IMG/VR virus record: IMGVR_UViG_3300009149_000022
Span: 9,727-73,726 of that record
Origin: a virus
Reading direction: 5' to 3' (one strand)
Length of the DNA: 64,000 nucleotides
The notes below the pieces were generated by a model. That model searched no databases. It was not told where the DNA came from and was given only the letters and a program-made list of their open reading frames with translations. Positions 1-64,000 of this stretch are shown here, one piece after another. Positions within the stretch are counted from its first letter, which is position 1, and each line of letters starts with the position of its first letter. The position numbers and the translations under genes were made by a program.

Positions 1-1
1 A

Positions 2-1270
2 CACCCACAATATAAAGATATCATATATCAATTTAATTTACCCAAGATACTTTTTTGTGATATTGAAACCGATATACACGATGGGTTTCCCGATCCAAAT
101 GTGGCAAAAGAAAAAATAACCGCAATTACAGTTTGTTGGAAAGATGATAACAACAAAATTCAAGTTCTTGTACTAGGAGAAAAAGAAGATTTCGATTATA
201 AAAAACAGAAAGAAATGAACAATTTTATTGTTGATTATTTTTCTAAAGTAACAGATATGGATATCATAATGAAATATTTACATATCCCGGACGAAAAAAA
301 ATTATTAGAATCGTTTGTGAAAATTTGCTCAAAATTTCATGTCTTAACAGGATGGAATTTCATAAATACTTTTCGAGCGAATTGGGCCAATGATAGTGGT
401 TTTGACTGGCCATTCTTATCAAATAGAATGGACTTATTAAAGGTTGACTATAAACAAATATCACCAACAAATAACGTATCTAGGAAAAAAGATATAGGTA
501 AAGTACCTAGTCATTTTGCAATTGTTGATTATATGTATTATTTTGATGCATTTGATAGAAGTATTAAAGTAAAAGAATCTAAAGGTTTAGATTTTGTTTC
601 TGGACAAGTGTTGGGTGTTAAGAAATTGAAATATGGTAACTATCCTGTTATGAATGGGGATGTACTAAAAGAAATGTATCAAAATGATTATGATACATAT
701 TGTATATACAACGCTATTGATACTATTTTAGTGCTCTTAATACACGAAAAAAGACAACCATTTACTGCCATTTTAGCACAAGGAAATGCATCAGGTAATC
801 ATATAGACAAAGCAGATTCTGCTGTTAACGTTACTGAAGGTTTTATGTCAAAAGCATATATCCAAGATAATAAAGTATTGCCCCTTATAGATATATCAAA
901 AAGAGAAAAAGAATCTTATGAAGGTGCATATGTAAAATCTCCAATAGCTGGGTTACACACCCTAACGTGTTGTTATGATTTTAGTTCACTTTATCCTTCT
1001 ATATCTAGATTCTTAGAATTGGGGTTTGAAAATTTTGATAAAAAGATTATAGGAGATTTAAAAAAATATTCAAACTACAAAGAACAATCTGTAAAATTAG
1101 AAAGAACTAATAATGATGAAATAATAAGTGTTACTGGTTGTGTCTTTAAAAAGGGTCAATCTACTTTGAAAACAGTATATGATGATTTGTATGCTGACAG
1201 AAAGAAAAATCAATACCGATCTAAATTGTGTGCAAAAATATCACACGAAATAAAACAAAAACGTAAATAA
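2..1270 (+). CDS. gp43: Family B DNA polymerase, N-terminal piece (3'-5' exonuclease + palm motif A; gp43A-like), 5'-truncated by the window
   Basis: Frame is open back to base 2 and contains ExoI FCDIET, ExoII GWN...FDWPF, ExoIII YNAID, YEGAYV and motif A DFSSLYPS; it ends in the fingers helix (LYADRKK). Confidence 0.93.
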   Translation, partial: HPQYKDIIYQFNLPKILFCDIETDIHDGFPDPNVAKEKITAITVCWKDDNNKIQVLVLGEKEDFDYKKQKEMNNFIVDYFSKVTDMDIIMKYLHIPDEKKLLESFVKICSKFHVLTGWNFINTFRANWANDSGFDWPFLSNRMDLLKVDYKQISPTNNVSRKKDIGKVPSHFAIVDYMYYFDAFDRSIKVKESKGLDFVSGQVLGVKKLKYGNYPVMNGDVLKEMYQNDYDTYCIYNAIDTILVLLIHEKRQPFTAILAQGNASGNHIDKADSAVNVTEGFMSKAYIQDNKVLPLIDISKREKESYEGAYVKSPIAGLHTLTCCYDFSSLYPSISRFLELGFENFDKKIIGDLKKYSNYKEQSVKLERTNNDEIISVTGCVFKKGQSTLKTVYDDLYADRKKNQYRSKLCAKISHEIKQKRK

Positions 1271-1302
1271 ATACATTTAATAATAAACAAAACAGTAATT
1301 TA

Positions 1303-2091
1303 ATGAAAAAAGTAGTATTAAAAACAGTAGACCTAGTAAAGTTTAACAACTTTATTGATTCATTGATTCCACTTAATGAAACCGGAACTATTTATTTTAA
1401 AATAGATTCTAAATATATTAGTACAGATTCACATAATGATAGTGGTACTATCATTAAGAGTCTGAAATCTGAAATTAGTCAAATATGTGGAGAATCAAAC
1501 TTAGATAGTATTGATAAACCAATTAAACTTTGTTTCTATGATGGTAAAAAAGTAAAGAAAGCATTTTCCTTTTTGAGTGGTAATGAAATTACTTGTGAAA
1601 TATCGTTTTCAGAACTAGAATCAACCGGTGAATATTTTGCAGAAACTGTTAAGATTTCTAGTCCTAAAATATCCATCACATTAGATGCAGCAGACCCAGA
1701 ATTATTCGAATTTGCAAATGTACCAGAAGATAAAATAGAAGAGGTTAAAAATGTTTCAAATGCTGATTGTAATTTTAGAATGAGTGCAAATGAAATTTTA
1801 CAAGTTCAAAAATTCTTAGATTTTGATAAAAATGAAGAAGTTGAATTTAGAGTAAATGGACAAGTTACCGTTTGTTCAGAAGATGCTTATGATATTTCAA
1901 TTTCAGATGATTTCGAAGGATTGCCTAATGGTGGTATGAATATCTATAAAATAGGTAAAGAACTATTTAAATTAGTAGATTCTAATTCATATGTTGTATA
2001 TCCAGTATTAGATGAATGTAAAATAATTTTTAAAGCAGAAGATAATTCTACACAAGTAGTTATCACATTACATGAAGACATAGATTTATAA
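1303..2091 (+). CDS. Sliding clamp (gp45/PCNA-like)
   Basis: 262 aa acidic protein with an alternating alpha/beta clamp-like pattern, lying between polymerase pieces; a clamp loader is present in the window. Confidence 0.65.
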   Translation: MKKVVLKTVDLVKFNNFIDSLIPLNETGTIYFKIDSKYISTDSHNDSGTIIKSLKSEISQICGESNLDSIDKPIKLCFYDGKKVKKAFSFLSGNEITCEISFSELESTGEYFAETVKISSPKISITLDAADPELFEFANVPEDKIEEVKNVSNADCNFRMSANEILQVQKFLDFDKNEEVEFRVNGQVTVCSEDAYDISISDDFEGLPNGGMNIYKIGKELFKLVDSNSYVVYPVLDECKIIFKAEDNSTQVVITLHEDIDL

Positions 2092-2092
2092 T

Positions 2093-2836
2093 ATGTCCAT
2101 AAGCATTAAAAATATGAGCACAGAAGAACTAGAGAATTTCGATTGGGATTCTCTAGATGATTCTCAATTAGATAAAGTTCTTGTTCAGTTAGATGATGAA
2201 GCCAATATTAAGAAAACACTAGAGCAAAGTAACAAATTAGTTCTTAATTCAATATATGGCGCACTTGCGTCTAAATACTTTTATTGGTATGATAAATCAT
2301 TAGCTGAAACTATTACTATACAAGGTCAAGATGCTATTCGATATGCTGAAAAGGCATTAGATTCTTATTTTCATAATGTTTTTCACAAAGATAAATTAGT
2401 TTTGACTAAACTAAAAGAATTGTGTCCAGATGTTAATATTGAACCACAACCGTGTGTGAAACCCACTGTGGTATATATTGATACGGATAGTGTCGATAAA
2501 GATACTATTGTTAGTACTAATAAAGGCAATATTAGAATAGAAGATTTATATAACGAATCTAACAATAGTGCTGGTAATACACAAAACGGTCACGAATCAG
2601 TAACAACCAATAAAACCGTATTAAATTGGTCAAAAGAAAAAGGACTATATCAAGCACCAGTGAAAAGAGTTATTAGACACAAAGTAACTAAAGCAAAGTG
2701 GAAACTTAAAACTAAATCAGGAAAGGAAGTAATCGTAACTAATGACCACTCTATGATTGTTTTTAGGAATGGTATTAAAGTTCAAGTTAAACCATCAGAA
2801 ATTAAAAAAACTGATAAAATATTATCAGTTTTGTAG
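2093..2836 (+). CDS. gp43: PolB middle piece (motif B KLVLNSIYG, first half of motif C YIDTD) fused to a split-intein N-fragment
   Basis: KxxxNSxYG, ITxQGQ and YIDTD are followed by Hint sequence SVDKDTIV...IRIEDLY...VTNDHS. Confidence 0.92.
   Translation: MSISIKNMSTEELENFDWDSLDDSQLDKVLVQLDDEANIKKTLEQSNKLVLNSIYGALASKYFYWYDKSLAETITIQGQDAIRYAEKALDSYFHNVFHKDKLVLTKLKELCPDVNIEPQPCVKPTVVYIDTDSVDKDTIVSTNKGNIRIEDLYNESNNSAGNTQNGHESVTTNKTVLNWSKEKGLYQAPVKRVIRHKVTKAKWKLKTKSGKEVIVTNDHSMIVFRNGIKVQVKPSEIKKTDKILSVL
2489..2833 (+). other. Split intein N-fragment (115 aa, Ser1)
   Basis: Block A SVDKDTIV, block B VIVTNDHS (TxxH), ends KPSEIKKTDKILSVL-stop. Confidence 0.92.
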
Positions 2837-2912
2837 TTCATTATGGAAAGAATTAATATGGCATAATGGACAAAGAAAACAAATTCAATAGAACAAGTAG
2901 AAAAAATAGTAA

Positions 2913-3041
2913 ATGAAATACGAAATAGAAGAAATAGAATCAATTGAGTGTATAGGAGATTTCGAAGATGAATATGTCTATGATATTGAAGTAGATGACG
3001 ATACTCACACTTTCATTGCTAATGGTATATTAGTTCATAAT
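2913..3041 (+). other. Split intein C-fragment (43 aa, ends HN, +1 Ser)
   Basis: Block F VYDIEV and block G ILVHN/S, with its own ATG. Confidence 0.93.
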
Positions 3042-3866
3042 AGTGCTTATGTTACTTTCGAAGAGGTTGCGGAAAAAATTAATTGGACGGGTTCTCCTAC
3101 TGATCTTGTATTAACTATTAATGAAATTAGATTATCTGGTTATCTAAAAAAGGTATTTGATAAATACGCCGAATCTTACAACACAGATAATTATTTAGAT
3201 TTCGAATTAGAAACTATTAGTAAATCTGGTATATGGGTTAAGAAAAAGAAATACACACAAGATATTGTGTGGGCTGATGGTAAATTCTATGATAGTGGAA
3301 CATATACAAAAACAACCGGTCTTGAAATTATTAGACTAACAACACCACCTTTTTGTAGACCTGAATTATCTAAATTGGTTCAATGGATATTTGATAAAGG
3401 TAAAAACTTTACACAAAGAGATATAACCATTGAATTACTAAAACTAAAGAAACGATTTGCCATAGCAGGTATAGAAGACATTTCGATAACAACAGCAATT
3501 GGTGACTATGAAAAATATGTTATAGATGACAAAGACTCTTTAAATCTCAATGATGGTTGTGGTACACATATTAGAGGTGCTGCGATTTATAATATGTACA
3601 TTAATAACAATTCATCATATGAAAATCAATACGAAAGGTTAAAAACGGGTGACAAGGTAAAATGGTATTATGCAAAATCACATAAATCAGATTATAACGT
3701 TTTTAGTTTTAAACGTGGTTCATTCCCTAAAGAATTTGCACCAGAAGTGGATATTGATTTGATGTTTGAAAAAACTATCATAAATCCATTAAACAACATA
3801 CTACAAGCAATACCAGGTATTAATAAACTATCTGGATCTTTAAAAATTAAAAATCGTTTATTTTAA
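2913..3866 (+). CDS. gp43: Split-intein C-fragment fused to PolB C-terminal piece (rest of palm, thumb)
   Basis: YVYDIEV...HTFIANGILVHN then SAYVTF, KKKY, TGLEIIR, HIRGA. Confidence 0.93.
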   Translation: MKYEIEEIESIECIGDFEDEYVYDIEVDDDTHTFIANGILVHNSAYVTFEEVAEKINWTGSPTDLVLTINEIRLSGYLKKVFDKYAESYNTDNYLDFELETISKSGIWVKKKKYTQDIVWADGKFYDSGTYTKTTGLEIIRLTTPPFCRPELSKLVQWIFDKGKNFTQRDITIELLKLKKRFAIAGIEDISITTAIGDYEKYVIDDKDSLNLNDGCGTHIRGAAIYNMYINNNSSYENQYERLKTGDKVKWYYAKSHKSDYNVFSFKRGSFPKEFAPEVDIDLMFEKTIINPLNNILQAIPGINKLSGSLKIKNRLF

Positions 3867-3883
3867 AAAAATGAAATAATTAT

Positions 3884-5104
3884 ATGACAAAAGTAAGTAA
3901 AAAACACAGTTCTGTCGATGACATATTCAAAGAATTAGGAGAAGTTAACCCCTTTGGAACAAGTTCCTTTGGTAATTCAGAAACCTATAAGAATGAAACA
4001 TGGATAGATTCTGGTAATTGGATTTTAAATGCAGCCCTAAGTGGATCAATAAAAAAAGGGTTTCCAAGTACTAAACAAACCAGTTTAGTAGGAGAATCTG
4101 GTAGTGGAAAAACATTCTTAACATTGAACGCTGTAAGAAATGCCCAACAAATGGGTTACACACCAATATATTACGATACAGAAGGTGCTGTTGATCCACA
4201 AGCATGTATAAATTTTGGAATTGATTTAGATAATTTTAGACACGAACCAGTTTCCGAAATCGAAAAACTGAAAACCATGTTTGCTATTTTTATCAAGAGT
4301 TTAACAGATTTAAAAATAAAAGGTAAAGAAATTCCAAAATTTATTTTGATTCTAGATTCTATTGGTATGGTTGCATCATCTAAAGAAATCGAAGATGCGA
4401 GAACGGGTAATAGTGCTGCGGATATGACAAGAGCAAAACAAATACGATCTTTTTTTAGAATAATCACATCTGATTTAAATTCATTGGGAATACCTATGTT
4501 ATTCACAAATCACGTAGGTGTTAATATAGGAGGATATGGTGATCCTGTTGTACAAGGTGGTGGTAGTGGTGTGGTTTATTCACCAAGTATTACATTATTT
4601 TTATCTAAAGCTAAATTGAAAGATGATAAAGGTGATGATAAGAAACAAACTGGTGTTATAGTTACAGCAAAAACCGGTAAAAATAGATTTGCACAACCAA
4701 AAACAATTAAATTCCCCATTTTCTTTGATAGACCGTTTAATAGATATATGGGTGTACAAGATTATTTGACTTGGGAAAATGTGGGTATTGCAAAGGGTAA
4801 TATTTTAACAGAAAAAGAATATAGTAAACTCAAAGGTGCTGAATTAGAAAAAGTTAAATCATTCACACCATCTGGTAGTGAAGAAGTAATGTATTTTATG
4901 CCAAAAGAAACAGCTAGGAATTATGTTATTGAACATTTGGGTATTACGGTTGACGCACGAAACTTATTTACTGATAAAGTAATGTTACCCTTAGAAGACC
5001 GATTCGATAAAGTTATTAGAAAAGATTTTGAGTTTAGTTCCCAAGAATCTGATAGTGAAATAGATGGTTTGATAGATGAATCTGATGAAGAAATCGAAGA
5101 TTAA
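3884..5104 (+). CDS. uvsX: UvsX/RecA-like recombinase
   Basis: GESGSGKT, YDTEGA, ILDSIG, DMTRAK, GGG motif, KNRF. Confidence 0.93.
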   Translation: MTKVSKKHSSVDDIFKELGEVNPFGTSSFGNSETYKNETWIDSGNWILNAALSGSIKKGFPSTKQTSLVGESGSGKTFLTLNAVRNAQQMGYTPIYYDTEGAVDPQACINFGIDLDNFRHEPVSEIEKLKTMFAIFIKSLTDLKIKGKEIPKFILILDSIGMVASSKEIEDARTGNSAADMTRAKQIRSFFRIITSDLNSLGIPMLFTNHVGVNIGGYGDPVVQGGGSGVVYSPSITLFLSKAKLKDDKGDDKKQTGVIVTAKTGKNRFAQPKTIKFPIFFDRPFNRYMGVQDYLTWENVGIAKGNILTEKEYSKLKGAELEKVKSFTPSGSEEVMYFMPKETARNYVIEHLGITVDARNLFTDKVMLPLEDRFDKVIRKDFEFSSQESDSEIDGLIDESDEEIED

Positions 5105-5190
5105 AATTGTTAATACATAAATACAAAACCGAATTATCTATGATTTTTCGGTTTTTTGTGTTCATTAAATATATAAAATATGATAATCAC

Positions 5191-5394
5191 ATGAAAGGTT
5201 TATGCGACATACTAAAAGAATCAAAAGAATCCGATAAATTAGCTAATGGAATAAATAAAGCTATTGTGAAAATTGATGATAATATGAGTTATACTGATTT
5301 TGCACTTGCTGTTGCAAAGATTCTAAAAGATGAATATGGTGAACATAATTTCGAACCATTCACTAAAGTTCTACACAAAGAATTAGGAATGTGA
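5191..5394 (+). CDS. Small hypothetical protein with capsid-targeting-like leader
   Basis: ATG 5191 after TTAAATA; MKGLCDILKES; followed by a terminator. Confidence 0.6.
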   Translation: MKGLCDILKESKESDKLANGINKAIVKIDDNMSYTDFALAVAKILKDEYGEHNFEPFTKVLHKELGM

Positions 5395-5419
5395 TTTCAC
5401 ATTGCTACATAAAATATAT

Positions 5420-5450
5420 AAAAGGACTAAAATTATTTAGTCCTTTTTTT
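5420..5450 (+). terminator. Intrinsic terminator
   Basis: AAAAGGACTAAA-loop-TTTAGTCCTTTTTTT. Confidence 0.8.
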
Positions 5451-5476
5451 GTTGTAATATACAAATAAGATTGTAT

Positions 5477-6775
5477 ATGATAAACACAAGTGAATTTGAA
5501 AAGATTTTTTTACTTTTCGCATTAGAAAATCCGGTATATTTAGAACCCATAGAAAGATCATTTTTTTCTGTTCCTGAAATAGATTTACTTGCAATAATTT
5601 CTAAAAAATATTATAAGAAATTCAAAAAAGCACCATCAAAAGAAAACTTGTGGATGTTAATATCTACTGGTGAATTAGAAGAAAAATGTCCTAAGATTTT
5701 TTTCGATGAAATATTTAAGAAAAACATTAGAGAATATGATATTGAATGGGTTGAACAAACGGCACAATCTTGGATTAAATGGAAACACTTAGATTCTTCA
5801 ATTGTAGATACTGTTGAATATATAAACACCGCAAAAGTTACACCAGAAAATGTTGGTGAAATTGTTGATAGTGTTAAGAATATGATTAATGGTAGAAACA
5901 ATCTAACATTTGATGATGATCTGGGTACAGACTTTTTTGATGCAAAATCCCATAAAAGAAATGCAGAAGATTTACTTAGTTCTAATTACGATTTCATAGA
6001 TAAAAACTTAGGTGGTCATTCTAAAGGTACACTAAATGTGTATATTGCACCACCTAATACTGGTAAGTCATTATTCCTTTGTCAAGATGCTGCTAATTAT
6101 ATTAAATCGGGAAAAAATGTTTTATACATTTCATTAGAAATGCAAGGACAAAAGGTACATAAACGAATAGGTTCTGATATTTTCAACATAAATATAAGTC
6201 AATACGACAAAAAAGCCGAAGATTTAGACTATATGCAACGTAAGATTACTGAATTCAAAGAAATGAATTTAGTAACACCGGGTGCATTAACAGTTAGGAA
6301 TTACGAAACTAGTAATGCAACAGCTGATGATATTGATAATTTTATTGGTAAAATACAAGATATAACTGGTATAATATATGATGTTGTTTTGGTTGACTAT
6401 ATCAACATCATGAAAGATAAAAGAAATCCTAATTCTGAATCTACATATTTGAAAATTAAAAATATATCAGAGGATTTAAGAGCAGTTGCACAAAGAAGAC
6501 ATGTTGTGATGATAAGTGCCACACAAACAAATAAAATGGGAATAGAATCGTCTAATTTAAATTTAAGCCATATTGCAGAGTCAGCTGGTCTTGCTGCAAC
6601 TTGTGATACTATTATGGCTATTATACAAACAGCTGAAATGAATTTAGAAAATTTCTATTGGTTGAAACTCATAAAAGTTAGAGATGGATCAAAGGGTGCT
6701 AAATGTCGTATCAATATAGACTATGATTATATGAGACTTACTGAAACCAATACTGTTATGTTCGATTCGGAATAA
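5477..6775 (+). CDS. gp41: Replicative DnaB-like helicase (gp41)
   Basis: APPNTGKS, YISLEM, LVDYIN, SATQTN, IAESAGL, KVRDG. Confidence 0.93.
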   Translation: MINTSEFEKIFLLFALENPVYLEPIERSFFSVPEIDLLAIISKKYYKKFKKAPSKENLWMLISTGELEEKCPKIFFDEIFKKNIREYDIEWVEQTAQSWIKWKHLDSSIVDTVEYINTAKVTPENVGEIVDSVKNMINGRNNLTFDDDLGTDFFDAKSHKRNAEDLLSSNYDFIDKNLGGHSKGTLNVYIAPPNTGKSLFLCQDAANYIKSGKNVLYISLEMQGQKVHKRIGSDIFNINISQYDKKAEDLDYMQRKITEFKEMNLVTPGALTVRNYETSNATADDIDNFIGKIQDITGIIYDVVLVDYINIMKDKRNPNSESTYLKIKNISEDLRAVAQRRHVVMISATQTNKMGIESSNLNLSHIAESAGLAATCDTIMAIIQTAEMNLENFYWLKLIKVRDGSKGAKCRINIDYDYMRLTETNTVMFDSE

Positions 6776-6860
6776 ATTACTACTCTACTAAAGATAATGT
6801 AGTAATTTATACCAGTTTGACGGCATTGGTAATGTATTAAAGTTTTTGGTTAAATAATAT

Positions 6861-7808
6861 ATGAAGATAACCGAAAATGATAATATACAATGGGAAAGAA
6901 TGGGAATTTACATATTACTAAATGAAAACGGAAAGTGTTATATAGGTAGTACTAACAATATAAAAAATAGATATTTTAGACATAAACACCTGTTGGTGAA
7001 TGGTAAACACGGCAAGTATATACAAAGAGCATATAATAAAAAAACAGCTAAGTTTAATTTTGAAATATTGGAATATGTAGACGATGTTAAAGATTTAAGA
7101 AAAAGAGAGGCACACTATATAAAAGAATACCAATCTATGTACTATCAAAATGGATATAATATTTTTGATGTGGATGATAATGGATATTTTTGCCATTCAG
7201 ATGAAACTAAAAAGAAAATATCAGAAGCAAATAGAGGTAAAATACCATATATAGATATTTTTGGGGCACATGGTGTGACAACTAAAGATGATACAAGATG
7301 GGAAAGTGGCGAAATATATCACAATACTACAAATAAAGTTTCTTGTATAGATAGTAATGGAAATACTAAAGTGGTAACTATGGAAGAATTTGAATCATCA
7401 AAAGATTTGTTTGGTGTCAATAAAGGTAAAAGTACATACAAGGACAAGTATGGAAATACTACAATGACTACCATAGATGACCCTAGAGTATTAAGTGGTG
7501 AGTTGGTTGGTATTACTAAAGGAATACCTTCATTGCATGCCAAGGTAATTACTGTTGATGGTATAACATATCGTTCGTTAGAAGATGCATATACAACACT
7601 AGGAATATCAAAACCAACTTTCCGTAAACTATTAAAGGATGTAAATAATATTATATCTACCGTTCCATTTCAAGTGTCATTGTCAAAATATTTAGACGAA
7701 AAAAATAAAAGACAAGTTATTATAGATGGTATTGTATATAAGAATATGACAGTTGCTGTGAAAGAATTAGGAATAAGTAGGTATAAATTAAAAAAACATG
7801 AAAGCTAG
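6861..7808 (+). CDS. Free-standing GIY-YIG homing endonuclease (Seg-like; NUMOD3 and HTH tail)
   Basis: GIYILL...YIGST, REAHYI, GYN, HSDETKKKISEA, two C-terminal DGIxY HTH-like repeats. Confidence 0.9.
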   Translation: MKITENDNIQWERMGIYILLNENGKCYIGSTNNIKNRYFRHKHLLVNGKHGKYIQRAYNKKTAKFNFEILEYVDDVKDLRKREAHYIKEYQSMYYQNGYNIFDVDDNGYFCHSDETKKKISEANRGKIPYIDIFGAHGVTTKDDTRWESGEIYHNTTNKVSCIDSNGNTKVVTMEEFESSKDLFGVNKGKSTYKDKYGNTTMTTIDDPRVLSGELVGITKGIPSLHAKVITVDGITYRSLEDAYTTLGISKPTFRKLLKDVNNIISTVPFQVSLSKYLDEKNKRQVIIDGIVYKNMTVAVKELGISRYKLKKHES

Positions 7809-7878
7809 GATAAACATTGATTATGATTATATGAGATTACAAGAAACTAATACGATTATTTTTGATTCTGGTGAATAA
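7798..7878 (+). pseudogene. Orphan second copy of the helicase 3' end (MKARINIDYDYMRLQETNTIIFDSGE)
   Basis: Aligns with the helicase C-terminus KCRINIDYDYMRLTETNTVMFDSE, with many synonymous differences. Confidence 0.9.
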
Positions 7879-7900
7879 AATATTTACACAAAAAAACGCA

Positions 7901-7914
7901 TTTAATAAGTATAA
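7901..7914 (+). promoter_or_regulatory. Putative middle promoter motif TTTAATAAGTATAA
   Basis: Near-identical copies at 23080, 45551 and 48903, each just upstream of a start codon. Confidence 0.55.
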
Positions 7915-7924
7915 ATAAGCATTT

Positions 7925-8401
7925 ATGGCAGAAGAGAAAAAAACAAATAAAGAAACGAATTATTATCTACAAGAAAGGTATTTGAGTGGTGAGATGAATA
8001 CCGATAAGATTTCCTTTGAACCTGATACGAGTAGTAGGTTATATTTTGATAATTCACAAGAATCTGCGAATAAGATGGTAGATTTAGAAGAATTAGAAAA
8101 ATGTATTGTGTCCAATGAAACTATTAAAAAAATAATAGATGATATCCCACTAGAAAGGACAATTAATTTACCTATTGAAAGTGTAAATAAGATATATTCA
8201 TATTGTATGTTATTGTTAAAATCTAATGAGCGTTTGTCAAAACTTACTAAGATAGAAATGTTTTCCTTAATAACAGATTATATAAATTTGAATGAAAAGG
8301 AAACAAAATACTTTTACAAAAACCTATCTATAAAATTCAAATCTGATTTATTAGACGAATTAAAAAAAGCAAAACTATATAAAGATAATAAACTTTTTTA
8401 A
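7925..8401 (+). CDS. Hypothetical protein
   Basis: 158 aa ORF in the operon. Confidence 0.75.
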   Translation: MAEEKKTNKETNYYLQERYLSGEMNTDKISFEPDTSSRLYFDNSQESANKMVDLEELEKCIVSNETIKKIIDDIPLERTINLPIESVNKIYSYCMLLLKSNERLSKLTKIEMFSLITDYINLNEKETKYFYKNLSIKFKSDLLDELKKAKLYKDNKLF

Positions 8402-8403
8402 TT

Positions 8404-9456
8404 ATGAGTAAAGTATTCTGTCTTTCAGATACACATTTAGGTGCCAGATCGAATTCCACTGAATGGATGGATATAATGGAACAAGCACATTTCGACTTTA
8501 TTATTCCTACTATTAAAAATCATTTTAAACCTGGGGACATCATCATAAATTGTGGTGATGTATTTGATAATAGAACATCAGTAAATGTTAAATCATTAGA
8601 TTTAGGTATAAAGATTTATGAACAATTAGGTCAAATATGTCCTGTACACATTATTGCAGGTAACCACGATATTTATTATAAATCAAACACGGATGTTACA
8701 TCACTAGACATTTTAAAATATATACCCAATGTTCATATTCACAAAACGGTTTCTGTTTTAGAACATGACGGACACAAGTTTTTAATGATGCCTTGGCGGA
8801 AAGATATAAAAGAAGAAGCAGAAACATTACAAGAATATCAAAAAGAATACAACTGCGAATATGCATTTATGCATGGTACATTTTCATTAATAAAATACAA
8901 TAAATATGTTGACATTCATGAAGAAGATGGTGCCAATCCTAAAAGTGCTGATGGATATAAAAGAGTTTATACTGGTCATATCCATTGGTCACAACAAAAA
9001 AGAAATATTAATGTGATAGGAACACCTTATCAAATAACTAGGGGGGATTCTAGTAACCCTAAAGGTATATTTTCATTGGATTTAGAAACGGGTGAAGATA
9101 CTTTTTATGAAAATCACATATCACCCAAGTTTATTCAATTTAAGATTGATAACATAGACAAAGAACAATTGATGGAAATTCACAAATTGAGTAATAACAA
9201 CTTTGTTGATATTAACATTAAAGAAAAATTATTATCATCTAATTCCTCTAAATTGACCAAAGTATTTCATAAGATAGGTGAACAAGCAAGGGTTTTGAAT
9301 ATTTTTCCAGTTGAACAAGACTATAGTGATGTAGACGAAAGTTTATCATCATTAGACGCAAAAGGCCTTATAAACAAAGAAATTGATAAAAGATTTGAGG
9401 GTGAAGATAACAAGAAAGCAAGAAAAATATTTGAAGATTTATTTAAAACGATATAA
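8404..9456 (+). CDS. gp47: Recombination endonuclease subunit, Mre11/SbcD-like (gp47)
   Basis: DTHLG, GDVFD, GNHD, HG, GHIH metallophosphoesterase motifs. Confidence 0.92.
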   Translation: MSKVFCLSDTHLGARSNSTEWMDIMEQAHFDFIIPTIKNHFKPGDIIINCGDVFDNRTSVNVKSLDLGIKIYEQLGQICPVHIIAGNHDIYYKSNTDVTSLDILKYIPNVHIHKTVSVLEHDGHKFLMMPWRKDIKEEAETLQEYQKEYNCEYAFMHGTFSLIKYNKYVDIHEEDGANPKSADGYKRVYTGHIHWSQQKRNINVIGTPYQITRGDSSNPKGIFSLDLETGEDTFYENHISPKFIQFKIDNIDKEQLMEIHKLSNNNFVDINIKEKLLSSNSSKLTKVFHKIGEQARVLNIFPVEQDYSDVDESLSSLDAKGLINKEIDKRFEGEDNKKARKIFEDLFKTI

Positions 9457-9531
9457 ATTATGCAAGAAGTAATAGAGTTAGTTAATAAGTTTTTCTCAGA
9501 TAGGGATGAAGTTCAAAAACAATAGAAGAGA

Positions 9532-11190
9532 ATGAAGTTAATTAAGTTAGAATATAGAAACTTTAATTCATACGGTAATAAGGTTACTACAATTGACTTC
9601 ACTGACAAAGGTAGTATGATTATGCTTATCGGTCAATCTGGACATGGTAAATCTTCTGTAAGAGAAGTTGTGTCTTATTTGATTTATGGTAAAGTACAAG
9701 ATAAAAAACTAGGAGATTTACCCAATAGAGTTAATAAATCACTTTGGGGTAAAATAACTTTAAGTGCAAAGGGTTCAATTATTACAATTGAAAGAGGTAT
9801 TAGTCCAAAAGTATTAGAAGTTACAATTGATGGTCAAATTCAAGATGTTGCTGGGAATAGTAATATTCAAGGTATCATTGAAAATGATTATATGAAAATC
9901 CCACAATCCACGTTTGATAATGTTATTTCGATTTCGGTTGATAAGTTCAAATCCTTTTTGACAATGAAACCATCTGACAAACGAAAGATATTAGATCAAA
10001 TTTTCGGTATTTTGTTTTTCAATAAGATTCACGATTCTTTAAAAGATCAAGTAAAGGAATTCAGTTCAGATATAAAAAATTTAGATGGTCAAGTTAGGGT
10101 TTTGTTAGAAAACAAAAAGTCAATAGTCGAAAAGATAGAAAAAATAGATAAAGAAAAATCTAAAGACATTACGAACAAATTAGAAGAAGTTGTTTCACAA
10201 GTTAATTTATTAAACGAACACTTGATTGAATTAAATGAAAAATCAAAAACGGTTTCAGAAAAATCAAACACAGTATTTGAAAAAATGAATACCTTAAACA
10301 AAACTAAAACTGATTATGGATATAAGATCAAAGATTGTAATCACAAATTAGAAATTTATAATAATGATTCTTGTCCAACGTGCGGTTCTGATTTAACTGA
10401 TGATATTCATAAAAAGTTCCAAGAAAAGGTTAAGGAAGATAAAGAAATGTTTGAATCTAAATTACTTGAAACAGGAACAGCAATTACTAAACTAAAAGAA
10501 GTCACCGTAAAAATTGATAATAAAAAAAGAGAACTTAACGATTCTATTTATGACATTAGATTAAATTTAGATAAATTAAAATCTACACAAGAATCTTTGT
10601 CAAAACCAAAAGAAGAAAAAAGTGAATTCGATTCGGTTTTACAAAATACTATTAATAAGATAGACAGTATTCTTTTAGACATTGAAAAAAATAAAAAGAA
10701 CGAATATCTATATACAGAACTCAGTAAAATTTTTGGGGAAGATGGTGTGAAGTTACAAATAATGAAAAACTTCTTACCCAGTTTTAATAAATCTATAAAC
10801 GAAATAAGCAAAAAATTACATTTTCCATACAAAATAGAAATAGATGAAAAATTTAACAGTAAATTATTATCTATTGGGGAAGAAATAACAGCTAAAACGT
10901 TAAGTACTGGAGAAAGAAAAAAAGCAGATTTCGCTGTGTTAATTTCTTTAATTCATATTATGAAAAGAAATTATCCTAATATAAATCTTTTGTTTTTGGA
11001 TGAAATTCTTGCTAGTATTGATTCGTATGGTGTGTATGAGATGTTAAGTCTAATCCGCACGGTTGTTGATGAATTAGATTTAACGGTATTTATCGTAAAT
11101 CATTCGGAATTGCCCAAGGAAATGTTTGATTTTATATATTCTGTTAATAAGGTTGCAGGGTTTAGTGAATTGGAGATAAATCCTTGTTAA
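9532..11190 (+). CDS. gp46: Recombination ATPase subunit, Rad50/SbcC-like (gp46)
   Basis: NFNSYG, GQSGHGKSS, coiled coil with CPTC zinc hook, LSTGE signature, LFLDE. Confidence 0.94.
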   Translation: MKLIKLEYRNFNSYGNKVTTIDFTDKGSMIMLIGQSGHGKSSVREVVSYLIYGKVQDKKLGDLPNRVNKSLWGKITLSAKGSIITIERGISPKVLEVTIDGQIQDVAGNSNIQGIIENDYMKIPQSTFDNVISISVDKFKSFLTMKPSDKRKILDQIFGILFFNKIHDSLKDQVKEFSSDIKNLDGQVRVLLENKKSIVEKIEKIDKEKSKDITNKLEEVVSQVNLLNEHLIELNEKSKTVSEKSNTVFEKMNTLNKTKTDYGYKIKDCNHKLEIYNNDSCPTCGSDLTDDIHKKFQEKVKEDKEMFESKLLETGTAITKLKEVTVKIDNKKRELNDSIYDIRLNLDKLKSTQESLSKPKEEKSEFDSVLQNTINKIDSILLDIEKNKKNEYLYTELSKIFGEDGVKLQIMKNFLPSFNKSINEISKKLHFPYKIEIDEKFNSKLLSIGEEITAKTLSTGERKKADFAVLISLIHIMKRNYPNINLLFLDEILASIDSYGVYEMLSLIRTVVDELDLTVFIVNHSELPKEMFDFIYSVNKVAGFSELEINPC

Positions 11191-11201
11191 TTAAATAGGA
11201 T

Positions 11202-12002
11202 ATGGAAAAATATAACAATTATCAAAATAAAGATAATGTTTTGTTTAGAAACATCATTGTGGGTACTTTATCAGCATTGGATGACAGAATATTTTGGGAT
11301 AACGTAGTTGACAATGAAAAAACTAAGGTAGAAGTACCTGCATATTTTACTATTGCTGGTTCTGAAAGATTTTTAAGTGATATTTTCCTAAATTCTGATG
11401 AACTAAAGAACGAAGGTAAAGCAACAGGTTTGTATAATAAATTTCCAAGGGCTGTGATGAACTTAACGGGAATCACCTTACAAGAAGAATATTTAACAAA
11501 TAAATTCAAAAGGGCTAATTTTATAAAACAAGATTCCGATAATGAGGTTAGAGAATACAATGCTGAATTTATGGAAGCACCTTTTAAAATGGATTTTGAA
11601 ATAGTTATACACGTTGATTCTATTGTTGATATATTCAAGTGCATAAATAGTATATTCACTAATCTTTATAAAAATGTTTATTATTATGTAGATGTGTTTA
11701 GTGTGAAAGTACCTTGTTATTTTGCCATACCACCAGATATAAATAAAGAAAGATTAGTGAATTTTGGGTTATCTGACAAAAAAGAAATTCAAATAACGTT
11801 TCCAATAGAAGTGCAAGCAAGTTATCCAATATTTAAAGAAGATACTGAGATTTTTGCGGGTAATCGAATGAATGATGTATTATATAATATGTATATAGTA
11901 TCTGAAAAAACAGATGAAACCGATTCAATTGGTAGAAACATAACAGTAGAAAAAGATATATGGCCAACAGGTAATAATGAATCGAATTTCTACAACGATT
12001 AA
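11202..12002 (+). CDS. Tail terminator/completion protein (gp15-like)
   Basis: RNIIVG...VP...ERFL...FPRA pattern and PFKMDFEI resemble gp15; late promoter upstream. Confidence 0.6.
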   Translation: MEKYNNYQNKDNVLFRNIIVGTLSALDDRIFWDNVVDNEKTKVEVPAYFTIAGSERFLSDIFLNSDELKNEGKATGLYNKFPRAVMNLTGITLQEEYLTNKFKRANFIKQDSDNEVREYNAEFMEAPFKMDFEIVIHVDSIVDIFKCINSIFTNLYKNVYYYVDVFSVKVPCYFAIPPDINKERLVNFGLSDKKEIQITFPIEVQASYPIFKEDTEIFAGNRMNDVLYNMYIVSEKTDETDSIGRNITVEKDIWPTGNNESNFYND

Positions 12003-12035
12003 ATATATAAATAAGAAAAAATAAAAGACAATAAA

Positions 12036-13415
12036 ATGAGAATTAATGTTATAGAAAAATTCGGACTATATGAAAAATTAAGTGATTTATCTAAGGGTCT
12101 TAACGAACACGAAGAATCTCAAAATATTTGCAACAAGGCTATTCATGATTTGAAAAGTGAGTTCACTGACAATAAATTTAATTTATATCTTGAACAATTG
12201 AAACAATATGATTGGATTACAGAAATAGAAAACTTTATTGAAGATGTTAAAACATTTTTAAATGAAAATAAATATGGTGTGCAACTAGAAAGAGTTATGA
12301 ACAAATTATCTGGTATAAGTGCATATGCACCAATAGTAGAATCAATCAAAGAAATCGTTGCATTAGATGAGTCTGAAATAAAGTCAAAGATATCTTCTTT
12401 GAGTAAATTCAAATTCGAACCTAATATTAAAAAGTTAGTAGAGGGGTATGAACAATTGGAATTCAATGTTCAAAAAACACAAAAAGCTGAAATTACAAGC
12501 GCACCAATAACACCTGTTATGCAATTAGAAGAAGGATTTGTATTTGCATCTAAAAGTGGTAATTATGTCGTATCGAATGACATTACTAAAGTTGAAAAAT
12601 ATGATGGTAAATTAACTAATGAATTTACAAAAGCAAAAGCTGCCTTGAACATATTCAAATATAAAGGAGATAATACTTTTGAAGCTAAATTGAACAAAGC
12701 CACTATCACTTTGACTACTAGTGATGAGGGAAACAAAATGACAGTGAACGAAAGTGAAATTGAAAATAAAACACAATTGACTAAGTTATTGAAAAATGCT
12801 GGTTTGGTAAATTATACCGATACTAACACAAGATCACTAATTGAATTTATGTATGAAAAGGCAAATGAATTTGTAGAAGTTGATTTTGTTAAATCAATAG
12901 AAACCATCAACGAAAAACTAGAAGTGTTTAAGATGTCAAACAACGAAGTTTCTGTTGCAAAATATGATAAGAAAACAAGAGGGTTTGTTTTAGAATCTTT
13001 GGATCTAGAAGACATTGAAGACCTTTCTGAATCTTTGAAAAAAAGTTATGATTTAGATTTCAATAATGTTTTAGAAGGTTTACATATCAATGTTGAATCT
13101 TTAGAATTTAAATCACTAGTAGAAAGTATAGATACATCTAAGGTTATTGATATGACTAAAACAGATGAAATCTATTCTAAAATAGAAGAAGCAAATTCTA
13201 AATATAACGAATTGAATGTTGAAAACAGAAAAAATGTTGAAAACGAATTCATTAAATTACAAGAAAAAGAAAGTATATTAAAAGCTGATGAGGTTTTGTT
13301 CTTAATAGAAACTAAAAAGGCTTTGATAGATAAATTAGACGAAAGTGAAGAATTATCTAAATCAATAGAAATGTTGAATGATGAGTTAGTAACTTTTGTA
13401 ACTGAAAAAGTTTAA
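12036..13415 (+). CDS. Hypothetical head-associated protein with many (L/I/V)xE sites
   Basis: Acidic, helical, late promoter, repeated LNE/VNE/LVE. Confidence 0.55.
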   Translation: MRINVIEKFGLYEKLSDLSKGLNEHEESQNICNKAIHDLKSEFTDNKFNLYLEQLKQYDWITEIENFIEDVKTFLNENKYGVQLERVMNKLSGISAYAPIVESIKEIVALDESEIKSKISSLSKFKFEPNIKKLVEGYEQLEFNVQKTQKAEITSAPITPVMQLEEGFVFASKSGNYVVSNDITKVEKYDGKLTNEFTKAKAALNIFKYKGDNTFEAKLNKATITLTTSDEGNKMTVNESEIENKTQLTKLLKNAGLVNYTDTNTRSLIEFMYEKANEFVEVDFVKSIETINEKLEVFKMSNNEVSVAKYDKKTRGFVLESLDLEDIEDLSESLKKSYDLDFNNVLEGLHINVESLEFKSLVESIDTSKVIDMTKTDEIYSKIEEANSKYNELNVENRKNVENEFIKLQEKESILKADEVLFLIETKKALIDKLDESEELSKSIEMLNDELVTFVTEKV

Positions 13416-13434
13416 CAATTTAAACAATAATAAC

Positions 13435-13464
13435 AAAAGGGAACAATTCAGTTCCCTTTTTTTT
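13435..13464 (+). terminator. Intrinsic terminator
   Basis: AAAAGGGAAC...GTTCCCTTTTTTTT. Confidence 0.8.
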
Positions 13465-13479
13465 AACCCCTTAAAATTC

Positions 13480-14229
13480 ATGGCAAAATCAAGAAATTAC
13501 CTTAATAAAAAAGACCTTTTAGAAGAAATTTACAAATCAAGGGCACAAGATAAATTAACAAAAGAGTGTTTAGATATGTTGATGTTACTTGCACAAAGGA
13601 CAATCAAAAAACTTTACTATAAATGTGAAGATGATAAGCAACACGCATTATCCGAAGCATATTATGACATTTCTAATAATTGGAGAAAATTCAATCCAGA
13701 TTTTGCTCGTTTCCATGGATATGCAAATTTAGAACCGGGGGATGAAATTAGAGTTTATCCAGAAAAGGGTTCCGATAGGACTGCATTTGCTGTTGTTGTT
13801 GAAAATTACCCAATAGAGGATTTAATTACAAAAACAGAAAATGAATTGAAATCAATAGGTATGAAATTAGTTAATACTGTATATGATGAAAAAGAAAAGG
13901 TGTTATTTGTAAATAGAAAACCTACAAAAGAAGAGATTTTGGAAAATGATTTACCAAAGGATTCTATATTAACATATTCTATAGATGCTTCTGAATTTAA
14001 TAGAATTAAATTAGAATATATCATAAAGAAAAACCAAACTGATATTGATATTTTTGATAAAGAAGATATAATCATAAAAGACCCAAACCCATTTTCATTT
14101 TTTACATCAACTTCTATAAATGGTTTTGCCAAAGGGTGGAAAAAACTTTATCCCAACAAATCAAAGGGTATTTTACTCAGCATTGATTCAGGATTTAGTA
14201 CAGATGGTGATGGTATGCATTCAATATAA
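13480..14229 (+). CDS. gp55: Late-transcription sigma factor (gp55-like) with internal insertion
   Basis: NYLNKKDLLEEI N-terminus; FNP and NPFSFFT motifs of the gp55 family. Confidence 0.75.
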   Translation: MAKSRNYLNKKDLLEEIYKSRAQDKLTKECLDMLMLLAQRTIKKLYYKCEDDKQHALSEAYYDISNNWRKFNPDFARFHGYANLEPGDEIRVYPEKGSDRTAFAVVVENYPIEDLITKTENELKSIGMKLVNTVYDEKEKVLFVNRKPTKEEILENDLPKDSILTYSIDASEFNRIKLEYIIKKNQTDIDIFDKEDIIIKDPNPFSFFTSTSINGFAKGWKKLYPNKSKGILLSIDSGFSTDGDGMHSI

Positions 14230-14245
14230 TTTTCTAATACATAGT

Positions 14246-14274
14246 AACCCTATCAAATTTTGATAGGGTTTTTT
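14246..14274 (+). terminator. Intrinsic terminator
   Basis: AACCCTATCAAA/TTTGATAGGGTT followed by a T-tract. Confidence 0.75.
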
Positions 14275-14290
14275 GCTATTAAATACCTAT

Positions 14291-14770
14291 ATGAGCATAA
14301 AGAACTTAAAACCAACAAAAAATGCTAGAACTAAACAGGGGTATTTTTCTATTTCTGAATCTGTTAAATATGTAGGTGCTGTAAAAAAAGTAATTTATAG
14401 ATCATCATGGGAATATAGATTTTGTACTTTTTGTGAAAGAAGTCCAACAGTAAAACAATGGGCATCTGAATCTGTTTGTATAAAATATCATTGTCCTATA
14501 GAAAACCGAATTAAAAACTACTATCCGGATTTTTTAGTTAAATTAACCAACGGTCAAACTTGGTTAGTAGAAGTAAAACCAGAACAAGAATACAAAAACC
14601 CACCACATAAACCAAAAAGAAAAACTAAAAAGTCTTTGTCAAATTATGAATATTTGATGAAAAATTATTTAGTAAATAATTCAAAGTTCAAATCGGCAAT
14701 TGCATTTTGTAATTCCAAAGGGTGGACTTTTTTCGTTGCTGATGAAAAATGGTTTAGACAAAAAAGATGA
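14291..14770 (+). CDS. gp4: Head completion nuclease (gp4-like, TnsA-type)
   Basis: YRSSWE, WASE, YYPDF, EVKP. Confidence 0.9.
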   Translation: MSIKNLKPTKNARTKQGYFSISESVKYVGAVKKVIYRSSWEYRFCTFCERSPTVKQWASESVCIKYHCPIENRIKNYYPDFLVKLTNGQTWLVEVKPEQEYKNPPHKPKRKTKKSLSNYEYLMKNYLVNNSKFKSAIAFCNSKGWTFFVADEKWFRQKR

Positions 14771-15375
14771 TTCTCAAAGAAATTCAAGAAATCAAAAGAA
14801 AAAAGGGATTGCAGATAGCAGAAGATGAAGCATATTCTTGGTTTAAAAAGGCAAAAAAGAATCCTATGGACCCAACTGTGGTTTTTTGTGAAAATCAACT
14901 AATGCAAGTTGGTAAACTAAATCAATTTAGTTATAACCCAAAATTAAAAGATACTTTAGATTACTATGATAAGAGACCACTAGTTTTAAGTTTAGGTGTT
15001 ATTCACAGAAAAAAAAGAAGATATGAACTTGGATTAAATTTAAATTTTATCCCCGCACCATATAAATGGTTCATATTGGACAAAATACAATCTACATACA
15101 GTGGTTTCTTTTTAAGACAAAGAGATGGTAGATCACCCAATAATGCATTAAAACAACCACAAATAATGTATAGGTATCAAGTAGTAAAAGCACTATTGGC
15201 TCAACATGGATTTGAATTTGCAATTAGAACATATATACCAAGTCGAAAATCTAGAGTTTATTGTATAAACTATAACAATTGGGTTGATGCTGCATTTTTA
15301 TCTATTGAAAAGTTCGAAGGTATAACATATAACGAAATGATACAGGAATTTAGAAAATCTAGACTTTCTAGGTAA
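14767..15375 (+). CDS. gp2: DNA end protector (gp2-like)
   Basis: F.Y.PK.K..L.YYD..PLV and GLNLNF motifs; next to gp4. Confidence 0.8.
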   Translation: MILKEIQEIKRKKGLQIAEDEAYSWFKKAKKNPMDPTVVFCENQLMQVGKLNQFSYNPKLKDTLDYYDKRPLVLSLGVIHRKKRRYELGLNLNFIPAPYKWFILDKIQSTYSGFFLRQRDGRSPNNALKQPQIMYRYQVVKALLAQHGFEFAIRTYIPSRKSRVYCINYNNWVDAAFLSIEKFEGITYNEMIQEFRKSRLSR

Positions 15376-15469
15376 TTAAATATATTAAACTAATGGGGTC
15401 GTTTACATACCATCCACTAAAGATGAATGGGTTTACACTACCTTTTATAAATCAATAAAGAAAACAATT

Positions 15470-17086
15470 ATGGCATCTATATTTAATAGAACGGGAGTTA
15501 ATAGTAACAATTCCGATGTTAATAACAAATCATTTAGAAACACAGCACTTAGAAAATTATCAGGTAGGGGATATGATTTCAAAGATTCAGTTATTACAAA
15601 TTCCGAAGCCATAGGTAGTATCGAAAACAAAATAGGATGGGAAGAAAACAATAATTTATTGAGGTATGGATATGATTCTAATAATATGGATCAGTTATAT
15701 GATTTTTCGTATTCTGATGTATATTCTAAAAAGAATATACCATTCTTTGACCAAAACTACCCATCAAAAATAAAACAATTAAGGACATATGCACTACAAG
15801 ATGAAATAGAAATGATCCTTGACACACTTACGGACGAAATAGTGGTTTATAATACCGATAGATATTTTGCTAATATAGAATGGGAAAGTGACCCGAACAT
15901 GAAAGAAGAGTTTTCTGCTATTATCAAAGATAGTTTAAATGAAAACTTTAAGAAGATATATAATCTATTTGGTTTTAAGAACGAAAATTCAGCATGGGAT
16001 TTTGTCAAAAAATTTTTAGTTGATGGGTATTTATCTTACGAAATTATATGGGACAGCAAAAAAATAAATATAATAGGATTTAAAGAATTAGATCCAATAT
16101 CACTAACTCCAAAAATATATGAAGACGGTACTAGAGGATGGGTACAATATCCATTAGATCAAGTCAAAAAAAGAGAGTTATCGGATGCACAAGTTATATT
16201 TCTAGCTTTTTCCGCAATTAATGGAGAAAATAGAGTTTCTTATACCGAAAGACTAATACGATCTTTTAACATATTAAGAATAATGGAACAAACTAGAATT
16301 ATTTGGGCTGTTGTTAATAGTTCATATAAAACAAAATTTGTTATACCCGTTGGTGGTAAATCAAAAACTATGGCAAAACAAACCCTTGGTTCTTTGATGC
16401 AGTCATACAGAGAAAATGTCAATTTCGATAACGAATCGGGAGAGTTAAAGATAAATGGTAAATCTATGATGCCATTTTCAAAAGAATATTGGATACCTGA
16501 AGGTGACCAAGGAACACCAACAATAGAAAATATCGGAAACGACGGTCCAGATATGTCAGATACTGAATCTTTAAAGTATTTTGTTGATAAATTAATACAA
16601 GTATCCAAGATTCCAAGAAATAGATTTGTTAAAGAAGAAAGTCCAACTTGGGAATCATCTCCGGAAGGCTATACAAGAGAAGAAATATATTTTGGTCGAT
16701 TTATAGATAGATTAAGGGGTAAAATACAAGAAGTTGTATTGAAACCAACCATTTTACAAACAAAGAGAGACATTAAAGAATTGGCGGAAGATCCAATGTT
16801 TGATTCAAAGGTAAATTTATCTTGGGTCAAATATGATGTATTTGAAAAATTAAAAGAAACTGAATTACTACAAAGAGAATTAGATTTAATTAGTTCGGCT
16901 AAAGATTCTCTAATTGATTATGATGCAGATGGTAGTGAAATTAGATTCTTTAGTTCTGAGTTTTTGGTTAGGAAATATCTAACATCACTAACAGAAAGTG
17001 ATTTAAAACTCAATAGAAAATTGAAAGAACAAGAAGACAAAAATATAGAAAATTCATTAGACACTGATGACGAAACTGACTTTTAG
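15470..17086 (+). CDS. gp20: Portal protein (gp20)
   Basis: FLVDG, LDP, N.LRIME..RII, EYWIP, KIP..RF, TREEIYF.RFI.RLR. Confidence 0.92.
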   Translation: MASIFNRTGVNSNNSDVNNKSFRNTALRKLSGRGYDFKDSVITNSEAIGSIENKIGWEENNNLLRYGYDSNNMDQLYDFSYSDVYSKKNIPFFDQNYPSKIKQLRTYALQDEIEMILDTLTDEIVVYNTDRYFANIEWESDPNMKEEFSAIIKDSLNENFKKIYNLFGFKNENSAWDFVKKFLVDGYLSYEIIWDSKKINIIGFKELDPISLTPKIYEDGTRGWVQYPLDQVKKRELSDAQVIFLAFSAINGENRVSYTERLIRSFNILRIMEQTRIIWAVVNSSYKTKFVIPVGGKSKTMAKQTLGSLMQSYRENVNFDNESGELKINGKSMMPFSKEYWIPEGDQGTPTIENIGNDGPDMSDTESLKYFVDKLIQVSKIPRNRFVKEESPTWESSPEGYTREEIYFGRFIDRLRGKIQEVVLKPTILQTKRDIKELAEDPMFDSKVNLSWVKYDVFEKLKETELLQRELDLISSAKDSLIDYDADGSEIRFFSSEFLVRKYLTSLTESDLKLNRKLKEQEDKNIENSLDTDDETDF

Positions 17087-17145
17087 ATAAGTGGTGATTA
17101 TAAAAAGATTAAATAATATAAATTGTAGAAAAATTAATTCGTAAA

Positions 17146-19068
17146 ATGAAAGATTTATTATTAATAGAAAAATCCAAATTTTCTGTGAAATCAACAAGTG
17201 ATTCGGATAAATACACCCTAGAAGGTGTATTTACAGAATTTGATTCAGAAAACCGAAATGGTAGGGTATACACAAAAAAAGAATTTCAACCACACTTTGA
17301 TGCACTGAAAAGGGTAGTAGAAGATGGTACTTGTGTTGGGGAACTAGATCACCCAAAACAATTCGAAACTACACTCAGAAACGTTTCTCACAAAATAGAA
17401 GATATTTGGATGGACGAACAAAACAACCGTGTTATGGGTAGAATAAAACTTTTAGATACGGATGCTGGTAAGCAAGCAAAAGCACTAATAGATGCTGGAA
17501 TACCTTTACACATTTCATCAAGAGCCGCTGGTACAGTAACAGAAAACAAAAGTGTTAAAATCCACAAACTATTTACATATGACTTAGTTGACACACCGGG
17601 TTTTGAAAATGCTCGTTTGAAAAGTAGTGTTAATGAATCGTTTGGATTCTTAAATGAAAGCACCGAACTTGATAGATTTAGTGATTTTGCTATATATGAA
17701 GTTCAAAAACAAATTAAGCAAGATATGAACGAATTAAATAATAAAAATAAAGAAATTGAAAAAATGGATTATATCAAGGAAAGTGAATTCAACGCATATA
17801 CCGATTTCACCAAAGAAGCAATCGAAAGTGTTAAAACGGAAATCAAAGAACTACAAGAAGTGCAAGAAAGTATCATCGAACAAAATGATAGTATTGTTGA
17901 TGAATATAGTAATGCTGATTTCAAAGGAAGGTTAGATACTGTTGATGAAAAATTGACTAGTATTGAAAATAAAATTAAAACACTAGAAGAAAGTAAAGAT
18001 TCTGGTAAAGAATTAACTTCTAGTGACGAAACCGTAGAATATCACGTTGGTGATAAATTCGAAGGGAAAGTGATTAGAGCGGTTGAAAAAACTGATGATG
18101 GTAAAACAACATTATATTTCGAAAGTGATGATGATGCAATGATTCTAGAAAACAAAATAGAAGAATCATCTTTGGCAAAACCAGACACTTTACAAGTTGG
18201 ACAACAATATAAAGACAAAGGAACAATCACATCTATTGAAGTTCAAGATGATGGTGGTACTAAAGTATATATAGATTCTATGGATGAACCTATTATTTTA
18301 CCATCACCATCAAAGGTTGATAATATCATAGATGATAAAACTTTACAAGAAAAGTTAGATAACATGGAAACGAAATATGCAGATTTAGAAGCAAAATTCG
18401 AAGCTATGATTAAATGGTCTAATCACACAACAGATACAGTTAGTGCATTAGAAAAGTGGTCAGATCACGCTACTGATACTATTTCAGTGGTTGAAAATTG
18501 GTCAGATCATGTTACTGAAACCGTAACAGGTATAGAAAATTGGTCAGATCATGTTACTGAAACCGTAACAGGTATAGAAAATTGGTCAGATCATGTTACT
18601 GAAACCGTAAGTATGTTAGAATCGGTTGACAATAAAAAAGAAAACGATACCACTAAAATCAACGAAAATAAAATCAACGATTTTAAAGCGAGTATATATA
18701 ATAAACTAGAGAGTATTTTAGAAGATAAGGAGCAAAAGTCTGATAACAACGAATCTCTAAATGAGTCTAAACAAAAATCAGCAGAAAAAAGTGAAGCACC
18801 TTTGTGGATGCAAATGATTCCTGCAAAATACAAGGAAACTTGGGAAAGTTTAGACGAAGTTGAACAAATAAGAATCACTAATCGAGCGAATCTTTTTGAG
18901 TTCAAAACACAATCTGCAATCAAAGAATTTTGGAACAATGAATTGACAAAAGAAAATTTGATTAAAGAGGAAAAATCACAACCGGAATTGAGTGTTGAAG
19001 AAAAACAAGCACATCTCAACGAAAAAAGAATGAAAGCTGTTAACGGATATAAGAACCTTTTCGGGTAA
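17146..19068 (+). CDS. gp21: Prohead protease fused to scaffold/prohead core (gp21+gp22-like)
   Basis: LEGVF, NRNGRVY, GELDHP, VSH, ISSRAAG, YDLVDTPGF, followed by a long acidic coiled coil. Confidence 0.9.
   Translation: MKDLLLIEKSKFSVKSTSDSDKYTLEGVFTEFDSENRNGRVYTKKEFQPHFDALKRVVEDGTCVGELDHPKQFETTLRNVSHKIEDIWMDEQNNRVMGRIKLLDTDAGKQAKALIDAGIPLHISSRAAGTVTENKSVKIHKLFTYDLVDTPGFENARLKSSVNESFGFLNESTELDRFSDFAIYEVQKQIKQDMNELNNKNKEIEKMDYIKESEFNAYTDFTKEAIESVKTEIKELQEVQESIIEQNDSIVDEYSNADFKGRLDTVDEKLTSIENKIKTLEESKDSGKELTSSDETVEYHVGDKFEGKVIRAVEKTDDGKTTLYFESDDDAMILENKIEESSLAKPDTLQVGQQYKDKGTITSIEVQDDGGTKVYIDSMDEPIILPSPSKVDNIIDDKTLQEKLDNMETKYADLEAKFEAMIKWSNHTTDTVSALEKWSDHATDTISVVENWSDHVTETVTGIENWSDHVTETVTGIENWSDHVTETVSMLESVDNKKENDTTKINENKINDFKASIYNKLESILEDKEQKSDNNESLNESKQKSAEKSEAPLWMQMIPAKYKETWESLDEVEQIRITNRANLFEFKTQSAIKEFWNNELTKENLIKEEKSQPELSVEEKQAHLNEKRMKAVNGYKNLFG
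18409..18610 (+). repeat. 42-bp (14-aa) tandem repeat, about 5 copies, ENWSDHVTETVTGI
   Basis: Exact copies at 18493 and 18535, a partial exact copy at 18577, two degenerate copies upstream. Confidence 0.95.
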
Positions 19069-19097
19069 GATTAAATAAAGAAAAATAAGTTGTTAAA

Positions 19098-20762
19098 ATG
19101 AACAAAAATCAATTATTAGAAAACTGGTCACCAGTAATCGAACAAACAATTGGCACAAACGTAGACGCTTCTAAAAAACATTTAGTAGCGACCGTGTGTC
19201 AGTTACAAGAAAACTACGAAGCTAGATTGGCTTCTGGTGGTTTAAATGAAAATAACGCATATGCAACATTAGGTTCTGTGAACGGCATGGGTGGTGTGCA
19301 ATTACCATCTACAACTGGAAACGGTTGGTCAACTGGTGCTGATGGATCGGGTGATGTACCTTATTCACTATTACCATTGGCTATTCAAGTAGCGGCACAA
19401 ACAATTGGTTTGGAATTAGTTCCAACTATTCCAATGAATGCACCAGTAGGTATGTTGTCTTATATGGATTTCGTATACGCGGGTGGTAAAAATGGTTATG
19501 CACCACTAAACGATATTTATGCAGCCGGTACTGATGGAAAGTCTCCAAACTCTCCTATTTACATCAAAGCTGAATTAGATGCGTATACATTAGCTACTAA
19601 AGGAGCAACTGCTTCTATCGGTGGTGAAGCTGTTACTATACTTGGACAATCTAGAATAGATGGTTATTCAATCATTAAATTACCTAGAGAACTTTCAGGT
19701 TCTAACACGATGGCATCTTTGATTCCATCTACAACTACGGGTGCTGCACCAGTAACTATTACTTTTGCTGGTGGTACAGCAGGTATCATATCTAAAGCTG
19801 AACTAGTAAAAGCATTGGAAGATCACGTTATTGATTTTTCAACAAACCAAGGAGCTGATACATTCAACCAAGTAGATAAAATGTCAAGACTACAAGGAGA
19901 AACTACTCCAGCTAACGTAGGAAACTTGCAATTATTTTCTAAAGCTGTTGAAGCTAAGACTGTTCAAGCTGCGGCTGCGGTAACAAGAGAACAGTTGATG
20001 GACTTGAAACAATTTGGTATAGATGCAGTTGCACAAGCAAACCAATTCTTAGCAAATGAAATGACGCAAGTTATCAACAAAGACGTCTTGGGTGAAATAT
20101 TTGCACTAGGTTTGACTAACCATAAGAATATCGAAGCTGTAAGTGGAAGAAATTATCACTTGATCTTAGATAGTACTGCAACTACTTACACAGTAGGTAC
20201 TACACCAGCAACAACTGGTAACTTCTGGGAATATTTCGGTGCCGGTACTGTTATTAATGGTATTGATGCAGCTAACTTAGGTGCTGAAAACTTAGGAACA
20301 AGACAAAGACGATTAATGTCTAGAATGCTTATGACCTCAAACATTATCTCAGTAAGAGGTAGAAGAGGACCAGCCACATTTGCAGTTTGTTCTGCGGGTA
20401 CGGCTAGTGGATTCCAAGATTGTGCAGGATTCGTTCCTTACCCAATCGCAAACACCATCAATCAAGTACCGGGTGCTTTATACCCACTAGGAACTTTAGT
20501 TGGAATTGCAATCTACGTTGACCCTAACATGTCATTCGAAGATGGTAGAATCGCAGTAGGTAGAAAAGGTGATGGTAACACACCTGGTCTAGTATTCATG
20601 CCTTACGTTATGGCTGATACTGTTGAAACAATTGCAGAAGGTACTATGGCACCTAAACTTCAAATGAAGTCTAGATATGCACTAGTTCACGCTGGACACC
20701 ACCCAGAAACAATGTATCTTACATTGGGTGTTGATAATATTGTTGACCAAGTTTGGGCTTAA
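19098..20762 (+). CDS. gp23: Major capsid protein (gp23-like)
   Basis: LLENWSPV, PMNAPVG, E.LMDLK..GID, LANE...INK, FMPY, KSRYAL. Confidence 0.93.
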   Translation: MNKNQLLENWSPVIEQTIGTNVDASKKHLVATVCQLQENYEARLASGGLNENNAYATLGSVNGMGGVQLPSTTGNGWSTGADGSGDVPYSLLPLAIQVAAQTIGLELVPTIPMNAPVGMLSYMDFVYAGGKNGYAPLNDIYAAGTDGKSPNSPIYIKAELDAYTLATKGATASIGGEAVTILGQSRIDGYSIIKLPRELSGSNTMASLIPSTTTGAAPVTITFAGGTAGIISKAELVKALEDHVIDFSTNQGADTFNQVDKMSRLQGETTPANVGNLQLFSKAVEAKTVQAAAAVTREQLMDLKQFGIDAVAQANQFLANEMTQVINKDVLGEIFALGLTNHKNIEAVSGRNYHLILDSTATTYTVGTTPATTGNFWEYFGAGTVINGIDAANLGAENLGTRQRRLMSRMLMTSNIISVRGRRGPATFAVCSAGTASGFQDCAGFVPYPIANTINQVPGALYPLGTLVGIAIYVDPNMSFEDGRIAVGRKGDGNTPGLVFMPYVMADTVETIAEGTMAPKLQMKSRYALVHAGHHPETMYLTLGVDNIVDQVWA

Positions 20763-20781
20763 TTTCAAATTATCAATAAAC

Positions 20782-20813
20782 AAAAAAGGGAATCATTTAT
20801 GGTTCCCTTTTTT
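20782..20813 (+). terminator. Intrinsic terminator after the capsid gene
   Basis: AAAAAAGGGAATC...GGTTCCCTTTTTT. Confidence 0.8.
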
Positions 20814-20844
20814 ATTATTAAATATTAAAAAAAACATCTATGTC

Positions 20845-21816
20845 ATGTCCGATGAAAATATACTAAACGAAGAAGATTTAAGATTTTTAAAAGCTTATTT
20901 AGACACCGAAGAAAAAATTAAACAATTTTTAATAACTTATATGTATATATTATCCCCTGGTATGGCCGATGGTATCACAGAATCACAAATCATCGAAAGA
21001 ACAATACTAGAAAGTGATTTAATTAATGAAAATTTAATAGGAGACGTTTTTACATTTATAAAGGGTAAAAATGCAATAAGTAAATATTATAAGGGATTAG
21101 ATTCTGCCGCAAAAAACTATATATCAGCAGCTAAACAAATAGATAATTTAGATAGAGATAAAAGAGGTGATAAGAGAAAATCAGAATTGGATAAATACGA
21201 ATCTACCGTTAAAAAATTAGAAGATGTAAAGAAAAACATTGATAAATTAAAAAAGGATTCTAAAATACTATCAAAATATGATTCTTATTCAAATAACAAA
21301 TATAAAATAAAATTATTTCTAACTGGTAGAAAAGCTGGTGTTTCCTTATCTAAATTAAAAGGATATGAGGATGATATAGATGCAATTAAACAAAATCAAA
21401 CCACACTAAAACAAGATATTGAACAAGCTGAAAAGGAAGCAAAAGAGGCAGAAGAAAATCAAAAACCTAAAGAAACGCCCGACACAAATTCACCTGACGA
21501 TACCGAAAAAACTATAGATACAAAAAAGGAAAATATACAAAAAGAGTTAGATAAACTAAAAGAAAAGAAAAACAAAATAAAGAAAAACACCATTATTTTA
21601 AAAAACAAACTTAAAAATGGTGAATCATTAACAGATGAAGATAGAAGTAAACAAATTGATTATGCAAATAGTATTTCAAAAATAGAAGATCAAATTGTAA
21701 AATTAGAAAAAAATTTAAAAGAAAATTCAACACTATCGTTGTCTTTTTTCATGGATTTACACACACTTAACGAAGATATTACATGCTTAGAAAATTCAAT
21801 AGGAGAAAATCTATAA
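20845..21816 (+). CDS. Hypothetical coiled-coil protein, probably internal head protein
   Basis: Start revised to ATG 20845; multiple (I/L)xE sites. Confidence 0.6.
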   Translation: MSDENILNEEDLRFLKAYLDTEEKIKQFLITYMYILSPGMADGITESQIIERTILESDLINENLIGDVFTFIKGKNAISKYYKGLDSAAKNYISAAKQIDNLDRDKRGDKRKSELDKYESTVKKLEDVKKNIDKLKKDSKILSKYDSYSNNKYKIKLFLTGRKAGVSLSKLKGYEDDIDAIKQNQTTLKQDIEQAEKEAKEAEENQKPKETPDTNSPDDTEKTIDTKKENIQKELDKLKEKKNKIKKNTIILKNKLKNGESLTDEDRSKQIDYANSISKIEDQIVKLEKNLKENSTLSLSFFMDLHTLNEDITCLENSIGENL

Positions 21817-22424
21817 GAAAAAATTTTAACACAGATATAATCTATAAGGGTTTACTTTTAGATAAGGCAAATCAACAAGAAAAAAAAGTACTTACAACTA
21901 GTAAAATTGCACAAAAGTGGTTTGATGATGATTTGTTTTGTAACATACTAATCCAAAAGGATAAGTTTTTTATGAATAAGTTAACGGGTCACCAAACAAA
22001 AAGATTATTTCCTTTTTATCCTAGTTTTATACCACTAATAGATTCGAAAACAATTCTATCTAAAGAAGAATATTATTGGACAGCAAATACTATTGAATAT
22101 CCTTGTATACGATGTAACAATCCAACCATTTCGTTTTTGGGGGATTTTAAATTAAAAAATGTTTTGTGTGGTAATTGCATAGAGGACCACTATATTAATA
22201 AAATGGGACGTTTCGATAAACACATGCACAATCACGAATATTCTAAATATCAACAAAATTTTTATATTATCAACAAAGAACATCAAAGTATGATATTCAA
22301 TAAACTCATTAAAAGAGAAAGATCACTATATATCAACGATAAGACAATTTTGAAATCTGTAAAAAGAGTATACACAAACAAATTGAATCACATAGAAAAA
22401 ATATTTAATTCTTTACTAGGTTAA
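21783..22424 (+). CDS. Hypothetical protein with CxxC...CxxC zinc finger
   Basis: CIRC / CGNC. Confidence 0.6.
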   Translation: MLRKFNRRKSIRKNFNTDIIYKGLLLDKANQQEKKVLTTSKIAQKWFDDDLFCNILIQKDKFFMNKLTGHQTKRLFPFYPSFIPLIDSKTILSKEEYYWTANTIEYPCIRCNNPTISFLGDFKLKNVLCGNCIEDHYINKMGRFDKHMHNHEYSKYQQNFYIINKEHQSMIFNKLIKRERSLYINDKTILKSVKRVYTNKLNHIEKIFNSLLG

Positions 22425-23073
22425 ATTTTATCAAATAAGGTAAAATTATACCCAACGGATTCAATGCTATGCTCGTTTTTATTTCTATTACATTATTTTC
22501 TTCATCATATACAAAGGGTGTTTCACTATAGAACGAACCGTTATATTTAACCTTTCCATTTTTTGATATTGTATAATGTTCGATTATAGAACAATTACAC
22601 ATTTCTATATAAACATGTAACTTTTTTCTTTTATCCAGTATTCGTTTTCTGACAACAGAAATATTATTCTTTAAAAATGTTATAGTTGATTTTATTTCCA
22701 GATATTTCTTTTTCAATTGTAACACACTACGTGTTGCAATTTCATCTATTTCAGCTAGTTCTAGTGAAGTTCCGGGTAATTCATAAATATAATTAAACAA
22801 TTTTTCACTTTTCTTATCTTTATTAATAATTTCATAACTAGCAATAAAAGATTCTAAGTCTCTATATCTTTTTTCCAATGTTTCAAACTCTTGAAACAAA
22901 AACCCTTTATCAATGTTTTGCTCAACTCTTTGTAAATATGCCATTAGTTTCCAATGTTTGTGTTCGACATCTATAGGTTCTTCTACAAACCACGTGTTAG
23001 GGAATTCGTTTGGAACATAGTTCTTATCTTCGATTATAATTTTATCGGTTCCTATAAAATATTCTGTATTCAT
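22405..23073 (-). CDS. Hypothetical protein
   Basis: 222 aa ORF filling the gap, divergent from the clamp loader. Confidence 0.7.
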   Translation of the reverse strand: MNTEYFIGTDKIIIEDKNYVPNEFPNTWFVEEPIDVEHKHWKLMAYLQRVEQNIDKGFLFQEFETLEKRYRDLESFIASYEIINKDKKSEKLFNYIYELPGTSLELAEIDEIATRSVLQLKKKYLEIKSTITFLKNNISVVRKRILDKRKKLHVYIEMCNCSIIEHYTISKNGKVKYNGSFYSETPFVYDEENNVIEIKTSIALNPLGIILPYLIKFNLVKN

Positions 23074-23117
23074 ATTGTCTTTAATTAGTATAAAACATTG
23101 TTACTAATTTATTTAAT

Positions 23118-24071
23118 ATGAGTTTAAAAAACAACATTTGGGTCGAAAAATATAGACCACAAACATTAGAAGAATTAATTATACCCGAACGTGTTTATAA
23201 TAAATTCAAAGGTGGTAAATTGAACAACCATGTTTTGTTATATGGTAGTCCCGGATTGGGTAAAACTAGTTTAGGTAAAATCATAGCAAAAGATATGGTG
23301 AGTTTAGAAATAAATTGTTCACTTGATACTAGTGTAGACAATGTAAGGAATAAAATAACAGATTTTTGTTCTAATATTTCTATTTTAAATGGTAAGAGAG
23401 GTCAAAAAGTAGTTTTGTTAGATGAGTTTGATGGTGTTTCTGAACAATATCTAAAAGCTATGAGGGGTGTGATAGAAAAATTTGCATCGACAACCAGATT
23501 TATAGCAACTTGTAATTATATTCAAAAGATACCTGATAACGTACAATCAAGATTTGATTGTATAAATTTCGATTTTCCGAAAGAGGAAGAAAGAGATTTA
23601 ATGAAAAAATACTTGATTAGGTTTAACACAATATGCAAAGCTGAAGGAATTACAATTGAGCCCAAGGTCATGGGTAAAATTATAAAAAAACACTTTCCAG
23701 ATCTTAGAAGTACTATAACATTTTTACAAGGAATGTACGAAGAAGGTAAATCTGAAATCAAAGAAGAAGATTTATCGACATTCACGGGTGAAAATAAAGA
23801 ATTGTTTGATAAGTTGTCGAATGCTAACGAAAAGTTTATCGACATTTATGTTTACGCATTTAAAAATCATGTCAATAATGAAGACAATGTGTTTAATTCA
23901 TTGGGTAAAGAATTTATAGATTACCTAATGAAAAAAGAAATAGATTCTAATAAAATAGGTAATGTTATTGTCGATGTTGCTGATTATACATATAAATCTA
24001 ATTTCGTTATAGATAAGTTCGTAACACTTTCTGCTTGTTTACAAAAAATTAAAAAAACACTAAATGAATAA
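23118..24071 (+). CDS. gp44: Clamp loader large subunit (gp44/RFC)
   Basis: WVEKYRP, GSPGLGKT, LLDEFD, SRF, PDLR. Confidence 0.95.
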   Translation: MSLKNNIWVEKYRPQTLEELIIPERVYNKFKGGKLNNHVLLYGSPGLGKTSLGKIIAKDMVSLEINCSLDTSVDNVRNKITDFCSNISILNGKRGQKVVLLDEFDGVSEQYLKAMRGVIEKFASTTRFIATCNYIQKIPDNVQSRFDCINFDFPKEEERDLMKKYLIRFNTICKAEGITIEPKVMGKIIKKHFPDLRSTITFLQGMYEEGKSEIKEEDLSTFTGENKELFDKLSNANEKFIDIYVYAFKNHVNNEDNVFNSLGKEFIDYLMKKEIDSNKIGNVIVDVADYTYKSNFVIDKFVTLSACLQKIKKTLNE

Positions 24072-25257
24072 ATTTACACTAATAGTCGATGGTAACTATT
24101 TATTATATTCTACTTTGAGTGTGATTCAGCTATTTTCGCCCAAAAACACTATGTTTTTGAAAGACAATGATGAAGAAATCATAAGAAAAGATACAAACGT
24201 GTTGTTAGAAAAACTCACACAAGTATATTCTAAAGACATTAGAAGTATTAGTCCCATATTAGAAAATGTTGTGATTACTGTTGATGATTCCAATTCTTGG
24301 CGAAAAGATTTACACTTAACGAAAAATTATAAGGGTATAAAAAAACATTTACACTATAAGGGTAACCGACACAAGGACGAAAGTTTAAATTGGAATATTA
24401 TTTTCGAAGTATTCAATTCATTTTTAAAAGGTGTTGCCCTATCATCTAATGTTCACTTTAAATCTATTCCCGGATGTGAAGCTGATGATTTAATATTTGG
24501 GTATGCAAATTATTTAAGTGCGATGGGTAAAAGTTCTATAATTTATTCTGGTGATGGTGACTTAAAACAATGTGTGGGATTTAATAAAAGTAAAAATGCG
24601 TTTATAGTTCAATATCAAAAACAAATTAAGAAAATGTGGATTGATAGAGAAACCGCTTTATACTTAAAAGAAAACCAAAAATCATACTTAGTTGATTGCA
24701 TTCGTTCCGTCGTTGCTAATACATCATCTAAACTTAGTGTTGTGAACCCATTTGAGGTCGTTCTGGGCAAAGTTTTAGGTGGTGATGTATCAGACAACAT
24801 TTTTCCAATTATCGTTGAATCTAGACAATATAAACCAACCGCAAAAAAAGCAGGTGAATGGTTCGAAACTGGTGTGACTAATACAATTATTAATAATATA
24901 CAAAAAGAAATTGAATTTTCAAAATATAACGTAGAAGATTTATTTCGCTCGGATTTCAAAAAAAAGTTAGCAAGTTCTACATTGCGAAATTTCAAAACAC
25001 AAAATCGCTATTCGGTTGATGATATTGAAAACAACGTAGATGTTAATACAACATTAGTATTATTACATAAAGATACTATACCTAGTTATTTGTATTCTGA
25101 AATAATAGATTGGTGCGAAAAGGTTTTTGAAAAAAAGAATTGTGATTTAAAAACCCAATTTGATTATAAGAAATTATTACAATCTATATCACTATATGAT
25201 AAAAAGTTACATGACAATTCATCAAGTGCAAGTATTTTTAAAGAATTAGGTATATGA
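24064..25257 (+). CDS. rnh: T4 RNase H-like 5'-3' exonuclease
   Basis: VDGNY, SWRK, YKGNR, EADDLI, SGDGDLKQ, GDVSDNI. Confidence 0.9.
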   Translation: MNKFTLIVDGNYLLYSTLSVIQLFSPKNTMFLKDNDEEIIRKDTNVLLEKLTQVYSKDIRSISPILENVVITVDDSNSWRKDLHLTKNYKGIKKHLHYKGNRHKDESLNWNIIFEVFNSFLKGVALSSNVHFKSIPGCEADDLIFGYANYLSAMGKSSIIYSGDGDLKQCVGFNKSKNAFIVQYQKQIKKMWIDRETALYLKENQKSYLVDCIRSVVANTSSKLSVVNPFEVVLGKVLGGDVSDNIFPIIVESRQYKPTAKKAGEWFETGVTNTIINNIQKEIEFSKYNVEDLFRSDFKKKLASSTLRNFKTQNRYSVDDIENNVDVNTTLVLLHKDTIPSYLYSEIIDWCEKVFEKKNCDLKTQFDYKKLLQSISLYDKKLHDNSSSASIFKELGI

Positions 25258-25694
25258 TAATTAAAACACCATTCGATATAATGAATCATTTGGGTAAATC
25301 ATCATATAATGAAATATCCAACATAGATAAAAAAAGACATTCTTTTATTATTAATAGAATGATGTCCAGGACATTACCCGATGTTGCTATTGACATGTCT
25401 CACATGAAAATGATACCAGAAACAGTTGTTGATTTTTGGCATTGTGCTTTTATGGATATGTCAAGAACACCAAGGGGTATGAAAATATTATCACACATAC
25501 GATCTGCTTTTAGAATTAGTATGGCTGGTGCAAAGAAAAAAGTTTCTAAAAAAATAGATTCAGATTTATCAAAAAAATACATGCAAATTAGTAAAATAGG
25601 ACAAAAAGAATTTGGTGTTTTGTCACATTATTACGAAAAGGAATTGATTAAATATCTAAAGAAACTATCTTATATGATAGAAACTACTAAATAA
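25254..25694 (+). CDS. Clamp loader small subunit (gp62-like)
   Basis: FIINRMMS motif resembles gp62; near gp44. Confidence 0.5.
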   Translation: MIIKTPFDIMNHLGKSSYNEISNIDKKRHSFIINRMMSRTLPDVAIDMSHMKMIPETVVDFWHCAFMDMSRTPRGMKILSHIRSAFRISMAGAKKKVSKKIDSDLSKKYMQISKIGQKEFGVLSHYYEKELIKYLKKLSYMIETTK

Positions 25695-25696
25695 AT

Positions 25697-26476
25697 ATGA
25701 ACATTAAAGAAAAATTTTGGGTGGGAACTTTCATATCACTATGGGTTCTCGTAAGTACTGTGAGTACATTTCACAGTGTGGAATTCTTTGGATTATCAAA
25801 TAATTTATTTCTTTCTTGGTGTATAGCAATCGGTTTTGAAATTGGTGCAATGGCATCACTAGGGGGGTTGTTAATTGACAAGGGAAATAAAACAATCGTT
25901 TGGATGTTGTTCATTATACTAACAGCTTTTCAAATTCATGGTAATATGTATTGGGCATGGTCACATGCTGGTGATATATCTGAATGGTCTAAGTTATTCG
26001 ATTTAGTTGAAGAAGACCCAAATTTTACAAAAAGAGTATTTGCATTTATAAGTGGTGGGATATTACCCCTAATTTCATTGGGGTTTATTAAATCATTAAT
26101 GGATTATATGAAACCTAAAGATGAGGTTGTAAAAGACAAAAATGATACACAAGAAGAAAAAACGGTTGAAAATACGATAGAAGATATCGAAGAAAATAAA
26201 AACGAATTACAAGAAGATGATTCTTTAGTTAACTTAGAAACCGAAATTGATATTCCCGAAAACACCCCAGTTGAAAATGATAATTTTGAAAAGTGGTCAA
26301 CAAGTGAATCAGAAGACCTGATGCCCGATGAACTTTTCGAATTAGGTAAACAAGAACCTGAACCTATTGACTATAATCCATTACCACGTGTGTTAAATAA
26401 GGAGATAGACCCTACTAAGTTAGGTGACATTATTGATAATGCAGAAAATACTGTAAATTCAATAGGTGAAAAATAA
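25697..26476 (+). CDS. Membrane protein (about 4 TM) with acidic tail
   Basis: Four hydrophobic segments in the N-terminal 135 aa. Confidence 0.7.
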   Translation: MNIKEKFWVGTFISLWVLVSTVSTFHSVEFFGLSNNLFLSWCIAIGFEIGAMASLGGLLIDKGNKTIVWMLFIILTAFQIHGNMYWAWSHAGDISEWSKLFDLVEEDPNFTKRVFAFISGGILPLISLGFIKSLMDYMKPKDEVVKDKNDTQEEKTVENTIEDIEENKNELQEDDSLVNLETEIDIPENTPVENDNFEKWSTSESEDLMPDELFELGKQEPEPIDYNPLPRVLNKEIDPTKLGDIIDNAENTVNSIGEK

Positions 26477-26486
26477 TTAACTATAA

Positions 26487-27551
26487 ATGTCAAGTACTAC
26501 TAAATGTGTAATAAGAATAGATGAAAATGGCCCAAGAGTAGAATCTAATGGTAATGTAATCGCAAGTGATTTAAAATTAACACTAAAGGATTACACACCA
26601 GATGTTACAAATTGGACCACTTGGAATGGTACATTAAATATGGGTGATGAAATCAATATCACAACACCTTATAGTTTTATTGCTGTTCGTGCAAGAAATT
26701 TAGGTACTAGTATTGGCAGTACTATAAATACATCAAACGGATCTATTGATTTAACCAGTGCATGTTTACCAGCAAACAACTCACTAGCTAGTAATTGTGG
26801 GTGTAATTCAACAGGTGATTCCACCAGTGATGTCCTACTAGATTTTGAAATGAGTCAATACACAACATACGAACTAGATAATAAAACCATATATTCAGAT
26901 AATGCATATGTTTTTGATTGTTCACATGGTACAACAGCTTCTGGTGTAACAGGGTGGACAGGATGTGTGTGTTCAGATACTATAGATTGTGGTGCAACAG
27001 GTGCAACGGGTGCAACAGGTTCTGTTGGAATAACTGGTGCTATAGGTGGTACTTGTATCATAGGGGCAACGTCTTCGGCAAAAGGTGTATACGATTATGT
27101 TTTTACTGGAATCCTTAAAGATAACAATATAGTAATCAAATCTAGTGATGCCGAATCCGATTATAAGTGTAAGTTAGATTATTATGCTTATGGTAAAGTA
27201 GACAATGAATACATTTTGTTTATTTTTGATGATACACATGGTAAGTGGGTAATAGTCAAATTAGATCAAAAAATAAGTGATATAGTAGAAAATAAAATCT
27301 CTTTTAATATCATTGAATTAATAGAGTGGTCTGAAAGTAATTACACTTATAAAAATAGTAATATAACAATGCCTAGTAGTATAGGTTATACTGGCACTAA
27401 TACTTATGTTGGTTCTATTTCAGAACTAGACAGTAATATGCCAGTTATATTCAAGTTGAATAGTTTATTTATAATGGAATCAAAAACCTTTACTGGTAAA
27501 ATATCCACTAAGGTAAATAACCTAGATGTCAACATAATGTTAGCAGTTTAA
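26487..27551 (+). CDS. Structural protein with short collagen-like G-x-T repeat and Cys-rich flanks
   Basis: GATGATGATGSVGITGAIGG; Ser/Thr-rich. Confidence 0.6.
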   Translation: MSSTTKCVIRIDENGPRVESNGNVIASDLKLTLKDYTPDVTNWTTWNGTLNMGDEINITTPYSFIAVRARNLGTSIGSTINTSNGSIDLTSACLPANNSLASNCGCNSTGDSTSDVLLDFEMSQYTTYELDNKTIYSDNAYVFDCSHGTTASGVTGWTGCVCSDTIDCGATGATGATGSVGITGAIGGTCIIGATSSAKGVYDYVFTGILKDNNIVIKSSDAESDYKCKLDYYAYGKVDNEYILFIFDDTHGKWVIVKLDQKISDIVENKISFNIIELIEWSESNYTYKNSNITMPSSIGYTGTNTYVGSISELDSNMPVIFKLNSLFIMESKTFTGKISTKVNNLDVNIMLAV

Positions 27552-27568
27552 TTTAAATATATATAAAA

Positions 27569-27811
27569 ATGGAAAACAAACAAAACCAAAAACACAAAGT
27601 TACTAATATAAACGAAGCGGTTTCGATATTAAGACAAGCTGCCGAACTTGGTAGACAACGAGGTATATTCGAATGGGGAGATTTAGATTTAATCAAACAA
27701 TCTATGGATCTTTTAGATGAAGCCGCTGAAAATGCACAAAAAAATCAATCTACACCCAAAGTAGATAACGAAACAAACGAAGTTGTATTAGAACCCACTA
27801 AACAACAATAG
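27569..27811 (+). CDS. Hypothetical protein
   Basis: 80 aa, late promoter upstream. Confidence 0.65.
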   Translation: MENKQNQKHKVTNINEAVSILRQAAELGRQRGIFEWGDLDLIKQSMDLLDEAAENAQKNQSTPKVDNETNEVVLEPTKQQ

Positions 27812-29020
27812 ATGAATTCTAAAATAGTATTAACTATGATAGTAAAGAATGAGGAGCACGTTATAGAACGCGCCCTCAATTCTTGTTATAATATGATAGA
27901 TTCCTATTGTATAGTAGACACAGGTTCTACCGATAACACTAAAGAAGTTATTAAAAATTTCTTTGATTCTAAAGGGATAAACGGTAAAATTGTTGATTTT
28001 GAATTCACTAATTTTGAGGATTGTAGAAACAAAAGTATAGAACACGCAAAGAATTTGGGCGACTATGGGTTTTGGATAGACGCAGATGAACAATTAGTTT
28101 TAGATAAAACTTTTACTAAAGAATCGTTCAAATTATTTACAAAGAAATACAATTTCCCGGATCAACTTGCGGTAATGTGTCACTATGGTAATGTAAAATA
28201 CCATAGATCACAATTTTACAAATTCGATACAAACTGGTATTGGTATGGTCCAGTACACGAGGTTTTAAAATGTGACAAAAAAACAACTTCCATAGAGTTT
28301 CCTTTTGGACATGTTCAAATATCATCAGATGGTAATTCTTGGAAAACAGATGATTTATCAAAAAAATATCAAGACCATGCTGAAATACTATTAAAGTATC
28401 AAGAAGATAACGATTGGGAAGACCCAAGATGGACATTTTATTTGGCACAGTCATATAAAGATGCTGCAAATATCAGACTTTCAAACGACCCATCCGACGA
28501 ATTGGGCATAACACTAGCAAAAAAAGGAATACAATATTTTACCGAAAGAACAAAAACGAATACTGGGTTTTATCAAGAAATTTATTATTCACAATTGATG
28601 ATTGCCAGACTAAATTATCACATATCTAGCGACGAGGTGATTATGAAACATTTGATGAAATGTGAAGAAATGAATTTAGATAATAGGGTTGAACACATTT
28701 TTAATTTGTGTTCGTTTTTACAAACATCTAATTTACACAAAAATGCTTTGTTTTATTTGAAACAAGGGTTGAAATATTTAAAAGATGGGTGTAAAAGTAC
28801 ACTATTTGTAGAATCTTTTGTGTATGAATGGGCACTGTATGACATGTATGCAATTTCCTTGTTTTATACTAATAAAATAGAAGAATCGTTAAAATATTTC
28901 AAATATGCACTTAAAAAAGCCGAAAATGGAAACGCATCAAATATTGACATTGAAAGAGTTAGAAATAATGTTAAATCCGCTGAGAATGCGATTAGGCAAT
29001 ACAATAGTAAAACTAAATAA
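27812..29020 (+). CDS. GT2 glycosyltransferase with C-terminal TPR-like repeats
   Basis: MIVKNEE, VDTGSTD, DADE, VHE, FYLAQSY. Confidence 0.9.
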   Translation: MNSKIVLTMIVKNEEHVIERALNSCYNMIDSYCIVDTGSTDNTKEVIKNFFDSKGINGKIVDFEFTNFEDCRNKSIEHAKNLGDYGFWIDADEQLVLDKTFTKESFKLFTKKYNFPDQLAVMCHYGNVKYHRSQFYKFDTNWYWYGPVHEVLKCDKKTTSIEFPFGHVQISSDGNSWKTDDLSKKYQDHAEILLKYQEDNDWEDPRWTFYLAQSYKDAANIRLSNDPSDELGITLAKKGIQYFTERTKTNTGFYQEIYYSQLMIARLNYHISSDEVIMKHLMKCEEMNLDNRVEHIFNLCSFLQTSNLHKNALFYLKQGLKYLKDGCKSTLFVESFVYEWALYDMYAISLFYTNKIEESLKYFKYALKKAENGNASNIDIERVRNNVKSAENAIRQYNSKTK

Positions 29021-29222
29021 AGAATATGAATCCAATAAGGAAATAATATTTACTTTTGGTGATAACAAACTTCTTTTATACAAAACACCATATAGTCCTA
29101 TATATTACAAAAATGGTAATATAGATGATTTGTGTGTAAAAATTAACGATTTCAGAAAGGTGTTAAATAAACTAACATTTAGTGAAAATAGTATATATAT
29201 GACATTTCATAATGGAAACTAA
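28986..29222 (+). CDS. Hypothetical protein
   Basis: ORF filling the gap; start uncertain. Confidence 0.4.
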   Translation: MRLGNTIVKLNKEYESNKEIIFTFGDNKLLLYKTPYSPIYYKNGNIDDLCVKINDFRKVLNKLTFSENSIYMTFHNGN

Positions 29223-29562
29223 AAAAATCACATATTTCGATACTACAAAAAAATTACTACAAAATTTAGAAAATTGTACTAACAAGGATATTGATGTTTC
29301 ATTTATAAAAGATGCACTAAAAACAATTATAAATATAATGCAAACACAAAACTCATTTATCGAATACTTAGTTGAATTAGACGATAACATGGAATTAGTT
29401 TCTGACGATTCCCAAATAATAAAAGGTATGATTTGTTTTATAAGAGGTCGAAAGAAATTTGGTAAAATAGTAGACATAGATGAAGAATCTGGAATATATA
29501 CACTTAAAGTTTTGGATACTGACGAAAAACTAAGAGTGACTAAAAAACACTTTAATATTTAG
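29212..29562 (+). CDS. Hypothetical protein (C-terminal SH3/KOW-like beta segment)
   Basis: IKGMICFIRG..FGKIVDID. Confidence 0.6.
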   Translation: METKKITYFDTTKKLLQNLENCTNKDIDVSFIKDALKTIINIMQTQNSFIEYLVELDDNMELVSDDSQIIKGMICFIRGRKKFGKIVDIDEESGIYTLKVLDTDEKLRVTKKHFNI

Positions 29563-29590
29563 ATTAAATAAAACACACAAAATTTATAAT

Positions 29591-30613
29591 ATGGATAACA
29601 ACAACAAAGATTTGTCACCACAAGAAAAAGCATTACGTGGAATAGACAACGAACCCAATACAACATCAGAAGAAAAAAAAGGTCTTAGTGACTTAGAAAA
29701 TGCAATCAATACTGACCCCGAAGAAAAGGTAAAATCTTTAGGTAAAGTAGAAAGATACGATTATGCAAAAGACTCTACCGAACAAACAGAATTAAAACAT
29801 GGATTCTTTTCTGTTGATGTTTCTGAATTCCCTTCTAAAGGTAGGTTCTACGCAAGAGGAACTAAAGTAAGAATAAAAGCAGCAACAGTTAAAGACATTA
29901 GAACATTTTCAGCATTGGACGAAGATAATCCTTATGAAGTAGATGATGCATTAGTAGAATTATTAAGTAATTGTGTAAAAGTATCATTCCCAGATAAAGT
30001 AGGTTCTTGGAAAGATATACTAGAAGAAGATAGAGTAAGTCTTATATTGAGCATAAGAGAACTTACCTTTGCTGAGGGTGAAAATAAAATAGCATTTAAA
30101 GTTAAATGTGAATCGTGTGGAACCGAAAACGATATGGAAATTATAAATCAAAATTTTCAAAAAAGAGAACTAAACGAAAAAATAGCAAAGTATTATTCAG
30201 AAGATGATAAACAATTTAACATCAAAACAAAAACATATGGTACTATAAACATAAAACCACCGACTATTGGTATTATGAGAGTAGTAAACAAATACATACG
30301 AAGTTTACAAGAAAATAAAGAAAATATAAAGGAATACTTACCATTCTTAAAAACAGTACCATATATGATTGAAGAATGGAGAGGGTTATCTGTTGAAAAT
30401 ATGAGCAATTACCGAATGGAATTTCTTAGGTGGAATACTGACAAATTCTTAACATATAGTAAACTAGTAGAATTGGCACAAATATCCGTTAAAGAAAAAT
30501 TAATGAAACCTTGTACAAAATGTGGAGATCCAATAGAAGCAGATGTTGAACTTCCTACAGGAATAAAAGGATTATTCATTGAAGATGGTATATTAGATGA
30601 TGAGTTGATGTAA
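29591..30613 (+). CDS. Baseplate hub / tail assembly chaperone (gp26-like)
   Basis: PSKGRFY, DR..LILSIRELT, CESC and CTKC, KPPTIG. Confidence 0.75.
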   Translation: MDNNNKDLSPQEKALRGIDNEPNTTSEEKKGLSDLENAINTDPEEKVKSLGKVERYDYAKDSTEQTELKHGFFSVDVSEFPSKGRFYARGTKVRIKAATVKDIRTFSALDEDNPYEVDDALVELLSNCVKVSFPDKVGSWKDILEEDRVSLILSIRELTFAEGENKIAFKVKCESCGTENDMEIINQNFQKRELNEKIAKYYSEDDKQFNIKTKTYGTINIKPPTIGIMRVVNKYIRSLQENKENIKEYLPFLKTVPYMIEEWRGLSVENMSNYRMEFLRWNTDKFLTYSKLVELAQISVKEKLMKPCTKCGDPIEADVELPTGIKGLFIEDGILDDELM

Positions 30614-30629
30614 CATCTAATAATAACAC

Positions 30630-30663
30630 AAAGGACAACCAAAAACTGGTTGTCCTTTTTTTT
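30630..30663 (+). terminator. Intrinsic terminator
   Basis: AAAGGACAACCA...TGGTTGTCCTTTTTTTT. Confidence 0.8.
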
Positions 30664-30672
30664 GATTAAATA
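30664..30672 (+). promoter_or_regulatory. Putative late promoter GATTAAATA (representative copy)
   Basis: (GA)TTAAATA recurs upstream of structural genes on both strands; resembles the T4 late promoter TATAAATA. Confidence 0.7.
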
Positions 30673-30701
30673 AAAAAACTAAATAATATATATATATATA
30701 T

Positions 30702-31031
30702 ATGAAAGCATTAAACGAATTTTTGAACGAATCACAAAAACCAGAAAAATATTGGGACAATATTTTTAAAAAGGCAATAAACAAATTTTCTTATTGGGAA
30801 AAATCAGACGAAAAGGCTGACATCGTAAATAGCATTAGACAAGCATATAATGAATTAGAACTTGATGTTCTTAAAGGTGAAAAGGGTTATGTTGAAATGA
30901 TTGACAACAAAAAATATTGGGACCAACCAAAAGAATATACTAAATTTGCAACAGACATTTGGAATAAACTCAAAGGTAATATATGGGCAAAACAAAACGC
31001 ACTTGAAGATTACTTAGATTGGTTAAAATGA
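30702..31031 (+). CDS. Hypothetical internal-protein-like (leader MKALNEFLNE)
   Basis: Leader resembles the T4 capsid targeting sequence; own promoter and terminator. Confidence 0.7.
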   Translation: MKALNEFLNESQKPEKYWDNIFKKAINKFSYWEKSDEKADIVNSIRQAYNELELDVLKGEKGYVEMIDNKKYWDQPKEYTKFATDIWNKLKGNIWAKQNALEDYLDWLK

Positions 31032-31118
31032 ACTAACATTGCTACTAAATATGAAGACTATCCACAAAGATAGTCTTTTTTGTTTCAGATTAAATATAAT
31101 ACTAATACTAGTATATAA

Positions 31119-31454
31119 ATGGCAACACCAATAGTAAGACTAAGATTGAAAGATATACTGAAATCCTTTCAAATAGATTTAAGAAATTTTTATAAAAATA
31201 GGGTATATGTTCAACATCATTTACACATACAACCATCTGAAATAGATACATTGTGTTACTATGAATATCAATGGATGGTAAAAGACCTTGTTGATATGTT
31301 AAAAGAACAAAATGGCGATAAAACGGGTAGTCAAGATAGTGCAAATGAACAAATGGAAAAAATGAAATCCAACGCAAGTAAATATACTAAATCATATAGC
31401 GGTAATAATTTACCAAAGTTAGGAAACTTTAAAATGCCCAATATGAAGTTTTAA
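31119..31454 (+). CDS. Baseplate/tail chaperone (gp51-like)
   Basis: HLHIQPSEID.L.YYEY pattern; lies between the gp26-like gene and tape measure. Confidence 0.6.
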   Translation: MATPIVRLRLKDILKSFQIDLRNFYKNRVYVQHHLHIQPSEIDTLCYYEYQWMVKDLVDMLKEQNGDKTGSQDSANEQMEKMKSNASKYTKSYSGNNLPKLGNFKMPNMKF

Positions 31455-31468
31455 AATAGTTAATTTAA

Positions 31469-34276
31469 ATGGGTGAAAACTTAGTTGCAGGCATACTAAA
31501 AAATATAGAAAGATTGGCAAATGTTAATATCCAACAAAACGTTGCTATTCTTACTAGTATAAAGAAAACCAATCTTATCTTATCAAGAGAAATAGGTAAA
31601 GAGCTACAAAAACAGACAAAATTATTACAATCAATTGCATAAGCGCTCACTAAAGGTACTTTTGCAAAAATAACACTTTTTGAAAAGGGTGATAAAAGTA
31701 TATCTTCACTTTTTCAAAAAGGCGGTGCAAAAAACATATATTCACTTGCATCTTCAATAGATAAATTAACGGGTTCGCTAACAAAATTTAAGGATACTAT
31801 TAATGAAATAGACGAAAAGAAATTTAAACTTTTTGCATCTCTTTTAGATATGGGGAAAAAGATTTTAATGTTTGCCACTATGACAGCATTGGCAGCACCA
31901 CTTTTGGCTATTGGTTTGATTATAACAATTCCTTTATTATATATGTGGGTCAAATTTTTCAATTGGGTAGGTAACACATCAAAAGAAATAAACAAAGGTG
32001 CTAAAATGTTATTGTATATGGCACTAGCAACTGGTATTGTAACACTAACTGTTATAATGTCAGCATACGCATTAGGTGATCCTGCAAAAACCTTTATGGC
32101 ATTCTTATTAGTTGCTGGTTCAATGTTAATTTTATCTGGTGCATATTATCTAATGTCACTGGTTAGTAAACCACTATCGACAGGTATAAAAACAATGCTA
32201 TTCATGGCACTCACTACCGCAATCTTGGTTGCTATTATTATTGGTGCATCTTATTTGTTAGGTAGTCCGGGAAAAACTTTTGCGGCATTTTTATTAATGG
32301 CGGGTTCTTTGTTAGTTCTATCAGGTGCTTTTTTTATTATTGGAATGTTTAAGGGTAATGTGATTTCAGGTTCAATTGCACTATTAATAGGTTCAGTAGC
32401 ACTAATAGCTATTGGTTTTGCAATCAAAATTTTTATGGACATAAACCCCACTTGGGGAACACTGTTATTAGTAGATGCTGCAATAATTGGTTTGGCAGTT
32501 GCTATGTCTTTTGCGGGTGGTAGTTTTGCATTAATATCATTAGGTGCTATTGGTATTATTATCTCTTCTGTTAGTGTTATGATATTGTCTAAGGCACTCG
32601 AAACGTGGATGGGCGCAAATGTGACTTGGGAAGGTATTGGTATGTTAGGAGCTGCTATAGTAGGTCTAGGTGTTGCTATGGCTGGTTGGGGATTGGGTGC
32701 AATACTTATTATCCCCGGTGCCGCTGCTATGGTTATAGCAGCCACTGGTATGTTCATTTTTACAAAAAGTTTAGTTAATTTTAAAGAGGCTAAGTGGAAA
32801 GATGGTGACACAGATACTATGTTATATTCAATGGATACTATTTTAAGAGGATTTGTTGATATATTTGATGATTTGAGTTATTCCGATATTGCAAAAGCTT
32901 TGGCTGGCACACTATTATTGGGTGAACTAGGAAATTCTATGTCTCAATTTGCACAAGGTGTTGCTGCTATGGCAAAACTACAAGCACCTGAATATGCAGT
33001 AAAAGATGGTAAGTTAGTCTTAGTGGGTACAAAAGCACTAGATCCAGATTTTGCACAAAAAGTAGGTCAAAATATACAAGTAATATTAGATGCTGTCATA
33101 GATCCGTTGGCAAAACTGGGTGCCAATGAGGGATTCTTTTTTGCCGGCCCCGTTGGTAATGGTATTAAATTGTTAGGTAAGTTAGGGAACAGTTTATCTA
33201 ATTTTGCTAGAGGTGTTGCGGCAATGGCAAAATTACAAGTACCTACATATAAAGTTAATGATAAAGGTGATCTGGTATTAGAAAGTGTTGAACCACTAAG
33301 TCCCGATTTCGCACAAAAAATGGGACAAAACATCAAAATGATGGTTGAACCACTAACTGGTTCCAATGGTATATTAGCACAATTAGGAGCACAAGAAGGT
33401 GTTATTTTTAATGGTCCCATCGGAAATGGTATAAACCTACTCGCAAAATTAGGAAATAGTTTATCTGGTTTTGCGGAGGGTGTCCAAGCGTGGGCCAATC
33501 TAACTATTCCAATATATGGAACTAATGAAAAGGGTGAGGTTATAGTAAAAGAATTAAAACCCCTAGACAAAGACTTTGCAACGAAAGTAGGTACAAACAT
33601 AGATATGATTGTTGACGCTTTAATAAACCCAATTAAAAAACTTGGAAAACAAGATGGTGGGTGGTTGTTTAGTTCAGAATTTGAAGATGGTATTGCAATA
33701 TTAGGTAGAATAGGAGAACCACTTAATAATTTGGCACAAGCTGCAAAAACACTAAGCGATATTAATATAAAACCACTCCAATTACAAAAAACAGTTAGTG
33801 GTATTATAGGTTCTTTTGTGAGTGCATTATCTAAAGATGCACTAAAAGACCTTAATGAAAAACAAGGTAAAAAAGTTCTCGATGGTTTTAATTATTTTGC
33901 AAATGCTGTTGAAAAAATGAAAGGTGGTGAAACAGAAAAAGTAGGTGCAATGTTCGTTTCGATGAAAGATTCTATAAATGACATGGATCTAAAGAAACTA
34001 AACAAATTAACAGCACTTGCACAAAATCTTAGCAACTTCGCAAAACATATGAAAGGTTCTTTTGGAGAACTAGAAGGTGTATTAGAAAGATTAGTAGATG
34101 TTGTTAAAGAAATGAACGGTATCCAAATATCGGCGGCAAATACAAACAAACCACAAACAAAAATGGGAGATGTTAAAGTTGACTTATTACCACTAATACA
34201 AGAACTAGATGAAATTAAATCAGTACTATTGTCTGGCATAGAAGTAGAAGTAAAAGAAAACACACTTTCAAGATAA
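31469..34276 (+). CDS. Tape-measure-like protein; N-terminal part interrupted by in-frame TAA at 31640-31642
   Basis: Same frame from ATG 31469 through the 808-aa ORF; Ala/Gly/Leu-rich hydrophobic helices and about 86-aa repeats; follows tail chaperones. Confidence 0.7.
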
Positions 34277-34334
34277 TTTTAATGACAATAGTTCAATATA
34301 ATTAGATTAAATATACTAGAACAATTTAATCGTT

Positions 34335-35129
34335 ATGAAAACTAAAAATTTAAGTTCAACTGATATAGATGATTTATCAGAGTTCATGGAATCTAAACTA
34401 AAACCAAAATACATTATGGAAAAAGAAGGGAGTGTTAAACAATTTAAAACTGATATTTCAGTTTCAAAATTTAAATGTAAAACTAAAAACCAATCAGAAA
34501 TAGTAAAATCAATAACAGACAAAAACACAACAATAACAATAGTACATGGAAAACCCGGCACCGGTAAAACGTTTTCAGCAATACAAGGAGCACTAAAAGA
34601 ATTTAAAACAGGTTCTTATAATAAACTATATCTATGTAAATCAGTAAAAACCATTGATAATAAATCAGAAGATATTGGTTTTTTAAAAGGAACATTAGAA
34701 GAAAAAGTAGCACCGTTTTTGTTTTCGTTTGATTTTAATTTTAAACAAATAATATCACCCATTGTATATGATGCAGCAAGACAAAATGAAATAATAGAAT
34801 TTCTACCACTTGCATATATAAGAGGAATTGGTTTGAATAATTGTGTTATCATACTAGACGAAGCTCAAAATATAAATAATGCAATATTAAGAACCGTGCT
34901 GTCTAGAATTGGTCAAAACTGTAAGCTAATTATACTAGGCGATACACAACAAAAAGATAGTTCTACTGGTCACTCATCCGGTCTAGATTTTTTAATCAAA
35001 CATTTTCAAGATATAAAAGGATTTAGTGTTATTGAAATGACTAAAGAAGATCAAAGTAGAGCAGACATCATAAATGAAATAGAAGATAGGTATGATGAAC
35101 TAGAAAGTAAAGGTACTAAAGTAGCATAA
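34335..35129 (+). CDS. phoH: PhoH-like ATPase
   Basis: GKPGTGKT, IGFLKG, LAYIRG, LDEAQN, RIG, GDTQQKD. Confidence 0.95.
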   Translation: MKTKNLSSTDIDDLSEFMESKLKPKYIMEKEGSVKQFKTDISVSKFKCKTKNQSEIVKSITDKNTTITIVHGKPGTGKTFSAIQGALKEFKTGSYNKLYLCKSVKTIDNKSEDIGFLKGTLEEKVAPFLFSFDFNFKQIISPIVYDAARQNEIIEFLPLAYIRGIGLNNCVIILDEAQNINNAILRTVLSRIGQNCKLIILGDTQQKDSSTGHSSGLDFLIKHFQDIKGFSVIEMTKEDQSRADIINEIEDRYDELESKGTKVA

Positions 35130-35133
35130 AGAC

Positions 35134-35166
35134 AAAAAAAGGGAACTAATTTTAGTTCCCTTTTTT
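35134..35166. terminator. Bidirectional terminator between convergent phoH and endonuclease genes
   Basis: AAAAAAAGGGAACTAA-TT-TTAGTTCCCTTTTTT. Confidence 0.8.
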
Positions 35167-36945
35167 GTTATTCAACTCATATATTTCGTTACCACAATCA
35201 TAGATGCGATAATACCCCCTACTGTGCATAATTTGAACTTCTGTCATTGTATTTGGAAATCCTTGTTCTACTAGTTTTTGTTTTCTGAATTTGAACCTAT
35301 TGAATTTAGAATTTCGATATGCCCAATAGTAACCAACAACAGTTTCACCCACAAAATTAAATCCATTTTTTACATAAACATTACCATTTGAAATATCCCC
35401 ATTAGCATAGCTCATTAATTTTTCAAATTCATAGGTTTTTAAAAAATGTGATAATAATTTACTAAACCCACCCATCACAACACAATTCAATTTACTACAA
35501 AATCTAAGTAATTCTATTTCATTTTTTTTGTTTCTACTTTTACCAAAAGTAACTAAAGTCACTAAACAATTATTGTGATATAACCCCAATCTAATAGATG
35601 AATTACAATATCCCTGAAGGTGATTTTCTATTAGAAAATCTTTACTTTCTTTGTGTGACACTATTCTTATTTCACAACACCTTGCACCTATCTTTTTCTT
35701 AGTCACCCCTAATTTATTTGATATTAGACTTTTGACTATATCTTGACGTTCTCGCCAATCATCTTCCCATATATTTATAAGCAATATGTTATTTTCTTTA
35801 CAAAGTTTTTTCTTATCTTTATGGTATGTTTTCGATGGTTTATTGAATTCCCCATGCCAATATAGTCCATTAAATTCTATACCAATTCGCAAATCTGGTA
35901 GATAAATATCTATAGTTTTTCTACTGTTTGGAATTGGTGTGTTTTCTAGAATATTTCCATCATATACTTTTTTTACATATTCCGTTAACTCTTTTTCTAG
36001 ATTCGAAACCCCCGATTTTTCAACAATTTCAAAATATTCAGAATTACAATTTGGACATATACAAACATCACTATTAACTAAGTTGTTTGTTGTTGTCCTA
36101 TACGATGACCAATCACCTAAACAATTTCCACAAGAAAAAGAAACCTTTTCGGACGAATATTTAGTAATTTTAATCTTCCATTTGCATAGTTTTTCATTCC
36201 AGTTATCTAAAACTATTTTGCGTTTAATTTTTAAATAATTTTTTGGGTTTGGGTATACACTAGTACCATACTTTTCTGTATTTGTAGATATTCGTTTATT
36301 ATTTATGTCTTTTTTTTCCTTTTGTGTTTTTTTAGACCACGATTTTTTTATTTTTTCTTTTATTTCTGGTAGTTGCGTTTTTGATTTTACTCCATACTTT
36401 TCTATGTTTGTTTGTGTGTTGCGCATACATACGTCTTTCCATTCTTTAGAGTTGTAGTATATCTTTTTCAATTGTCTTGCTTCAACAGTATTGGCGGGAT
36501 TCTCAATCCCATATCTTTCTAATGAAGTATTTTTTCGTTTATCTGATATTTTCTTTAATTCTTCTTCTGATTTTGATCCCCAAGTGTTTTTAATTTTTTC
36601 AACATAGGATGTGTTCTTGTATCTGCTCTTATTATCACAAGATCGTGAACAAAAAGAGTTTACTTTAGAAATTGTTATTTTACCAGACTTTTTAATTTTA
36701 TAAGATGCGCTTATTTTCTTCCCACATTCTAAACACTTTGGTTGTTCTAAAATGTCATGTTGCCAATAATAAAAAATAGTTTTAAAGTTTAGCTCACTTT
36801 CTCTTATATCTAATTCGTGTTTACTAGTCCAAATCCATTCTAAAAATGGTTCTAAAAACCCCTTTTTTTCAAATGTCTTGTAATCCTTCTTGTTTAATGA
36901 CGAATCTATTAGTTGGAATTTTTTCTTAAAATCTATATACTTCAT
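35152..36945 (-). CDS. Putative homing endonuclease (Hef-like; Vsr/PD-(D/E)xK core, zinc fingers, EKYG repeats)
   Basis: IDIYLPD..IGIEFNGLYWH, IWEDDW, HLQG, ELLRFC, YDCG; T.LERYG repeats. Confidence 0.85.
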   Translation of the reverse strand: MKYIDFKKKFQLIDSSLNKKDYKTFEKKGFLEPFLEWIWTSKHELDIRESELNFKTIFYYWQHDILEQPKCLECGKKISASYKIKKSGKITISKVNSFCSRSCDNKSRYKNTSYVEKIKNTWGSKSEEELKKISDKRKNTSLERYGIENPANTVEARQLKKIYYNSKEWKDVCMRNTQTNIEKYGVKSKTQLPEIKEKIKKSWSKKTQKEKKDINNKRISTNTEKYGTSVYPNPKNYLKIKRKIVLDNWNEKLCKWKIKITKYSSEKVSFSCGNCLGDWSSYRTTTNNLVNSDVCICPNCNSEYFEIVEKSGVSNLEKELTEYVKKVYDGNILENTPIPNSRKTIDIYLPDLRIGIEFNGLYWHGEFNKPSKTYHKDKKKLCKENNILLINIWEDDWRERQDIVKSLISNKLGVTKKKIGARCCEIRIVSHKESKDFLIENHLQGYCNSSIRLGLYHNNCLVTLVTFGKSRNKKNEIELLRFCSKLNCVVMGGFSKLLSHFLKTYEFEKLMSYANGDISNGNVYVKNGFNFVGETVVGYYWAYRNSKFNRFKFRKQKLVEQGFPNTMTEVQIMHSRGYYRIYDCGNEIYELNNKKGN

Positions 36946-36988
36946 GTGTATATTAAATAGAGTTTTTTGTTATATTATTTATATAAAC

Positions 36989-37021
36989 AAAAAAAGAACA
37001 GTTGGTTTCAACTGTTCTTTT
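36989..37021 (-). terminator. Terminator after the tail tube gene
   Basis: AAAAGAACAGTTG/CAACTGTTCTTTT inverted repeat. Confidence 0.75.
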
Positions 37022-37044
37022 CTATTCATTAAAAGTTATATCTA

Positions 37045-37599
37045 TTATACTTGTTGCTCAGTGAAATAATCTGATCTAAACGTAACTTCCAATTCTAAAG
37101 GTTCGCCACTAGAATAATCTAATGCCAATTCAGGAATATCTCCATTTATGAAACAATCGTGAAACGTTCTTTGCCAGTGAATATCACCAACTCTATTAAA
37201 CATAGTTACTATAATTTTTGCGTCTGAATAATCTTTTTTAAGTCCCATATCACCAGTTAGTGGATTATATCCTATTCTCTTCCAATCTCTTAAAGTTTTG
37301 TATACATACATCTCATTATCATCATTTAGATTAAGAGAAAAATTAATCGCTAAATCAACAACAGTATTAGTAGGAGTTGTACTAAGGTATGATCTTTTAG
37401 CTGTTTTGAATTCTTGTTCAACAGCTTCTTGACCAAGTTCAGTGGTTAAACCACCTATTGTTCTAACATGTTCTAATAGTAACTCACCACCACCAACACC
37501 AGGTGGTGGTAATATCGTCACCTCGAACAAATTTCCCGCGACAAATTCCCATTTGTTAACGGATGCCTTTGAATTTTTGTAGTGTGGTAAACTGGCCAT
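37045..37599 (-). CDS. gp19: Tail tube protein (gp19-like)
   Basis: NLFEV, LRDW...YNPLTG..GLKKDY, LDYSS, VTFRSDY; downstream of the sheath gene. Confidence 0.88.
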   Translation of the reverse strand: MASLPHYKNSKASVNKWEFVAGNLFEVTILPPPGVGGGELLLEHVRTIGGLTTELGQEAVEQEFKTAKRSYLSTTPTNTVVDLAINFSLNLNDDNEMYVYKTLRDWKRIGYNPLTGDMGLKKDYSDAKIIVTMFNRVGDIHWQRTFHDCFINGDIPELALDYSSGEPLELEVTFRSDYFTEQQV

Positions 37600-37678
37600 A
37601 GTATTTTATATTATTTTTATATTGTTTATTTCTTATCTTATTTAATCAATCAAGATTTCCTTTCTTTATTTAATCAAT

Positions 37679-37708
37679 AAAAAAGGCAACCATTAGTGGT
37701 TGCCTTTT
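37679..37708 (-). terminator. Terminator after the sheath gene
   Basis: AAAAGGCAACCA/TGGTTGCCTTTT. Confidence 0.75.
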
Positions 37709-37731
37709 AAAATTTATATTATAGGTTTTAA

Positions 37732-40700
37732 TTATGCTACTGTAAATTCACCAGCTGCGATTGCACCTGTTCTAAGAATAGTAACTCTTTGAACGAGTTT
37801 CCCAAGTCCTCTCACAGGCTCGACTGCTATATCAATGATACCAAAGTCATTATCAATAACTTCTGGAGTGTTATTGACAGTATTCATGACCGTAGTGAAA
37901 TCTACTAATCCCCCGTCATTCAAGATTTGCGATAAGAAACCATCAACCAATGTTTTAATTTCTAATCTTGTTTGTACGGTATTAAATTCCCACCTGTAGT
38001 TTTTCAATATTTGCTCAACAGTTTCTTGAATATATATCAACAATTCCCTAACATGAATACTAGATAGTGCTGATTTTATATTTTGTTGTGCAGTTTGATT
38101 AGCATTGATTACGTTTCCGAATCCTCTACTTGGAACAGTCACATTCAATCCAAATGGTTCAACAGCATCTAAACTGTTTCTATCATATATGTATTCAACA
38201 CCCACTATGTTGTTTCCAGATAGAACACCCCGTCTAGGTCCTGCAATTATAGAATATGGTTGATCTGATCTATACTTAGCCATAAAGTTATTTGAAACAT
38301 ATGCAGCCGGTGGTACTAGTTTAGTACTTGGACCTTCTCTCAATACTAAGTAAGGGTGATAAAATCCACAATAGTTAGAACCTTGGTTTAGTGAGGGTAA
38401 TGAAAACGTATTACTAGGGTTGAAATCTTGATTTCCTCCCGTTGCAACATACCTTGGGTCATAATCACTTCTACTATTAAATTTAAATAGTGGATTTGTG
38501 GAATCGTCTAGTTGTTTAACCGAAGGTGCGTTCAATATCGCAAATGCAAACTTTCTATCTTTACATAGTGAAGACAATACATTTTTACTACTAGGTTCTA
38601 TTAACCCATCAAACGTATCTACTATATATCTAAAGATAATAGCTTCTTTATCTGCTAATGTGCTATATAAACCAGTGTTTGTTAACACATTCATTATTTC
38701 GTTTTGTCTCAACGCTGTTCCATTAGGTATTTGCGCCTCTCGCATTGTGAATCCATCAAGACCTTGAACATTATAATTAGTAACAAAGTTTTGAACTGAT
38801 TTGTATCTTTCCACTTCATCATTAGACGTGCCAAAAAATACCGGATCAATTGTTTTAACGGTCACAACTTGTGTATCTGTATTTTCTTTAACAGATTCTA
38901 CTCTTGTGAATCGAGATTCCCCTGTTCTAGGATCAAATTTAGTTTTAGTTGCACCATCATCAAAACTTCTAACTAAGAAATCTGTTGGTTTGATGTCACC
39001 TAGACTATAAATACTAGTTGCACCTACACTATAACTGAATTCGTAATCATTAATCTTGTTTACAGTAAATGTTTGATTGATTGCACCAGCTAGTGATTTG
39101 ATATTCATAACAATACTATTTGCCGCTGTATCTACGGGTGTTAGTGTGTAATATGTTATTTGATGTGACAGTTTATCTGTACTCAATAGTCCATCTAATC
39201 CATCCCCAGTAGAACCATCTGCAACTTTAGAAATGATACTAAATTCTTCATAAGAACCACCGGTTACTTGTACAGTATCCCCACTAGACAACACACCACT
39301 CAAATAATCTTCACCAGATTCAGATGTTTGTGTAAATACATACGATCCAGAATCTAATGTTTGAATGGCAATTTCGTTATATTCATTTACTGTTTTATCA
39401 GTACTAGTACTAATACTAGAACCATCAATAAACAATGTTTCTGTTCCCGCATCATTAGTTGGGTATATTTGAATACTAATTTTATCAGTTCCCAAGGACA
39501 CATCTTTAACTAGAGCCAAAGTTGTGGTTCCCGCAGTTGAACCCGTTGCACCTACAATAGATGAACAAGCAACAAAACTAGTATTTTCGATAACATTTAT
39601 CGCCCACACACTCCATGCTGTATTATCAGCAAATAAACTAGTACCGCCAGGGGCATTTGTATCGGTCGATGTTGGACTATAAACTGTTATAGTATCATAT
39701 TTTCCAGTACCACCGTATGCGTTTGTGTCTGTTATTGACAGTTGTGCATTTGCAGCACCACTATAAGATGTTGCACCATAATTATCAATTGTGTTTGCTG
39801 TGAATGATAATTCTTGTGAATCATAATCTTCTGCTGTATATGATAAGTTTTCTTTAATAGTTCCTAAGTAAGATAAATAATCAATTTTACTTAACGTAGG
39901 CGAACCTTCAATTGTTCCACCTAATAGATCAATTGTAGAACCACTTAAAAATGTATTACCATCAAATAAGTCTTCGTCTATTGCGCAATATAAACCAGTA
40001 AATGCGGTTTCTAAATTAACTAAGTCTTGAATGAATAAATCATTACCATCCGCGTCTTGGAAATTCGGTATTAAAACACCCGTATATTCTCCTAGTGAGA
40101 CAACATTGGGGTTTTCTAATAAGGCAACTAACCCATCCCTTGAATTACCATTAGAATCTGTAAAAGTTTTCTTGATACCGTTTGTATCAAAGTAATCTCC
40201 TAATAGTGGATCTACCGATAGTTTTTCAAAATCAGTATAATCACCTTTAATGATATTAACCCTCACACAATAATCATTGATGTAATCTGATCCATCCATA
40301 AACTCGGGAACGTCAGCCTCACCATACCAATCATCTGCTGTGATGTTTAATCCCTGTATTCTATCATGTGTTACAATAACAGATAGGGTTGTTCTACCAA
40401 CATTTACAAAATTTAACAAAGATTTTGTAAACCCTTCTTGGTTGTTTATGTTTCTTAGTGTTTTTTCAGTATCTAAACGCCAAAACTTACTAGTGTTGAA
40501 GTTTCCAGAAATTGGTGCGAAACCAGTTCTTTGATTTTTTTCTTTTGCCGATGTTGAAAAACTAATAAATTCAGTTTTGTCTAAATCATTGTCTAAATTT
40601 AACAAATTTAAAGCTATAATTGGAGAGTCTAACAACATTTCTTGCGCACTTAGGTGAAAATAAGAACCTTTCTTTTCTAATTGCTTGTCTCTTTTACCAT

Positions 40701-40881
40701 ATACGTTTTCAAAAAACGCATAATCTTGACAAAAGACGGGTGTGTTAAATGGTCCAACTTTACTGAAACCTATAATCATTCTTATAGTTGCAGTAGAAGT
40801 AGTCACAATTTGTGACCTGTCAAATTCGAAGGTATAAATACCACTCGAACGTATATTGGATAAATAAACTGGTAGTGCCAT
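37732..40881 (-). CDS. gp18: Contractile tail sheath protein (gp18-like)
   Basis: SSGIYTFE.D, GPFNTP, VPPAAYV, AGPRRG, HVRELL, NNTPEVID. Confidence 0.93.
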   Translation of the reverse strand: MALPVYLSNIRSSGIYTFEFDRSQIVTTSTATIRMIIGFSKVGPFNTPVFCQDYAFFENVYGKRDKQLEKKGSYFHLSAQEMLLDSPIIALNLLNLDNDLDKTEFISFSTSAKEKNQRTGFAPISGNFNTSKFWRLDTEKTLRNINNQEGFTKSLLNFVNVGRTTLSVIVTHDRIQGLNITADDWYGEADVPEFMDGSDYINDYCVRVNIIKGDYTDFEKLSVDPLLGDYFDTNGIKKTFTDSNGNSRDGLVALLENPNVVSLGEYTGVLIPNFQDADGNDLFIQDLVNLETAFTGLYCAIDEDLFDGNTFLSGSTIDLLGGTIEGSPTLSKIDYLSYLGTIKENLSYTAEDYDSQELSFTANTIDNYGATSYSGAANAQLSITDTNAYGGTGKYDTITVYSPTSTDTNAPGGTSLFADNTAWSVWAINVIENTSFVACSSIVGATGSTAGTTTLALVKDVSLGTDKISIQIYPTNDAGTETLFIDGSSISTSTDKTVNEYNEIAIQTLDSGSYVFTQTSESGEDYLSGVLSSGDTVQVTGGSYEEFSIISKVADGSTGDGLDGLLSTDKLSHQITYYTLTPVDTAANSIVMNIKSLAGAINQTFTVNKINDYEFSYSVGATSIYSLGDIKPTDFLVRSFDDGATKTKFDPRTGESRFTRVESVKENTDTQVVTVKTIDPVFFGTSNDEVERYKSVQNFVTNYNVQGLDGFTMREAQIPNGTALRQNEIMNVLTNTGLYSTLADKEAIIFRYIVDTFDGLIEPSSKNVLSSLCKDRKFAFAILNAPSVKQLDDSTNPLFKFNSRSDYDPRYVATGGNQDFNPSNTFSLPSLNQGSNYCGFYHPYLVLREGPSTKLVPPAAYVSNNFMAKYRSDQPYSIIAGPRRGVLSGNNIVGVEYIYDRNSLDAVEPFGLNVTVPSRGFGNVINANQTAQQNIKSALSSIHVRELLIYIQETVEQILKNYRWEFNTVQTRLEIKTLVDGFLSQILNDGGLVDFTTVMNTVNNTPEVIDNDFGIIDIAVEPVRGLGKLVQRVTILRTGAIAAGEFTVA

Positions 40882-41236
40882 ATTTTTTATATTATTTTAC
40901 CTTATTTAATCAATCAAACCTAAACTAATTTAGATATTTTTTTAATTAGTATTACTTCTATTGTATAGAGACTTACAATCGGTGAGTGTTTTTCTTTTTT
41001 TATCACATCCATTACTAAAAAAATAATAAAAGATTTGTTTAATTGATTTTCTTTTTGTATATTAGTATGAGTATTATCATAACTTTTAAACACTATAAAT
41101 ATGTAGAAAATATATAAACAAAATAAAATATATTCACGTAAAAATGCATTTAATAAATAACGAAAAACTTGAAAATAAATACATTTATAAGGTTGAATAT
41201 AACAGGGTATTAATCTAATCAAATTAAACACTAAAT

Positions 41237-41833
41237 ATGCAAAAAGTTAACATAAGAGCGCTAGGAATAGAATTTAAAAAAACAAAATCAGAAAAAACAT
41301 TTAAAAAATTATTCGAATCTTGTAAACCCGGAACCATAAATTTCTATAAGAAATATAACAATACTATAGATGTACTAGAAGATTGCTACAACGAAACACT
41401 TATTTCTATTTGGAATGATATTGACAAAATAGATGTTGAAAAGTATAGTATAAGTACTATGATCTATTTGAAAATGAAACAAAATCTAATTAGACACTAT
41501 AAAAGTGTAGGGGGGCAATTCAATCATTACGATATTGATGACCCAGTAGTGAGTAACATGGTGGTTAACGACGACAAAACCGAAATGACATATGATTTAC
41601 AAGAAAATTATATTAAAGATGAAAGTGTTAAAACTCTTTGGGAAGATATAAAAACTGTGTTAAATAATGACACATCATATAATATATTATATGATAAATA
41701 TGCAAATAATATGAAAACTAAAGAAATTGCTGATAAGTATGCCACAAAACAACAAAATGTTTTAAATAGAATTTTTAACGCAAAGAAAAAAATAGAATCA
41801 AATGAAGATATATATTATGAATTTATCAAATAA
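41237..41833 (+). CDS. Sigma-70/ECF-like sigma factor
   Basis: Region 2-like EDCYNETLISIW..IDK.D...SISTMIY and region 4 HTH MKTKEIADKY....NVLNRIFNAKKKI. Confidence 0.8.
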   Translation: MQKVNIRALGIEFKKTKSEKTFKKLFESCKPGTINFYKKYNNTIDVLEDCYNETLISIWNDIDKIDVEKYSISTMIYLKMKQNLIRHYKSVGGQFNHYDIDDPVVSNMVVNDDKTEMTYDLQENYIKDESVKTLWEDIKTVLNNDTSYNILYDKYANNMKTKEIADKYATKQQNVLNRIFNAKKKIESNEDIYYEFIK

Positions 41834-42317
41834 GATTTTAAATTTTATTTTTCATCTAGATTTTTGGAAAGACTATAAATTGTATAGAAAAAGTAAAAGT
41901 GTACTATATACATTCTTCAAAGAAGAAGATAGTGATTTACAAAAAGCTTTTATTGCAAACTTCGATTATCCCGATGATATGACATCATCTCCCGTTAGAT
42001 TTGAAAATAATTCTGGAGATGTTTATTACACTATAAATTTCAAATCAAAAGAACTATTTGAAAATTCCGGTACAAAAGAAAAGGCATTATCGAACAGTCT
42101 TGTTATATTAGATAAGTATCTACCGTTGGGTATTACACAACATATAGAACCACAAGCACCTATTCACATACCAAATACCTTTACAATTTTGTGTTCATTG
42201 AAATTGATTTCAGAAATCAATATACAAAGTGTAATATTAAATTTTACTATTTGTTTATTAAAAGTTTCTGTGATAATTTCGTTTTTTGCTGGTCTTGTAA
42301 AATATTTATTGTTTTAG
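41817..42317 (+). CDS. Hypothetical protein with C-terminal TM segment
   Basis: Hydrophobic C-terminus. Confidence 0.65.
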   Translation: MNLSNKILNFIFHLDFWKDYKLYRKSKSVLYTFFKEEDSDLQKAFIANFDYPDDMTSSPVRFENNSGDVYYTINFKSKELFENSGTKEKALSNSLVILDKYLPLGITQHIEPQAPIHIPNTFTILCSLKLISEINIQSVILNFTICLLKVSVIISFFAGLVKYLLF

Positions 42318-42349
42318 TTCACTTTAACATTAAAGATTAAATAAAAATT

Positions 42350-42631
42350 ATGAATAACTACGAAAATAACTACGAATACAAAAGAATATGTGAAAAATAT
42401 CCTATGTTGTCTAGGGTTATAAGAAACTCACTTATGAGTCAAGTGACTAATTCTAGTCACAAAGTATCAGACAAAAAGGAAGTATTGAGAGCCCTGAAAA
42501 AGTTCAAGAAAAAGAAAAGATTGAAAGTAATGGAATCGTTCTTTCTGATAGAATCAGAAACAAAAGAATTCACCGACATTATACCAAACATTATTAAATT
42601 TTTCGAAACAATCAAAAACGTAAAAAAATAA
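42350..42631 (+). CDS. Hypothetical protein
   Basis: ORF after GATTAAATA. Confidence 0.6.
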   Translation: MNNYENNYEYKRICEKYPMLSRVIRNSLMSQVTNSSHKVSDKKEVLRALKKFKKKKRLKVMESFFLIESETKEFTDIIPNIIKFFETIKNVKK

Positions 42632-43140
42632 TGACAAAAGAAATACACATAAATCCTATTAACGAAGAAGATTTAGACGACAAAAGAAATGTAATATGCG
42701 AAAATTGTTTTATTGAAGTAGACATAGCTTTAAAAAGTTATGGGGTTTCTTTTGGGGAAGATTCTACTTACGATGATATTTCACTATTACATTCAACAAT
42801 TGCGTATGCATTAAGTAATCACAAAATCAAACACAACCTATCAAACGTTAACATTGAAAAGTTTGAAATACCAAATTCACCATTTAAAACAAAGAAAGGT
42901 GAACCAACAGATAAGTTGTATCAAATGCAGGAATCTGACATTTTACACTTTATTACTAATATGATAATAAATTCTAAAGCTGGGTTTGTCGAACTCAGTA
43001 AAAGTGGATATTTTGAAGGGTTGAATGAAGATATAATGATTGAAAAAACAGGACTGTTATTTCAACTAGGTAGTATGTTCGATAGGTGTATACTTTCCAT
43101 GAATAATAAATATAGTAAATTAATTTTAAATATAAAATAG
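42631..43140 (+). CDS. Hypothetical protein
   Basis: Translationally coupled ORF. Confidence 0.65.
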   Translation: MTKEIHINPINEEDLDDKRNVICENCFIEVDIALKSYGVSFGEDSTYDDISLLHSTIAYALSNHKIKHNLSNVNIEKFEIPNSPFKTKKGEPTDKLYQMQESDILHFITNMIINSKAGFVELSKSGYFEGLNEDIMIEKTGLLFQLGSMFDRCILSMNNKYSKLILNIK

Positions 43141-43147
43141 AAAACCG

Positions 43148-43660
43148 ATGACAAAAGTTAAAGAATTAAAACCAACGAAAAAAGTACAAAGAGTATTGGG
43201 TGCTGATATTGAAACAGCAACTTACGAGCAATTAAGTGAAACTTTCGATAAAGTCAGGAGCGAATTTGAATCTAAGAAATACGAATTATCACTATCACAA
43301 GAATCTATTAGTCTACTATTGATGGACATCTTACCAAATGTAGAATGGGTAGGTCAACAAGCATGGGACATTGCAGAAGCACAAAAAACAGTTACAGATC
43401 TAAAACCCGACAAAGTATTACCGGTTACAAAGGAATCTGTTAGAGCGTTATTTCAATTTGTCGCAACAAATAAATATAAAGGTACAGATAATGTTTATCA
43501 AGTATCTAAATTATTAACGACATTGGCCGAAATTATCCAAAATCAAATAGGTGTGGATGAACAAGTGTTTAGAGATGCTGGATTTGAATTACAGGCTGCT
43601 GAAATGGGTATTACACCAGAAAGGGCTATGGAAGATGCTATTGCCGCACAAGAAAAATAA
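43148..43660 (+). CDS. Hypothetical protein
   Basis: 170 aa ORF. Confidence 0.7.
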   Translation: MTKVKELKPTKKVQRVLGADIETATYEQLSETFDKVRSEFESKKYELSLSQESISLLLMDILPNVEWVGQQAWDIAEAQKTVTDLKPDKVLPVTKESVRALFQFVATNKYKGTDNVYQVSKLLTTLAEIIQNQIGVDEQVFRDAGFELQAAEMGITPERAMEDAIAAQEK

Positions 43661-43670
43661 AATGTAAATT

Positions 43671-44009
43671 ATGAAAAAATTACAAGATAAGTTACCCTTG
43701 ATATCATTAGTTGTTTTGTGTTGCACGTTTTTGTATACGTGCAACACAAATAGAAATGTTAATAAACAAATCAAGAAAAATATAAATTTAGTAAGTACTA
43801 TAGATTCTTTAAAGACTGAAATACAATCACTATCAGATAGTACAATGTCAACAACTGAATTTCAAACAAGACTAGAACTAGAAGGTTATAAAATATCAGC
43901 AAGGAATCTATATTATAACAATGCAATTGTTAGAACTAAAGAACGACCAGATGATATTATGCACAAATATAATCAAGAAATAGATAAATTAACAAAAAAA
44001 TTAAAATAA
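43671..44009 (+). CDS. Membrane-anchored coiled-coil protein (possible spanin/lysis accessory)
   Basis: N-terminal hydrophobic segment with Cys, then coiled coil; immediately upstream of the amidase. Confidence 0.45.
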   Translation: MKKLQDKLPLISLVVLCCTFLYTCNTNRNVNKQIKKNINLVSTIDSLKTEIQSLSDSTMSTTEFQTRLELEGYKISARNLYYNNAIVRTKERPDDIMHKYNQEIDKLTKKLK

Positions 44010-44010
44010 T

Positions 44011-44679
44011 ATGTCAAAATTAACATTTCTTCTCGATCCCGGACACGGTGGTTTAGTTGACGGTAAATACACAACTGCACCTAATTTCGATAAGAATAAT
44101 AAATCTACTTGGAAAAAAAGCTGGTATCACCCAGAAGAAGATTTGGTTTTTTTTGAAGGGGTCTTTAATAGACAGGTTATTAACCTTATTAAAAACATAA
44201 TGTCTTCTAGGGGTATGGAATATTATGACGTGACTACTGGCACAGATGAAGTTAGTGAATATGATATCCCACTTCCTGACAGGGTAAACAACGCTAATAG
44301 TTTCTATGCCGATAATAAAGATTGTGTGTATTTTTCTATGCATAGTAACGCAAGTGGTGTTGGTAAAGCACACGGTATAGAAATATTCACATCCGTAGGA
44401 CAAACCACTAGTGACAAATATGCCACAATAGTATTTGATTCTATTGTAGATTTTTTCCCAAATGAAAAATATAGAATGGATAAGTGGTCAGATGGTGATG
44501 TTGATAAAGAAGCTAACTATTATGTTTTGAAAAATACAAAAATGCCAGCCATGTTATTAGAAATGTGGTTTTTCGATAATCTAATAGATTGTAAAAAAAT
44601 GATTGATGTTGTACTTCAACATCAAGTAGCCAAAGCTATTGTTAATGGTTTCGAAAACATTCAAAAAATTGCTAAATAA
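44011..44679 (+). CDS. N-acetylmuramoyl-L-alanine amidase (Amidase_3), probable endolysin
   Basis: LDPGHGG, E..FN, L..RV..AN, SMHSNA, GIEIF, YVLKNTKMPAMLLE. Confidence 0.93.
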   Translation: MSKLTFLLDPGHGGLVDGKYTTAPNFDKNNKSTWKKSWYHPEEDLVFFEGVFNRQVINLIKNIMSSRGMEYYDVTTGTDEVSEYDIPLPDRVNNANSFYADNKDCVYFSMHSNASGVGKAHGIEIFTSVGQTTSDKYATIVFDSIVDFFPNEKYRMDKWSDGDVDKEANYYVLKNTKMPAMLLEMWFFDNLIDCKKMIDVVLQHQVAKAIVNGFENIQKIAK

Positions 44680-44866
44680 ACGTAAAAATCATTTTCGGTA
44701 TACAAAAGAAAAGGAAACTTTTAAAATAGTTAGTAGAGTTCGTGACATGGGAGATAATCCTTATATTATTAAATTTAGATATACTAATAATACAGAATTT
44801 TTCCTAATGTATTCTGATTTTAAAGAGCAAATAAACATTGGTAAGATAGTGTTTGCTGAATATTAA
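44669..44866 (+). CDS. Hypothetical protein
   Basis: Short ORF; start uncertain. Confidence 0.4.
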   Translation: MLNKRKNHFRYTKEKETFKIVSRVRDMGDNPYIIKFRYTNNTEFFLMYSDFKEQINIGKIVFAEY

Positions 44867-44905
44867 ATATTAATATGATAGTGTTATACAACAAAAGTGA
44901 CGAAT

Positions 44906-45220
44906 ATGAGATTAGATGAAGTCTTATTTAGAATAGAAAAAGAAGCAGAGGATTCAATAACAAAAAACAAAGTAAGAATCAATAGGTTTGTTAGTAAATA
45001 TAAAACCGCTAGACAATGTTTTTATACCGATGACGAAAACGATGAACTATACGATTTCCTTTTTGATATATCGAATGAATATGACATACCAGAAGAAGAT
45101 GTATATTTTATGTTTGTGATGTCTAAATACACACAAGAAGGTGATATATCGAAAACATTCGAAAATGATTTTGCCTTACAAATAACCCTAAGTGAAACAA
45201 CTAAAAAGAAAGAACAATGA
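44906..45220 (+). CDS. Hypothetical protein
   Basis: ORF track. Confidence 0.6.
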   Translation: MRLDEVLFRIEKEAEDSITKNKVRINRFVSKYKTARQCFYTDDENDELYDFLFDISNEYDIPEEDVYFMFVMSKYTQEGDISKTFENDFALQITLSETTKKKEQ

Positions 45221-45480
45221 TTAATACTTGGAATGTAGTAGAAAGAAACAATTCAAAAATTGTCTGGAAAGACATAAACGAAACAAAGTTCGATGAAATT
45301 AAGTATATCGAAAAAACAACAGGTACTGAACCATTTTATTGTACCAACACAAAATCCGTTGTGTTTGTTACATCCTCACCAGATGTTAATATTATCAAAG
45401 GAAATGATTATTCTGAATTAGAAATGATTTCTAGGTATTTAACAACAGAAAATAAACTATATGATTTATTAAAATCATAA
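45217..45480 (+). CDS. Hypothetical protein
   Basis: ATGA-coupled ORF. Confidence 0.6.
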   Translation: MINTWNVVERNNSKIVWKDINETKFDEIKYIEKTTGTEPFYCTNTKSVVFVTSSPDVNIIKGNDYSELEMISRYLTTENKLYDLLKS

Positions 45481-45485
45481 TTACT

Positions 45486-45515
45486 AAGAGCAACTATTAA
45501 AGTTGCTCTTTTTTT
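45486..45515 (+). terminator. Intrinsic terminator
   Basis: AAGAGCAACT/AGTTGCTCTT followed by a T-tract. Confidence 0.8.
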
Positions 45516-45580
45516 GTCCCGAATTTAAAATAAATTTGTGACAAAATCACTTCAATAAGTATAAGAACAAACACAATATT

Positions 45581-46387
45581 ATGAAATCAGAAGTAAGAAA
45601 CATATTAGTAGAATTACACAAAATCACTAATGCACCATTGACCTTTTTCGATATAGAATCCACAGGTATAGATAAAATAACCGATGATATTATACAACTA
45701 TATGTTTGTAAATATGATGGTATAGAATTTATAGAAAGTAGTTCATATTATAACAGTAATGTACCCGTCAGAGAAGAAGCACTCGAAAAGCATGGTATAA
45801 CAAACGAATCTCTAATTGGATACCCATACTTTAGTGAAATAGCAAAGGAAATATACGACAAATATTTTTCTAAGGGCACCATATTGTGTGGATATTGTTC
45901 AAATCAATTTGATATTCCTTTCATAATAGAAAAGTTTTTACAAGCAAAAATTCCAAATGCTATTAACATCTTACAAAATAGAAGGATAGATGTGTATGAA
46001 ATTTATAAACAACTGTATCCAAATACACTAGAAGGTGTGTATTCAAGAATAGTAGGTGGTCCCATGGGAGATGCACACGATGCCAAAAATGATGTTGTTG
46101 CAACCGTTGAAATATTACACAAATTAATACAGTCTAAGGGAGAATATGAATTAATAACAACGTCTGACACCATTGATACGGATAAGTTTTTTAAACGAGT
46201 AGATAATCAATTGTTATTTGCCAAAGGAAAACACAAAGACGAAAACATATTACAAATGGATACTAAAGAATCATTAGGTTTCTTAAAGTGGATGACTAGA
46301 ACACATTCTATTTCTATTCATAGTAGAACAGTTGCAAATAAATTGATTGAAAAGATAGAATCCTCTATTTTGACCAACGCGGATTAA
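45581..46387 (+). CDS. DEDDh 3'-5' exonuclease (DnaQ-like)
   Basis: FDIESTG, HGIT, FDIPF, AHDAKNDV; C-terminal FAKGKHK motif. Confidence 0.9.
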   Translation: MKSEVRNILVELHKITNAPLTFFDIESTGIDKITDDIIQLYVCKYDGIEFIESSSYYNSNVPVREEALEKHGITNESLIGYPYFSEIAKEIYDKYFSKGTILCGYCSNQFDIPFIIEKFLQAKIPNAINILQNRRIDVYEIYKQLYPNTLEGVYSRIVGGPMGDAHDAKNDVVATVEILHKLIQSKGEYELITTSDTIDTDKFFKRVDNQLLFAKGKHKDENILQMDTKESLGFLKWMTRTHSISIHSRTVANKLIEKIESSILTNAD

Positions 46388-46388
46388 T

Positions 46389-46727
46389 ATGATATATTTG
46401 TATTATTTCATTTTTATGATAACTACTAGTATAGTTATATGGTTTCAAACCGTTGCCCCTATAAAATTTTCACACTTTTTACATAAATATTCATTTGTCG
46501 TATATTTAATTGGATTTTTAGGTAGTATACTTTACGTAGAAGCCTCTAAAATAGGTGCAACGGTTTTTCCCAATGCTTGGTCCCTTCGGTTCGTTGCATT
46601 TAGTATAAACACCATTTTCTTTGCAATACTAACACATTTTTTCATAGGTGCTGACTTTACTCCTAAAACTTTAATATGTTTTGGACTAAGTGTTGCAATA
46701 ATATTAATTCAATGTTTTTGGGATTAA
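46389..46727 (+). CDS. Small 4-TM membrane protein (SMR/DMT-like)
   Basis: Four hydrophobic helices. Confidence 0.6.
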   Translation: MIYLYYFIFMITTSIVIWFQTVAPIKFSHFLHKYSFVVYLIGFLGSILYVEASKIGATVFPNAWSLRFVAFSINTIFFAILTHFFIGADFTPKTLICFGLSVAIILIQCFWD

Positions 46728-46749
46728 ATATCAAAACTAACAATTATTT

Positions 46750-48624
46750 ATGAAAGGATTAAACGAATTCAAAAAGGTTGAATTAACAACCGATCAACAG
46801 GAACTAAATGAAAAACTTATTACCTTTGGTGGTAAAGCATATCCTAAATTTGGAAATGTTGTTTTATTAGCGGGCGGTGCCGGCTGTCATATAAAAGGAA
46901 CAGAAGTTTTAATGTATGATGGTTCACACAAAAAAGTAGAAGATATTGTAGTAGGTGATTTACTTATGGGAACAGATAGTACAAAAAGAACTGTTAACGA
47001 ATTACATTATGGTATTGATAAAATGGTTTCTGTAGAATCTAAAGTTGGAAATTATATTTCTAACTTTAGTCACATACACACTTTTGTAGCTAGTTTTGAT
47101 AAATGTGGTTATAAAAAAGACCAAGTTTATGATATGACATTAGAAGAATATACTAAACTAAATGATTCGACCAAAAAGTCATTAAAAATTTTTAGAAATG
47201 AAGAAATAGAATTCGAAAAAGATTCATATTCTTTGAACATTGACCCTTGGATAGTAGGATTTTGGTTAGGTGATGGTACTAGAAAAACCCCTAGTTTTAC
47301 AATAGAAAATAATTCTCAAATTATAAATTATATAAAGGATAATTATGAAGGTAAAGGGTATATATTTAACACAGAACATAAACAAGTTAAACCCAACTGC
47401 AAAACATATTCTTTAATAACCGAATCTAAAAACAATCCTTTTAGAGATTATGTAATAGAAAAGTGTGAAATTAATTCAGAAAAAAGAATTCCAAAAGAAC
47501 TTTTATTATCATCAATAGTTAATAGAAAAAAAGTTTTAGCGGGATTGATAGATTCGGATGGTTATTATGGTGGTGGTGTATATGAAATTTGTACTAAATG
47601 GGAATCATTAAAAAATGATATAGAATTTTTATGTGGGTCATTGGGTTATAAAACAAATACAACAATAAAGAAAGTTAATTATAATGGAGAAATTAAAGAA
47701 TATCAAAGAATAACTATTTCTGGAAATTTTAAAAATTTACCAATAGTTTTAGATTATAAAAAATCACATCAAAATAAAAACAAAAATCCAAATAGAGGAT
47801 CATTCAAAATATGTATTTTAGATGAAATGGAATATTATGGTTTTTCAATTAAAGAAAACGATAAACATTTTATTTTGAAAAACTGGATTGTTCAACATAA
47901 TTCAGGGAAAGGTTTTATTAAAGATAACTTACTAGGTATCGAAGGTCAAGTTTACGATGTTGATGAAGTTAAGCAACTTGCACTTAAATCTGATAAGATT
48001 AAGAAAATGGCACAAGAAGCAACAGGTAAAGATATATCTACTTTTGATTTAAAGAATCCAGATGATGTTGGTACGCTTCATACTATTCTTGATGAAACAC
48101 TTAATGTTATTGATAAAAGAAAATTATCAAGATATGCTGGTATTTTAATGGCACCGGCAGATAGAAAACCAAATCTTATTTTTGATGTTACACTAAAGAA
48201 CTTGAATAAGTTAAGAAGCATTTCAGCAGATATTAAAGAATTAGGATATGAAGGTGTTAATACTCACTTAGTTTGGGTTATTAATTCATATAATGTTGCG
48301 ATGGCACAAAACAAAGAAAGAAGTAGACAAGTACCAGAAGAAATTTTAATGGACACACATAGAGGAGCAGCACAAACAGCTAAAGATATTCTTGATATGG
48401 GTAAAGACATTAAAAAATACTTAGATGGTGATATTTGGTATGCATTCAACAAAAGGGGTGTAGATTCTATAATTGCTAAATCTAACAAAGGGGGTTCTTA
48501 CATTAAAGATGCTAATTACATTAAAGTAAAAGAAGCCGGAAAACCTATTAATAACAAAAAAGTTACCGATGAAGTAGTTAAAAAAATTGCTGGTTATGTA
48601 CCACCAAGTAACTATTGGGGATAA
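46750..48624 (+). CDS. P-loop kinase (AAA_33/zeta-toxin-like) interrupted by an intein
   Basis: Spliced P-loop LAGGAG/SGKGF, DVDE, IFDVT, AMAQNKERSRQVPEEIL..TH. Confidence 0.8.
   Translation: MKGLNEFKKVELTTDQQELNEKLITFGGKAYPKFGNVVLLAGGAGCHIKGTEVLMYDGSHKKVEDIVVGDLLMGTDSTKRTVNELHYGIDKMVSVESKVGNYISNFSHIHTFVASFDKCGYKKDQVYDMTLEEYTKLNDSTKKSLKIFRNEEIEFEKDSYSLNIDPWIVGFWLGDGTRKTPSFTIENNSQIINYIKDNYEGKGYIFNTEHKQVKPNCKTYSLITESKNNPFRDYVIEKCEINSEKRIPKELLLSSIVNRKKVLAGLIDSDGYYGGGVYEICTKWESLKNDIEFLCGSLGYKTNTTIKKVNYNGEIKEYQRITISGNFKNLPIVLDYKKSHQNKNKNPNRGSFKICILDEMEYYGFSIKENDKHFILKNWIVQHNSGKGFIKDNLLGIEGQVYDVDEVKQLALKSDKIKKMAQEATGKDISTFDLKNPDDVGTLHTILDETLNVIDKRKLSRYAGILMAPADRKPNLIFDVTLKNLNKLRSISADIKELGYEGVNTHLVWVINSYNVAMAQNKERSRQVPEEILMDTHRGAAQTAKDILDMGKDIKKYLDGDIWYAFNKRGVDSIIAKSNKGGSYIKDANYIKVKEAGKPINNKKVTDEVVKKIAGYVPPSNYWG
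46885..47901 (+). mobile_element. Intein with LAGLIDADG homing endonuclease (339 aa)
   Basis: CHIKGTEV start, GFWLGDG and LAGLIDSDG, YYGFSI, VQHN/S end. Confidence 0.95.
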
Positions 48625-48643
48625 TCATAATAATAAGAATTAC

Positions 48644-48675
48644 AAAGGGAACTAATATTTTAGTTCCCTTTTTTT
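48644..48675 (+). terminator. Intrinsic terminator
   Basis: AAAGGGAACTAA/TTAGTTCCCTTTTTTT. Confidence 0.8.
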
Positions 48676-48769
48676 GTATAAACAAAAGGTTATGTATATA
48701 GTAAAAAGTATAAATAAAATATTATGCATAATTTCGACATTTCATATTAAATAAATAAAACTATATAAT

Positions 48770-48880
48770 ATGAATTATTGTAATAATTGTGGGAGTGTTG
48801 AAATAAGAAATACTTATGATAATTTAGAAAAAGAATGTGTTGATTGTGCAAACACATGGAAAAAAGGAAAAGAGAACTAA
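48770..48880 (+). CDS. 36-aa zinc-ribbon microprotein (not in the ORF track)
   Basis: MNYCNNCGS...ECVDCANTW; TTAAATA upstream and a terminator at its end. Confidence 0.65.
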   Translation: MNYCNNCGSVEIRNTYDNLEKECVDCANTWKKGKEN

Positions 48881-48932
48881 AATATTGGTTCTCTTTTTTT
48901 GTTTTAATAAGTATAAGATTTAAAATTTTATT

Positions 48933-49499
48933 ATGGCAAAAGATGGATTACCATTACCCTTAGACAGGGTTATTTTATTCAACAAACAAGTTGACCAAAA
49001 AACAATTGGTGAAGTAACACAAAGAATATTAGATATTAATTCTGATGATGAATACTTAAAAGATTTGTATAAATTACACGGGTTAAAGTATAAACCACAA
49101 CCTATCGAAATATTTATAGATTCTTATGGTGGATATGTTTACCAAATAATGGGATTAGTTTCAATTGTTCAAAACTCAAAAACACCTGTTCATACGATTT
49201 GTACTGGTGCTGCTATGAGTTGTGGATTTGTTTTATTAATCGTTGGTCATAAAAGATTTGGATATGAATTAGCAACACCAATGTATCACCAAGTTAGTGC
49301 TGGTATGTGGGGAACAATTAAATCAATGGAAGAAGATGTTTCTGAAACAAAAAGACTTCAAAAGGTTCTTGAAAAGTTGACTTTAGAAAATACTAAGATA
49401 ACTAAAAAGAAATTGAAGAAAATTTATAAAACTAAAAAAGATTGGTTCATGACAACAGATGATGCATTAGAATTTGGTGTTATTGATGAAAAAATATAG
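48933..49499 (+). CDS. clpP: ClpP-like protease subunit
   Basis: IDSYGGYV, GAAMSCG, MYHQ, DWFMT..ALEFGVID. Confidence 0.93.
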   Translation: MAKDGLPLPLDRVILFNKQVDQKTIGEVTQRILDINSDDEYLKDLYKLHGLKYKPQPIEIFIDSYGGYVYQIMGLVSIVQNSKTPVHTICTGAAMSCGFVLLIVGHKRFGYELATPMYHQVSAGMWGTIKSMEEDVSETKRLQKVLEKLTLENTKITKKKLKKIYKTKKDWFMTTDDALEFGVIDEKI

Positions 49500-49501
49500 A
49501 T

Positions 49502-51151
49502 ATGATTAAAGCAGATAAATATTATATTCAAAATCTAAAGGAAATACTTTTTCAAAATAACATAGATGAAAACCCAAGACCATCATACAAAGATGGAACT
49601 AAAGCACATACTAAGTTTATTACACAAGTTTTTGAAAAGTATGATATATCAAAAGGTGAATTTCCAATAACAACATTAAGAAATACTGCAATTAAAACAG
49701 GTATTAAAGAAATGCTGGTTATCTACCAAGAACAATCAAATAAGTTGGTTGATTTTGAAACTGCTAAATGTGGTTGGTGGTCGGAATGGATGAACGAAGA
49801 TGGTGATCTAGGTAGAGCATATTCACATAATATGGAATCACACCGACCTAATGAGATGCAAAAAACTATTGTTAAGGTTAAACCCAGAATAGTTGATGAA
49901 AAATATTCAGAGATGCTGAATATAATGGATATTAACGATACTTCTCTGGTTGCAAATCCGATAAAAATATTTGAAAATTATCAATTAATTCGTGAAGATA
50001 AGAAATCTAGGAAATATGTGTTGCAAAATATATCAACAGGGGAAATACAAGTAATAACGCATAAAACATATAAAAAGTTGTTAGATGGTGACCCTTCTTT
50101 TCTAATAAGAAAAAGTCCATTCTTGTATTGTAGGAATAATGAAGGTGTTGGTTATTTAGGAAATTATAAAACAATTAATGGTTATAGTGATGCAACATTA
50201 AAATTACTCAGGGATAAATGGGTAAACATGTTAAGAAGATGTTATTCTGATAAATATGAATCACATAACGATGTTTTTGTACACCAAGACTGGCATAGTT
50301 TTGAAAACTTTCTGAGAGATGTTAGAATGCTACCACAATATCATTTAGCAAAAGAAAATAATTTCGATGGGTGGGATTTAGATAAAGATTACTATGGTAG
50401 TAATTGTTATAGTAAAGATACTTGTGTTTTTCTTTGCCATAAGGATAATGTTTTATATGCTAGTTGTTATCCAATTAAGGTAACTAAACCTAATGGTAAT
50501 ATTGAACATACAATAAATATTAGAGGTTTTTGTGCTGAACATAATTTATCTAAAACTTGTTTATTGAAGGTTATTAATGGTAAACAATCGCACCACAAAG
50601 GTTATAAATTTGAAAAGATTATAGATACTGAAAATCTGTATAGATATGAACTTTCTAATAACCAATTAACCTCATTATTAGATGGTTTAGAAAATAATCC
50701 ATTTGGACGTAGACACATTATGTCATTTTGGAATTGGTCTAATATTGATAAGAAGGAACTTGTTGAGTGTGCGTTTGAAAGTTTATGGACACCTCGAAAA
50801 GTTGATGGTGTGATGTATTTAGATATGACATTAACACAGAGAAGTCAAGATGCTATTATGGCAACATATATCAATAAAACCCAATATGTTGCATTGCAAA
50901 TGATGGTTTGTAAACATTTAGGTTTTGAGGTTGGTGTGTTTTCACACATGATTCAAAACTATCATATTTATGATAGACATGTAAATGCTTGTAATGAATT
51001 ACTTGCAAGAAAACCTTTGAATTTTCAACCTTCGATGAAATTAAATGTTCCAAACAAAACAAACTTCTATGAAATAAAGATACAAGATTTTGAAATTATC
51101 ACATCTAAAAACATCAAGAAAATAGAATCAGAATTAGAGATTGCTATTTAG
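49502..51151 (+). CDS. thyA: Thymidylate synthase (B. subtilis ThyA/phi3T type) with in-frame endonuclease-like insertion
   Basis: FPITTLR, WWSEW, RRHI, ECAF, QRSQD, INKTQY, HIYDRH. Confidence 0.9.
   Translation: MIKADKYYIQNLKEILFQNNIDENPRPSYKDGTKAHTKFITQVFEKYDISKGEFPITTLRNTAIKTGIKEMLVIYQEQSNKLVDFETAKCGWWSEWMNEDGDLGRAYSHNMESHRPNEMQKTIVKVKPRIVDEKYSEMLNIMDINDTSLVANPIKIFENYQLIREDKKSRKYVLQNISTGEIQVITHKTYKKLLDGDPSFLIRKSPFLYCRNNEGVGYLGNYKTINGYSDATLKLLRDKWVNMLRRCYSDKYESHNDVFVHQDWHSFENFLRDVRMLPQYHLAKENNFDGWDLDKDYYGSNCYSKDTCVFLCHKDNVLYASCYPIKVTKPNGNIEHTINIRGFCAEHNLSKTCLLKVINGKQSHHKGYKFEKIIDTENLYRYELSNNQLTSLLDGLENNPFGRRHIMSFWNWSNIDKKELVECAFESLWTPRKVDGVMYLDMTLTQRSQDAIMATYINKTQYVALQMMVCKHLGFEVGVFSHMIQNYHIYDRHVNACNELLARKPLNFQPSMKLNVPNKTNFYEIKIQDFEIITSKNIKKIESELEIAI
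49832..50659 (+). mobile_element. In-frame HNH-like endonuclease/HTH insertion in ThyA (boundaries approximate)
   Basis: WVNMLRRCY...W.SFENF..D...LDKD...YSKDTCVF and a terminal FC.EHNL...SHHKGYKF (NUMOD1-like). Confidence 0.75.
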
Positions 51152-51184
51152 TTGATTACATATACTAAAAGGTAATCCTAAATT

Positions 51185-51322
51185 ATGGTCGGTATTTATA
51201 GAATAAGAAATATAATTTCAAAAAAGTCATATTATGGTTCTTCTAAGGATATAGAAAAACGATTCAAAAGACATAGGATTATTAGTAAAAATAAAAAATA
51301 TGAAAATTACAAATACGAATGA
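51185..51322 (+). pseudogene. Internally deleted GIY-YIG endonuclease remnant (45 aa)
   Basis: MVGIYRIRNIISKKSYYGSSKDIEKRFKRH...KNKKYENYKYE. Confidence 0.85.
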
Positions 51323-51566
51323 AATGATTGCTCAGCAAACTAATATGGTTGCTGGAGAATTAATCGGAAACTTAGGAGATACGCACTTGTACTCAAATCA
51401 TATCGAGTATGTAGAAAAACAATTAACAAGAACTTCAGTTGAAACTTGTAAGCCTAAGTTAGTTCTAAATAAAGCTAAAGATATTTTTAGCTATAAGTTT
51501 GAAGACTTTAAAATAGAAGGTTACACTGCTCACCCAAATTGGAAAGGAGTATCAATTGGAATATAA
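51300..51566 (+). pseudogene. thyA: Orphan C-terminal fragment of a second (E. coli-type) thymidylate synthase
   Basis: MIAQQTNMVAGELIGNLGDTHLYSNHIE...DIFSYKFEDFKIEGY.AHP. Confidence 0.88.
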
Positions 51567-51960
51567 CCCTTATTATATTGAACCGCTAGATAAAGAAAAG
51601 CTGGCAAGCTTAGATATAAATCTAAATGAAAAACTAGAATTCAAAGAACGCGTATTAAATGTCATAGAACAAATAGAGAATAAGCACTTTATTATAATCG
51701 AAACACATGCTAAACCAACAGGTGAATATGGTTTTTTGCATTCTTGTCACATTTTATTAAATTACAATTTTTATGGTATGTTAGTTTTCTCAAATGAGGG
51801 TTATGAAAGAGATGACTCAAAATTAGAATGTGTTATACCCGCAGATTATCATTATAGTAGAAGTCAACAACTTGTTAGAGGTATACACAAAGCAATTGAA
51901 ATAATACCCGAAATAAATGAAAAACTTAACATTATAAATGAAAAACTTAACAAATCATAG
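51556..51960 (+). CDS. Hypothetical protein
   Basis: ORF track. Confidence 0.6.
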   Translation: MEYNPYYIEPLDKEKLASLDINLNEKLEFKERVLNVIEQIENKHFIIIETHAKPTGEYGFLHSCHILLNYNFYGMLVFSNEGYERDDSKLECVIPADYHYSRSQQLVRGIHKAIEIIPEINEKLNIINEKLNKS

Positions 51961-52261
51961 AAAAGAAAAAAGATTTCAAGAATGTAATTGGATAGAAAAG
52001 TTATGGAGGTACCGTTGGTACCTTGCACTTCCTTTTATGTATATTTGGAATAAATTCTATATGGGACCGATTCCTGGACACAAATGGGATGAAGAAAAAC
52101 AAGAACACGTAGAAGTTCCACCATTATACCCAGATGGTAAATTAGTTTGGAAAATAACTTTGGGTCTAGTTCAAACAAAAATGCATTGGTACTATACATC
52201 AGAAGAAGTGTTTGAGCGATTACACGACAAGTTAAATAAGAAAACTAAATTAATTAAATGA
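51938..52261 (+). CDS. Hypothetical protein
   Basis: Trp/Tyr-rich ORF. Confidence 0.6.
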   Translation: MKNLTNHRKEKRFQECNWIEKLWRYRWYLALPFMYIWNKFYMGPIPGHKWDEEKQEHVEVPPLYPDGKLVWKITLGLVQTKMHWYYTSEEVFERLHDKLNKKTKLIK

Positions 52262-53235
52262 AAGATTACAGACATTTCTTATTCGAAGCAAAAGATTACA
52301 AGGTAACTTGGTTGAAAAAAGAACCTGTTAAATCATCAGTAGAAAGTAAAAAACTGAAAGAATTGATTGAAACAGGAACTAATGAACTGTATAACATTAT
52401 ACACATTACAGATAAAAAAATTCCTACTATTGATAAGGATGCACCTATATTAGTTTATTTTGGTACAGACAAAGATGGTATTAAACTTTTAGAAGACCAA
52501 GGAATAAGTCAAGATGATGTTTATAATCGTACAGAAGAGGCAGCGAAAAGTATGAAAAAAGATGATTGGCATAACATTTTAGGTGATGCTGATTGGATAC
52601 CGAAAACCGTAATAGATTCTAAAAAAATTGATGAATTAGAATTTCCTATCATTGCAAAACCAAGTGAAGGACATTCAGGAATAGGAATAATGAAATTTGA
52701 CACTATCGAAGATTGTCAAAAAGAACTTGACAAAGAAGATTGTGACCTTGATACATTTAGTGAAGTGATTAAAGACATTGATACTGAATTTAGATTTGTA
52801 TTCGTTAAAGACAAATTGTTTTTAGTACACGAAAGAATTCCAATAGAAGAAATTAACAAAACTATTGACACAAAGAAACCTGATGAATCATTAGGATTCT
52901 TATATGTTGAGCAAGACCTTGAAAAAGAAGAATATGACATTTCTGAAATAGTAAAAGAATTTAGAGATAAAATAAATCTTGATTTCTATGCATTAGATGT
53001 AATGAGAGATAATAAAGGTAAGTATTGGGTAATCGAATCCAACAGTGCTATTGGTATGGGTGGTAATACTATGGCGAGAGCATATGAAGCAATATACAAA
53101 GATTATTATGGAACATCTGTACCTAGTGAAAAAACGGAAATAGTGGAAAAAATATGTTCCGAATATTACAAAGAGATAAATAAAATGTACCCCAAAGAGG
53201 TTTCAAAATCTAAAAATCCTAAAATTTACAATTAA
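52258..53235 (+). CDS. ATP-grasp ligase (RimK-like)
   Basis: IPKT, FPIIAKPSEGHSGIGI, EFRFVF, YALDV, WVIESNS. Confidence 0.85.
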   Translation: MKDYRHFLFEAKDYKVTWLKKEPVKSSVESKKLKELIETGTNELYNIIHITDKKIPTIDKDAPILVYFGTDKDGIKLLEDQGISQDDVYNRTEEAAKSMKKDDWHNILGDADWIPKTVIDSKKIDELEFPIIAKPSEGHSGIGIMKFDTIEDCQKELDKEDCDLDTFSEVIKDIDTEFRFVFVKDKLFLVHERIPIEEINKTIDTKKPDESLGFLYVEQDLEKEEYDISEIVKEFRDKINLDFYALDVMRDNKGKYWVIESNSAIGMGGNTMARAYEAIYKDYYGTSVPSEKTEIVEKICSEYYKEINKMYPKEVSKSKNPKIYN

Positions 53236-53291
53236 TTTAAAATAAAACTTGTATTATTGTCCTTTAATTATTAAATTGGTGAAATATTATT

Positions 53292-53561
53292 ATGAAATAC
53301 ACAGTAGACACTAAACTGAAAAAGATTGAATTAGAAATAGAAAATCCCGTGGATTCTAAAACTCTGATACAAAATTTAGAAAAAATAGAAGAACTTTTTC
53401 CTGAATATGAAATTATTTCGGTTAATCAAAATACTCGCGAAAATGGTATACCATGGGTAAACCCATTAAATATTGGTGAACCGAAATGGCCCATTTTCCC
53501 TTACGATGGATCTTCTGGAAACCCATATACAATTACTTGTAACAACACAAATCAAACTTAA
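53292..53561 (+). CDS. Hypothetical protein
   Basis: ORF track. Confidence 0.6.
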   Translation: MKYTVDTKLKKIELEIENPVDSKTLIQNLEKIEELFPEYEIISVNQNTRENGIPWVNPLNIGEPKWPIFPYDGSSGNPYTITCNNTNQT

Positions 53562-53568
53562 TAATAAT

Positions 53569-53760
53569 ATGTTAGAAAGAGAAATAGTAGATAATTTGAA
53601 CGAAAAATATAAAGGAAAATTTATATTTGAAATAACAGATGTCGAACAAGAAATTGTGGGGTTTGTTGATGATAAGACGTTTAAAAATATAATTGCTGTC
53701 ATAGAACCCACAGAAAGTGAGATGAATAGACTTATCCAACACATCGAAAAATACACTTAG
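53569..53760 (+). CDS. Hypothetical protein
   Basis: Start revised to ATG 53569. Confidence 0.55.
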   Translation: MLEREIVDNLNEKYKGKFIFEITDVEQEIVGFVDDKTFKNIIAVIEPTESEMNRLIQHIEKYT

Positions 53761-53795
53761 TATATATTATTATTGTTTCACTTAATAACAATTAA

Positions 53796-54389
53796 ATGAA
53801 TAGATTAATAGAATTGATGTTAATAGTATATTCGTGTACTTTTGCTAATAACATTGAATTAAATGAAAAAAATCCTGTTAATTTCACTACACCAAAAAAT
53901 ATCAACGTAGATACTTTGATATGTGAAAAATCTAATTTTCATGAAAAAAAATCATTTAACGAATTTTTAGAAAAATTGGCATTTAGAGAATCCAGTGGTA
54001 ATTGGAAAGCCATTAATAGATTTGGTTATATGGGAAAATATCAAATGGGTAAATTAGCATTGCGGGATATTGGTATGGATTCCATAACACCCATCAAATT
54101 TAGAAAAGATTCTTCTATATTTTCAGAAAAACTACAGGATGTTGCAATTAAAAAATACATTAGAAAAAATAGAAAATATCTAAAAGATTGTATTGAACGT
54201 TATAGAAACACTACGATTAATGGAATATTTATAACAGAAAGTAGTATTTTAGGTGCAGCACATCTAGTAGGACACCGAAGTGTTAAAGAATGGTTAAATT
54301 GTGGTGGATTAATTAAAAAGGTTGATGGTAATGGTACTACTATAGAATCGTATTTGAAACTATTTTCGGGATATAAAATATCTTGTTAA
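53796..54389 (+). CDS. Lysozyme-like / lytic transglycosylase protein
   Basis: LAFRESSGN, GYMGKYQ, LGAAHLVG, DGNGT. Confidence 0.75.
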   Translation: MNRLIELMLIVYSCTFANNIELNEKNPVNFTTPKNINVDTLICEKSNFHEKKSFNEFLEKLAFRESSGNWKAINRFGYMGKYQMGKLALRDIGMDSITPIKFRKDSSIFSEKLQDVAIKKYIRKNRKYLKDCIERYRNTTINGIFITESSILGAAHLVGHRSVKEWLNCGGLIKKVDGNGTTIESYLKLFSGYKISC

Positions 54390-54391
54390 AT

Positions 54392-54667
54392 ATGAAAAAA
54401 GAATTGAAATACAAAACACCCGAAGAAATATTAAATGAATCTAGGACTATTGTATTAGAAGATTCCTTGGTGTGTGATGGGTTTATAGTATCATTTTACA
54501 ATGAACAAGATGAAGAACTAATCGACATAATAGTTAATAATAATCAACTCGACTATCTAATACAATTCATTTTAGACAATAATGAAAATATAAGCATATA
54601 CAAAAAAGACTTGTCTAATTTGATTATACCATCTAGACAAAAACTTTACGAAGACATTTATTTATGA
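54392..54667 (+). CDS. Hypothetical protein
   Basis: ORF track. Confidence 0.55.
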   Translation: MKKELKYKTPEEILNESRTIVLEDSLVCDGFIVSFYNEQDEELIDIIVNNNQLDYLIQFILDNNENISIYKKDLSNLIIPSRQKLYEDIYL

Positions 54668-55053
54668 AAAAAATAACAACTATTGAAAAAGACTGTCTGT
54701 ATTTGTGGATAGAAAAACCCAAAGATCCAAAATTAAAATTTAAGAAAAAAGACATAATAATAGGAGACTCTATCGGAGAATATGTAAGATCACAGGGGAT
54801 GATAAAACTCAAAAAGTTTTTTGAAAAGGATTTAAAGAGGGAAAGAACAGTTGCATATAGATACGAAAAAAGATTTTCTAAAGAACGTGATTCTAAGTGG
54901 TTTATAATATCACAATCTGAATTAAACAAAAGTAAAATTCAAGGTTGTAAAACATTTAATAAAATAACTATGTTGACACATAACGATTTTGAAAAAACTA
55001 ATGGTAGAAAACCACTTCGAAAAAAACATTATTATTACATAGTTACTTTCTAG
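54664..55053 (+). CDS. Hypothetical basic protein
   Basis: ORF track. Confidence 0.55.
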   Translation: MKKITTIEKDCLYLWIEKPKDPKLKFKKKDIIIGDSIGEYVRSQGMIKLKKFFEKDLKRERTVAYRYEKRFSKERDSKWFIISQSELNKSKIQGCKTFNKITMLTHNDFEKTNGRKPLRKKHYYYIVTF

Positions 55054-55066
55054 TATTAAATATACT

Positions 55067-55576
55067 ATGAAAAGTCTAAATGAATTTTATGGATTTCAAG
55101 CATTAGGTAGATTACCACAATCAATTAATTTAAGTAAAGAAGATAAAACAAATTTATCTAAACTGAAATGGAATGATATTCAAATGTTAGATCCAGAAGG
55201 AACTAGTTCGGGTAACACTAATATTTTTTCATTAAACTTCGATTTAGGCATTCTTAATCATTTATTACCGGGTATCGTTTTCACTATTGAACAAGATAAT
55301 AGAACAGAACTTAATCAACCACATATACAATTACACAAAGATTTACAAGGTATTGGTTTAGCAACTAAGTTATATAGACTAGTACTAGAAGAATTTGGTC
55401 ATTTGGTCTCTAAGAAATCTAAAAGATTATCGAATAAAGAAATACAAGGTCTTTATGATAGACTATCCAAAGATTCTAAGATTGACTTGTTCAAAAAAGG
55501 TGGAAATATTCTTTTATTACATAAAGAAAACCCAATACACAACGAAATTAAAAAACTGTTTGAAATAGTTAGTTAA
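55067..55576 (+). CDS. GNAT-like acetyltransferase with capsid-targeting-like leader
   Basis: LHKDLQGIGLATKLY (acetyl-CoA-binding motif A); MKSLNEF leader. Confidence 0.65.
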   Translation: MKSLNEFYGFQALGRLPQSINLSKEDKTNLSKLKWNDIQMLDPEGTSSGNTNIFSLNFDLGILNHLLPGIVFTIEQDNRTELNQPHIQLHKDLQGIGLATKLYRLVLEEFGHLVSKKSKRLSNKEIQGLYDRLSKDSKIDLFKKGGNILLLHKENPIHNEIKKLFEIVS

Positions 55577-55598
55577 ATAAATAAAAAAAAGAATTCAA

Positions 55599-55787
55599 AT
55601 GAAATCATTAAGCGAATACGAAAAATCAATAAACGAAAAAAGTAATATTTATGTTATTAAAGATTCTGATGTGGCAGACATTTCAGTTTCTAAAGACAAA
55701 GATGGAACGATAGTTTTGACTCAATCTGGTAAAAAAATATATATGTCTACTGAAGCCATTGCACAATTGGTGGGTATGATAAAATAA
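55599..55787 (+). CDS. Small internal-protein-like
   Basis: MKSLSEYEKSINE leader; TTAAATA upstream. Confidence 0.6.
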   Translation: MKSLSEYEKSINEKSNIYVIKDSDVADISVSKDKDGTIVLTQSGKKIYMSTEAIAQLVGMIK

Positions 55788-55796
55788 AGAATAAAA

Positions 55797-56678
55797 ATGA
55801 AAAACATAAAGGAATATAACAAATTATTGAACGAAAAATACAATGTACAAACTCGTACAAAGGTTGAACCAAAGATGTTTGAAATGAATGGCGATTTTGA
55901 AAATGATTTATACTATGAAATTATTGATAAATTAGAAGTTGACCATAGTGATGCTGAAGGTTTAGTAATGGCAAAACAAAAAGAAGTTGAAAAATACTAC
56001 AAAAAAGGTAAAACCCCATCTGAAATTGTTAAGGTATTGTGGTTAAGTGAAGGAACACACAATGATGATATGTATTACAAGGAAATTGCCGAAATGAGTG
56101 GTTTGAGATTAAGTGCAATACAAAACTTTGCTAAAGAACACAAATTGGATGCTATGGATTTCATGCAACAAGTAGGTCAAAAGAAAATTGACAAAAAAGA
56201 TTTAGTGTCTGCTATTGCTGGGGGTAATAACAATAAGTACAGTAAAGATATTGTTAAAAAAGTTAAGCAAACCAATGAATCTTTGGGGGAAAGTGTAAAA
56301 TATACAGACCAAACCGGTGCAAAGTCAGCACTATTTAAAGATACTGAATTTGTTAATCTTTTCGGCCCAAAAGAACACAAGTTTATTGTAGGTGCTAAAA
56401 TGTTTAAGAGTTCTACTGCAATTGTTTTCACCGATGGTAAACAAGCAATAGTAATGTCAAAGAATAAACCTTATTCAATTATCAAGAAATTGGGCAAAGC
56501 ACCTAAAGAAATCGCAAACTTAGTATTTAAAGAATCTATGTATGAACACGCACCGGGAGATACCGGCGTTATTAACATCGACAAAGAATGTATGGATAAG
56601 CTACACAAACATGGTGAGTGTGAAGTTAAATTAGGTGGTGCAACATACAAACTAAAGTTTGATACTGCGGCTGAATAA
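55797..56678 (+). CDS. Multi-segment internal-protein-like
   Basis: MKNIKEYNKLLNE leader; internal MFE/LSE/TNE/LGE/FKE/MYE sites. Confidence 0.6.
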   Translation: MKNIKEYNKLLNEKYNVQTRTKVEPKMFEMNGDFENDLYYEIIDKLEVDHSDAEGLVMAKQKEVEKYYKKGKTPSEIVKVLWLSEGTHNDDMYYKEIAEMSGLRLSAIQNFAKEHKLDAMDFMQQVGQKKIDKKDLVSAIAGGNNNKYSKDIVKKVKQTNESLGESVKYTDQTGAKSALFKDTEFVNLFGPKEHKFIVGAKMFKSSTAIVFTDGKQAIVMSKNKPYSIIKKLGKAPKEIANLVFKESMYEHAPGDTGVINIDKECMDKLHKHGECEVKLGGATYKLKFDTAAE

Positions 56679-56699
56679 TCGACACAAAACATTTATTTA

Positions 56700-56730
56700 A
56701 AAAGGACTAAAATATTTTAGTCCTTTTTTT
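56700..56730 (+). terminator. Intrinsic terminator (near-identical to 5420-5450)
   Basis: AAAAGGACTAAAATATTTTAGTCCTTTTTTT. Confidence 0.8.
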
Positions 56731-56754
56731 GTTTTAAATATTAAAGATTTTAAT

Positions 56755-57138
56755 ATGAAAAAATACCTAGATTGTGTTTCTACATTTCACGAAAAGTTCA
56801 AAGTATCCCAAAACGATTCACCTACACTAATAGACGAAAATGATTTTTTGTTGAGACATAGGTTAATGTCAGAAGAAAACCAAGAATATTTAGAAGCATG
56901 TGCAAAGGACGATTTAGTAGAAGTTGCGGATGCACTAGGGGATCAATTGTATATTCTTTGTGGTACTATTTTGAAACACGGACTCCAACACAAAATAGAA
57001 GAAGTCTTTGATGAAATTCAAAAAAGTAACCTTTCTAAACTAGATGATAATGGCAATCCTATTTTTCGTGCAGATGGAAAAATACTAAAGGGTACTAATT
57101 ATTTCGAACCAAATATTAAAGATATATTAAATGTTTAA
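56755..57138 (+). CDS. MazG-like/PRA-PH nucleoside triphosphate pyrophosphohydrolase
   Basis: EENQEY, EVADALGDQLY, SNLSKL, DGKILKG. Confidence 0.88.
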   Translation: MKKYLDCVSTFHEKFKVSQNDSPTLIDENDFLLRHRLMSEENQEYLEACAKDDLVEVADALGDQLYILCGTILKHGLQHKIEEVFDEIQKSNLSKLDDNGNPIFRADGKILKGTNYFEPNIKDILNV

Positions 57139-58171
57139 AGAATTAAAGAAATTTGTAGATGACAATCCTATTAGAGTAACTGTGTGTGAAAAGACTGGAA
57201 TAGGATATGCATACACATTCAACGGTAATACTGTTGCATATTATGAATTAGATGGTAATATAGATGTGTATAACGATTTGATATTACCTAATGCAAATGA
57301 TTTTGAAAATATAGATGATGCTATACACTCAGATGGTGTTATCTTTGATGAATACCCATACGATTTTTACATAGGAGATTGTGAGGTTTCTGAACCTAAA
57401 CAGGTTTCTGCAAACCAATTTGTAAATGCACTTTCAACATTTACAAATTTTTATGATATCAATAACATTCATAGTGAATATAGGGGTATTCATATTAAAG
57501 ATGGTAACATGTTTGCAACGAATTCTTATGTTATGAGAATAGTTAAAACGGCTACTTTTGATAAATCATCAAACATGGTTATAAACTTTAAACCCGTTGT
57601 TGACTTTATGAATATTAACACTAAGAAAATAAAAACAACTGGAAAGTCTTTATTCGATTCAAAATCAAAGGATGATAAAGTATCAATATCAACGTATAAT
57701 AAAGGTGGTTAAGATGTTCTTTTAATTGATTATAAAGGGTTAACTTTTAGAAATCATAGTATTTGTAAATCAGAACTAGATTTTCAATTTATTGCAGAAT
57801 CTAATAAGAACTTAGATAAAACTATCAAAGTTTACAGAAATGATTTATACAGGGCATTGAACAACTTACTAAACGAACCTATTAAAGACAAGAATAAGGT
57901 TAAGAATGCATTTGTTTTTGAACAAGTTGATGATAAGTTATTAGTATATCCCTATATCAAATTTAAAGACGATAGGGGAGATATTTTAGAAACTGTCAAT
58001 GCACAATCGAATATTGACACAAAGTTGATTACAAACGGGGAAAACCTCTTAAATGTACTCAAACATATTAATGATGAAATCATAGAATTGAAACACAATT
58101 CAGAAAGTAAAATTTGTAAGATTTCATCTAAATCATCTAAAGAAGACTATTATTTAATTTTTAATGTTTAA
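57131..58171 (+). pseudogene. DnaN (beta-clamp)-like protein interrupted by one in-frame TAA (57710-57712)
   Basis: ORFs 57131 and 57857 are in one frame with only that stop between them; GIHI...FATNSY and NGENLLNVLK...YYLIF resemble DnaN domains. Confidence 0.5.
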
Positions 58172-58239
58172 TTGAAAGGGATAAATTTTATTTACCCCTT
58201 TTTTCTTTTATATTTCATTTAAGTTTCGTATATTAGAAT

Positions 58240-58524
58240 ATGAAAAAAGGAGATTTTATTATTTGGGATAGTCGTTTCGGATATGACATTGGGTTTTATT
58301 CAAATGAAAAGGGGGTAATGTATAATACATGTGAAATATATCTTATTACAGGGATTTCAAGTGGTAGATTTAGTGCATCACACCACGAAGTTAAACCTTT
58401 TACAAAAGAATTGGTGGAAGAACTAAATGAAAGATACACTTATAAGAATAGTATTATCTGGACATATGAAAATTTAATAGAACGATTAAATATTAGACAA
58501 AAAGAATTCTTACTTAATGAATAA
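58240..58524 (+). CDS. Hypothetical protein
   Basis: ORF after a TATATTAG motif. Confidence 0.6.
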   Translation: MKKGDFIIWDSRFGYDIGFYSNEKGVMYNTCEIYLITGISSGRFSASHHEVKPFTKELVEELNERYTYKNSIIWTYENLIERLNIRQKEFLLNE

Positions 58525-59128
58525 ACTAACTAAACATATAGTTGAAAGAAAAGATTATCATTTTTTAGACCCTAATAAAAGCAATGAAATTAATGTTTTT
58601 GATTTGGACGATACACTTGTATTATCTTCCGCAAAGATTAAAGTACATGACACAAAGACTGGTGAAAATTTTGAACTAACCCCACAAGAATTTAATGATT
58701 ACAATTCTAAACCACACCACAAACATGATTTTAGTGATTTTTCATCACTAGAGGTATTAAAAGCTGGAAAGTTGATTGATTGGGTTGTTGATATTTTAAG
58801 ACAAACATTAAAAAAGAAAAAGGCTGTTGGGATTATAACTGCTAGAAGCGATCAACAACTAATAAAAGACTTTTTGTTACACCATGATATTAATATCAAC
58901 AAAGATTTCATATTTGCAATAAACGATCCTAGACACGGTTTTAGTGGTTCTATACCAGAACGAAAAAAACAAGCCTTTCAAAGACTAATTGATTTAGGAT
59001 TCAACGATTTTAAATTCTTTGATGATTCAAAAGAAAATATAGACTTTGCTAAACAACTAGCCAAAGAAAACCGAAATATTAAAATGGAAACCAAGCACAT
59101 AAAACAAAAATGGATTCCAAAATTTTAA
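58517..59128 (+). CDS. HAD-superfamily phosphatase-like protein
   Basis: FDLDDTL, ITARS, K, FFDDS..N. Confidence 0.8.
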   Translation: MNKLTKHIVERKDYHFLDPNKSNEINVFDLDDTLVLSSAKIKVHDTKTGENFELTPQEFNDYNSKPHHKHDFSDFSSLEVLKAGKLIDWVVDILRQTLKKKKAVGIITARSDQQLIKDFLLHHDININKDFIFAINDPRHGFSGSIPERKKQAFQRLIDLGFNDFKFFDDSKENIDFAKQLAKENRNIKMETKHIKQKWIPKF

Positions 59129-59144
59129 TAAAAACCCATATTCA

Positions 59145-59176
59145 TTTGCAATTGTAAATTTAAATGACTATATTTA
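59145..59176 (+). promoter_or_regulatory. Bacteroidota-type sigma-70 promoter (TTTG-N20-TATATTTA)
   Basis: Matches the -33/-7 consensus TTTG-N19-21-TAnnTTTG with one mismatch. Confidence 0.55.
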
Positions 59177-59229
59177 TAAAGTTGATTGGGTAATCAACAA
59201 TTTCATAACCAAAAATAAAAGGAAAACTT

Positions 59230-60306
59230 ATGGACACAGTACAAACATTCGACACATTTAAACAAGATGTTCTTTCAAAGAAAATCGGAAGAAAACAAGT
59301 ATCACTATCCGAAATAAGATTGATTTCAGATAGTGCTTTAGAAATCAATGGACTCACACTAGCATTGTCCACCGAGGGATTTACATCCCTATTGAAAATA
59401 GTGGGCATATCTAAACAACTTAGAAGAAACCTTATTAAGCAGTATGGTGACTCTTTTGCCGATAATCTAGTATCTACACTAGGAAAAGCCTTGAATGCTT
59501 CTAAGAGCAACGTAACCCTATTGATAGATATGCGAAAAAGGAAAGTTATTAATATTGTTACGAATTCAAAGGTTATGATTTCAAACGAATCCTATTTATC
59601 AAATGTAGAAAGGGTTATTAATGATTCTAACTTATTGATAGATTCTATGATAGTTAGAGACAATGGTGGATTTACAATATCTACAATTGGTGACAATTCT
59701 GAATGGGGACTGAGTGGTGTAGAAAGTACAGAATCTTTTAAATTTGGATTAAATTTTGACAATGATCCGGTTAAAGGTACTAGATTGATGCCATATAACC
59801 AAAGACTTATATGTACTAATGGTATGATTGGTCAAGATTTCGTTGGTGTTCACCAATTGAATAACACTAAAGATTCCTGGGATGCTTTTTATCACAAAAT
59901 AGAAATATTGAAAAAAGATAATTATAAACCAATAGAATTTAGTTCTACTTTAAAATCCATAATGAATTCTGATGCATCACTTGAAGAATTAACACAAGCT
60001 AGAAACATTATTAAAGCTAATTCTAAAATTACCGATAATGAATTAGAAACATATGCACCTATTGGATCAACAGAGGAAGCTTACAAAAAATCGGGCGTTT
60101 TGATTGATTCTTTTAATAAAGAACAAAAGAAAAATGCAAAAACAGATGTTTCTTATTGGGAATTAATCAATGGTATTACGGATTTTGCAAGTCACAATTA
60201 TGGGTACGAATTGAAAAATTCTGATACACTTCAAAGATTTGCTGGTAGAATGTTTACTAAAAAACCCGATCTAACTAACTTAGTTAGAAATCCATTTTTA
60301 AATTAA
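59230..60306 (+). CDS. DUF932-like protein
   Basis: RLICTNGM motif and W.L.NG.T. Confidence 0.6.
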   Translation: MDTVQTFDTFKQDVLSKKIGRKQVSLSEIRLISDSALEINGLTLALSTEGFTSLLKIVGISKQLRRNLIKQYGDSFADNLVSTLGKALNASKSNVTLLIDMRKRKVINIVTNSKVMISNESYLSNVERVINDSNLLIDSMIVRDNGGFTISTIGDNSEWGLSGVESTESFKFGLNFDNDPVKGTRLMPYNQRLICTNGMIGQDFVGVHQLNNTKDSWDAFYHKIEILKKDNYKPIEFSSTLKSIMNSDASLEELTQARNIIKANSKITDNELETYAPIGSTEEAYKKSGVLIDSFNKEQKKNAKTDVSYWELINGITDFASHNYGYELKNSDTLQRFAGRMFTKKPDLTNLVRNPFLN

Positions 60307-60352
60307 AAAAAAAATCTAGTAGTTCATCAGGACTACTAGATTATTAAAATAT

Positions 60353-61096
60353 ATGAAATTACAAATAGGAACGATAAGTGATTTACACACAAGACACAAA
60401 GAGTGGTTTAATAATCTTCAATATGGTCAATGGGGTTATGAATACGAACAACGTTGGAAAGATTTAGATATTTTAATCTTTGCAGGTGATTGTTCTTCAA
60501 GGGGTTACTTTCACGAAATAAAAGATTTTCTTGACTGGTTTTCTAAACAACCTGCAACTTATAAAGTAATGATTGCTGGTAATCACGATTTTGGTTTTGA
60601 AGAAATTGCAAATTTTGATGAAAATAAACCACATAACCCTAAACAAAAACCACCAACAATTGAAGAAATCATTCCAGACAATGTGACTTACTTGAATGAT
60701 TCAGGTACAGAAATTATGGGATTGAAAATTTGGGGTTCACCTATTCAACCATGGTTTCATAATTGGGCATTTAATAGAATGAGGGGCGAAGAAATCAAAA
60801 AACATTGGGATTTGATTCCGAATGATACAGACATTTTAATTACACACGGACCACCTCGTGGTATCTTAGATAGAATTAATCCTAAGTTTGAAAGATATAA
60901 CGAAGACCCCAATGTTGGGTGTGATGATTTGTTAGAAGCAATACATAGAGTTAAACCAAAAGTAAATGTATTTGGACACATTCATGAAGGTTATGGTAAA
61001 TTAGAAAAGGATGGAACAACCTATATCAATGCAAGTTGCTTAGATGAAAATTATGGCCCAACGAATCCACCAATAATATTAGAATTAGAAATATGA
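60353..61096 (+). CDS. Calcineurin-like metallophosphoesterase
   Basis: SDLH, AGD, GNHD, THGPP, FGHIHEGYG. Confidence 0.92.
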   Translation: MKLQIGTISDLHTRHKEWFNNLQYGQWGYEYEQRWKDLDILIFAGDCSSRGYFHEIKDFLDWFSKQPATYKVMIAGNHDFGFEEIANFDENKPHNPKQKPPTIEEIIPDNVTYLNDSGTEIMGLKIWGSPIQPWFHNWAFNRMRGEEIKKHWDLIPNDTDILITHGPPRGILDRINPKFERYNEDPNVGCDDLLEAIHRVKPKVNVFGHIHEGYGKLEKDGTTYINASCLDENYGPTNPPIILELEI

Positions 61097-61386
61097 ACAT
61101 AAACAAAACATTAGATACTTACTTTTCATTTGGAAAAACATTAGGAGAATATTTTGGTACCATTATAACAGAAGGTGTAGAAGATTATCGACACTTTAAA
61201 TGGTACTATGAAGATGGTAGTGATGTGTCCTGGATAGAAGATGATGAATTTTATATGGGTGAAGTCTATGGTACATGTTGTTACAAAGGTGAAGATTTGA
61301 CCTTGTTTACAATTTATTCAGATTTTGGTGGTACATATCATGCCATTTTCGATAATGATATGTTTGATGAAAATTTAGAAGAATAA
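61093..61386 (+). CDS. Hypothetical acidic protein
   Basis: ORF track. Confidence 0.6.
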   Translation: MNINKTLDTYFSFGKTLGEYFGTIITEGVEDYRHFKWYYEDGSDVSWIEDDEFYMGEVYGTCCYKGEDLTLFTIYSDFGGTYHAIFDNDMFDENLEE

Positions 61387-61462
61387 AAATGTATTTGTCA
61401 AAATAAATGCGTATATTAGTGTTGTTGGTCAGTGAAGTTAAATAAGAAAAGATTTAGAAATT

Positions 61463-61885
61463 ATGGCAAATAAGAAAATTTTACATATTGACATGGATGG
61501 GGTAGTTGCTAACTACTTAGACCCTGAACACAATAAGAAATTTAAAGACTATAAAGACGAAGGATTCTTTAGAGGTTTGCCAGAAATCAATGGCATGCAA
61601 GATGCCATTTCAGCACTAGAAAGAAAATACGATATATTTTTCTTAACTACTGCACCATGGAGTTCACCAAGAGCATGGAAAGAAAAAAGGGAATGGGTAG
61701 AAGATAAATTTGGTGACCGTTTCAAAAAGAAAATCATCATGACACACCGAAAAGATATGATTTATGGTGATTATTTAGTTGATGATAGAACAGCTAACGG
61801 TGCAAAAGACTTTAAAGGTGAACACATTCACTTTGGAACAAAGAAATTTCCCGATTGGGAAGCAGTTTTAAAATATTTATTATGA
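61463..61885 (+). CDS. 5'(3')-deoxyribonucleotidase (NT5C, HAD)
   Basis: IDMDGV, TAPW, EKREWV, GDYLVDD. Confidence 0.9.
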   Translation: MANKKILHIDMDGVVANYLDPEHNKKFKDYKDEGFFRGLPEINGMQDAISALERKYDIFFLTTAPWSSPRAWKEKREWVEDKFGDRFKKKIIMTHRKDMIYGDYLVDDRTANGAKDFKGEHIHFGTKKFPDWEAVLKYLL

Positions 61886-61908
61886 ACAATTAAACCAATA
61901 ATATAATT

Positions 61909-62061
61909 ATGTCTAAAACACCCGCTATTAAATTTGGTATGACTATTTCGAATTTTGGTCTTGCTATAATTTTAAAAACCCGATATAAGATAGATTATAA
62001 AAATTCACTAACATTTCAAATAGCTTTTTTTAAGATTTGGGTTCATTTTAACAGAAAGTGA
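61909..62061 (+). CDS. 50-aa hypothetical protein (not in the ORF track)
   Basis: Open frame MSKTPAIKFG...VHFNRK with an A/T-rich leader. Confidence 0.45.
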   Translation: MSKTPAIKFGMTISNFGLAIILKTRYKIDYKNSLTFQIAFFKIWVHFNRK

Positions 62062-62158
62062 CAAAAAACACCTTTTTTGATTGCGAATTTTTATTTTTTA
62101 AGACCCATTGAATGAAATATTTAGATGGGTTTTTTGTTTTAATATTAAACAGATGATT

Positions 62159-63232
62159 ATGGGTGAACACAAATTTCCATATGATTGGACATTAAAAGAT
62201 GCAGTCTTTACAAAGGATAGAGGTTCTGTATTTTCTTGCTTTGCCTGTGGTGGTGGTTCTACTATGGGATATAAATTATCGGGTTTTAATGTTTTAGGAT
62301 GCAACGAAATAGACCCTAAAATGATTAGTGCATATCGTAAGAATCACAAACCACAATTTAGTTATCTAGAAGCAATACAAGACTTTAAACAACGAAAGGA
62401 CTTACCAAAAGAACTTTATAATTTAGATATTCTTGATGGTTCACCACCTTGTTCTAGTTTCAGTATATCCGGGAATAGAGAAAAGGATTGGGGAAAACAA
62501 AAGAAATTCCGGGAAGGACAAGCATTACAAGTTCTAGATACACTTTTCTTTGACTTTATTGACCTTGCAGAAGAATTAAAACCCAAAGTGGTTATTTCAG
62601 AAAACGTAAAAGGATTACTTTTAGGTGATGCTAAAGATTATGTTGAAAGAATTTACAAGGCATTTGATAAGGCAGGTTATACGTGTCAACATATATTATT
62701 GAATGCTCGTGATATGGGTGTTCCACAAAATAGAGAAAGAGTTTTCTTTATATGTCTTAGAAAGGATTTAGCAAATAAACTAATGAATCAACATAATTTA
62801 TTTGAACAAAAACCTATTATTGATTTGAGTTGGAACGAACCCCATATAACATGGGGGGAAATAATTGATGAAGATGATAACAATATGGATTTAAGTCCAT
62901 TAGATGCAGACCTTTGGGATAAGAAACAACCGGGAGATGTTGATTTATCTGATGCAAGTATTAGAGAACGTAATATATTATCAAGATTCAATGCCAAGTT
63001 TTTGTATAAACATAAATGTGCAAATACTATTACTGGTGGTGAACAATGTGTATTGTGGGATAAGAAACGTAAACGGAATCACAAAGAACTAATTCAATGT
63101 TCATCATTCCCAAGTGATTATGATTTCGAAGATAATAAACCTAGTTATATGATGGGTATGAGTGTTCCACCTATCATGGTTGCACAAATTGCTGATAGGG
63201 TTAATAAATTTTGGTTAAAAAAATTGAAATAA
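62159..63232 (+). CDS. dcm: C5 DNA cytosine methyltransferase (no cognate nuclease seen)
   Basis: FACGGG, GSPPC, ENVKG, PQNRERVF, GMSVPP. Confidence 0.93.
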   Translation: MGEHKFPYDWTLKDAVFTKDRGSVFSCFACGGGSTMGYKLSGFNVLGCNEIDPKMISAYRKNHKPQFSYLEAIQDFKQRKDLPKELYNLDILDGSPPCSSFSISGNREKDWGKQKKFREGQALQVLDTLFFDFIDLAEELKPKVVISENVKGLLLGDAKDYVERIYKAFDKAGYTCQHILLNARDMGVPQNRERVFFICLRKDLANKLMNQHNLFEQKPIIDLSWNEPHITWGEIIDEDDNNMDLSPLDADLWDKKQPGDVDLSDASIRERNILSRFNAKFLYKHKCANTITGGEQCVLWDKKRKRNHKELIQCSSFPSDYDFEDNKPSYMMGMSVPPIMVAQIADRVNKFWLKKLK

Positions 63233-63234
63233 AT

Positions 63235-63266
63235 CTTGTAATACTCAAATAAAATCGTTATATTAG
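63235..63266 (+). promoter_or_regulatory. Bacteroidota-type promoter (CTTG-N20-TATATTAG)
   Basis: Same spacing as 59145; TATATTAG also at 58229 and 61412. Confidence 0.5.
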
Positions 63267-63327
63267 TATTGTCAGTTTGTTTCAACACGTACTGATATTA
63301 TATGTTCAACTTTTAAAAACTACTATT

Positions 63328-63558
63328 ATGGAAAAAATTATTAGAAATTATGGAGATTCCGACATTGTGGGGTATTTGGTTTTAGAACTATTGGTTAAAG
63401 ATCAAAGTGTAAAAAGAATGGTTACATTACCACTAGGTCCTGAAAGTTCAAACATTACTTTCAAAGATTTGGGTGATTTTGCATTTGACCACTATTATAA
63501 AAATTATGATAGTGATAGTGTATATGGATTTAGTTATAGAATTATTGAAAAAGATTAA
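63328..63558 (+). CDS. Hypothetical protein
   Basis: Start revised to ATG 63328. Confidence 0.55.
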   Translation: MEKIIRNYGDSDIVGYLVLELLVKDQSVKRMVTLPLGPESSNITFKDLGDFAFDHYYKNYDSDSVYGFSYRIIEKD

Positions 63559-63640
63559 GTACTTAAACCAATGATTATGATGAGAATTAGATTCAAAGCA
63601 CCGGATGTTAAAAGAAGTTACTTGAAGTAATTTTTATTGC

Positions 63641-63695
63641 ATATAACGGTTAGTATATGAGCCGTTTTTTCTATGGCTTATATACATTGTTAGCA
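63641..63695 (+). repeat. attC-like imperfect palindrome
   Basis: ATATAAC...GTATATGAGCC-loop-GGCTTATATAC...GTTAGCA. Confidence 0.65.
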
Positions 63696-63734
63696 TTAGT
63701 ACGGATTATAATATTAACGAATAAAATAAATAAA

Positions 63735-63866
63735 ATGAAAAATCCAATAAGAAAAATATTACCACCATCAATTAAAATAACTTCAAATTATAAGTGGCAC
63801 AAAAGATTATATGTATTAATTAAGAACCCTATAACTTACCTATTTAAAGGTTATGTGGAGTATTAA
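63735..63866 (+). CDS. 43-aa ORF within a cassette-like unit
   Basis: Bounded by GTTAGCATTA (63689) and its exact reverse complement TAATGCTAAC (63864), which contains the stop codon. Confidence 0.55.
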   Translation: MKNPIRKILPPSIKITSNYKWHKRLYVLIKNPITYLFKGYVEY

Positions 63867-64000
63867 TGCTAACGGTTAGTATAAGATTAGTGCGCTAACC
63901 ACACAAATTATTACTTCAAAAAATACTAATGTATAGTAACATATTAACTTTTTATTCGTATAATTACATAAACAAACTTTAAAACAATGAAAAAAGAAAA

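Follow-up and report, generated by a model that had tools for sequence, protein, structure and literature searches.

Phage T4 has an undivided gene 43 with its clamp gene further downstream, in the gene order 43-regA-62-44-45. Gp43 polymerases broken at the tip of the fingers have been reported from the Aeromonas phages 25, 31, 44RR and 65 as well as Acinetobacter phage 133 (Petrov 2006, 2010, as cited in PMC3061061 and PMC2677866), and PMC3061061 cites the same two studies for fingertip-split gp43 that is active, in addition to presenting an active engineered split Pfu polymerase. Split inteins provide another route to a polymerase encoded in pieces: the PolB of Nanoarchaeum equitans contains one (Choi et al. 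2006, as cited in PMC2677866), and "fractured genes" with split inteins were described together with a gene-breaking model by Dassa et al. (2009, PMC2677866). The locus studied here lies at the start of a 64,000-nucleotide stretch of viral DNA (IMGVR_UViG_3300009149_000022:9727-73726; the window) and combines breaks of both kinds. With a probability of roughly 85%, we read it as the replicative T4-type family-B polymerase of a marine jumbo myovirus, made as three polypeptides and accompanied by its own ring clamp. Judging from the relatives, the host is probably a member of the Bacteroidota.

The first piece of the polymerase, which is gp43A-like, occupies positions 1..1270 of the + strand. 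Its first 80 codons fall outside the window (contig 9488-9726), and once the upstream contig sequence is included it forms a complete ORF of 502 aa starting about 240 nt before the window (contig L003:1262-2770, equal to window -238..1270). From its N-terminal domain it continues through the 3'-5' exonuclease, with Exo I (DIE) at 59-67, into the first part of the palm, with motif A (DFSSLYPS) at 977-1000, and closes with the first fingers helix (1163-1264) and the stop codon (1268-1270). Pfam matches to DNA_pol_B_exo1 and DNA_pol_B were obtained, along with a match to PHROG 2062, an "N-half" polymerase family of 502 positions (2.8e-56). In the AF2 model the piece is closed by a single long helix (residues 468-501), and the model aligns to residues 4-504 of RB69 gp43 (Z 29.8, rmsd 5.9 Å over 437 residues), ending inside the first fingers helix as had been predicted.

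The polymerase resumes in piece 2 (ORF 2093-2836, + strand), which carries motifs B and C plus the N-terminal half of an intein. Its N-extein (residues 1-132; 2093..2488) consists of an acidic fingertip head, the second fingers helix and the palm up to motif C; motif B (KLVLNSIYGAL, 2234-2266) lies in this helix and motif C (YIDTD) at 2474-2488. Sequence matches of residues 40-96 to RB69 552-608, and of residues 21-96 to T4 gp43 530-605, place the point of resumption in the second fingers helix. The C-extein of piece 3 (residues 44-317; 3042..3866, + strand) opens with Ser+1, so that motif C is completed as DTD-S, and goes on with the remainder of the palm and the thumb; its C-terminal tail ends in ...KNRLF, of which the final ...LF is kept in about 45 distinct C-halves. 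Pfam and PHROG matches assign the enzyme to the gp43-like family-B polymerases. The three pieces tile an unsplit 869-aa polymerase from a related locus (L094) at residues 1-478, 502-601 and 599-862, leaving only about 23 residues, at the fingertip, unaligned. In combination, the piece-1 model, the piece-2 match and this tiling place the break between the two fingers helices with all core segments kept. The four ORFs lie where the original prediction had put them, and two of its central claims are upheld: that the polymerase comes from three translation products, each ORF having family matches, and that the enzyme is first interrupted at the tip of the fingers, in the manner of gp43A/gp43B, with piece 1 ending at RB69 504 and piece 2 matching from 552.

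It had also been proposed that the basic tail of piece 1 may pair with the acidic head of piece 2. The charge signs are indeed kept in 38 distinct pairs (mean +2.7 and -4.7), values only modestly unusual for these proteins, and such conserved charges are in any case expected of two antiparallel fingers helices. Separately, pieces 1 and 2 lie in one frame in the window, as they do in some of the relatives but not in others; the shared frame was dropped as a chance feature.

The second break falls within a split intein at motif C. The N-half (piece-2 residues 133-247; 2489..2836, + strand) starts with Ser1, contains block B as T-N-D-H at residues 216-219 and runs to the stop codon; the C-half (piece-3 residues 1-43; 2913..3041, + strand) ends in His-Asn. 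The two thus occupy the facing ends of adjacent ORFs, and Ser1, TNDH, His-Asn and Ser+1 can be read directly in the ORF sequences. PF14890 matches piece 2 at residues 143-244 (3.1e-9) and, under the gathering score, piece 3 at residues 6-43 (4.2e-5), and the solved phage PolB intein 9hth_A (PDB) matches at 3.5e-11. Further evidence comes from relatives, in which the intein is absent, contiguous or split: in the intein-less alleles L005-L009, piece-2 residues 1-134 directly abut piece-3 residues 43-317 in a single ORF, so that exactly piece-2 133-247 and piece-3 1-43 are absent, and L083 carries a contiguous intein at the identical site. The family match, the solved homologue and these intein-less relatives together substantiate the intein proposed earlier. 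The halves are separated by a 76-nt spacer (2837..2912) that, unlike the corresponding region of PTm1 (a Vsr-type endonuclease) or LR756500 (DUF7487 plus REase, 567 aa), contains no free-standing homing endonuclease gene. This arrangement fits a late, "endonuclease lost" stage of the gene-breaking model in PMC2677866, with the halves still adjacent. An Rfam scan of positions 1-8000 returned no intron or other RNA family, and RNA splicing across the gaps is therefore without support.

The gap at the fingertip is filled by ORF 1303 (1303..2091, + strand; 262 aa), whose stop codon lies 1 nt upstream of the start of piece 2. Its AF2 model (pLDDT 88.8, pTM 0.84) displays two tandem clamp domains in a PCNA/gp45-type fold, and Foldseek matched it to PCNA, beta clamp and T4 gp45 with a probability of 1.0, E ~1e-11 and TM ~0.67 (PCNA 1.4e-11; T4 gp45, 6drt, 1.3e-10). 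In BFVD, the best matches were "uncharacterized" proteins of PTm1 and pT24, followed by PCNAs and T4-like sliding clamps. The best-kept motif, DAADP.L.EFANVP (residues 128-141), is located in the interdomain linking segment. A head-to-tail homotrimer was predicted with a score of 0.72, compared with 0.02 for the best control; 20 of 30 solved same-chain pairs attained that mark, as did 1 of 23 single chains, and since clamp rings are themselves solved structures the pass may partly mirror likeness to them. Contact agreement in the trimer runs was at least 92% and partner pLDDT at least 88, and the predicted interface sets strand 122-126 and helix 83-90 against strand 194-199 and helix 167-174, i.e. 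the domain 1 edge against the domain 2 edge as in PCNA.

By sequence, Pfam and PHROG scans of ORF 1303 gave no match. The gp45 families PF02916 and PF09116 were found neither in this ORF nor on the contig (~27% of the genome), nor in the complete genomes of PTm1, MA9V-2 and LR756500, each of which encodes one copy of the ORF 1303 family. A profile of that family detected no second copy among 34 other ORFs of the window; beyond the contig, the genome could carry a further, canonical clamp. A tblastn search of 50,697 phage records with ORF 1303 likewise returned no match, because the family is too diverged for BLAST; the links to relatives were established by pairwise BLASTP, hhalign and fold comparison, and the family as a whole amounts to at least 165 clusters at 50% identity. 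Given this lack of a sequence-family match, the clamp role rests on the fold, the predicted ring, the gene context and the presence of a loader, a gp44-like AAA+ subunit encoded at 23118..24071 (+ strand) that matches PHROG 168, "clamp loader of DNA polymerase" (E 5.7e-70). Judged by its modelled fold, ORF 1303 is a sliding clamp outside the gp45 sequence family, and the earlier assignment of the gap gene as a clamp is borne out by fold search, predicted trimer and loader.

A clamp fold could also belong to a dedicated monomer that binds the split enzyme and grips duplex DNA in the manner of PhiKZ Rhc or herpesvirus UL42, and that might help to hold or fold the C-half. Such a protein has a recent precedent in PhiKZ, where DNAP-N and DNAP-C, the two chains of a phage family-B polymerase, work with a monomeric processivity subunit derived from a clamp (PMC13648687). 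The fixed position of the clamp gene immediately before the C-half, with apparent translational coupling, and the lack of a sequence match to canonical clamp families would suit this reading, as would the insolubility reported for the C-fragment of an engineered split polymerase when its partner is missing (PMC3061061). However, PhiKZ is split in a palm insertion, not in the fingers, Rhc, a fusion with RNase H, does not encircle DNA, and PhiKZ-type phages have no clamp loader, whereas a strong gp44-like loader is present here and a loader also occurs in relatives (MA9V-1 ORF237, PMC10537231). In the complete genomes of PTm1, MA9V-2 and LR756500 there is, moreover, no other clamp candidate for the loader to act on, and the trimer score stands far above the controls. 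The loader and the predicted trimer speak, indirectly, against a protein of the loader-free, ringless UL42/Rhc type, and we consider a monomeric subunit very unlikely.

The arrangement recurs widely. An IMG/VR search with three single distant clamp representatives as queries retrieved no related loci, while one with an alignment of 18 clamp-subfamily sequences did; in 86 of the 88 related viral contigs, which include many near-identical ones and are not independent samples, the clamp directly precedes the polymerase C-half. The distance between these two genes, 1 nt in the window, is -14 to +16 nt in 75 of the 86. Phages PTm1, pT24, PAU and MA9V-2 show the same polymerase-clamp-polymerase order, with the clamp labelled "hypothetical" in their annotation. 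The layout is real and conserved, yet it belongs to an entire group of phages that had been sequenced before, consists of gene splits of known kinds and is not special to this genome. The recurrence also bears on a more trivial explanation, namely that the breaks are assembly or sequencing errors, or mark the dying polymerase gene of a defective phage. The source is a single metagenomic contig of ~27% completeness, which would leave room for this, but the 88 contigs and cultured phages are broken at identical points, with proper start and stop codons, the long reading frames are conserved, and the catalytic motifs of polymerase, exonuclease and intein are all intact. Conservation of the break points effectively refutes artefact or decay, whose probability we regard as negligible.

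The position of the N-half, in contrast to the invariant clamp/C-half unit, is free. Among relatives it lies upstream at a distance of between 31 nt and >5 kb, a stretch that often contains ribonucleotide reductase genes, and it is ~10 kb away in LR756500 and far apart in Lak phages. Of the original claim that the clamp was inserted at the split, the presence of the clamp in the gap stands, and the insertion history is an over-reading. The ancestral operon may instead have been a clamp gene followed by a whole polymerase gene; tandem duplication of this unit together with complementary loss, or upstream movement of the 5' half, would then have produced the order seen today. The invariant unit with its mobile N-half, and L094, in which the clamp lies directly ahead of the unsplit polymerase, are what this scenario would lead one to expect. 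A tree of the C-terminal region (midpoint rooting only, with several long branches) places L094 in an unresolved polytomy among split forms, and its deepest branches (PAU, PTm1, pT24, MA9V-2) are all split, so that L094 could equally be a secondary re-fusion. On balance this origin is possible but somewhat doubtful.

Regarding expression, no intrinsic terminator was found on the + strand before position 5420. A sigma-70 promoter scan remained below shuffle expectation and no promoter is claimed, and an intergenic word upstream of the clamp (CATTTAATAA) was rejected as a signal (4 seen, 1.9 expected, not significant). The clamp and C-half genes are probably translationally coupled, as suggested by the 1-nt gap here and the similarly short distances in most relatives.

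In the three-piece polymerase with a ring clamp that we favour, the split intein halves would associate, excise themselves and ligate ...YIDTD to SAYV..., rebuilding motif C and yielding a gp43B-like C-half of ~406 aa. Its contact with the 502-aa N-half would be non-covalent, the long helix that closes piece 1 and the helix that opens piece 2 forming two-helix fingers as in known gp43A/gp43B, and the halves would be expected to associate into one active enzyme by analogy with the published T4-like and Pfu split enzymes (PMC3061061). The gap gene would provide the phage's own trimeric ring clamp, placed on DNA by the gp44-like loader and tethering the polymerase, most likely via the conserved ...LF tail of the C-half; translational coupling would lead to clamp and C-half being made together. 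A further step beyond this, suggested by the fixed and probably coupled position of the clamp gene directly upstream of the C-half, is that the clamp acts as a co-translational docking or assembly platform, catching the tail of an unstable C-half and aiding its meeting with the N-half, so that the replicase would be built on the ring as an obligate machine of four gene products. We consider this extension unlikely.

In principle little is added by the locus, as fingertip-split gp43 and split-intein polymerases are both established. The gain lies in annotation: a large clamp family (at least 165 clusters), "hypothetical" in PTm1, pT24, PAU and MA9V, can be assigned, which supplies the clamp hitherto lacking from the replisome inventory of PAU/PTm1-like jumbo phages. 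The conserved, probably co-translated clamp/C-half unit in hundreds of environmental phage contigs suggests the hypothesis of a coordinated synthesis of the split replicase. The relatives constitute a natural series of a split-intein gene break with all stages represented, and the compact Ser/Ser split intein could serve protein engineers.

As in the 43A/43B phages, a gp43-type polymerase is interrupted between the fingers helices, after motif A and before motif B, and its two halves are translated separately. The gap in those phages can carry other genes and spans 2 bp to 3 kb; here it holds a sliding-clamp gene, joined in most relatives by ribonucleotide reductase genes. The C-half is moreover broken again by the split intein, and the clade is that of PAU/PTm1-like jumbo phages, not of the classical T4-like phages. 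With the fractured genes it shares an essential replication gene broken inside an intein, with products predicted here to be rejoined by trans-splicing, and the relatives display the stages of gene breaking (no intein, contiguous, split with endonuclease, split without); the intein differs in being of the Ser1/Ser+1 type and in lying in motif C of a phage gp43. As in T4 gp45/PCNA systems, ORF 1303 has a two-domain monomer fold, a predicted head-to-tail trimer and an AAA+ loader in the genome, and the polymerase ends in a short hydrophobic C-terminal tail, whereas similarity of ORF 1303 to gp45, PCNA, beta-clamp Pfam or any PHROG is not detectable. Another close counterpart is Tenacibaculum phage PTm1 (AP019524, ORF-236 to ORF-241), which has the same three pieces in the same order. 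Its ORF-239 is annotated "intein-containing split DNA polymerase precursor", with the intein at the identical motif-C site, and its ORF-237, directly after piece 1, is the homologue of ORF 1303 (BLASTP 2e-8 over the full length; BFVD top match, 3.6e-19). PTm1 differs in carrying a DUF7487 ORF before piece 2 as well as the Vsr-type endonuclease between the intein halves, where the window has gaps of merely 1 nt and 76 nt.

The polymerase is carried by three co-oriented ORFs, with a fourth in the same orientation lying between the first two: piece 1 (2–1270, open at the window start; complete in the contig, where it encodes 502 aa at L003:1262-2770), ORF 1303 (1303–2091), piece 2 (2093–2836) and piece 3 (2913–3866). 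Piece 1 matched DNA_pol_B_exo1 and the beginning of DNA_pol_B, as well as PHROG 2062, whose 502 positions represent N-halves of polymerases (2.8e-56), and its sequence alignment spans RB69 gp43 residues 101–430, motif A included. The AF2 model of piece 1, built from 28 relatives (pLDDT 78.7), terminates in a single long helix (residues 468–501), and the full model aligned with residues 4–504 of RB69 gp43 (Z 29.8, rmsd 5.9 Å, 437 residues) and with residues 4–501 of T4 gp43. Piece 2 begins with an acidic stretch; its residues 21–96 correspond to T4 gp43 530–605 and its residues 40–96 to RB69 552–608, covering motif B, and it extends to motif C (YIDTD, residues 128–132). From residue 44 onwards, piece 3 supplies the remainder of DNA_pol_B and matches the C-half family PHROG 1918 (3e-41). 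An unsplit 869-aa relative on locus L094 is tiled by the three pieces (1–478, 502–601 and 599–862), the fingertip loop being the sole stretch left uncovered. Thus, the first break falls between the two fingers helices. T4-related phages whose gp43 is naturally bicistronic have their break at the same place, according to the accounts that PMC3061061 and PMC2677866 give of Petrov et al. (2006, 2010).

The original prediction held that the basic tail of piece 1 may pair with the acidic head of piece 2. The charge signs were borne out across 38 distinct N-half/C-half pairs, with a mean of +2.7 for the final 15 residues and −4.7 for the initial 30, but they fit the pairing idea only weakly: comparable values occur in about 1 in 8 to 10 windows of the same proteins, and the fingertip of the unsplit relative displays the same basic-then-acidic run.

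ORF 1303 gave no match in Pfam or PHROG, nor by tblastn against the phage collection, and its 30 close homologues derive from marine metagenomes. Using the alignment of these homologues, AF2 returned a model of two strand-helix-strand repeats (pLDDT 88.8, pTM 0.84), for which Foldseek against the PDB retrieved sliding clamps only, namely PCNA, bacterial beta and T4 gp45 (probability 1.0, E about 1e-11, TM about 0.67). Among viral models, the top matches (TM 0.8) were to 'uncharacterized' proteins, encoded by uncultured phages and by the Tenacibaculum phages PTm1 and pT24; PCNAs of viruses and T4-like proteins labelled 'sliding clamp' came next. The family's most conserved motif, residues 128–141, is located within the linker joining the two domains; in PCNA the interdomain linker is part of the partner-binding pocket.

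A three-copy complex of the protein passed prediction with a score of 0.72, as compared to 0.02 for the best control; among proteins of solved structure, 20 of 30 same-chain pairs and 1 of 23 single chains attained this mark. Contact agreement between runs was at least 92% and partner pLDDT at least 88, and the predicted contacts place strand 122–126 and helix 83–90 of one copy against strand 194–199 and helix 167–174 of the next, i.e. the head-to-tail geometry of the PCNA and gp45 rings. Because such rings are solved structures, the pass may in part reflect likeness to them, and the prediction supports, but does not show, ring formation. The clamp fold could alternatively belong to a dedicated monomeric subunit of the PhiKZ Rhc or HSV UL42 type (PMC13648687); this reading is disfavoured by the predicted ring interface as well as by the presence of a gp44-like clamp loader in the same genome (23118–24071). 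The loader match is strong, and fits the reading of ORF 1303 as a canonical clamp. Two ORFs without family match (146 and 259 aa; 25254–26476) follow the genes for the loader and a 5'-3' exonuclease, and either could encode the small clamp-loader subunit, an analogue of gp62.

Two further observations also fit a canonical clamp. The genomes of PTm1, MA9V-2 and LR756500, all complete, gave no gp45-family match and at most one copy of the ORF 1303 family, adjoining the polymerase C-half; this copy was recognised by pairwise BLASTP in PTm1 and with a profile in the other two. In addition, a hydrophobic tail is conserved at the end of the C-half (RLF in the window, S/A-LF in most relatives), which we take to resemble the tails by which T4-family polymerases bind their clamp at the C-terminus.

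The clamp family comprises at least 165 clusters in a profile search of 1.84 billion representatives. Gene order was read from 88 loci with flanks, 8 of them on close viral contigs and 80 from a second clamp subfamily (253 matched in IMG/VR); many of these contigs are near-identical, and the counts do not represent independent events. In 86 of the 88 the polymerase C-half comes directly after the clamp ORF, and for 75 of those 86 the gap falls between −14 and +16 nt. The N-half was found 31–208 nt upstream in 11 loci and 2.2–5.2 kb upstream in 55, typically with the small and large subunits of ribonucleotide reductase in between; in 5 others none was detected within 5.7–8 kb upstream. Such reductase genes between N-half and clamp were seen in L029 (5054–7907) and in most of L021–L097, the second subfamily. 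The same order recurs in PTm1 (ORF-236 to ORF-241; clamp homologue ORF-237, BLASTP 2e-8), pT24 (genes 165 to 168), Sphingomonas phage PAU (gp105 to gp110; clamp gp109) and Chryseobacterium phage MA9V-2 (genes 192 to 196; clamp gene 194, hhalign E 8e-6, profile 2.5e-7), the last with a TnpB-family gene inserted between clamp gene and C-half (L012:10693-11859). In LR756500 the N-half lies ~10 kb upstream, and in Lak megaphages the polymerase halves are far apart. As the position of the N-half is variable while the clamp stands directly before the C-half nearly throughout, the conserved unit is clamp plus C-half, and the compact N-half/clamp/C-half arrangement of the window is one variant of it. 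At one locus (L094:8001-11380) the clamp gene directly precedes the unsplit 869-aa polymerase, which has a short fingertip and could equally be the ancestral state or a re-fusion. The clamp gene may have inserted into a polymerase gene that was already split, or the polymerase may have come apart around a clamp-polymerase operon of greater age.

The second break is occupied by a split intein. The Pfam intein splicing domain matched piece 2 residues 143–244 (3.1e-9), and its C-terminal end matched piece 3 residues 6–43 (4.2e-5, below the gathering score). The top PDB sequence match of piece 2 was 9hth_A (3.5e-11), a chain of 173 residues with a solved structure, named 'DNA-directed DNA polymerase', that starts with IDTD and continues into an intein. 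Ser at position 1, a T-N-D-H block B, the terminal His-Asn of the intein C-half and Ser +1 can be read in the sequence. In five related contigs (L005–L009) piece-2 residues 1–134 are joined to piece-3 residues 43–317 in a single ORF; these are intein-less alleles that give the exact borders of the element. The split form is present also in L004, L010 and L011, and in L083 (8863–10500) the motif-C site carries a mini-intein that is unsplit, its two halves being contiguous within a 545-aa C-half ORF; in L083, a C-5 cytosine methylase gene is located just 5' of the clamp gene. The intein halves are separated by a Vsr-type endonuclease gene in PTm1, by a 567-aa DUF7487/REase ORF in LR756500 and by only 76 nt in the window, and the states across relatives correspond to stages of the published gene-breaking model (PMC2677866). 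DNA-level similarity to distant phages lay entirely or mainly in the parts that encode the intein (2489–3053), with nucleotide identities of 68–71% to PTm1 and an uncultured 462-kb phage, 76% to Lak megaphages and 82% to gp43 of Campylobacter phage CP21, where the match extends 12 nt into the C-extein. For the Lak megaphages and the Campylobacter phages, this is the pattern that a mobile element would be expected to leave, and the matches to distant phages point to horizontal spread of this PolB intein.

The window spans bases 9727–73726 of an IMG/VR virus record 73.7 kb long (completeness estimate 27%), with a GC content of ~28–29% across the whole region. The polymerase genes are followed 3' by genes for a UvsX-like recombinase, a DnaB/gp41-like helicase, a GIY-YIG endonuclease and gp47/gp46-like nuclease subunits, and then by portal, prohead protease and major head genes; by gene content, the region is a T4-related replication and morphogenesis module. 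The final ~68 nt of the helicase gene (6701–6768) are repeated at 74% identity just past the GIY-YIG gene (6861–7808) at 7801–7868, as if a gene end had been duplicated and recoded beside a homing endonuclease. The uvsX gene is uninterrupted in the window (3884–5104) and seemingly interrupted in three close relatives (L004:5487-7652, L010:8895-10711 and L011:8557-8778): matches to residues 1–74 and 69–406 lie ~0.6–0.9 kb apart in L004 and L010, a gap that may hold an intron or endonuclease insertion, and only segment 1–74 falls inside the fetched L011 locus.

No + strand terminator was found before 5420, and a scan of 1–8000 for RNA families found none; consequently, the four genes are probably co-transcribed with uvsX. 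The first + strand terminator-like site past the polymerase genes is a perfect 12-bp hairpin flanked on either side by a T-run (5420–5447), bidirectional in appearance, after ORF 5107–5394. The 1-nt junction between clamp and piece 2 suggests translational coupling. In the most likely model, pieces 2 and 3 would be joined by the intein halves, the resulting C-half of about 406 aa would pair with the N-half via the palm that they share and both fingers helices, the gp44-like complex would load the trimeric clamp, and the clamp would tether the enzyme by way of the C-terminal tail.

The interest of the locus is moderate, and lies in the annotation of the clamp and in the clamp/C-half coupling: the gap gene is labelled hypothetical in GenBank records, and no paper naming it as a clamp was found in the literature searched. 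Both the fingertip split of gp43 and family-B polymerases with a split intein are already known, and the PTm1 record already holds the same three-piece layout with the intein annotated.

Follow-up and report, generated by a model that had tools for sequence, protein, structure and literature searches.

We found in the window (the whole stretch of viral DNA analyzed here, 64,000 nt in length) what is very probably a functional, naturally split class 1 mini-intein of the Ser1/Ser+1 type, lying after the DTD of motif C in the PolB of a T4-like or jumbo phage; we put the probability of this reading at about 0.88. According to this reading, two proteins would be made, one running from the fingers to YIDTD and ending in a basic IntN and the other beginning with an acidic IntC and continuing through SAYV to the thumb. 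The intein halves would attract each other electrostatically, fold into a single HINT domain, and splice by the oxyester pathway, in which an N-O shift at Ser1 would be followed by transesterification to Ser+1 and cyclization of Asn. A chain of 406 aa, its YIDTDSAYV active site intact, would result and act together with the separately encoded exonuclease/motif A fragment of 502 aa. We infer that this splicing occurs in vivo and that the polymerase depends on it. Restoration of DTDS by trans-splicing was the mechanism put forward in the original prediction, and every sequence-level test supports a naturally split class 1 intein. For annotation, this would mean that three or four ORFs called separately make up a single polymerase and enclose a clamp gene (Table 1).

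Layout of the polymerase locus

Table 1. Features of the PolB locus, numbered from the first nucleotide of the window
Feature	Position	Strand	Content	Basis
PolB fragment 1	1..1270	+	Exonuclease domain and palm motif A (DFSSLYPS)	PF03104; PF00136 positions 19-134
Predicted sliding-clamp gene, 262 aa	1303..2091	+	Between polymerase fragments 1 and 2; outside the intein	Fold search
PolB fragment 2 N-extein, 132 aa	2093..2488	+	Runs from motif B of the fingers (KLVLNSIYG) to motif C; last residues YIDTD	
IntN, 115 aa and TAG stop	2489..2836	+		PF14890 profile 6-93; homology to 9HTH
10-bp hairpin	2836..2871	+	Arms 2836-2845 and 2862-2871; its first base is also the third of the IntN stop codon	
76-nt spacer	2837..2912	+	What is left of a deleted free-standing homing endonuclease gene (Vsr type)	Comparison of related loci
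IntC, 43 aa	2913..3041	+	Blocks F and G	PF14890 profile 121-155
PolB fragment 3 C-extein, 274 aa and stop	3042..3866	+	Ser+1 (SAYVTF) first, then the remainder of the palm, and the thumb	

The full ORF of fragment 1, read from the contig, starts 239 nt upstream of the window. The ORF carrying fragment 2 (2093..2836; 247 aa) reads VVYIDTD and then SVDKDTIV, with Ser1 encoded at 2489-2491, and the ORF carrying fragment 3 (2913..3866) lies in another frame (position 2913 is 0 mod 3 and position 2093 is 2 mod 3). The N-extein matches positions 155-247 of PF00136 and 498-582 of phrog_262, and the C-extein matches positions 245-453 and 581-837 of the same two models. Across the extein junction the profiles run on seamlessly, the last position before it and the first after it being 247 and 245 in PF00136, 108 and 104 in phrog_1918, and 582 and 581 in phrog_262. 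An intein-less cyanophage gp43 has SDTDSIYI, and the C-extein is colinear with this protein from the Ser of DTDS onward. Together, the profile models and the intein-less homologue point to an extein junction exactly at DTD/S (the slash marking the splice point). No second PolB was found on the contig, which is only ~27% complete, so that one may lie elsewhere, and no near-identical DNA was found among GenBank phages.

The 262-aa ORF between fragments 1 and 2 recovered no Pfam or PHROG match, other sequence searches with it were likewise empty, and the fold search alone identified it. Its AlphaFold2 model (pLDDT 82.9, pTM 0.80) retrieved sliding clamps as all of its top Foldseek matches in the PDB (PCNA, 9-1-1, and T4 gp45, 6drt_A), with E values of about 4e-10 to 9e-9 and TM scores of 0.54-0.72. 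Homologues of this predicted clamp occur a short distance upstream of the IntN-bearing fragment in Tenacibaculum phage PTm1 and the uncultured phage LR756500, and another 13 IMG/VR loci also carry one.

Sequence features and predicted docking of the intein halves

IntN contains Ser1, block A (SVDKDTIV), an NX motif (RHKV), and block B (TNDH); it continues to GKEVIVTNDHSMIV and ends KILSVL before the TAG stop. The NX motif, defined by a conserved His after Arg/Lys (PMC10189870), corresponds to Arg63-His64 of the intein (VIRHKV). IntC opens with MKYEIEE, contains blocks F and G (VYDIEVDDDTHTFIANGILVHN), and ends ILVHN immediately before the SAYVTF of the C-extein. The original prediction had described this anatomy (halves in different frames, Ser1 after YIDTD, TxxH, and HN/S), and a re-reading of the ORFs found it correct in every detail. 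A recount likewise bore out its charge counts (14 D/E and 1 K in IntC, a Lys-rich IntN): IntC has 6 D and 8 E with 1 K (net -13), and IntN has 18 K and 4 R versus 11 D/E (net +11). The accompanying statement that this polarity is the reverse of that of cyanobacterial DnaE also holds; it is, however, not peculiar to the locus, since the same polarity is seen in Aes123 (+8/-11), in PTm1, and in the other relatives checked, making a basic IntN with an acidic IntC a family trait.

Comparison with an intein profile HMM, which had been proposed as a check, gave matches of PF14890 (Intein_splicing) to both halves: residues 143-244 of the fragment 2 ORF scored 37.3 bits (cutoff, 35.8), and residues 6-43 of the fragment 3 ORF scored 23.8 bits, the latter falling below the cutoff, as expected, because IntC has only 43 aa. 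A six-frame search of the contig with the same profile gave 41.6 bits. All of the sequence hallmarks of a class 1 intein were found, namely, the nucleophile, T-x-x-H, His-Asn with Ser+1, and a profile score above threshold. Searches also related IntN to the Aes123 PolB1 intein (PDB code 9HTH, identical in sequence to the Aes123 entry in our set, L039) with an E value of 2.8e-10, and IntC to the same intein (E = 1.5e-3) and to the PolB16 intein (PDB codes 8CPN/8CPO; E = 1.5e-8).

IntN has no Cys, and the single Cys of IntC, at residue 13, is noncatalytic and occupies a variable position at which homologues have Q, M, L, K, V, or E. The absence of Cys from the whole intein, a criterion of the Aes123 PolB1 group, thus does not hold here; the splicing chemistry should nonetheless be cysteine independent because the junctions are Cys-free.

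IntN and IntC were predicted to dock with an ipSAE of 0.84 (median of three runs), the best of three controls reaching 0.00; the runs agreed in at least 93% of contacts, and the partner pLDDT was at least 77. The ipSAE mark is attained by 58 of 80 solved complexes and by 2 of 110 mismatched pairs, and passing it denotes likeness and not binding, since similar complexes (split inteins) have already been solved and may drive the score. The predicted docking, and the polymerase break between fragments 1 and 2, which has no intein whatsoever, would also fit halves that are splicing-dead and form a mere noncovalent docking pair holding the polymerase pieces together. We consider such a pair improbable, however: all residues of the chemistry (Ser1, Arg-His, TNDH, His-Asn, and Ser+1) are present and invariant in 21 split homologues (in detail, Ser1, the NX His, and the T..H in IntN and HN/S in IntC, with Arg or Lys before the NX His in all 21), an unspliced 158-residue intein would separate the catalytic Asp residues from the next strand of motif C, and close family members splice in vitro.

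The break, the spacer, and the lost endonuclease gene

The PF14890 profile stops at position 93 and resumes at position 121, which places the break at the endonuclease insertion position between N4 and C2. The break follows TDK(I/V)L in 32 of 32 split relatives, its position varying by no more than a few residues; the gap is short in 3 of them and about 1.0-2.1 kb in the other 29, mostly with an ORF of 344-567 aa. The window forms a supported clade (97/96) with its two closest relatives, L005 and L006; these come from two other metagenomes, and in both of them, too, the intein is split and no endonuclease gene is present.

Five further relatives (L008, L014, L019, L029, and L032) hold the same intein as one uninterrupted ORF, a short linker joining the halves, and these contiguous forms fall at four places in the tree, strong support being lacking. 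Their existence would be compatible with the view that the window really encodes a contiguous, cis-splicing mini-intein, its split being either an error of assembly or sequencing or a recent mutation that inactivated it. Against this, a single indel could not rejoin the frames because the 76-nt spacer has stops in all three of them, the IntC frame having four (TAG, TAG, TAG, and TAA) in the last 24 nt before the ATG and the IntN frame a TAG and then a TAA. Moreover, L005 and L006 are broken at the same place, with a spacer that can be aligned, and the break point equals that of the 29 long-gap loci, most of them endonuclease bearing. Both intein halves also appear to have been under purifying selection since the divergence from L005 and L006 (dS about 0.7-0.9), with dN/dS values for the window against these two of 0.15-0.17 for IntN, 0.04-0.05 for IntC, and a similar 0.07-0.17 for the exteins, which are rough because dS (0.7-1.5) is partly saturated. 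We regard an artefact or recent mutation as highly improbable, and these comparisons indicate that the split is real and not an assembly error.

No free-standing homing endonuclease gene is present between the halves in the window, where there are only 76 nt. BLAST links all of the full-length endonuclease ORFs of the relatives into one cluster, to which the Aes123 "putative VSR endonuclease" also belongs, and their family assignment rests on this clustering. In Pfam, they gave sub-threshold matches only to DUF559 and MTES_1575 (Vsr-like fold), DUF7487 was clearly above threshold in one relative, and treble-clef zinc-finger families (DUF4379 and DUF723) were found in the endonuclease of L007. 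The spacer of L006 holds a 210-nt remnant matching the N and C termini of the L013 endonuclease, and just the flanks are left in the window and L005, yielding a deletion series from a full endonuclease gene through the 210-nt remnant to 77 and 76 nt. The 76-nt spacer is thus what remains of a homing endonuclease gene of the Vsr type that has been deleted. The history that we propose is that of a fractured gene with a free-standing Vsr-type endonuclease gene, which would have been deleted in the lineage of the window, L005, and L006, leaving the 76 nt and the hairpin.

The IntC start context is A-rich and without a Shine-Dalgarno sequence, as is typical here, an SD-like core preceding 1 of 52 ORFs of the genome. 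Stop codons in 52 long ORFs are TAA in 41, TAG in 7, and TGA in 4; recoding of TAG, as in Lak phages, was considered and rejected, as TAA stops persist in both frames with TAG read as sense.

The hairpin has a minimum free energy of -10.3 kcal/mol (z = -2.5 versus shuffles). A hairpin with another sequence occupies this place in L005 and L006, and in L013, L024, and L035 a hairpin spans the endonuclease start codon. The direct succession of stop codon and hairpin (2834-2871) is reminiscent of the take-off site of T4 gene 60, and a ribosome might by such a bypass (hop), or by a frameshift, cross the spacer to make a cis-intein precursor from one mRNA. We give this a very small chance: for the last sense codon, TTG, no matching codon at which to land occurs in frame past the last stop of the IntC frame, and the sole codon match, TCA (2825 and 2940, 112 nt apart), would cost the first nine residues of IntC, which are conserved and predicted to contact IntN. 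In addition, the take-off codons of L005 and L006 differ (AGG-TAA), and the relatives with unhoppable gaps of 1-2 kb break at the same place.

Comparison with known systems

The intein belongs with the split PolB inteins of the Ser1/Ser+1 type from T4-like phages, namely, Aes123 PolB1, CP21 PolB1, LCGC14 PolB2, and GOM-OPS-1 PolB2, which occupy the same DTD/S site, have been tested in vitro, and serve as cysteine-less tools. The original prediction named split DnaE, the Nanoarchaeum PolB, and phage fractured-gene inteins as precedents and left out these direct relatives; the intein is not new in kind, this family having already been described, crystallized, and used as an engineering tool. Homologues at DTD/S have been purified and their trans-splicing assayed in vitro, with results from only about 30% (wild-type Aes123) to near-quantitative (LCGC14), so that homology is no guarantee of efficiency (PMC11923092, PMC12707363, PMC10189870).

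Aes123 PolB1, the naturally split intein of T4-like Aeromonas salmonicida phages (GenBank accession no. JN377899; PDB code 9HTH), is the parent of the engineered CL and CLm. It shares with the intein in the window the DTD/S site in gp43, Ser1/Ser+1, the NX Lys/Arg-His, the split at the endonuclease position, the charge polarity, and half lengths of 120 and 39 aa (115 and 43 aa here), and its polymerase is likewise encoded in three genes (43A, 43B1, and 43B2). It differs in that identity is only about 31% (IntN) and 56% (IntC), a 353-aa "putative VSR endonuclease" gene lies between its halves in place of the 76 nt, no clamp gene separates 43A and 43B1, and the single Cys is found in the IntC of the window. 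The closest named relatives are PTm1 (56% identity in IntN and 70% in IntC) and LR756500 (54% and 77%). The GenBank annotations of ORF-239, ORF-240, and ORF-241 in PTm1/PTm5 are "intein-containing split DNA polymerase precursor," "VSR endonuclease," and "DNA polymerase." PTm1 and LR756500 have the same three-gene polymerase with a clamp-like gene after fragment 1; they differ in having one extra ORF between this gene and fragment 2 (in PTm1, a further endonuclease-like ORF lies past the clamp gene) and an endonuclease gene (347 or 567 aa) between the intein halves.

GOM-OPS-1 PolB2, LCGC14 PolB2, and CP21 PolB1 are cysteine-less split inteins of the typical kind from phage or metagenomic PolB (IntN, 115-120 aa; IntC, 42-46 aa), tested with DTD N-exteins and SAY or SCY C-exteins (Angew Chem 2025, PMC12707363). 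GOM-OPS-1 also lacks an endonuclease gene, since its two genes are 47 nt apart by the published coordinates. These inteins have other sequences and are biochemically characterized, whereas that of the window is known from sequence; its conserved strings do not occur in the supplement of PMC12707363, so it is not one of the three. Cysteine-independent split inteins active at ambient temperature are described as rare and sought after (PMC10189870, PMC12707363). The locus and its roughly 35 IMG/VR relatives form a pool of natural candidates that includes endonuclease-free and contiguous versions, and the present intein, one of dozens of such candidates, could be orthogonal to existing tools. More tentatively, and with a good deal of doubt, the clade of the window, L005, and L006 might represent a stable post-endonuclease stage in which the hairpin, formerly masking the endonuclease start, was retained for a new role, such as control of the translation ratio or of transcript stability for the IntC-thumb gene. 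The intein itself, rid of its selfish partner and with its charges segregated unusually strongly (+11/-13), might splice efficiently and independently of cysteine and be orthogonal to CLm and LCGC14.

The inteins of the previously described fractured genes are reportedly Cys1. That description (Dassa 2009) covers split inteins of gp41, NrdA, NrdJ, and IMPDH with Vsr-like endonucleases, gp41-7 being without one, and the likeness to the window extends to the break between motifs N4 and C2, relatives with a free-standing Vsr-like endonuclease, an upstream hairpin, and complementary charges on the halves; the host genes and the splice chemistry are different. In the Dassa 2009 model the endonuclease gene is lost at step III, as was seen at gp41-7, and the loss in the window corresponds to this step. 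Here, however, the whole series of states (contiguous, split with an endonuclease gene, decaying remnant, and endonuclease lost) is displayed by one intein allele, which makes the locus a tidy illustration of the 2009 model and introduces no new principle.

The PolB16 OarG intein (PDB codes 8CPN/8CPO) is likewise a Ser1/Ser+1 PolB intein, at GDTD/S, with the NX histidine and a homologous IntC region; it differs in its atypical split, with an IntN of 15 aa and an IntC of 168 aa. The Nanoarchaeum equitans Pol and cyanobacterial DnaE inteins resemble that of the window in the natural trans-splicing of a replicative polymerase, and they differ in having their halves at distant loci. Cyanobacterial DnaE further differs in its use of Cys and its opposite polarity, with a negative N half and a positive C half (Dassa 2009); the N. 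equitans intein, also cysteine-less, differs in requiring 50-70°C.

The polymerase locus and its surroundings

The contig containing the window, an IMG/VR virus of 73.7 kb (about 27% complete), carries at the left end of the window a T4-type replication module in which a family B polymerase spread over three ORFs is followed by UvsX/RecA and which also includes a helicase-like ORF and a GIY-YIG endonuclease. The window has a GC content of 29.3%, a Shine-Dalgarno-like core precedes only 1 of its 52 long ORFs, and A makes up 53% of the leaders. These features fit a Shine-Dalgarno-independent host such as a member of the Bacteroidota.

Features of the polymerase locus and its downstream neighbors
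Feature	Coordinates	Description
PolB fragment 1	starts 239 nt before the window, ends at 1270	502 aa; exonuclease domain and motif A
Clamp-like ORF	1303-2091	262 aa; between PolB fragments 1 and 2
PolB fragment 2	2093-2836	motif B to YIDTD, then 115 further residues (IntN)
PolB fragment 3	2913-3866	different frame from fragment 2; 43 residues ending VHN (IntC), then SAYVTF and thumb
Helicase-like ORF	5471-6775	large ORF; DnaB/gp41-type helicase-like, read by eye
Free-standing GIY-YIG endonuclease	6861-7808	carries NUMOD3 and I-TevI DNA-binding domains; immediately follows the helicase-like ORF

The 262-aa ORF recovered no sequence match in Pfam, PHROG, or PDB. The top Foldseek matches of its model (pLDDT 82.9) were all sliding clamps (PCNA, 9-1-1, and T4 gp45), and it is accordingly predicted to fold as one. 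A homolog sits shortly upstream of the fragment that bears IntN in PTm1 (where its annotation is hypothetical) and in LR756500; another 13 IMG/VR loci also have one at this locus. The PHROGs family phrog_27191 spans fragment 2, including IntN. In Synechococcus phage ACG-2014f_Syn7803C7 (record 122177-123346), the annotated gp43 coding sequence is only 390 aa long and starts just before motif B; this polymerase likewise seems to have a break in the fingers and to lack a motif C intein.

The splice junction and the case for function

The original prediction held that fragment 2 ends, and fragment 3 begins, with one half of a naturally split intein whose trans-splicing would restore the catalytic DTDS motif C, and every sequence feature that it listed is present. 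The Pfam intein model matches the two segments (profile positions 6 to 93, above threshold, and 121 to 155, respectively), with the missing stretch corresponding to the position where inteins hold endonuclease domains. For three polymerase profiles, the match breaks off in fragment 2 and picks up again in fragment 3 no more than a few positions away, and the C-extein alignment begins at the Ser of the SDTDSIYI segment of intein-less cyanophage gp43; hence, the ligated product would be YIDTD-SAYV, just as had been proposed.

The class 1 splicing residues (Ser1, T..H, His-Asn, and Ser+1) are all present and invariant in 21 split homologs, as is the Arg/Lys-His "NX" motif, which the Mootz and Pietrokovski groups found to be restricted to Ser1 inteins, three of which depend on it (PMC10189870). 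Since the window diverged from two close relatives, L005 and L006, dN/dS has been 0.15 to 0.17 for IntN, 0.04 to 0.05 for IntC, and 0.07 to 0.17 for the exteins (rough values, with dS at 0.7 to 1.5), so the intein has remained under purifying selection without its endonuclease. Predicted docking of IntN (plus 5 extein residues) with IntC (plus 7) gave a median ipSAE of 0.84 over three runs, which agreed in at least 93% of contacts with a partner pLDDT of at least 77; none of the three controls exceeded 0.00, and 58 of 80 solved complexes attain the mark, as do 2 of 110 mismatched pairs. As split-intein complexes have already been solved, this pass indicates likeness rather than binding. We infer splicing, and the dependence of the enzyme on it, from where the insert sits within motif C and from the in vitro splicing of homologs.

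Origin of the split in related loci

We compared the window with 37 loci, namely, 34 recovered by scanning IMG/VR with IntN, together with Tenacibaculum phage PTm1, the uncultured phage LR756500, and Aeromonas phage Aes123 from GenBank. The halves occupy separate ORFs in 29 of these, broken within a few residues of one point, after TDK(I/V)L, and separated by about 1.0 to 2.1 kb. Most such gaps contain an ORF of 344 to 567 aa, and the full-length versions all belong to one BLAST-linked cluster that includes the "putative VSR endonuclease" of Aes123. Three loci are split with a short gap, as in the window (L005, 77 nt; L006, 210 nt; L037, 404 nt). L005 and L006 originate from two further metagenomes; their IntN sequences are 82% identical to that of the window, and the tree groups the three in a supported clade (97/96). 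The 76-nt spacer of the window has stops in all frames, including four in the IntC frame within 24 nt before the ATG, ruling out a single indel, TAG read-through, or a simple frameshift joining the halves. The comparative evidence thus argues strongly that the split is not an assembly error. The remaining five loci (L008, L014, L019, L029, and L032; about 5001-5530 in each) have this allele, also inserted at DTD|S, as one contiguous ORF, with only a short linker between the halves; the tree scatters them, with weak support, over four positions among the split loci.

The 210-nt spacer of L006 codes for a 66-aa remnant, residues 7 to 48 of which match residues 10 to 52 of the 400-aa endonuclease of the related locus L013, while its end matches the C terminus of that enzyme, a region overlapping the start of IntC. 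L005 and the window retain nothing of this remnant but its two flanks; hence, the 76-nt spacer is what remains of a deleted endonuclease gene. L037, in the Aes123-like branch, has a 124-aa truncated copy (5375-5749) of the 344-aa endonuclease of L038 (5375-6409), 96% identical over 119 aa, a second, independent decay of the endonuclease gene. Such loss is step III of the fractured-gene model and has been observed at the gp41-7 locus (Dassa et al. 2009).

A 10-bp hairpin (z, −2.5) starts at the IntN stop codon of the window, and hairpins of different sequence occur at the same place in L005 and L006. In three loci that retain the endonuclease, its start codon lies within a strong hairpin of 14 to 17 bp (z, −4.3 to −4.9; L013, 5368-5418; L024, about 935-977; L035, 5351-5398), which suggests translational masking of the endonuclease. 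The hairpins agree with the description of fractured genes by Dassa et al. (2009). Finally, between L005 (4097-4650) and L006 (5001-5687), the intein halves have dS values of 0.19 and 0 versus 0.8 and 1.5 for the flanking exteins, which suggests that the intein cassette has recently passed between diverged polymerase genes by lateral exchange or gene conversion.

Relationship to known split inteins

We conclude that this is a real and probably functional split intein; it belongs to a known family and represents the "endonuclease lost" stage. The finding will not surprise a specialist; what adds modest interest is the surrounding comparative series, in which one allele occurs in four states (contiguous, split with an endonuclease gene, remnant bearing, and endonuclease free). 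The intein of the window differs in sequence from the characterized members, so it could serve as a further useful candidate in cysteine-independent trans-splicing.

DnaE, the Nanoarchaeum polymerase, and the fractured genes had been named as precedents; these are apt, but closer ones exist, such as Aes123 PolB1 and PTm1. The best structural-database match to IntN is PDB 9HTH (E = 2.8 × 10−10), whose sequence is the Aes123 PolB1 intein; identity to Aes123 is about 31% for IntN and 56% for IntC. Its annotation (gp43A, gp43B1 with the N-intein, a VSR endonuclease, and gp43B2 with the C-intein) describes the same three-gene polymerase as in the window, and its intein is, like the engineered CL and CLm versions, an established cysteine-less tool. 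The annotation of PTm1 already names an intein-containing split polymerase; this phage, whose intein halves show 56% and 70% identity, is the closest cultured relative and infects Tenacibaculum. PolB16 (8CPN) is an atypically split relative. The charge counts originally reported are correct (IntC, 14 D/E and 1 K, net −13; IntN, 22 K/R and 11 D/E, net +11), and this basic-N/acidic-C polarity is indeed opposite to that of DnaE (Dassa et al. 2009), but Aes123, PTm1, and the other relatives checked have it too, so it is not particular to the window. CP21 PolB1, LCGC14 PolB2, and GOM-OPS-1 PolB2 were characterized in 2025 (PMC12707363), in a paper whose supplement lacks the conserved intein strings of the window; the tests of these three and of Aes123 all combined a DTD N-extein with Ser1 and a Ser+1 C-extein. 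The two GOM-OPS-1 genes lie 47 nt apart by published coordinates (PMC12707363), so earlier work has already dealt with an endonuclease-free version.

Follow-up and report, generated by a model that had tools for sequence, protein, structure and literature searches.

A putative gene cassette with attC-like hairpin sites in a viral contig, and the hairpin family that it shares with Flavobacteriia-type bacteria and their phages

The 3' end of the viral contig examined here, which lies within the 64,000-nt stretch of DNA that we analysed (the window), probably carries an integron-like gene cassette, and we put the probability of this reading at roughly 0.65. The locus contains two sites, called site 1 and site 2 below, that belong to a family of attC-like hairpins of Flavobacteriia phages, and the enzyme acting on them would be Xer-like and supplied in trans. 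In the mechanism that we propose, the sites of this family, which are common to Flavobacteriia-type bacteria and their phages, would work like the attC sites of integrons. The unit at 63647-63872, consisting of a hairpin and a 43-aa gene, would be a gene cassette, and such units would be cut and joined at the AAC of the left arm by an Xer-like tyrosine recombinase. This recombinase would come from the host or from a co-infecting phage, because the contig encodes none, and phage cassettes would mostly carry DNA-modification genes that probably act against restriction. An earlier note on this DNA had suggested that the phage acquires accessory genes by attC-type cassette recombination. We found an attC-like family, arrays, and junctions at AAC in relatives, in keeping with that suggestion; the system is not a canonical integron, and recombination at the window locus itself, the identity of the enzyme, and the present mobility of the locus are what we infer from sequence comparison.

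The viral contig is 73,726 bp long with 29% G+C, and its end coincides with the end of the window. From 59230 to the end, every gene is encoded by the + strand. Upstream of site 1 there is a 76-aa ORF (stop at 63558) with no relative among the viral contigs, followed by a 19-codon reading frame. The features of the locus, placed in window coordinates, are as follows.

63634-63647, + strand: outer part of the left arm of site 1, with the conserved AAC at its end (63645-63647), invariant in 24 of 24 aligned copies
63641-63695, + strand: site 1, an intact type-1 attC-like hairpin of 55 nt from R box to R box, identified by its fold energies and a covariance model
63647-63872, + strand: putative 226-nt cassette unit made up of the hairpin, the leader and the ORF, with AA/C on both sides, placed from the junction positions in relatives
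63693-63734, + strand: conserved 3' flank (63693-63708), then an A-rich leader to the start codon
63735-63866, + strand: 43-aa ORF encoding a conserved small basic protein with homologues in five clusters, putative cassette cargo
63860-63903, + strand: intact left arm of site 2, a type-2 (longer) hairpin, with AAC at 63871-63873 and a 25-nt stretch that is identical in the left arm of L005
63904-63966, + strand: apical part and right arm of site 2, both decayed, with an insertion and a diverged right arm in the alignment to eight intact copies
63987-64000, + strand: start of the next gene (ATG at 63987), cut by the contig end

Positions 1-200 of the contig, which are outside the window, form the interior of a collagen-like Gly-X-Y repeat, and the other end holds 14 nt of a new ORF. 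This repeat is probably where the assembly broke, and the contig start may hold the continuation of the last ORF.

The attC-like hairpin described in the earlier note is present and intact at site 1, framed by AAC and GTT. Its stem is formed by 63653-63663 and 63675-63685 (11 bp including one G.T pair) around an 11-nt loop at 63664-63674, and the GTT at 63689-63691 closes an outer stem of AACG/TGTT. As RNA, the + strand folds at -22.8 kcal/mol (z = -4.0; 0 of 200 shuffles were as good) and the minus strand at -12.4 kcal/mol; the corresponding DNA folds are -7.7 for the + strand and -5.3 for its complement. A covariance model made from relatives recovered site 1 at E = 5e-17, so this hairpin is not a chance palindrome. 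Compared with the R-box consensus RYYYAAC/GTTRRRY, the window boxes have six of seven matching positions on the left (63641-63647) and five of seven on the right (63689-63695), and some relatives (L013, L023, L026) fit GTTRRRY perfectly. The 3' flank at 63693-63708 is also found in L010, L014, L112, L118 and L120. On reading the sequence between the hairpin and the ATG we found no sigma-A-type Bacteroidota (-33/-7) promoter motif, and sigma-70-like hits were below shuffle level (24 in the sequence, 30.9 in shuffled sequence). There is no U tract after the main stem.

An alternative 7-bp stem with a T run at 63645-63666 shares sequence with the left half of the main hairpin and would compete with it. 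This stem looks like an attenuator or terminator, but lacks conservation among relatives. Two other identities were considered for the locus and rejected. The 14-mer shared by the two sites looks like a tRNA D-loop, and ARAGORN found 0 genes in the window; an Rfam scan (E <= 10) returned nothing at the locus and one irrelevant weak hit elsewhere.

Site 2 begins at the end of the 43-aa ORF, the first bases of its left arm (63860-63903) being the last codons and the stop of this gene. Positions 63870-63903 are letter-for-letter the left arm of a second, longer hairpin family that we found in eight viral contigs. The 19-mer at 63881-63899 occurs exactly in those eight contigs, where it forms a 19-bp stem. 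This type-2 hairpin has the AAC/GTT frame and the first and last bases of type 1, with an apical part of about 33-36 nt. In the window the counterpart of the right arm (about 63924-63966) has diverged and its pairing is lost, in line with the degenerate right arm noticed earlier. The DNA fold of site 2 is -5.5 kcal/mol and lacks the long stem, compared with -11 to -12 for intact copies. Site 2 is a decayed copy of a type-2 site.

The sequence shared by the two sites, which had also been pointed out in the earlier note, is a direct repeat of 17 nt (16 of 17 identical) at 63644-63660 and 63870-63886, 226 nt apart, and the exact 14-mer within it occurs just twice in the 73,726-bp contig. The stop codon of the 43-aa ORF does adjoin a complementary sequence: the 10-mer at 63689-63698 has its exact reverse complement at 63864-63873, each of the two is unique in the contig, and on extension the pair gives 26-nt arms that are 77% complementary. 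These sequences had been taken for a complementary core and inverse core bounding a cassette at 63689-63873. They belong instead to two different hairpins, the first being the right arm of site 1 and the second the left arm of site 2, and their complementarity simply reflects the palindromic frame common to both. Since the junctions in relatives fall at the AA/C of the left arm, the crossover at site 1 would lie between 63646 and 63647, and the cassette unit is most likely 63647-63872.

A repeat search and the covariance model detected no site copies in the contig beyond these two, and no tyrosine recombinase (PF00589) match was found in the whole contig, for which CheckV gives a completeness of 27%. 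The absence of an integrase from the window thus extends to the entire contig. A CALIN is a cluster of two or more attC sites with no integrase nearby; here sites 1 and 2 are 226 nt apart with no integrase in the contig, and the right arm is gone in site 2. Elsewhere, the hairpin family is present in 38 viral and 50 bacterial contigs and includes arrays linked to recombinases. That the contig has two sites only, one of them decayed, we count against the cassette reading, and with one of its two sites decayed this cassette copy may be stranded.

In the early region of Cellulophaga phage phi13:2 (L001 1-3900, record 12552-16450), nearly all spacers between the small genes hold hairpin-less forms of the motif. 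The short form consists of a stop codon, TAACG, a few bases, GTATG, and a flank of the ACGGA/ATTAA type. Because these hairpin-less motifs fill the early spacers of phi13:2, hairpin loss is seemingly common, and the pattern suggests that the whole early region of this phage is a decayed cassette array.

We compared the last 24 kb of the window with 50,697 phage records by megablast. The sole match was a stretch of 65 nt, 91% identical to phi13:2, that corresponds exactly to the hairpin; in phi13:2 it lies between gp035 and a DNA methylase gene. The collections searched contained no close relative of the locus, and the phage records have just a methylase gene and the hairpin in common with the contig. 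A 27-nt core is found exactly in 26 IMG/VR contigs, and a slightly degenerate pattern raises this to 38 viral contigs. Weaker copies are carried by Cellulophaga phages phi12:1, phi12:3 and phi17:1 and by Nonlabens phages, and the covariance model (R1) picked up further copies in phi13:2, phi12:1, Nonlabens P12024S and Polaribacter P12002L. When 24 distinct copies were aligned, AAC and GTT proved invariant and the inner stem paired in all of them, its positions being invariant or covarying. The outer stem is paired in about half of the copies and covariation support is modest; the half-paired outer stem fits exchange at the AAC/GTT triplets and is no proof by itself.

In at least 14 distinct phage loci the gene downstream of the hairpin encodes a DNA-modification enzyme, and these enzymes belong to six Pfam families: N6_N4_Mtase (L001, L010, L013, L018, L024, L118), MethyltransfD12 (L005, L012), C5 DNA_methylase (L004), MT-A70 (L023, L026), Mom (L007) and PAPS_reduct (L015). 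P12002L has five model copies (E 1e-6 to 0.05) directly upstream of gp35, gp36, gp38, gp53 and gp54, which are its five modification genes. In Cellulophaga phage phi18:3 (L030 3341-3523), a site upstream of a C5 methylase gene has the same arms with a different apical insert of ~100 nt, and in the sister phage phi13:2 the equivalent slot holds another methylase family. We considered the tyrosine recombinase of phi13:2 and phi18:3, encoded 1 kb downstream of the hairpin, as the enzyme of the system and rejected it because it is unrelated to the array-linked enzyme described below.

The phage family carries sharp mosaic junctions at the AAC, as a site-specific crossover predicts, with identity at chance level to the left of this triplet; they were seen in the following three independent pairs of loci that have a cargo gene in common.

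L013 and L024: 34% identity over the 50 nt left of AAC, 100% over the 60 nt to its right, then 97% over the next 100 nt
L112 and L113: 36% identity over the 50 nt left of AAC, 100% over the 360 nt to its right
L110 and L114: 42% identity over the 50 nt left of AAC, 98% over the 60 nt to its right, then 95% over the next 100 nt

Rare variants of the inner arm narrow the crossover to AAC plus one or two bases; L024, for example, is a chimera with the left flank of L017 and the inner arm of L013. Homology of this length is too short, and homologous recombination is therefore unsupported at these junctions. Integron integrases are known to cut at the AAC position (PMC5027507). Site-specific recombination probably made the AAC junctions. 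Other chimeras, such as L017 compared with L003, break within the conserved core, showing that homologous exchange occurs too.

In all phage loci the hairpin lies between two genes and has the same orientation as both. Its left arm touches or overlaps the stop codon of the upstream gene, and in most loci the next start codon is 41-48 nt past the core. One strand of the hairpin, that with the G.T pairs, is the more stable in 75 of 75 copies folded as RNA and in 74 of 75 folded as DNA, and the mean RNA fold of the family is -22.6 kcal/mol compared with -13.7 for the complement. On this stable strand the arm on the AAC side is the longer, with 9-10 nt between triplet and core as against 6 nt. In the window and in all phage loci the genes are encoded on the stable strand. 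In bacteria, as in classical integrons, this strand is antisense to the genes, and at 33 of 51 bacterial sites both neighbouring genes are on the strand opposite to the phage arrangement.

The co-orientation with transcription at a fixed 41-48 nt counts against the cassette reading to the extent that it fits an RNA-level role too. The hairpin could be mainly a terminator, a processing site or an mRNA stabiliser, with shuffling by homologous recombination as in PeSL cassettes, and we consider this unlikely as the main explanation. It would account for the orientation of all phage copies (about 40 loci plus P12002L), for the fact that the stable G.U strand is the mRNA strand with the fold energies given above, and for the fixed distance and the conserved 3' flank. 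The small alternative stem with its T run and the chimeras that break within the conserved core also agree with it, and PeSLs show that such motifs can drive shuffling (PMC2839356, PMC4122927). The polarity in bacteria, however, means that a sense-strand role cannot cover the whole family. An RNA role is also at odds with the missing U tract after the main hairpin and with arrays that begin beside a recombinase, and the clustering of breakpoints at 3-5-nt AAC(G) microhomology is left unexplained by homologous recombination. The two roles are not exclusive, attC sites being thought to be weak terminators (PMC9892861), and a sense-strand RNA role may coexist with the recombination role.

The 43-aa ORF has homologues in five clusters with 71-84% identity, and 22 of its 43 columns are invariant, nearly all of them in the C-terminal half. 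Since there are five homologous clusters and the C-terminal half is nearly invariant, we take it to be a real gene; no Pfam family was found for it. Its stop codon is directly 5' of site 2. Counting the window, the homologues occur in four different gene contexts, for example between genes for a primase-helicase and a SNF2-type helicase in L102, and in all four the homology around the ORF ends at the AAC after the stop. In L104, as in the window, the homologue is preceded by an identical right arm of the hairpin, and in L100-L103 a different hairpin framed by AAC and GTT lies upstream. By comparison of these contexts, the 43-aa ORF appears as a gene that is mobile between different surroundings.

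Gain or loss of the 226-nt unit as such was not seen, the collections having no close relative and the public contigs breaking inside the hairpin. The sequencing runs searched are represented by Logan contigs that break in the hairpin, and one run only, probably the source sample, holds the locus. No contig of any run covered 63748-63849. Joints in the runs (for example 63705 to 63859) have short sides with an unlettered gap between them and come from the copies of other organisms.

Dozens of contigs with the sites at 63646-63713 and 63850-63917 were seen in four metagenome runs (subsurface, soil, seawater and sponge). In run X1 the summed depth was about 1600 (1601) over site 1 and 11 on the flanks. 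The contigs frequently end in the hairpin, indicating an assembly-breaking repeat.

Such a high-copy palindromic repeat, present in many metagenomes (as the depth in run X1 and the soil, seawater and sponge copies attest) and always intergenic, might instead be a miniature non-autonomous transposable element of the IS200/IS605 or REP/RAYT kind that is unlinked to its neighbour gene. We find this very improbable. The hairpin travels with the downstream gene, its apical part varies in a fixed frame as in attC, and in the arrays, which hold a single gene in each spacer, the starting point is a tyrosine recombinase gene and not one for an HUH transposase.

A degenerate form of the hairpin pattern was found in 50 genome contigs, nearly all from Bacteroidota, with hosts among the Flavobacteriaceae, Saprospiraceae, Cyclobacteriaceae and Prolixibacteraceae. 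An 8-kb bacterial locus holds several model copies in the same orientation, 86-167 nt long and in one frame. For attC sites a variable terminal structure and a total length of about 57-141 nt are expected, and we take the family, with its type-2 form and the apical insert of phi18:3, to agree with this. The bacterial arrays have one gene per spacer, and the cargo consists of unrelated enzymes, among them a beta-lactamase fold, an S41 peptidase, an arginine deiminase, Fic, an esterase and DUF6090. The phage methylases gave no tblastn match in the bacterial loci fetched.

Lutimonas saemankumensis (L088 967-2364; L095 1-19901) encodes a 465-aa tyrosine recombinase, followed by one ORF and then by a hairpin array. 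Over 17 kb this array contains at least eight hairpins, each flanked by ORFs of one orientation, and the first is 1.4 kb from the recombinase gene. The same layout of a recombinase followed by an array is found in five genomes, namely Lutimonas, Muriicola marianensis, Gaetbulibacter and the MAGs L052 and L049. The recombinase of M. marianensis has 54% identity and is 2.5 kb from a hairpin; in Gaetbulibacter hairpins are at 0.7, 12 and 39 kb and the recombinase is at 48.6 kb. Our literature search found no account of a Lutimonas-type layout with a recombinase beside an array.

The Lutimonas recombinase reaches the cut-off of NF040815 ('tyrosine recombinase/integron integrase'). On the integron-integrase model TIGR02249 it scores 211 bits against a cut-off of 265, and model positions 182-240, the region of the IntI-specific insert, are unmatched. 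The importance of this insert has been described previously (PMC8138268). The enzyme is also extended by 170 aa at its N-terminus, and its gene points in the direction of the cassettes.

These data bear on the most conventional explanation, namely that a classical IntI integrase moves a canonical integron cassette by recombining attC with attI; we give this very little weight. It would explain the imperfect palindrome with its AAC/GTT frame and variable apical part. Integrons have been reported in Bacteroidota (PMC8618304), and HattCI called a member of the family in Polaribacter phage P12002L, P12002L_attC1, an attC (PMC9892861). This site was predicted in a phage CALIN by HattCI only (Qi et al. 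2023, PMC9892861), the Infernal attC model leaving it uncalled; we matched it to our model hit at 29986-30074 of L099, making it a member of the window hairpin family. Of the six sites studied it is the one without verified IntI1 x attI1 recombinants (PMC9892861). Because a recombinase gene is absent from the contig, the enzymes linked to the arrays score below the cut-off and have no IntI insert, the gene polarity is the mirror image of classical cassettes, and P12002L_attC1 failed with IntI1, the system is not a canonical integron, and that reading is already largely refuted. In the same direction, the only complete integron that IntegronFinder 2.0 reported from Bacteroidetes was that of Salinibacter (PMC9024848), and arrays such as those above are therefore probably invisible to standard tools.

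The integron-like cassette reading is better placed by comparison with the systems that it resembles. Like sedentary chromosomal integrons, the family has imperfect palindromes that fold within an AAC/GTT frame, a variable apex and a strand stabilised by G.T pairs. It also has same-orientation arrays with one gene per spacer beside a tyrosine recombinase, and junctions at AAC. The bottom strands of attC sites show the identical G.T strand bias (PMC5027507). Unlike in integrons, the recombinase has no IntI insert, carries the N-terminal extension (in Lutimonas) and is co-directional with the cassettes. The unpaired extra bases are on the AAC arm of the stable strand, whereas in canonical bottom strands they are on the opposite arm (PMC5027507). 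Phage cargo genes are on the stable strand, again a mirror image, and the start of the loop and the stem sequence are conserved across the hairpin family.

The CALINs reported in virulent phages include a member of this same family, P12002L_attC1: P12002L is a phage of a marine Flavobacteriaceae host, its sites flank DNA methyltransferase genes, and it has no phage integrase. The CALIN study described two sites in one phage, whereas we found at least five copies in P12002L and further copies in dozens of other phages and in 50 bacterial contigs. The family as described here has, in addition, AAC junctions and a recombinase partner other than IntI. The cargo also differs, being the 43-aa ORF in the window and a methylase in the CALIN of P12002L.

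PeSL cassettes of T4-type phages (PMC2839356, PMC4122927) are similar in that short conserved intergenic stem-loops flank small accessory ORFs and serve as exchange points between otherwise unrelated sequence in plastic regions of large phages. PeSLs carry a sigma-70 promoter and a terminator and are shuffled by homologous recombination in one phage lineage (Arbiol et al. 2010; Comeau et al. 2014). By contrast, no promoter was found with the hairpin described here, which is common to unrelated phage families and bacterial chromosomes, and its junctions at a 3-nt triplet and its dedicated recombinase family linked to arrays set it further apart.

A hairpin can serve an Xer-like enzyme in a different setting. 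In phages of the CTX-phi type, an Xer-family recombinase acts on a folded hairpin of single-stranded phage DNA and integrates the whole phage at dif, whereas here single-gene units are arranged in arrays.

Taken more widely, the data favour, by a little better than even odds, a gene-capture system of Flavobacteriia and their phages that standard integron surveys would miss. Its small Xer-like enzyme without the IntI insert would act on a family of AAC/GTT-framed hairpins with conserved sequence, serving arrays of classical polarity in bacteria and a separate phage pool of mirror polarity exchanged across unrelated phage families. The phage cassettes would be rich in anti-restriction genes and rely on an enzyme from the host or a helper, and the window would represent a minimal, partly decayed array in a large phage. 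If this is true, the phages of a major marine bacterial group have a dedicated, site-specific means of swapping accessory genes, above all restriction-defeating methylases, and the swapping crosses phage families that have no other DNA in common. Gene capture of the integron type would then also reach a recombinase family and a phylum for which integron finders yield next to nothing. With the sites, the candidate enzymes (bacterial ones and one from a phage) and phage-host pairs that can be cultivated (Cellulophaga phi13:2, Polaribacter P12002L) identified, the proposal is open to direct testing.

The phage-borne candidate is in viral contig L125 (33 kb), where a type-2 hairpin, a small ORF, an N6_N4 methylase gene and a gene for a 268-aa recombinase follow one another on one strand (4973-7276). 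The recombinase gene is 1.4 kb from the hairpin and adjoins the methylase gene. Its product is 36-41% identical to several bacterial Xer/IntI-like enzymes, including the array-linked ones of L052 and L079, and 33% identical to the Lutimonas enzyme. This contig is a candidate for a phage-borne version of the complete system.

Homologous cassettes were also seen in different bacterial families, in L064 and L081 (Algoriphagus and Psychroflexus) and in L051 and L068 (a Bacteroidetes MAG and Lutimonas). In both pairs the flanks beyond the hairpin are different, suggesting that cassettes have moved between distant hosts.
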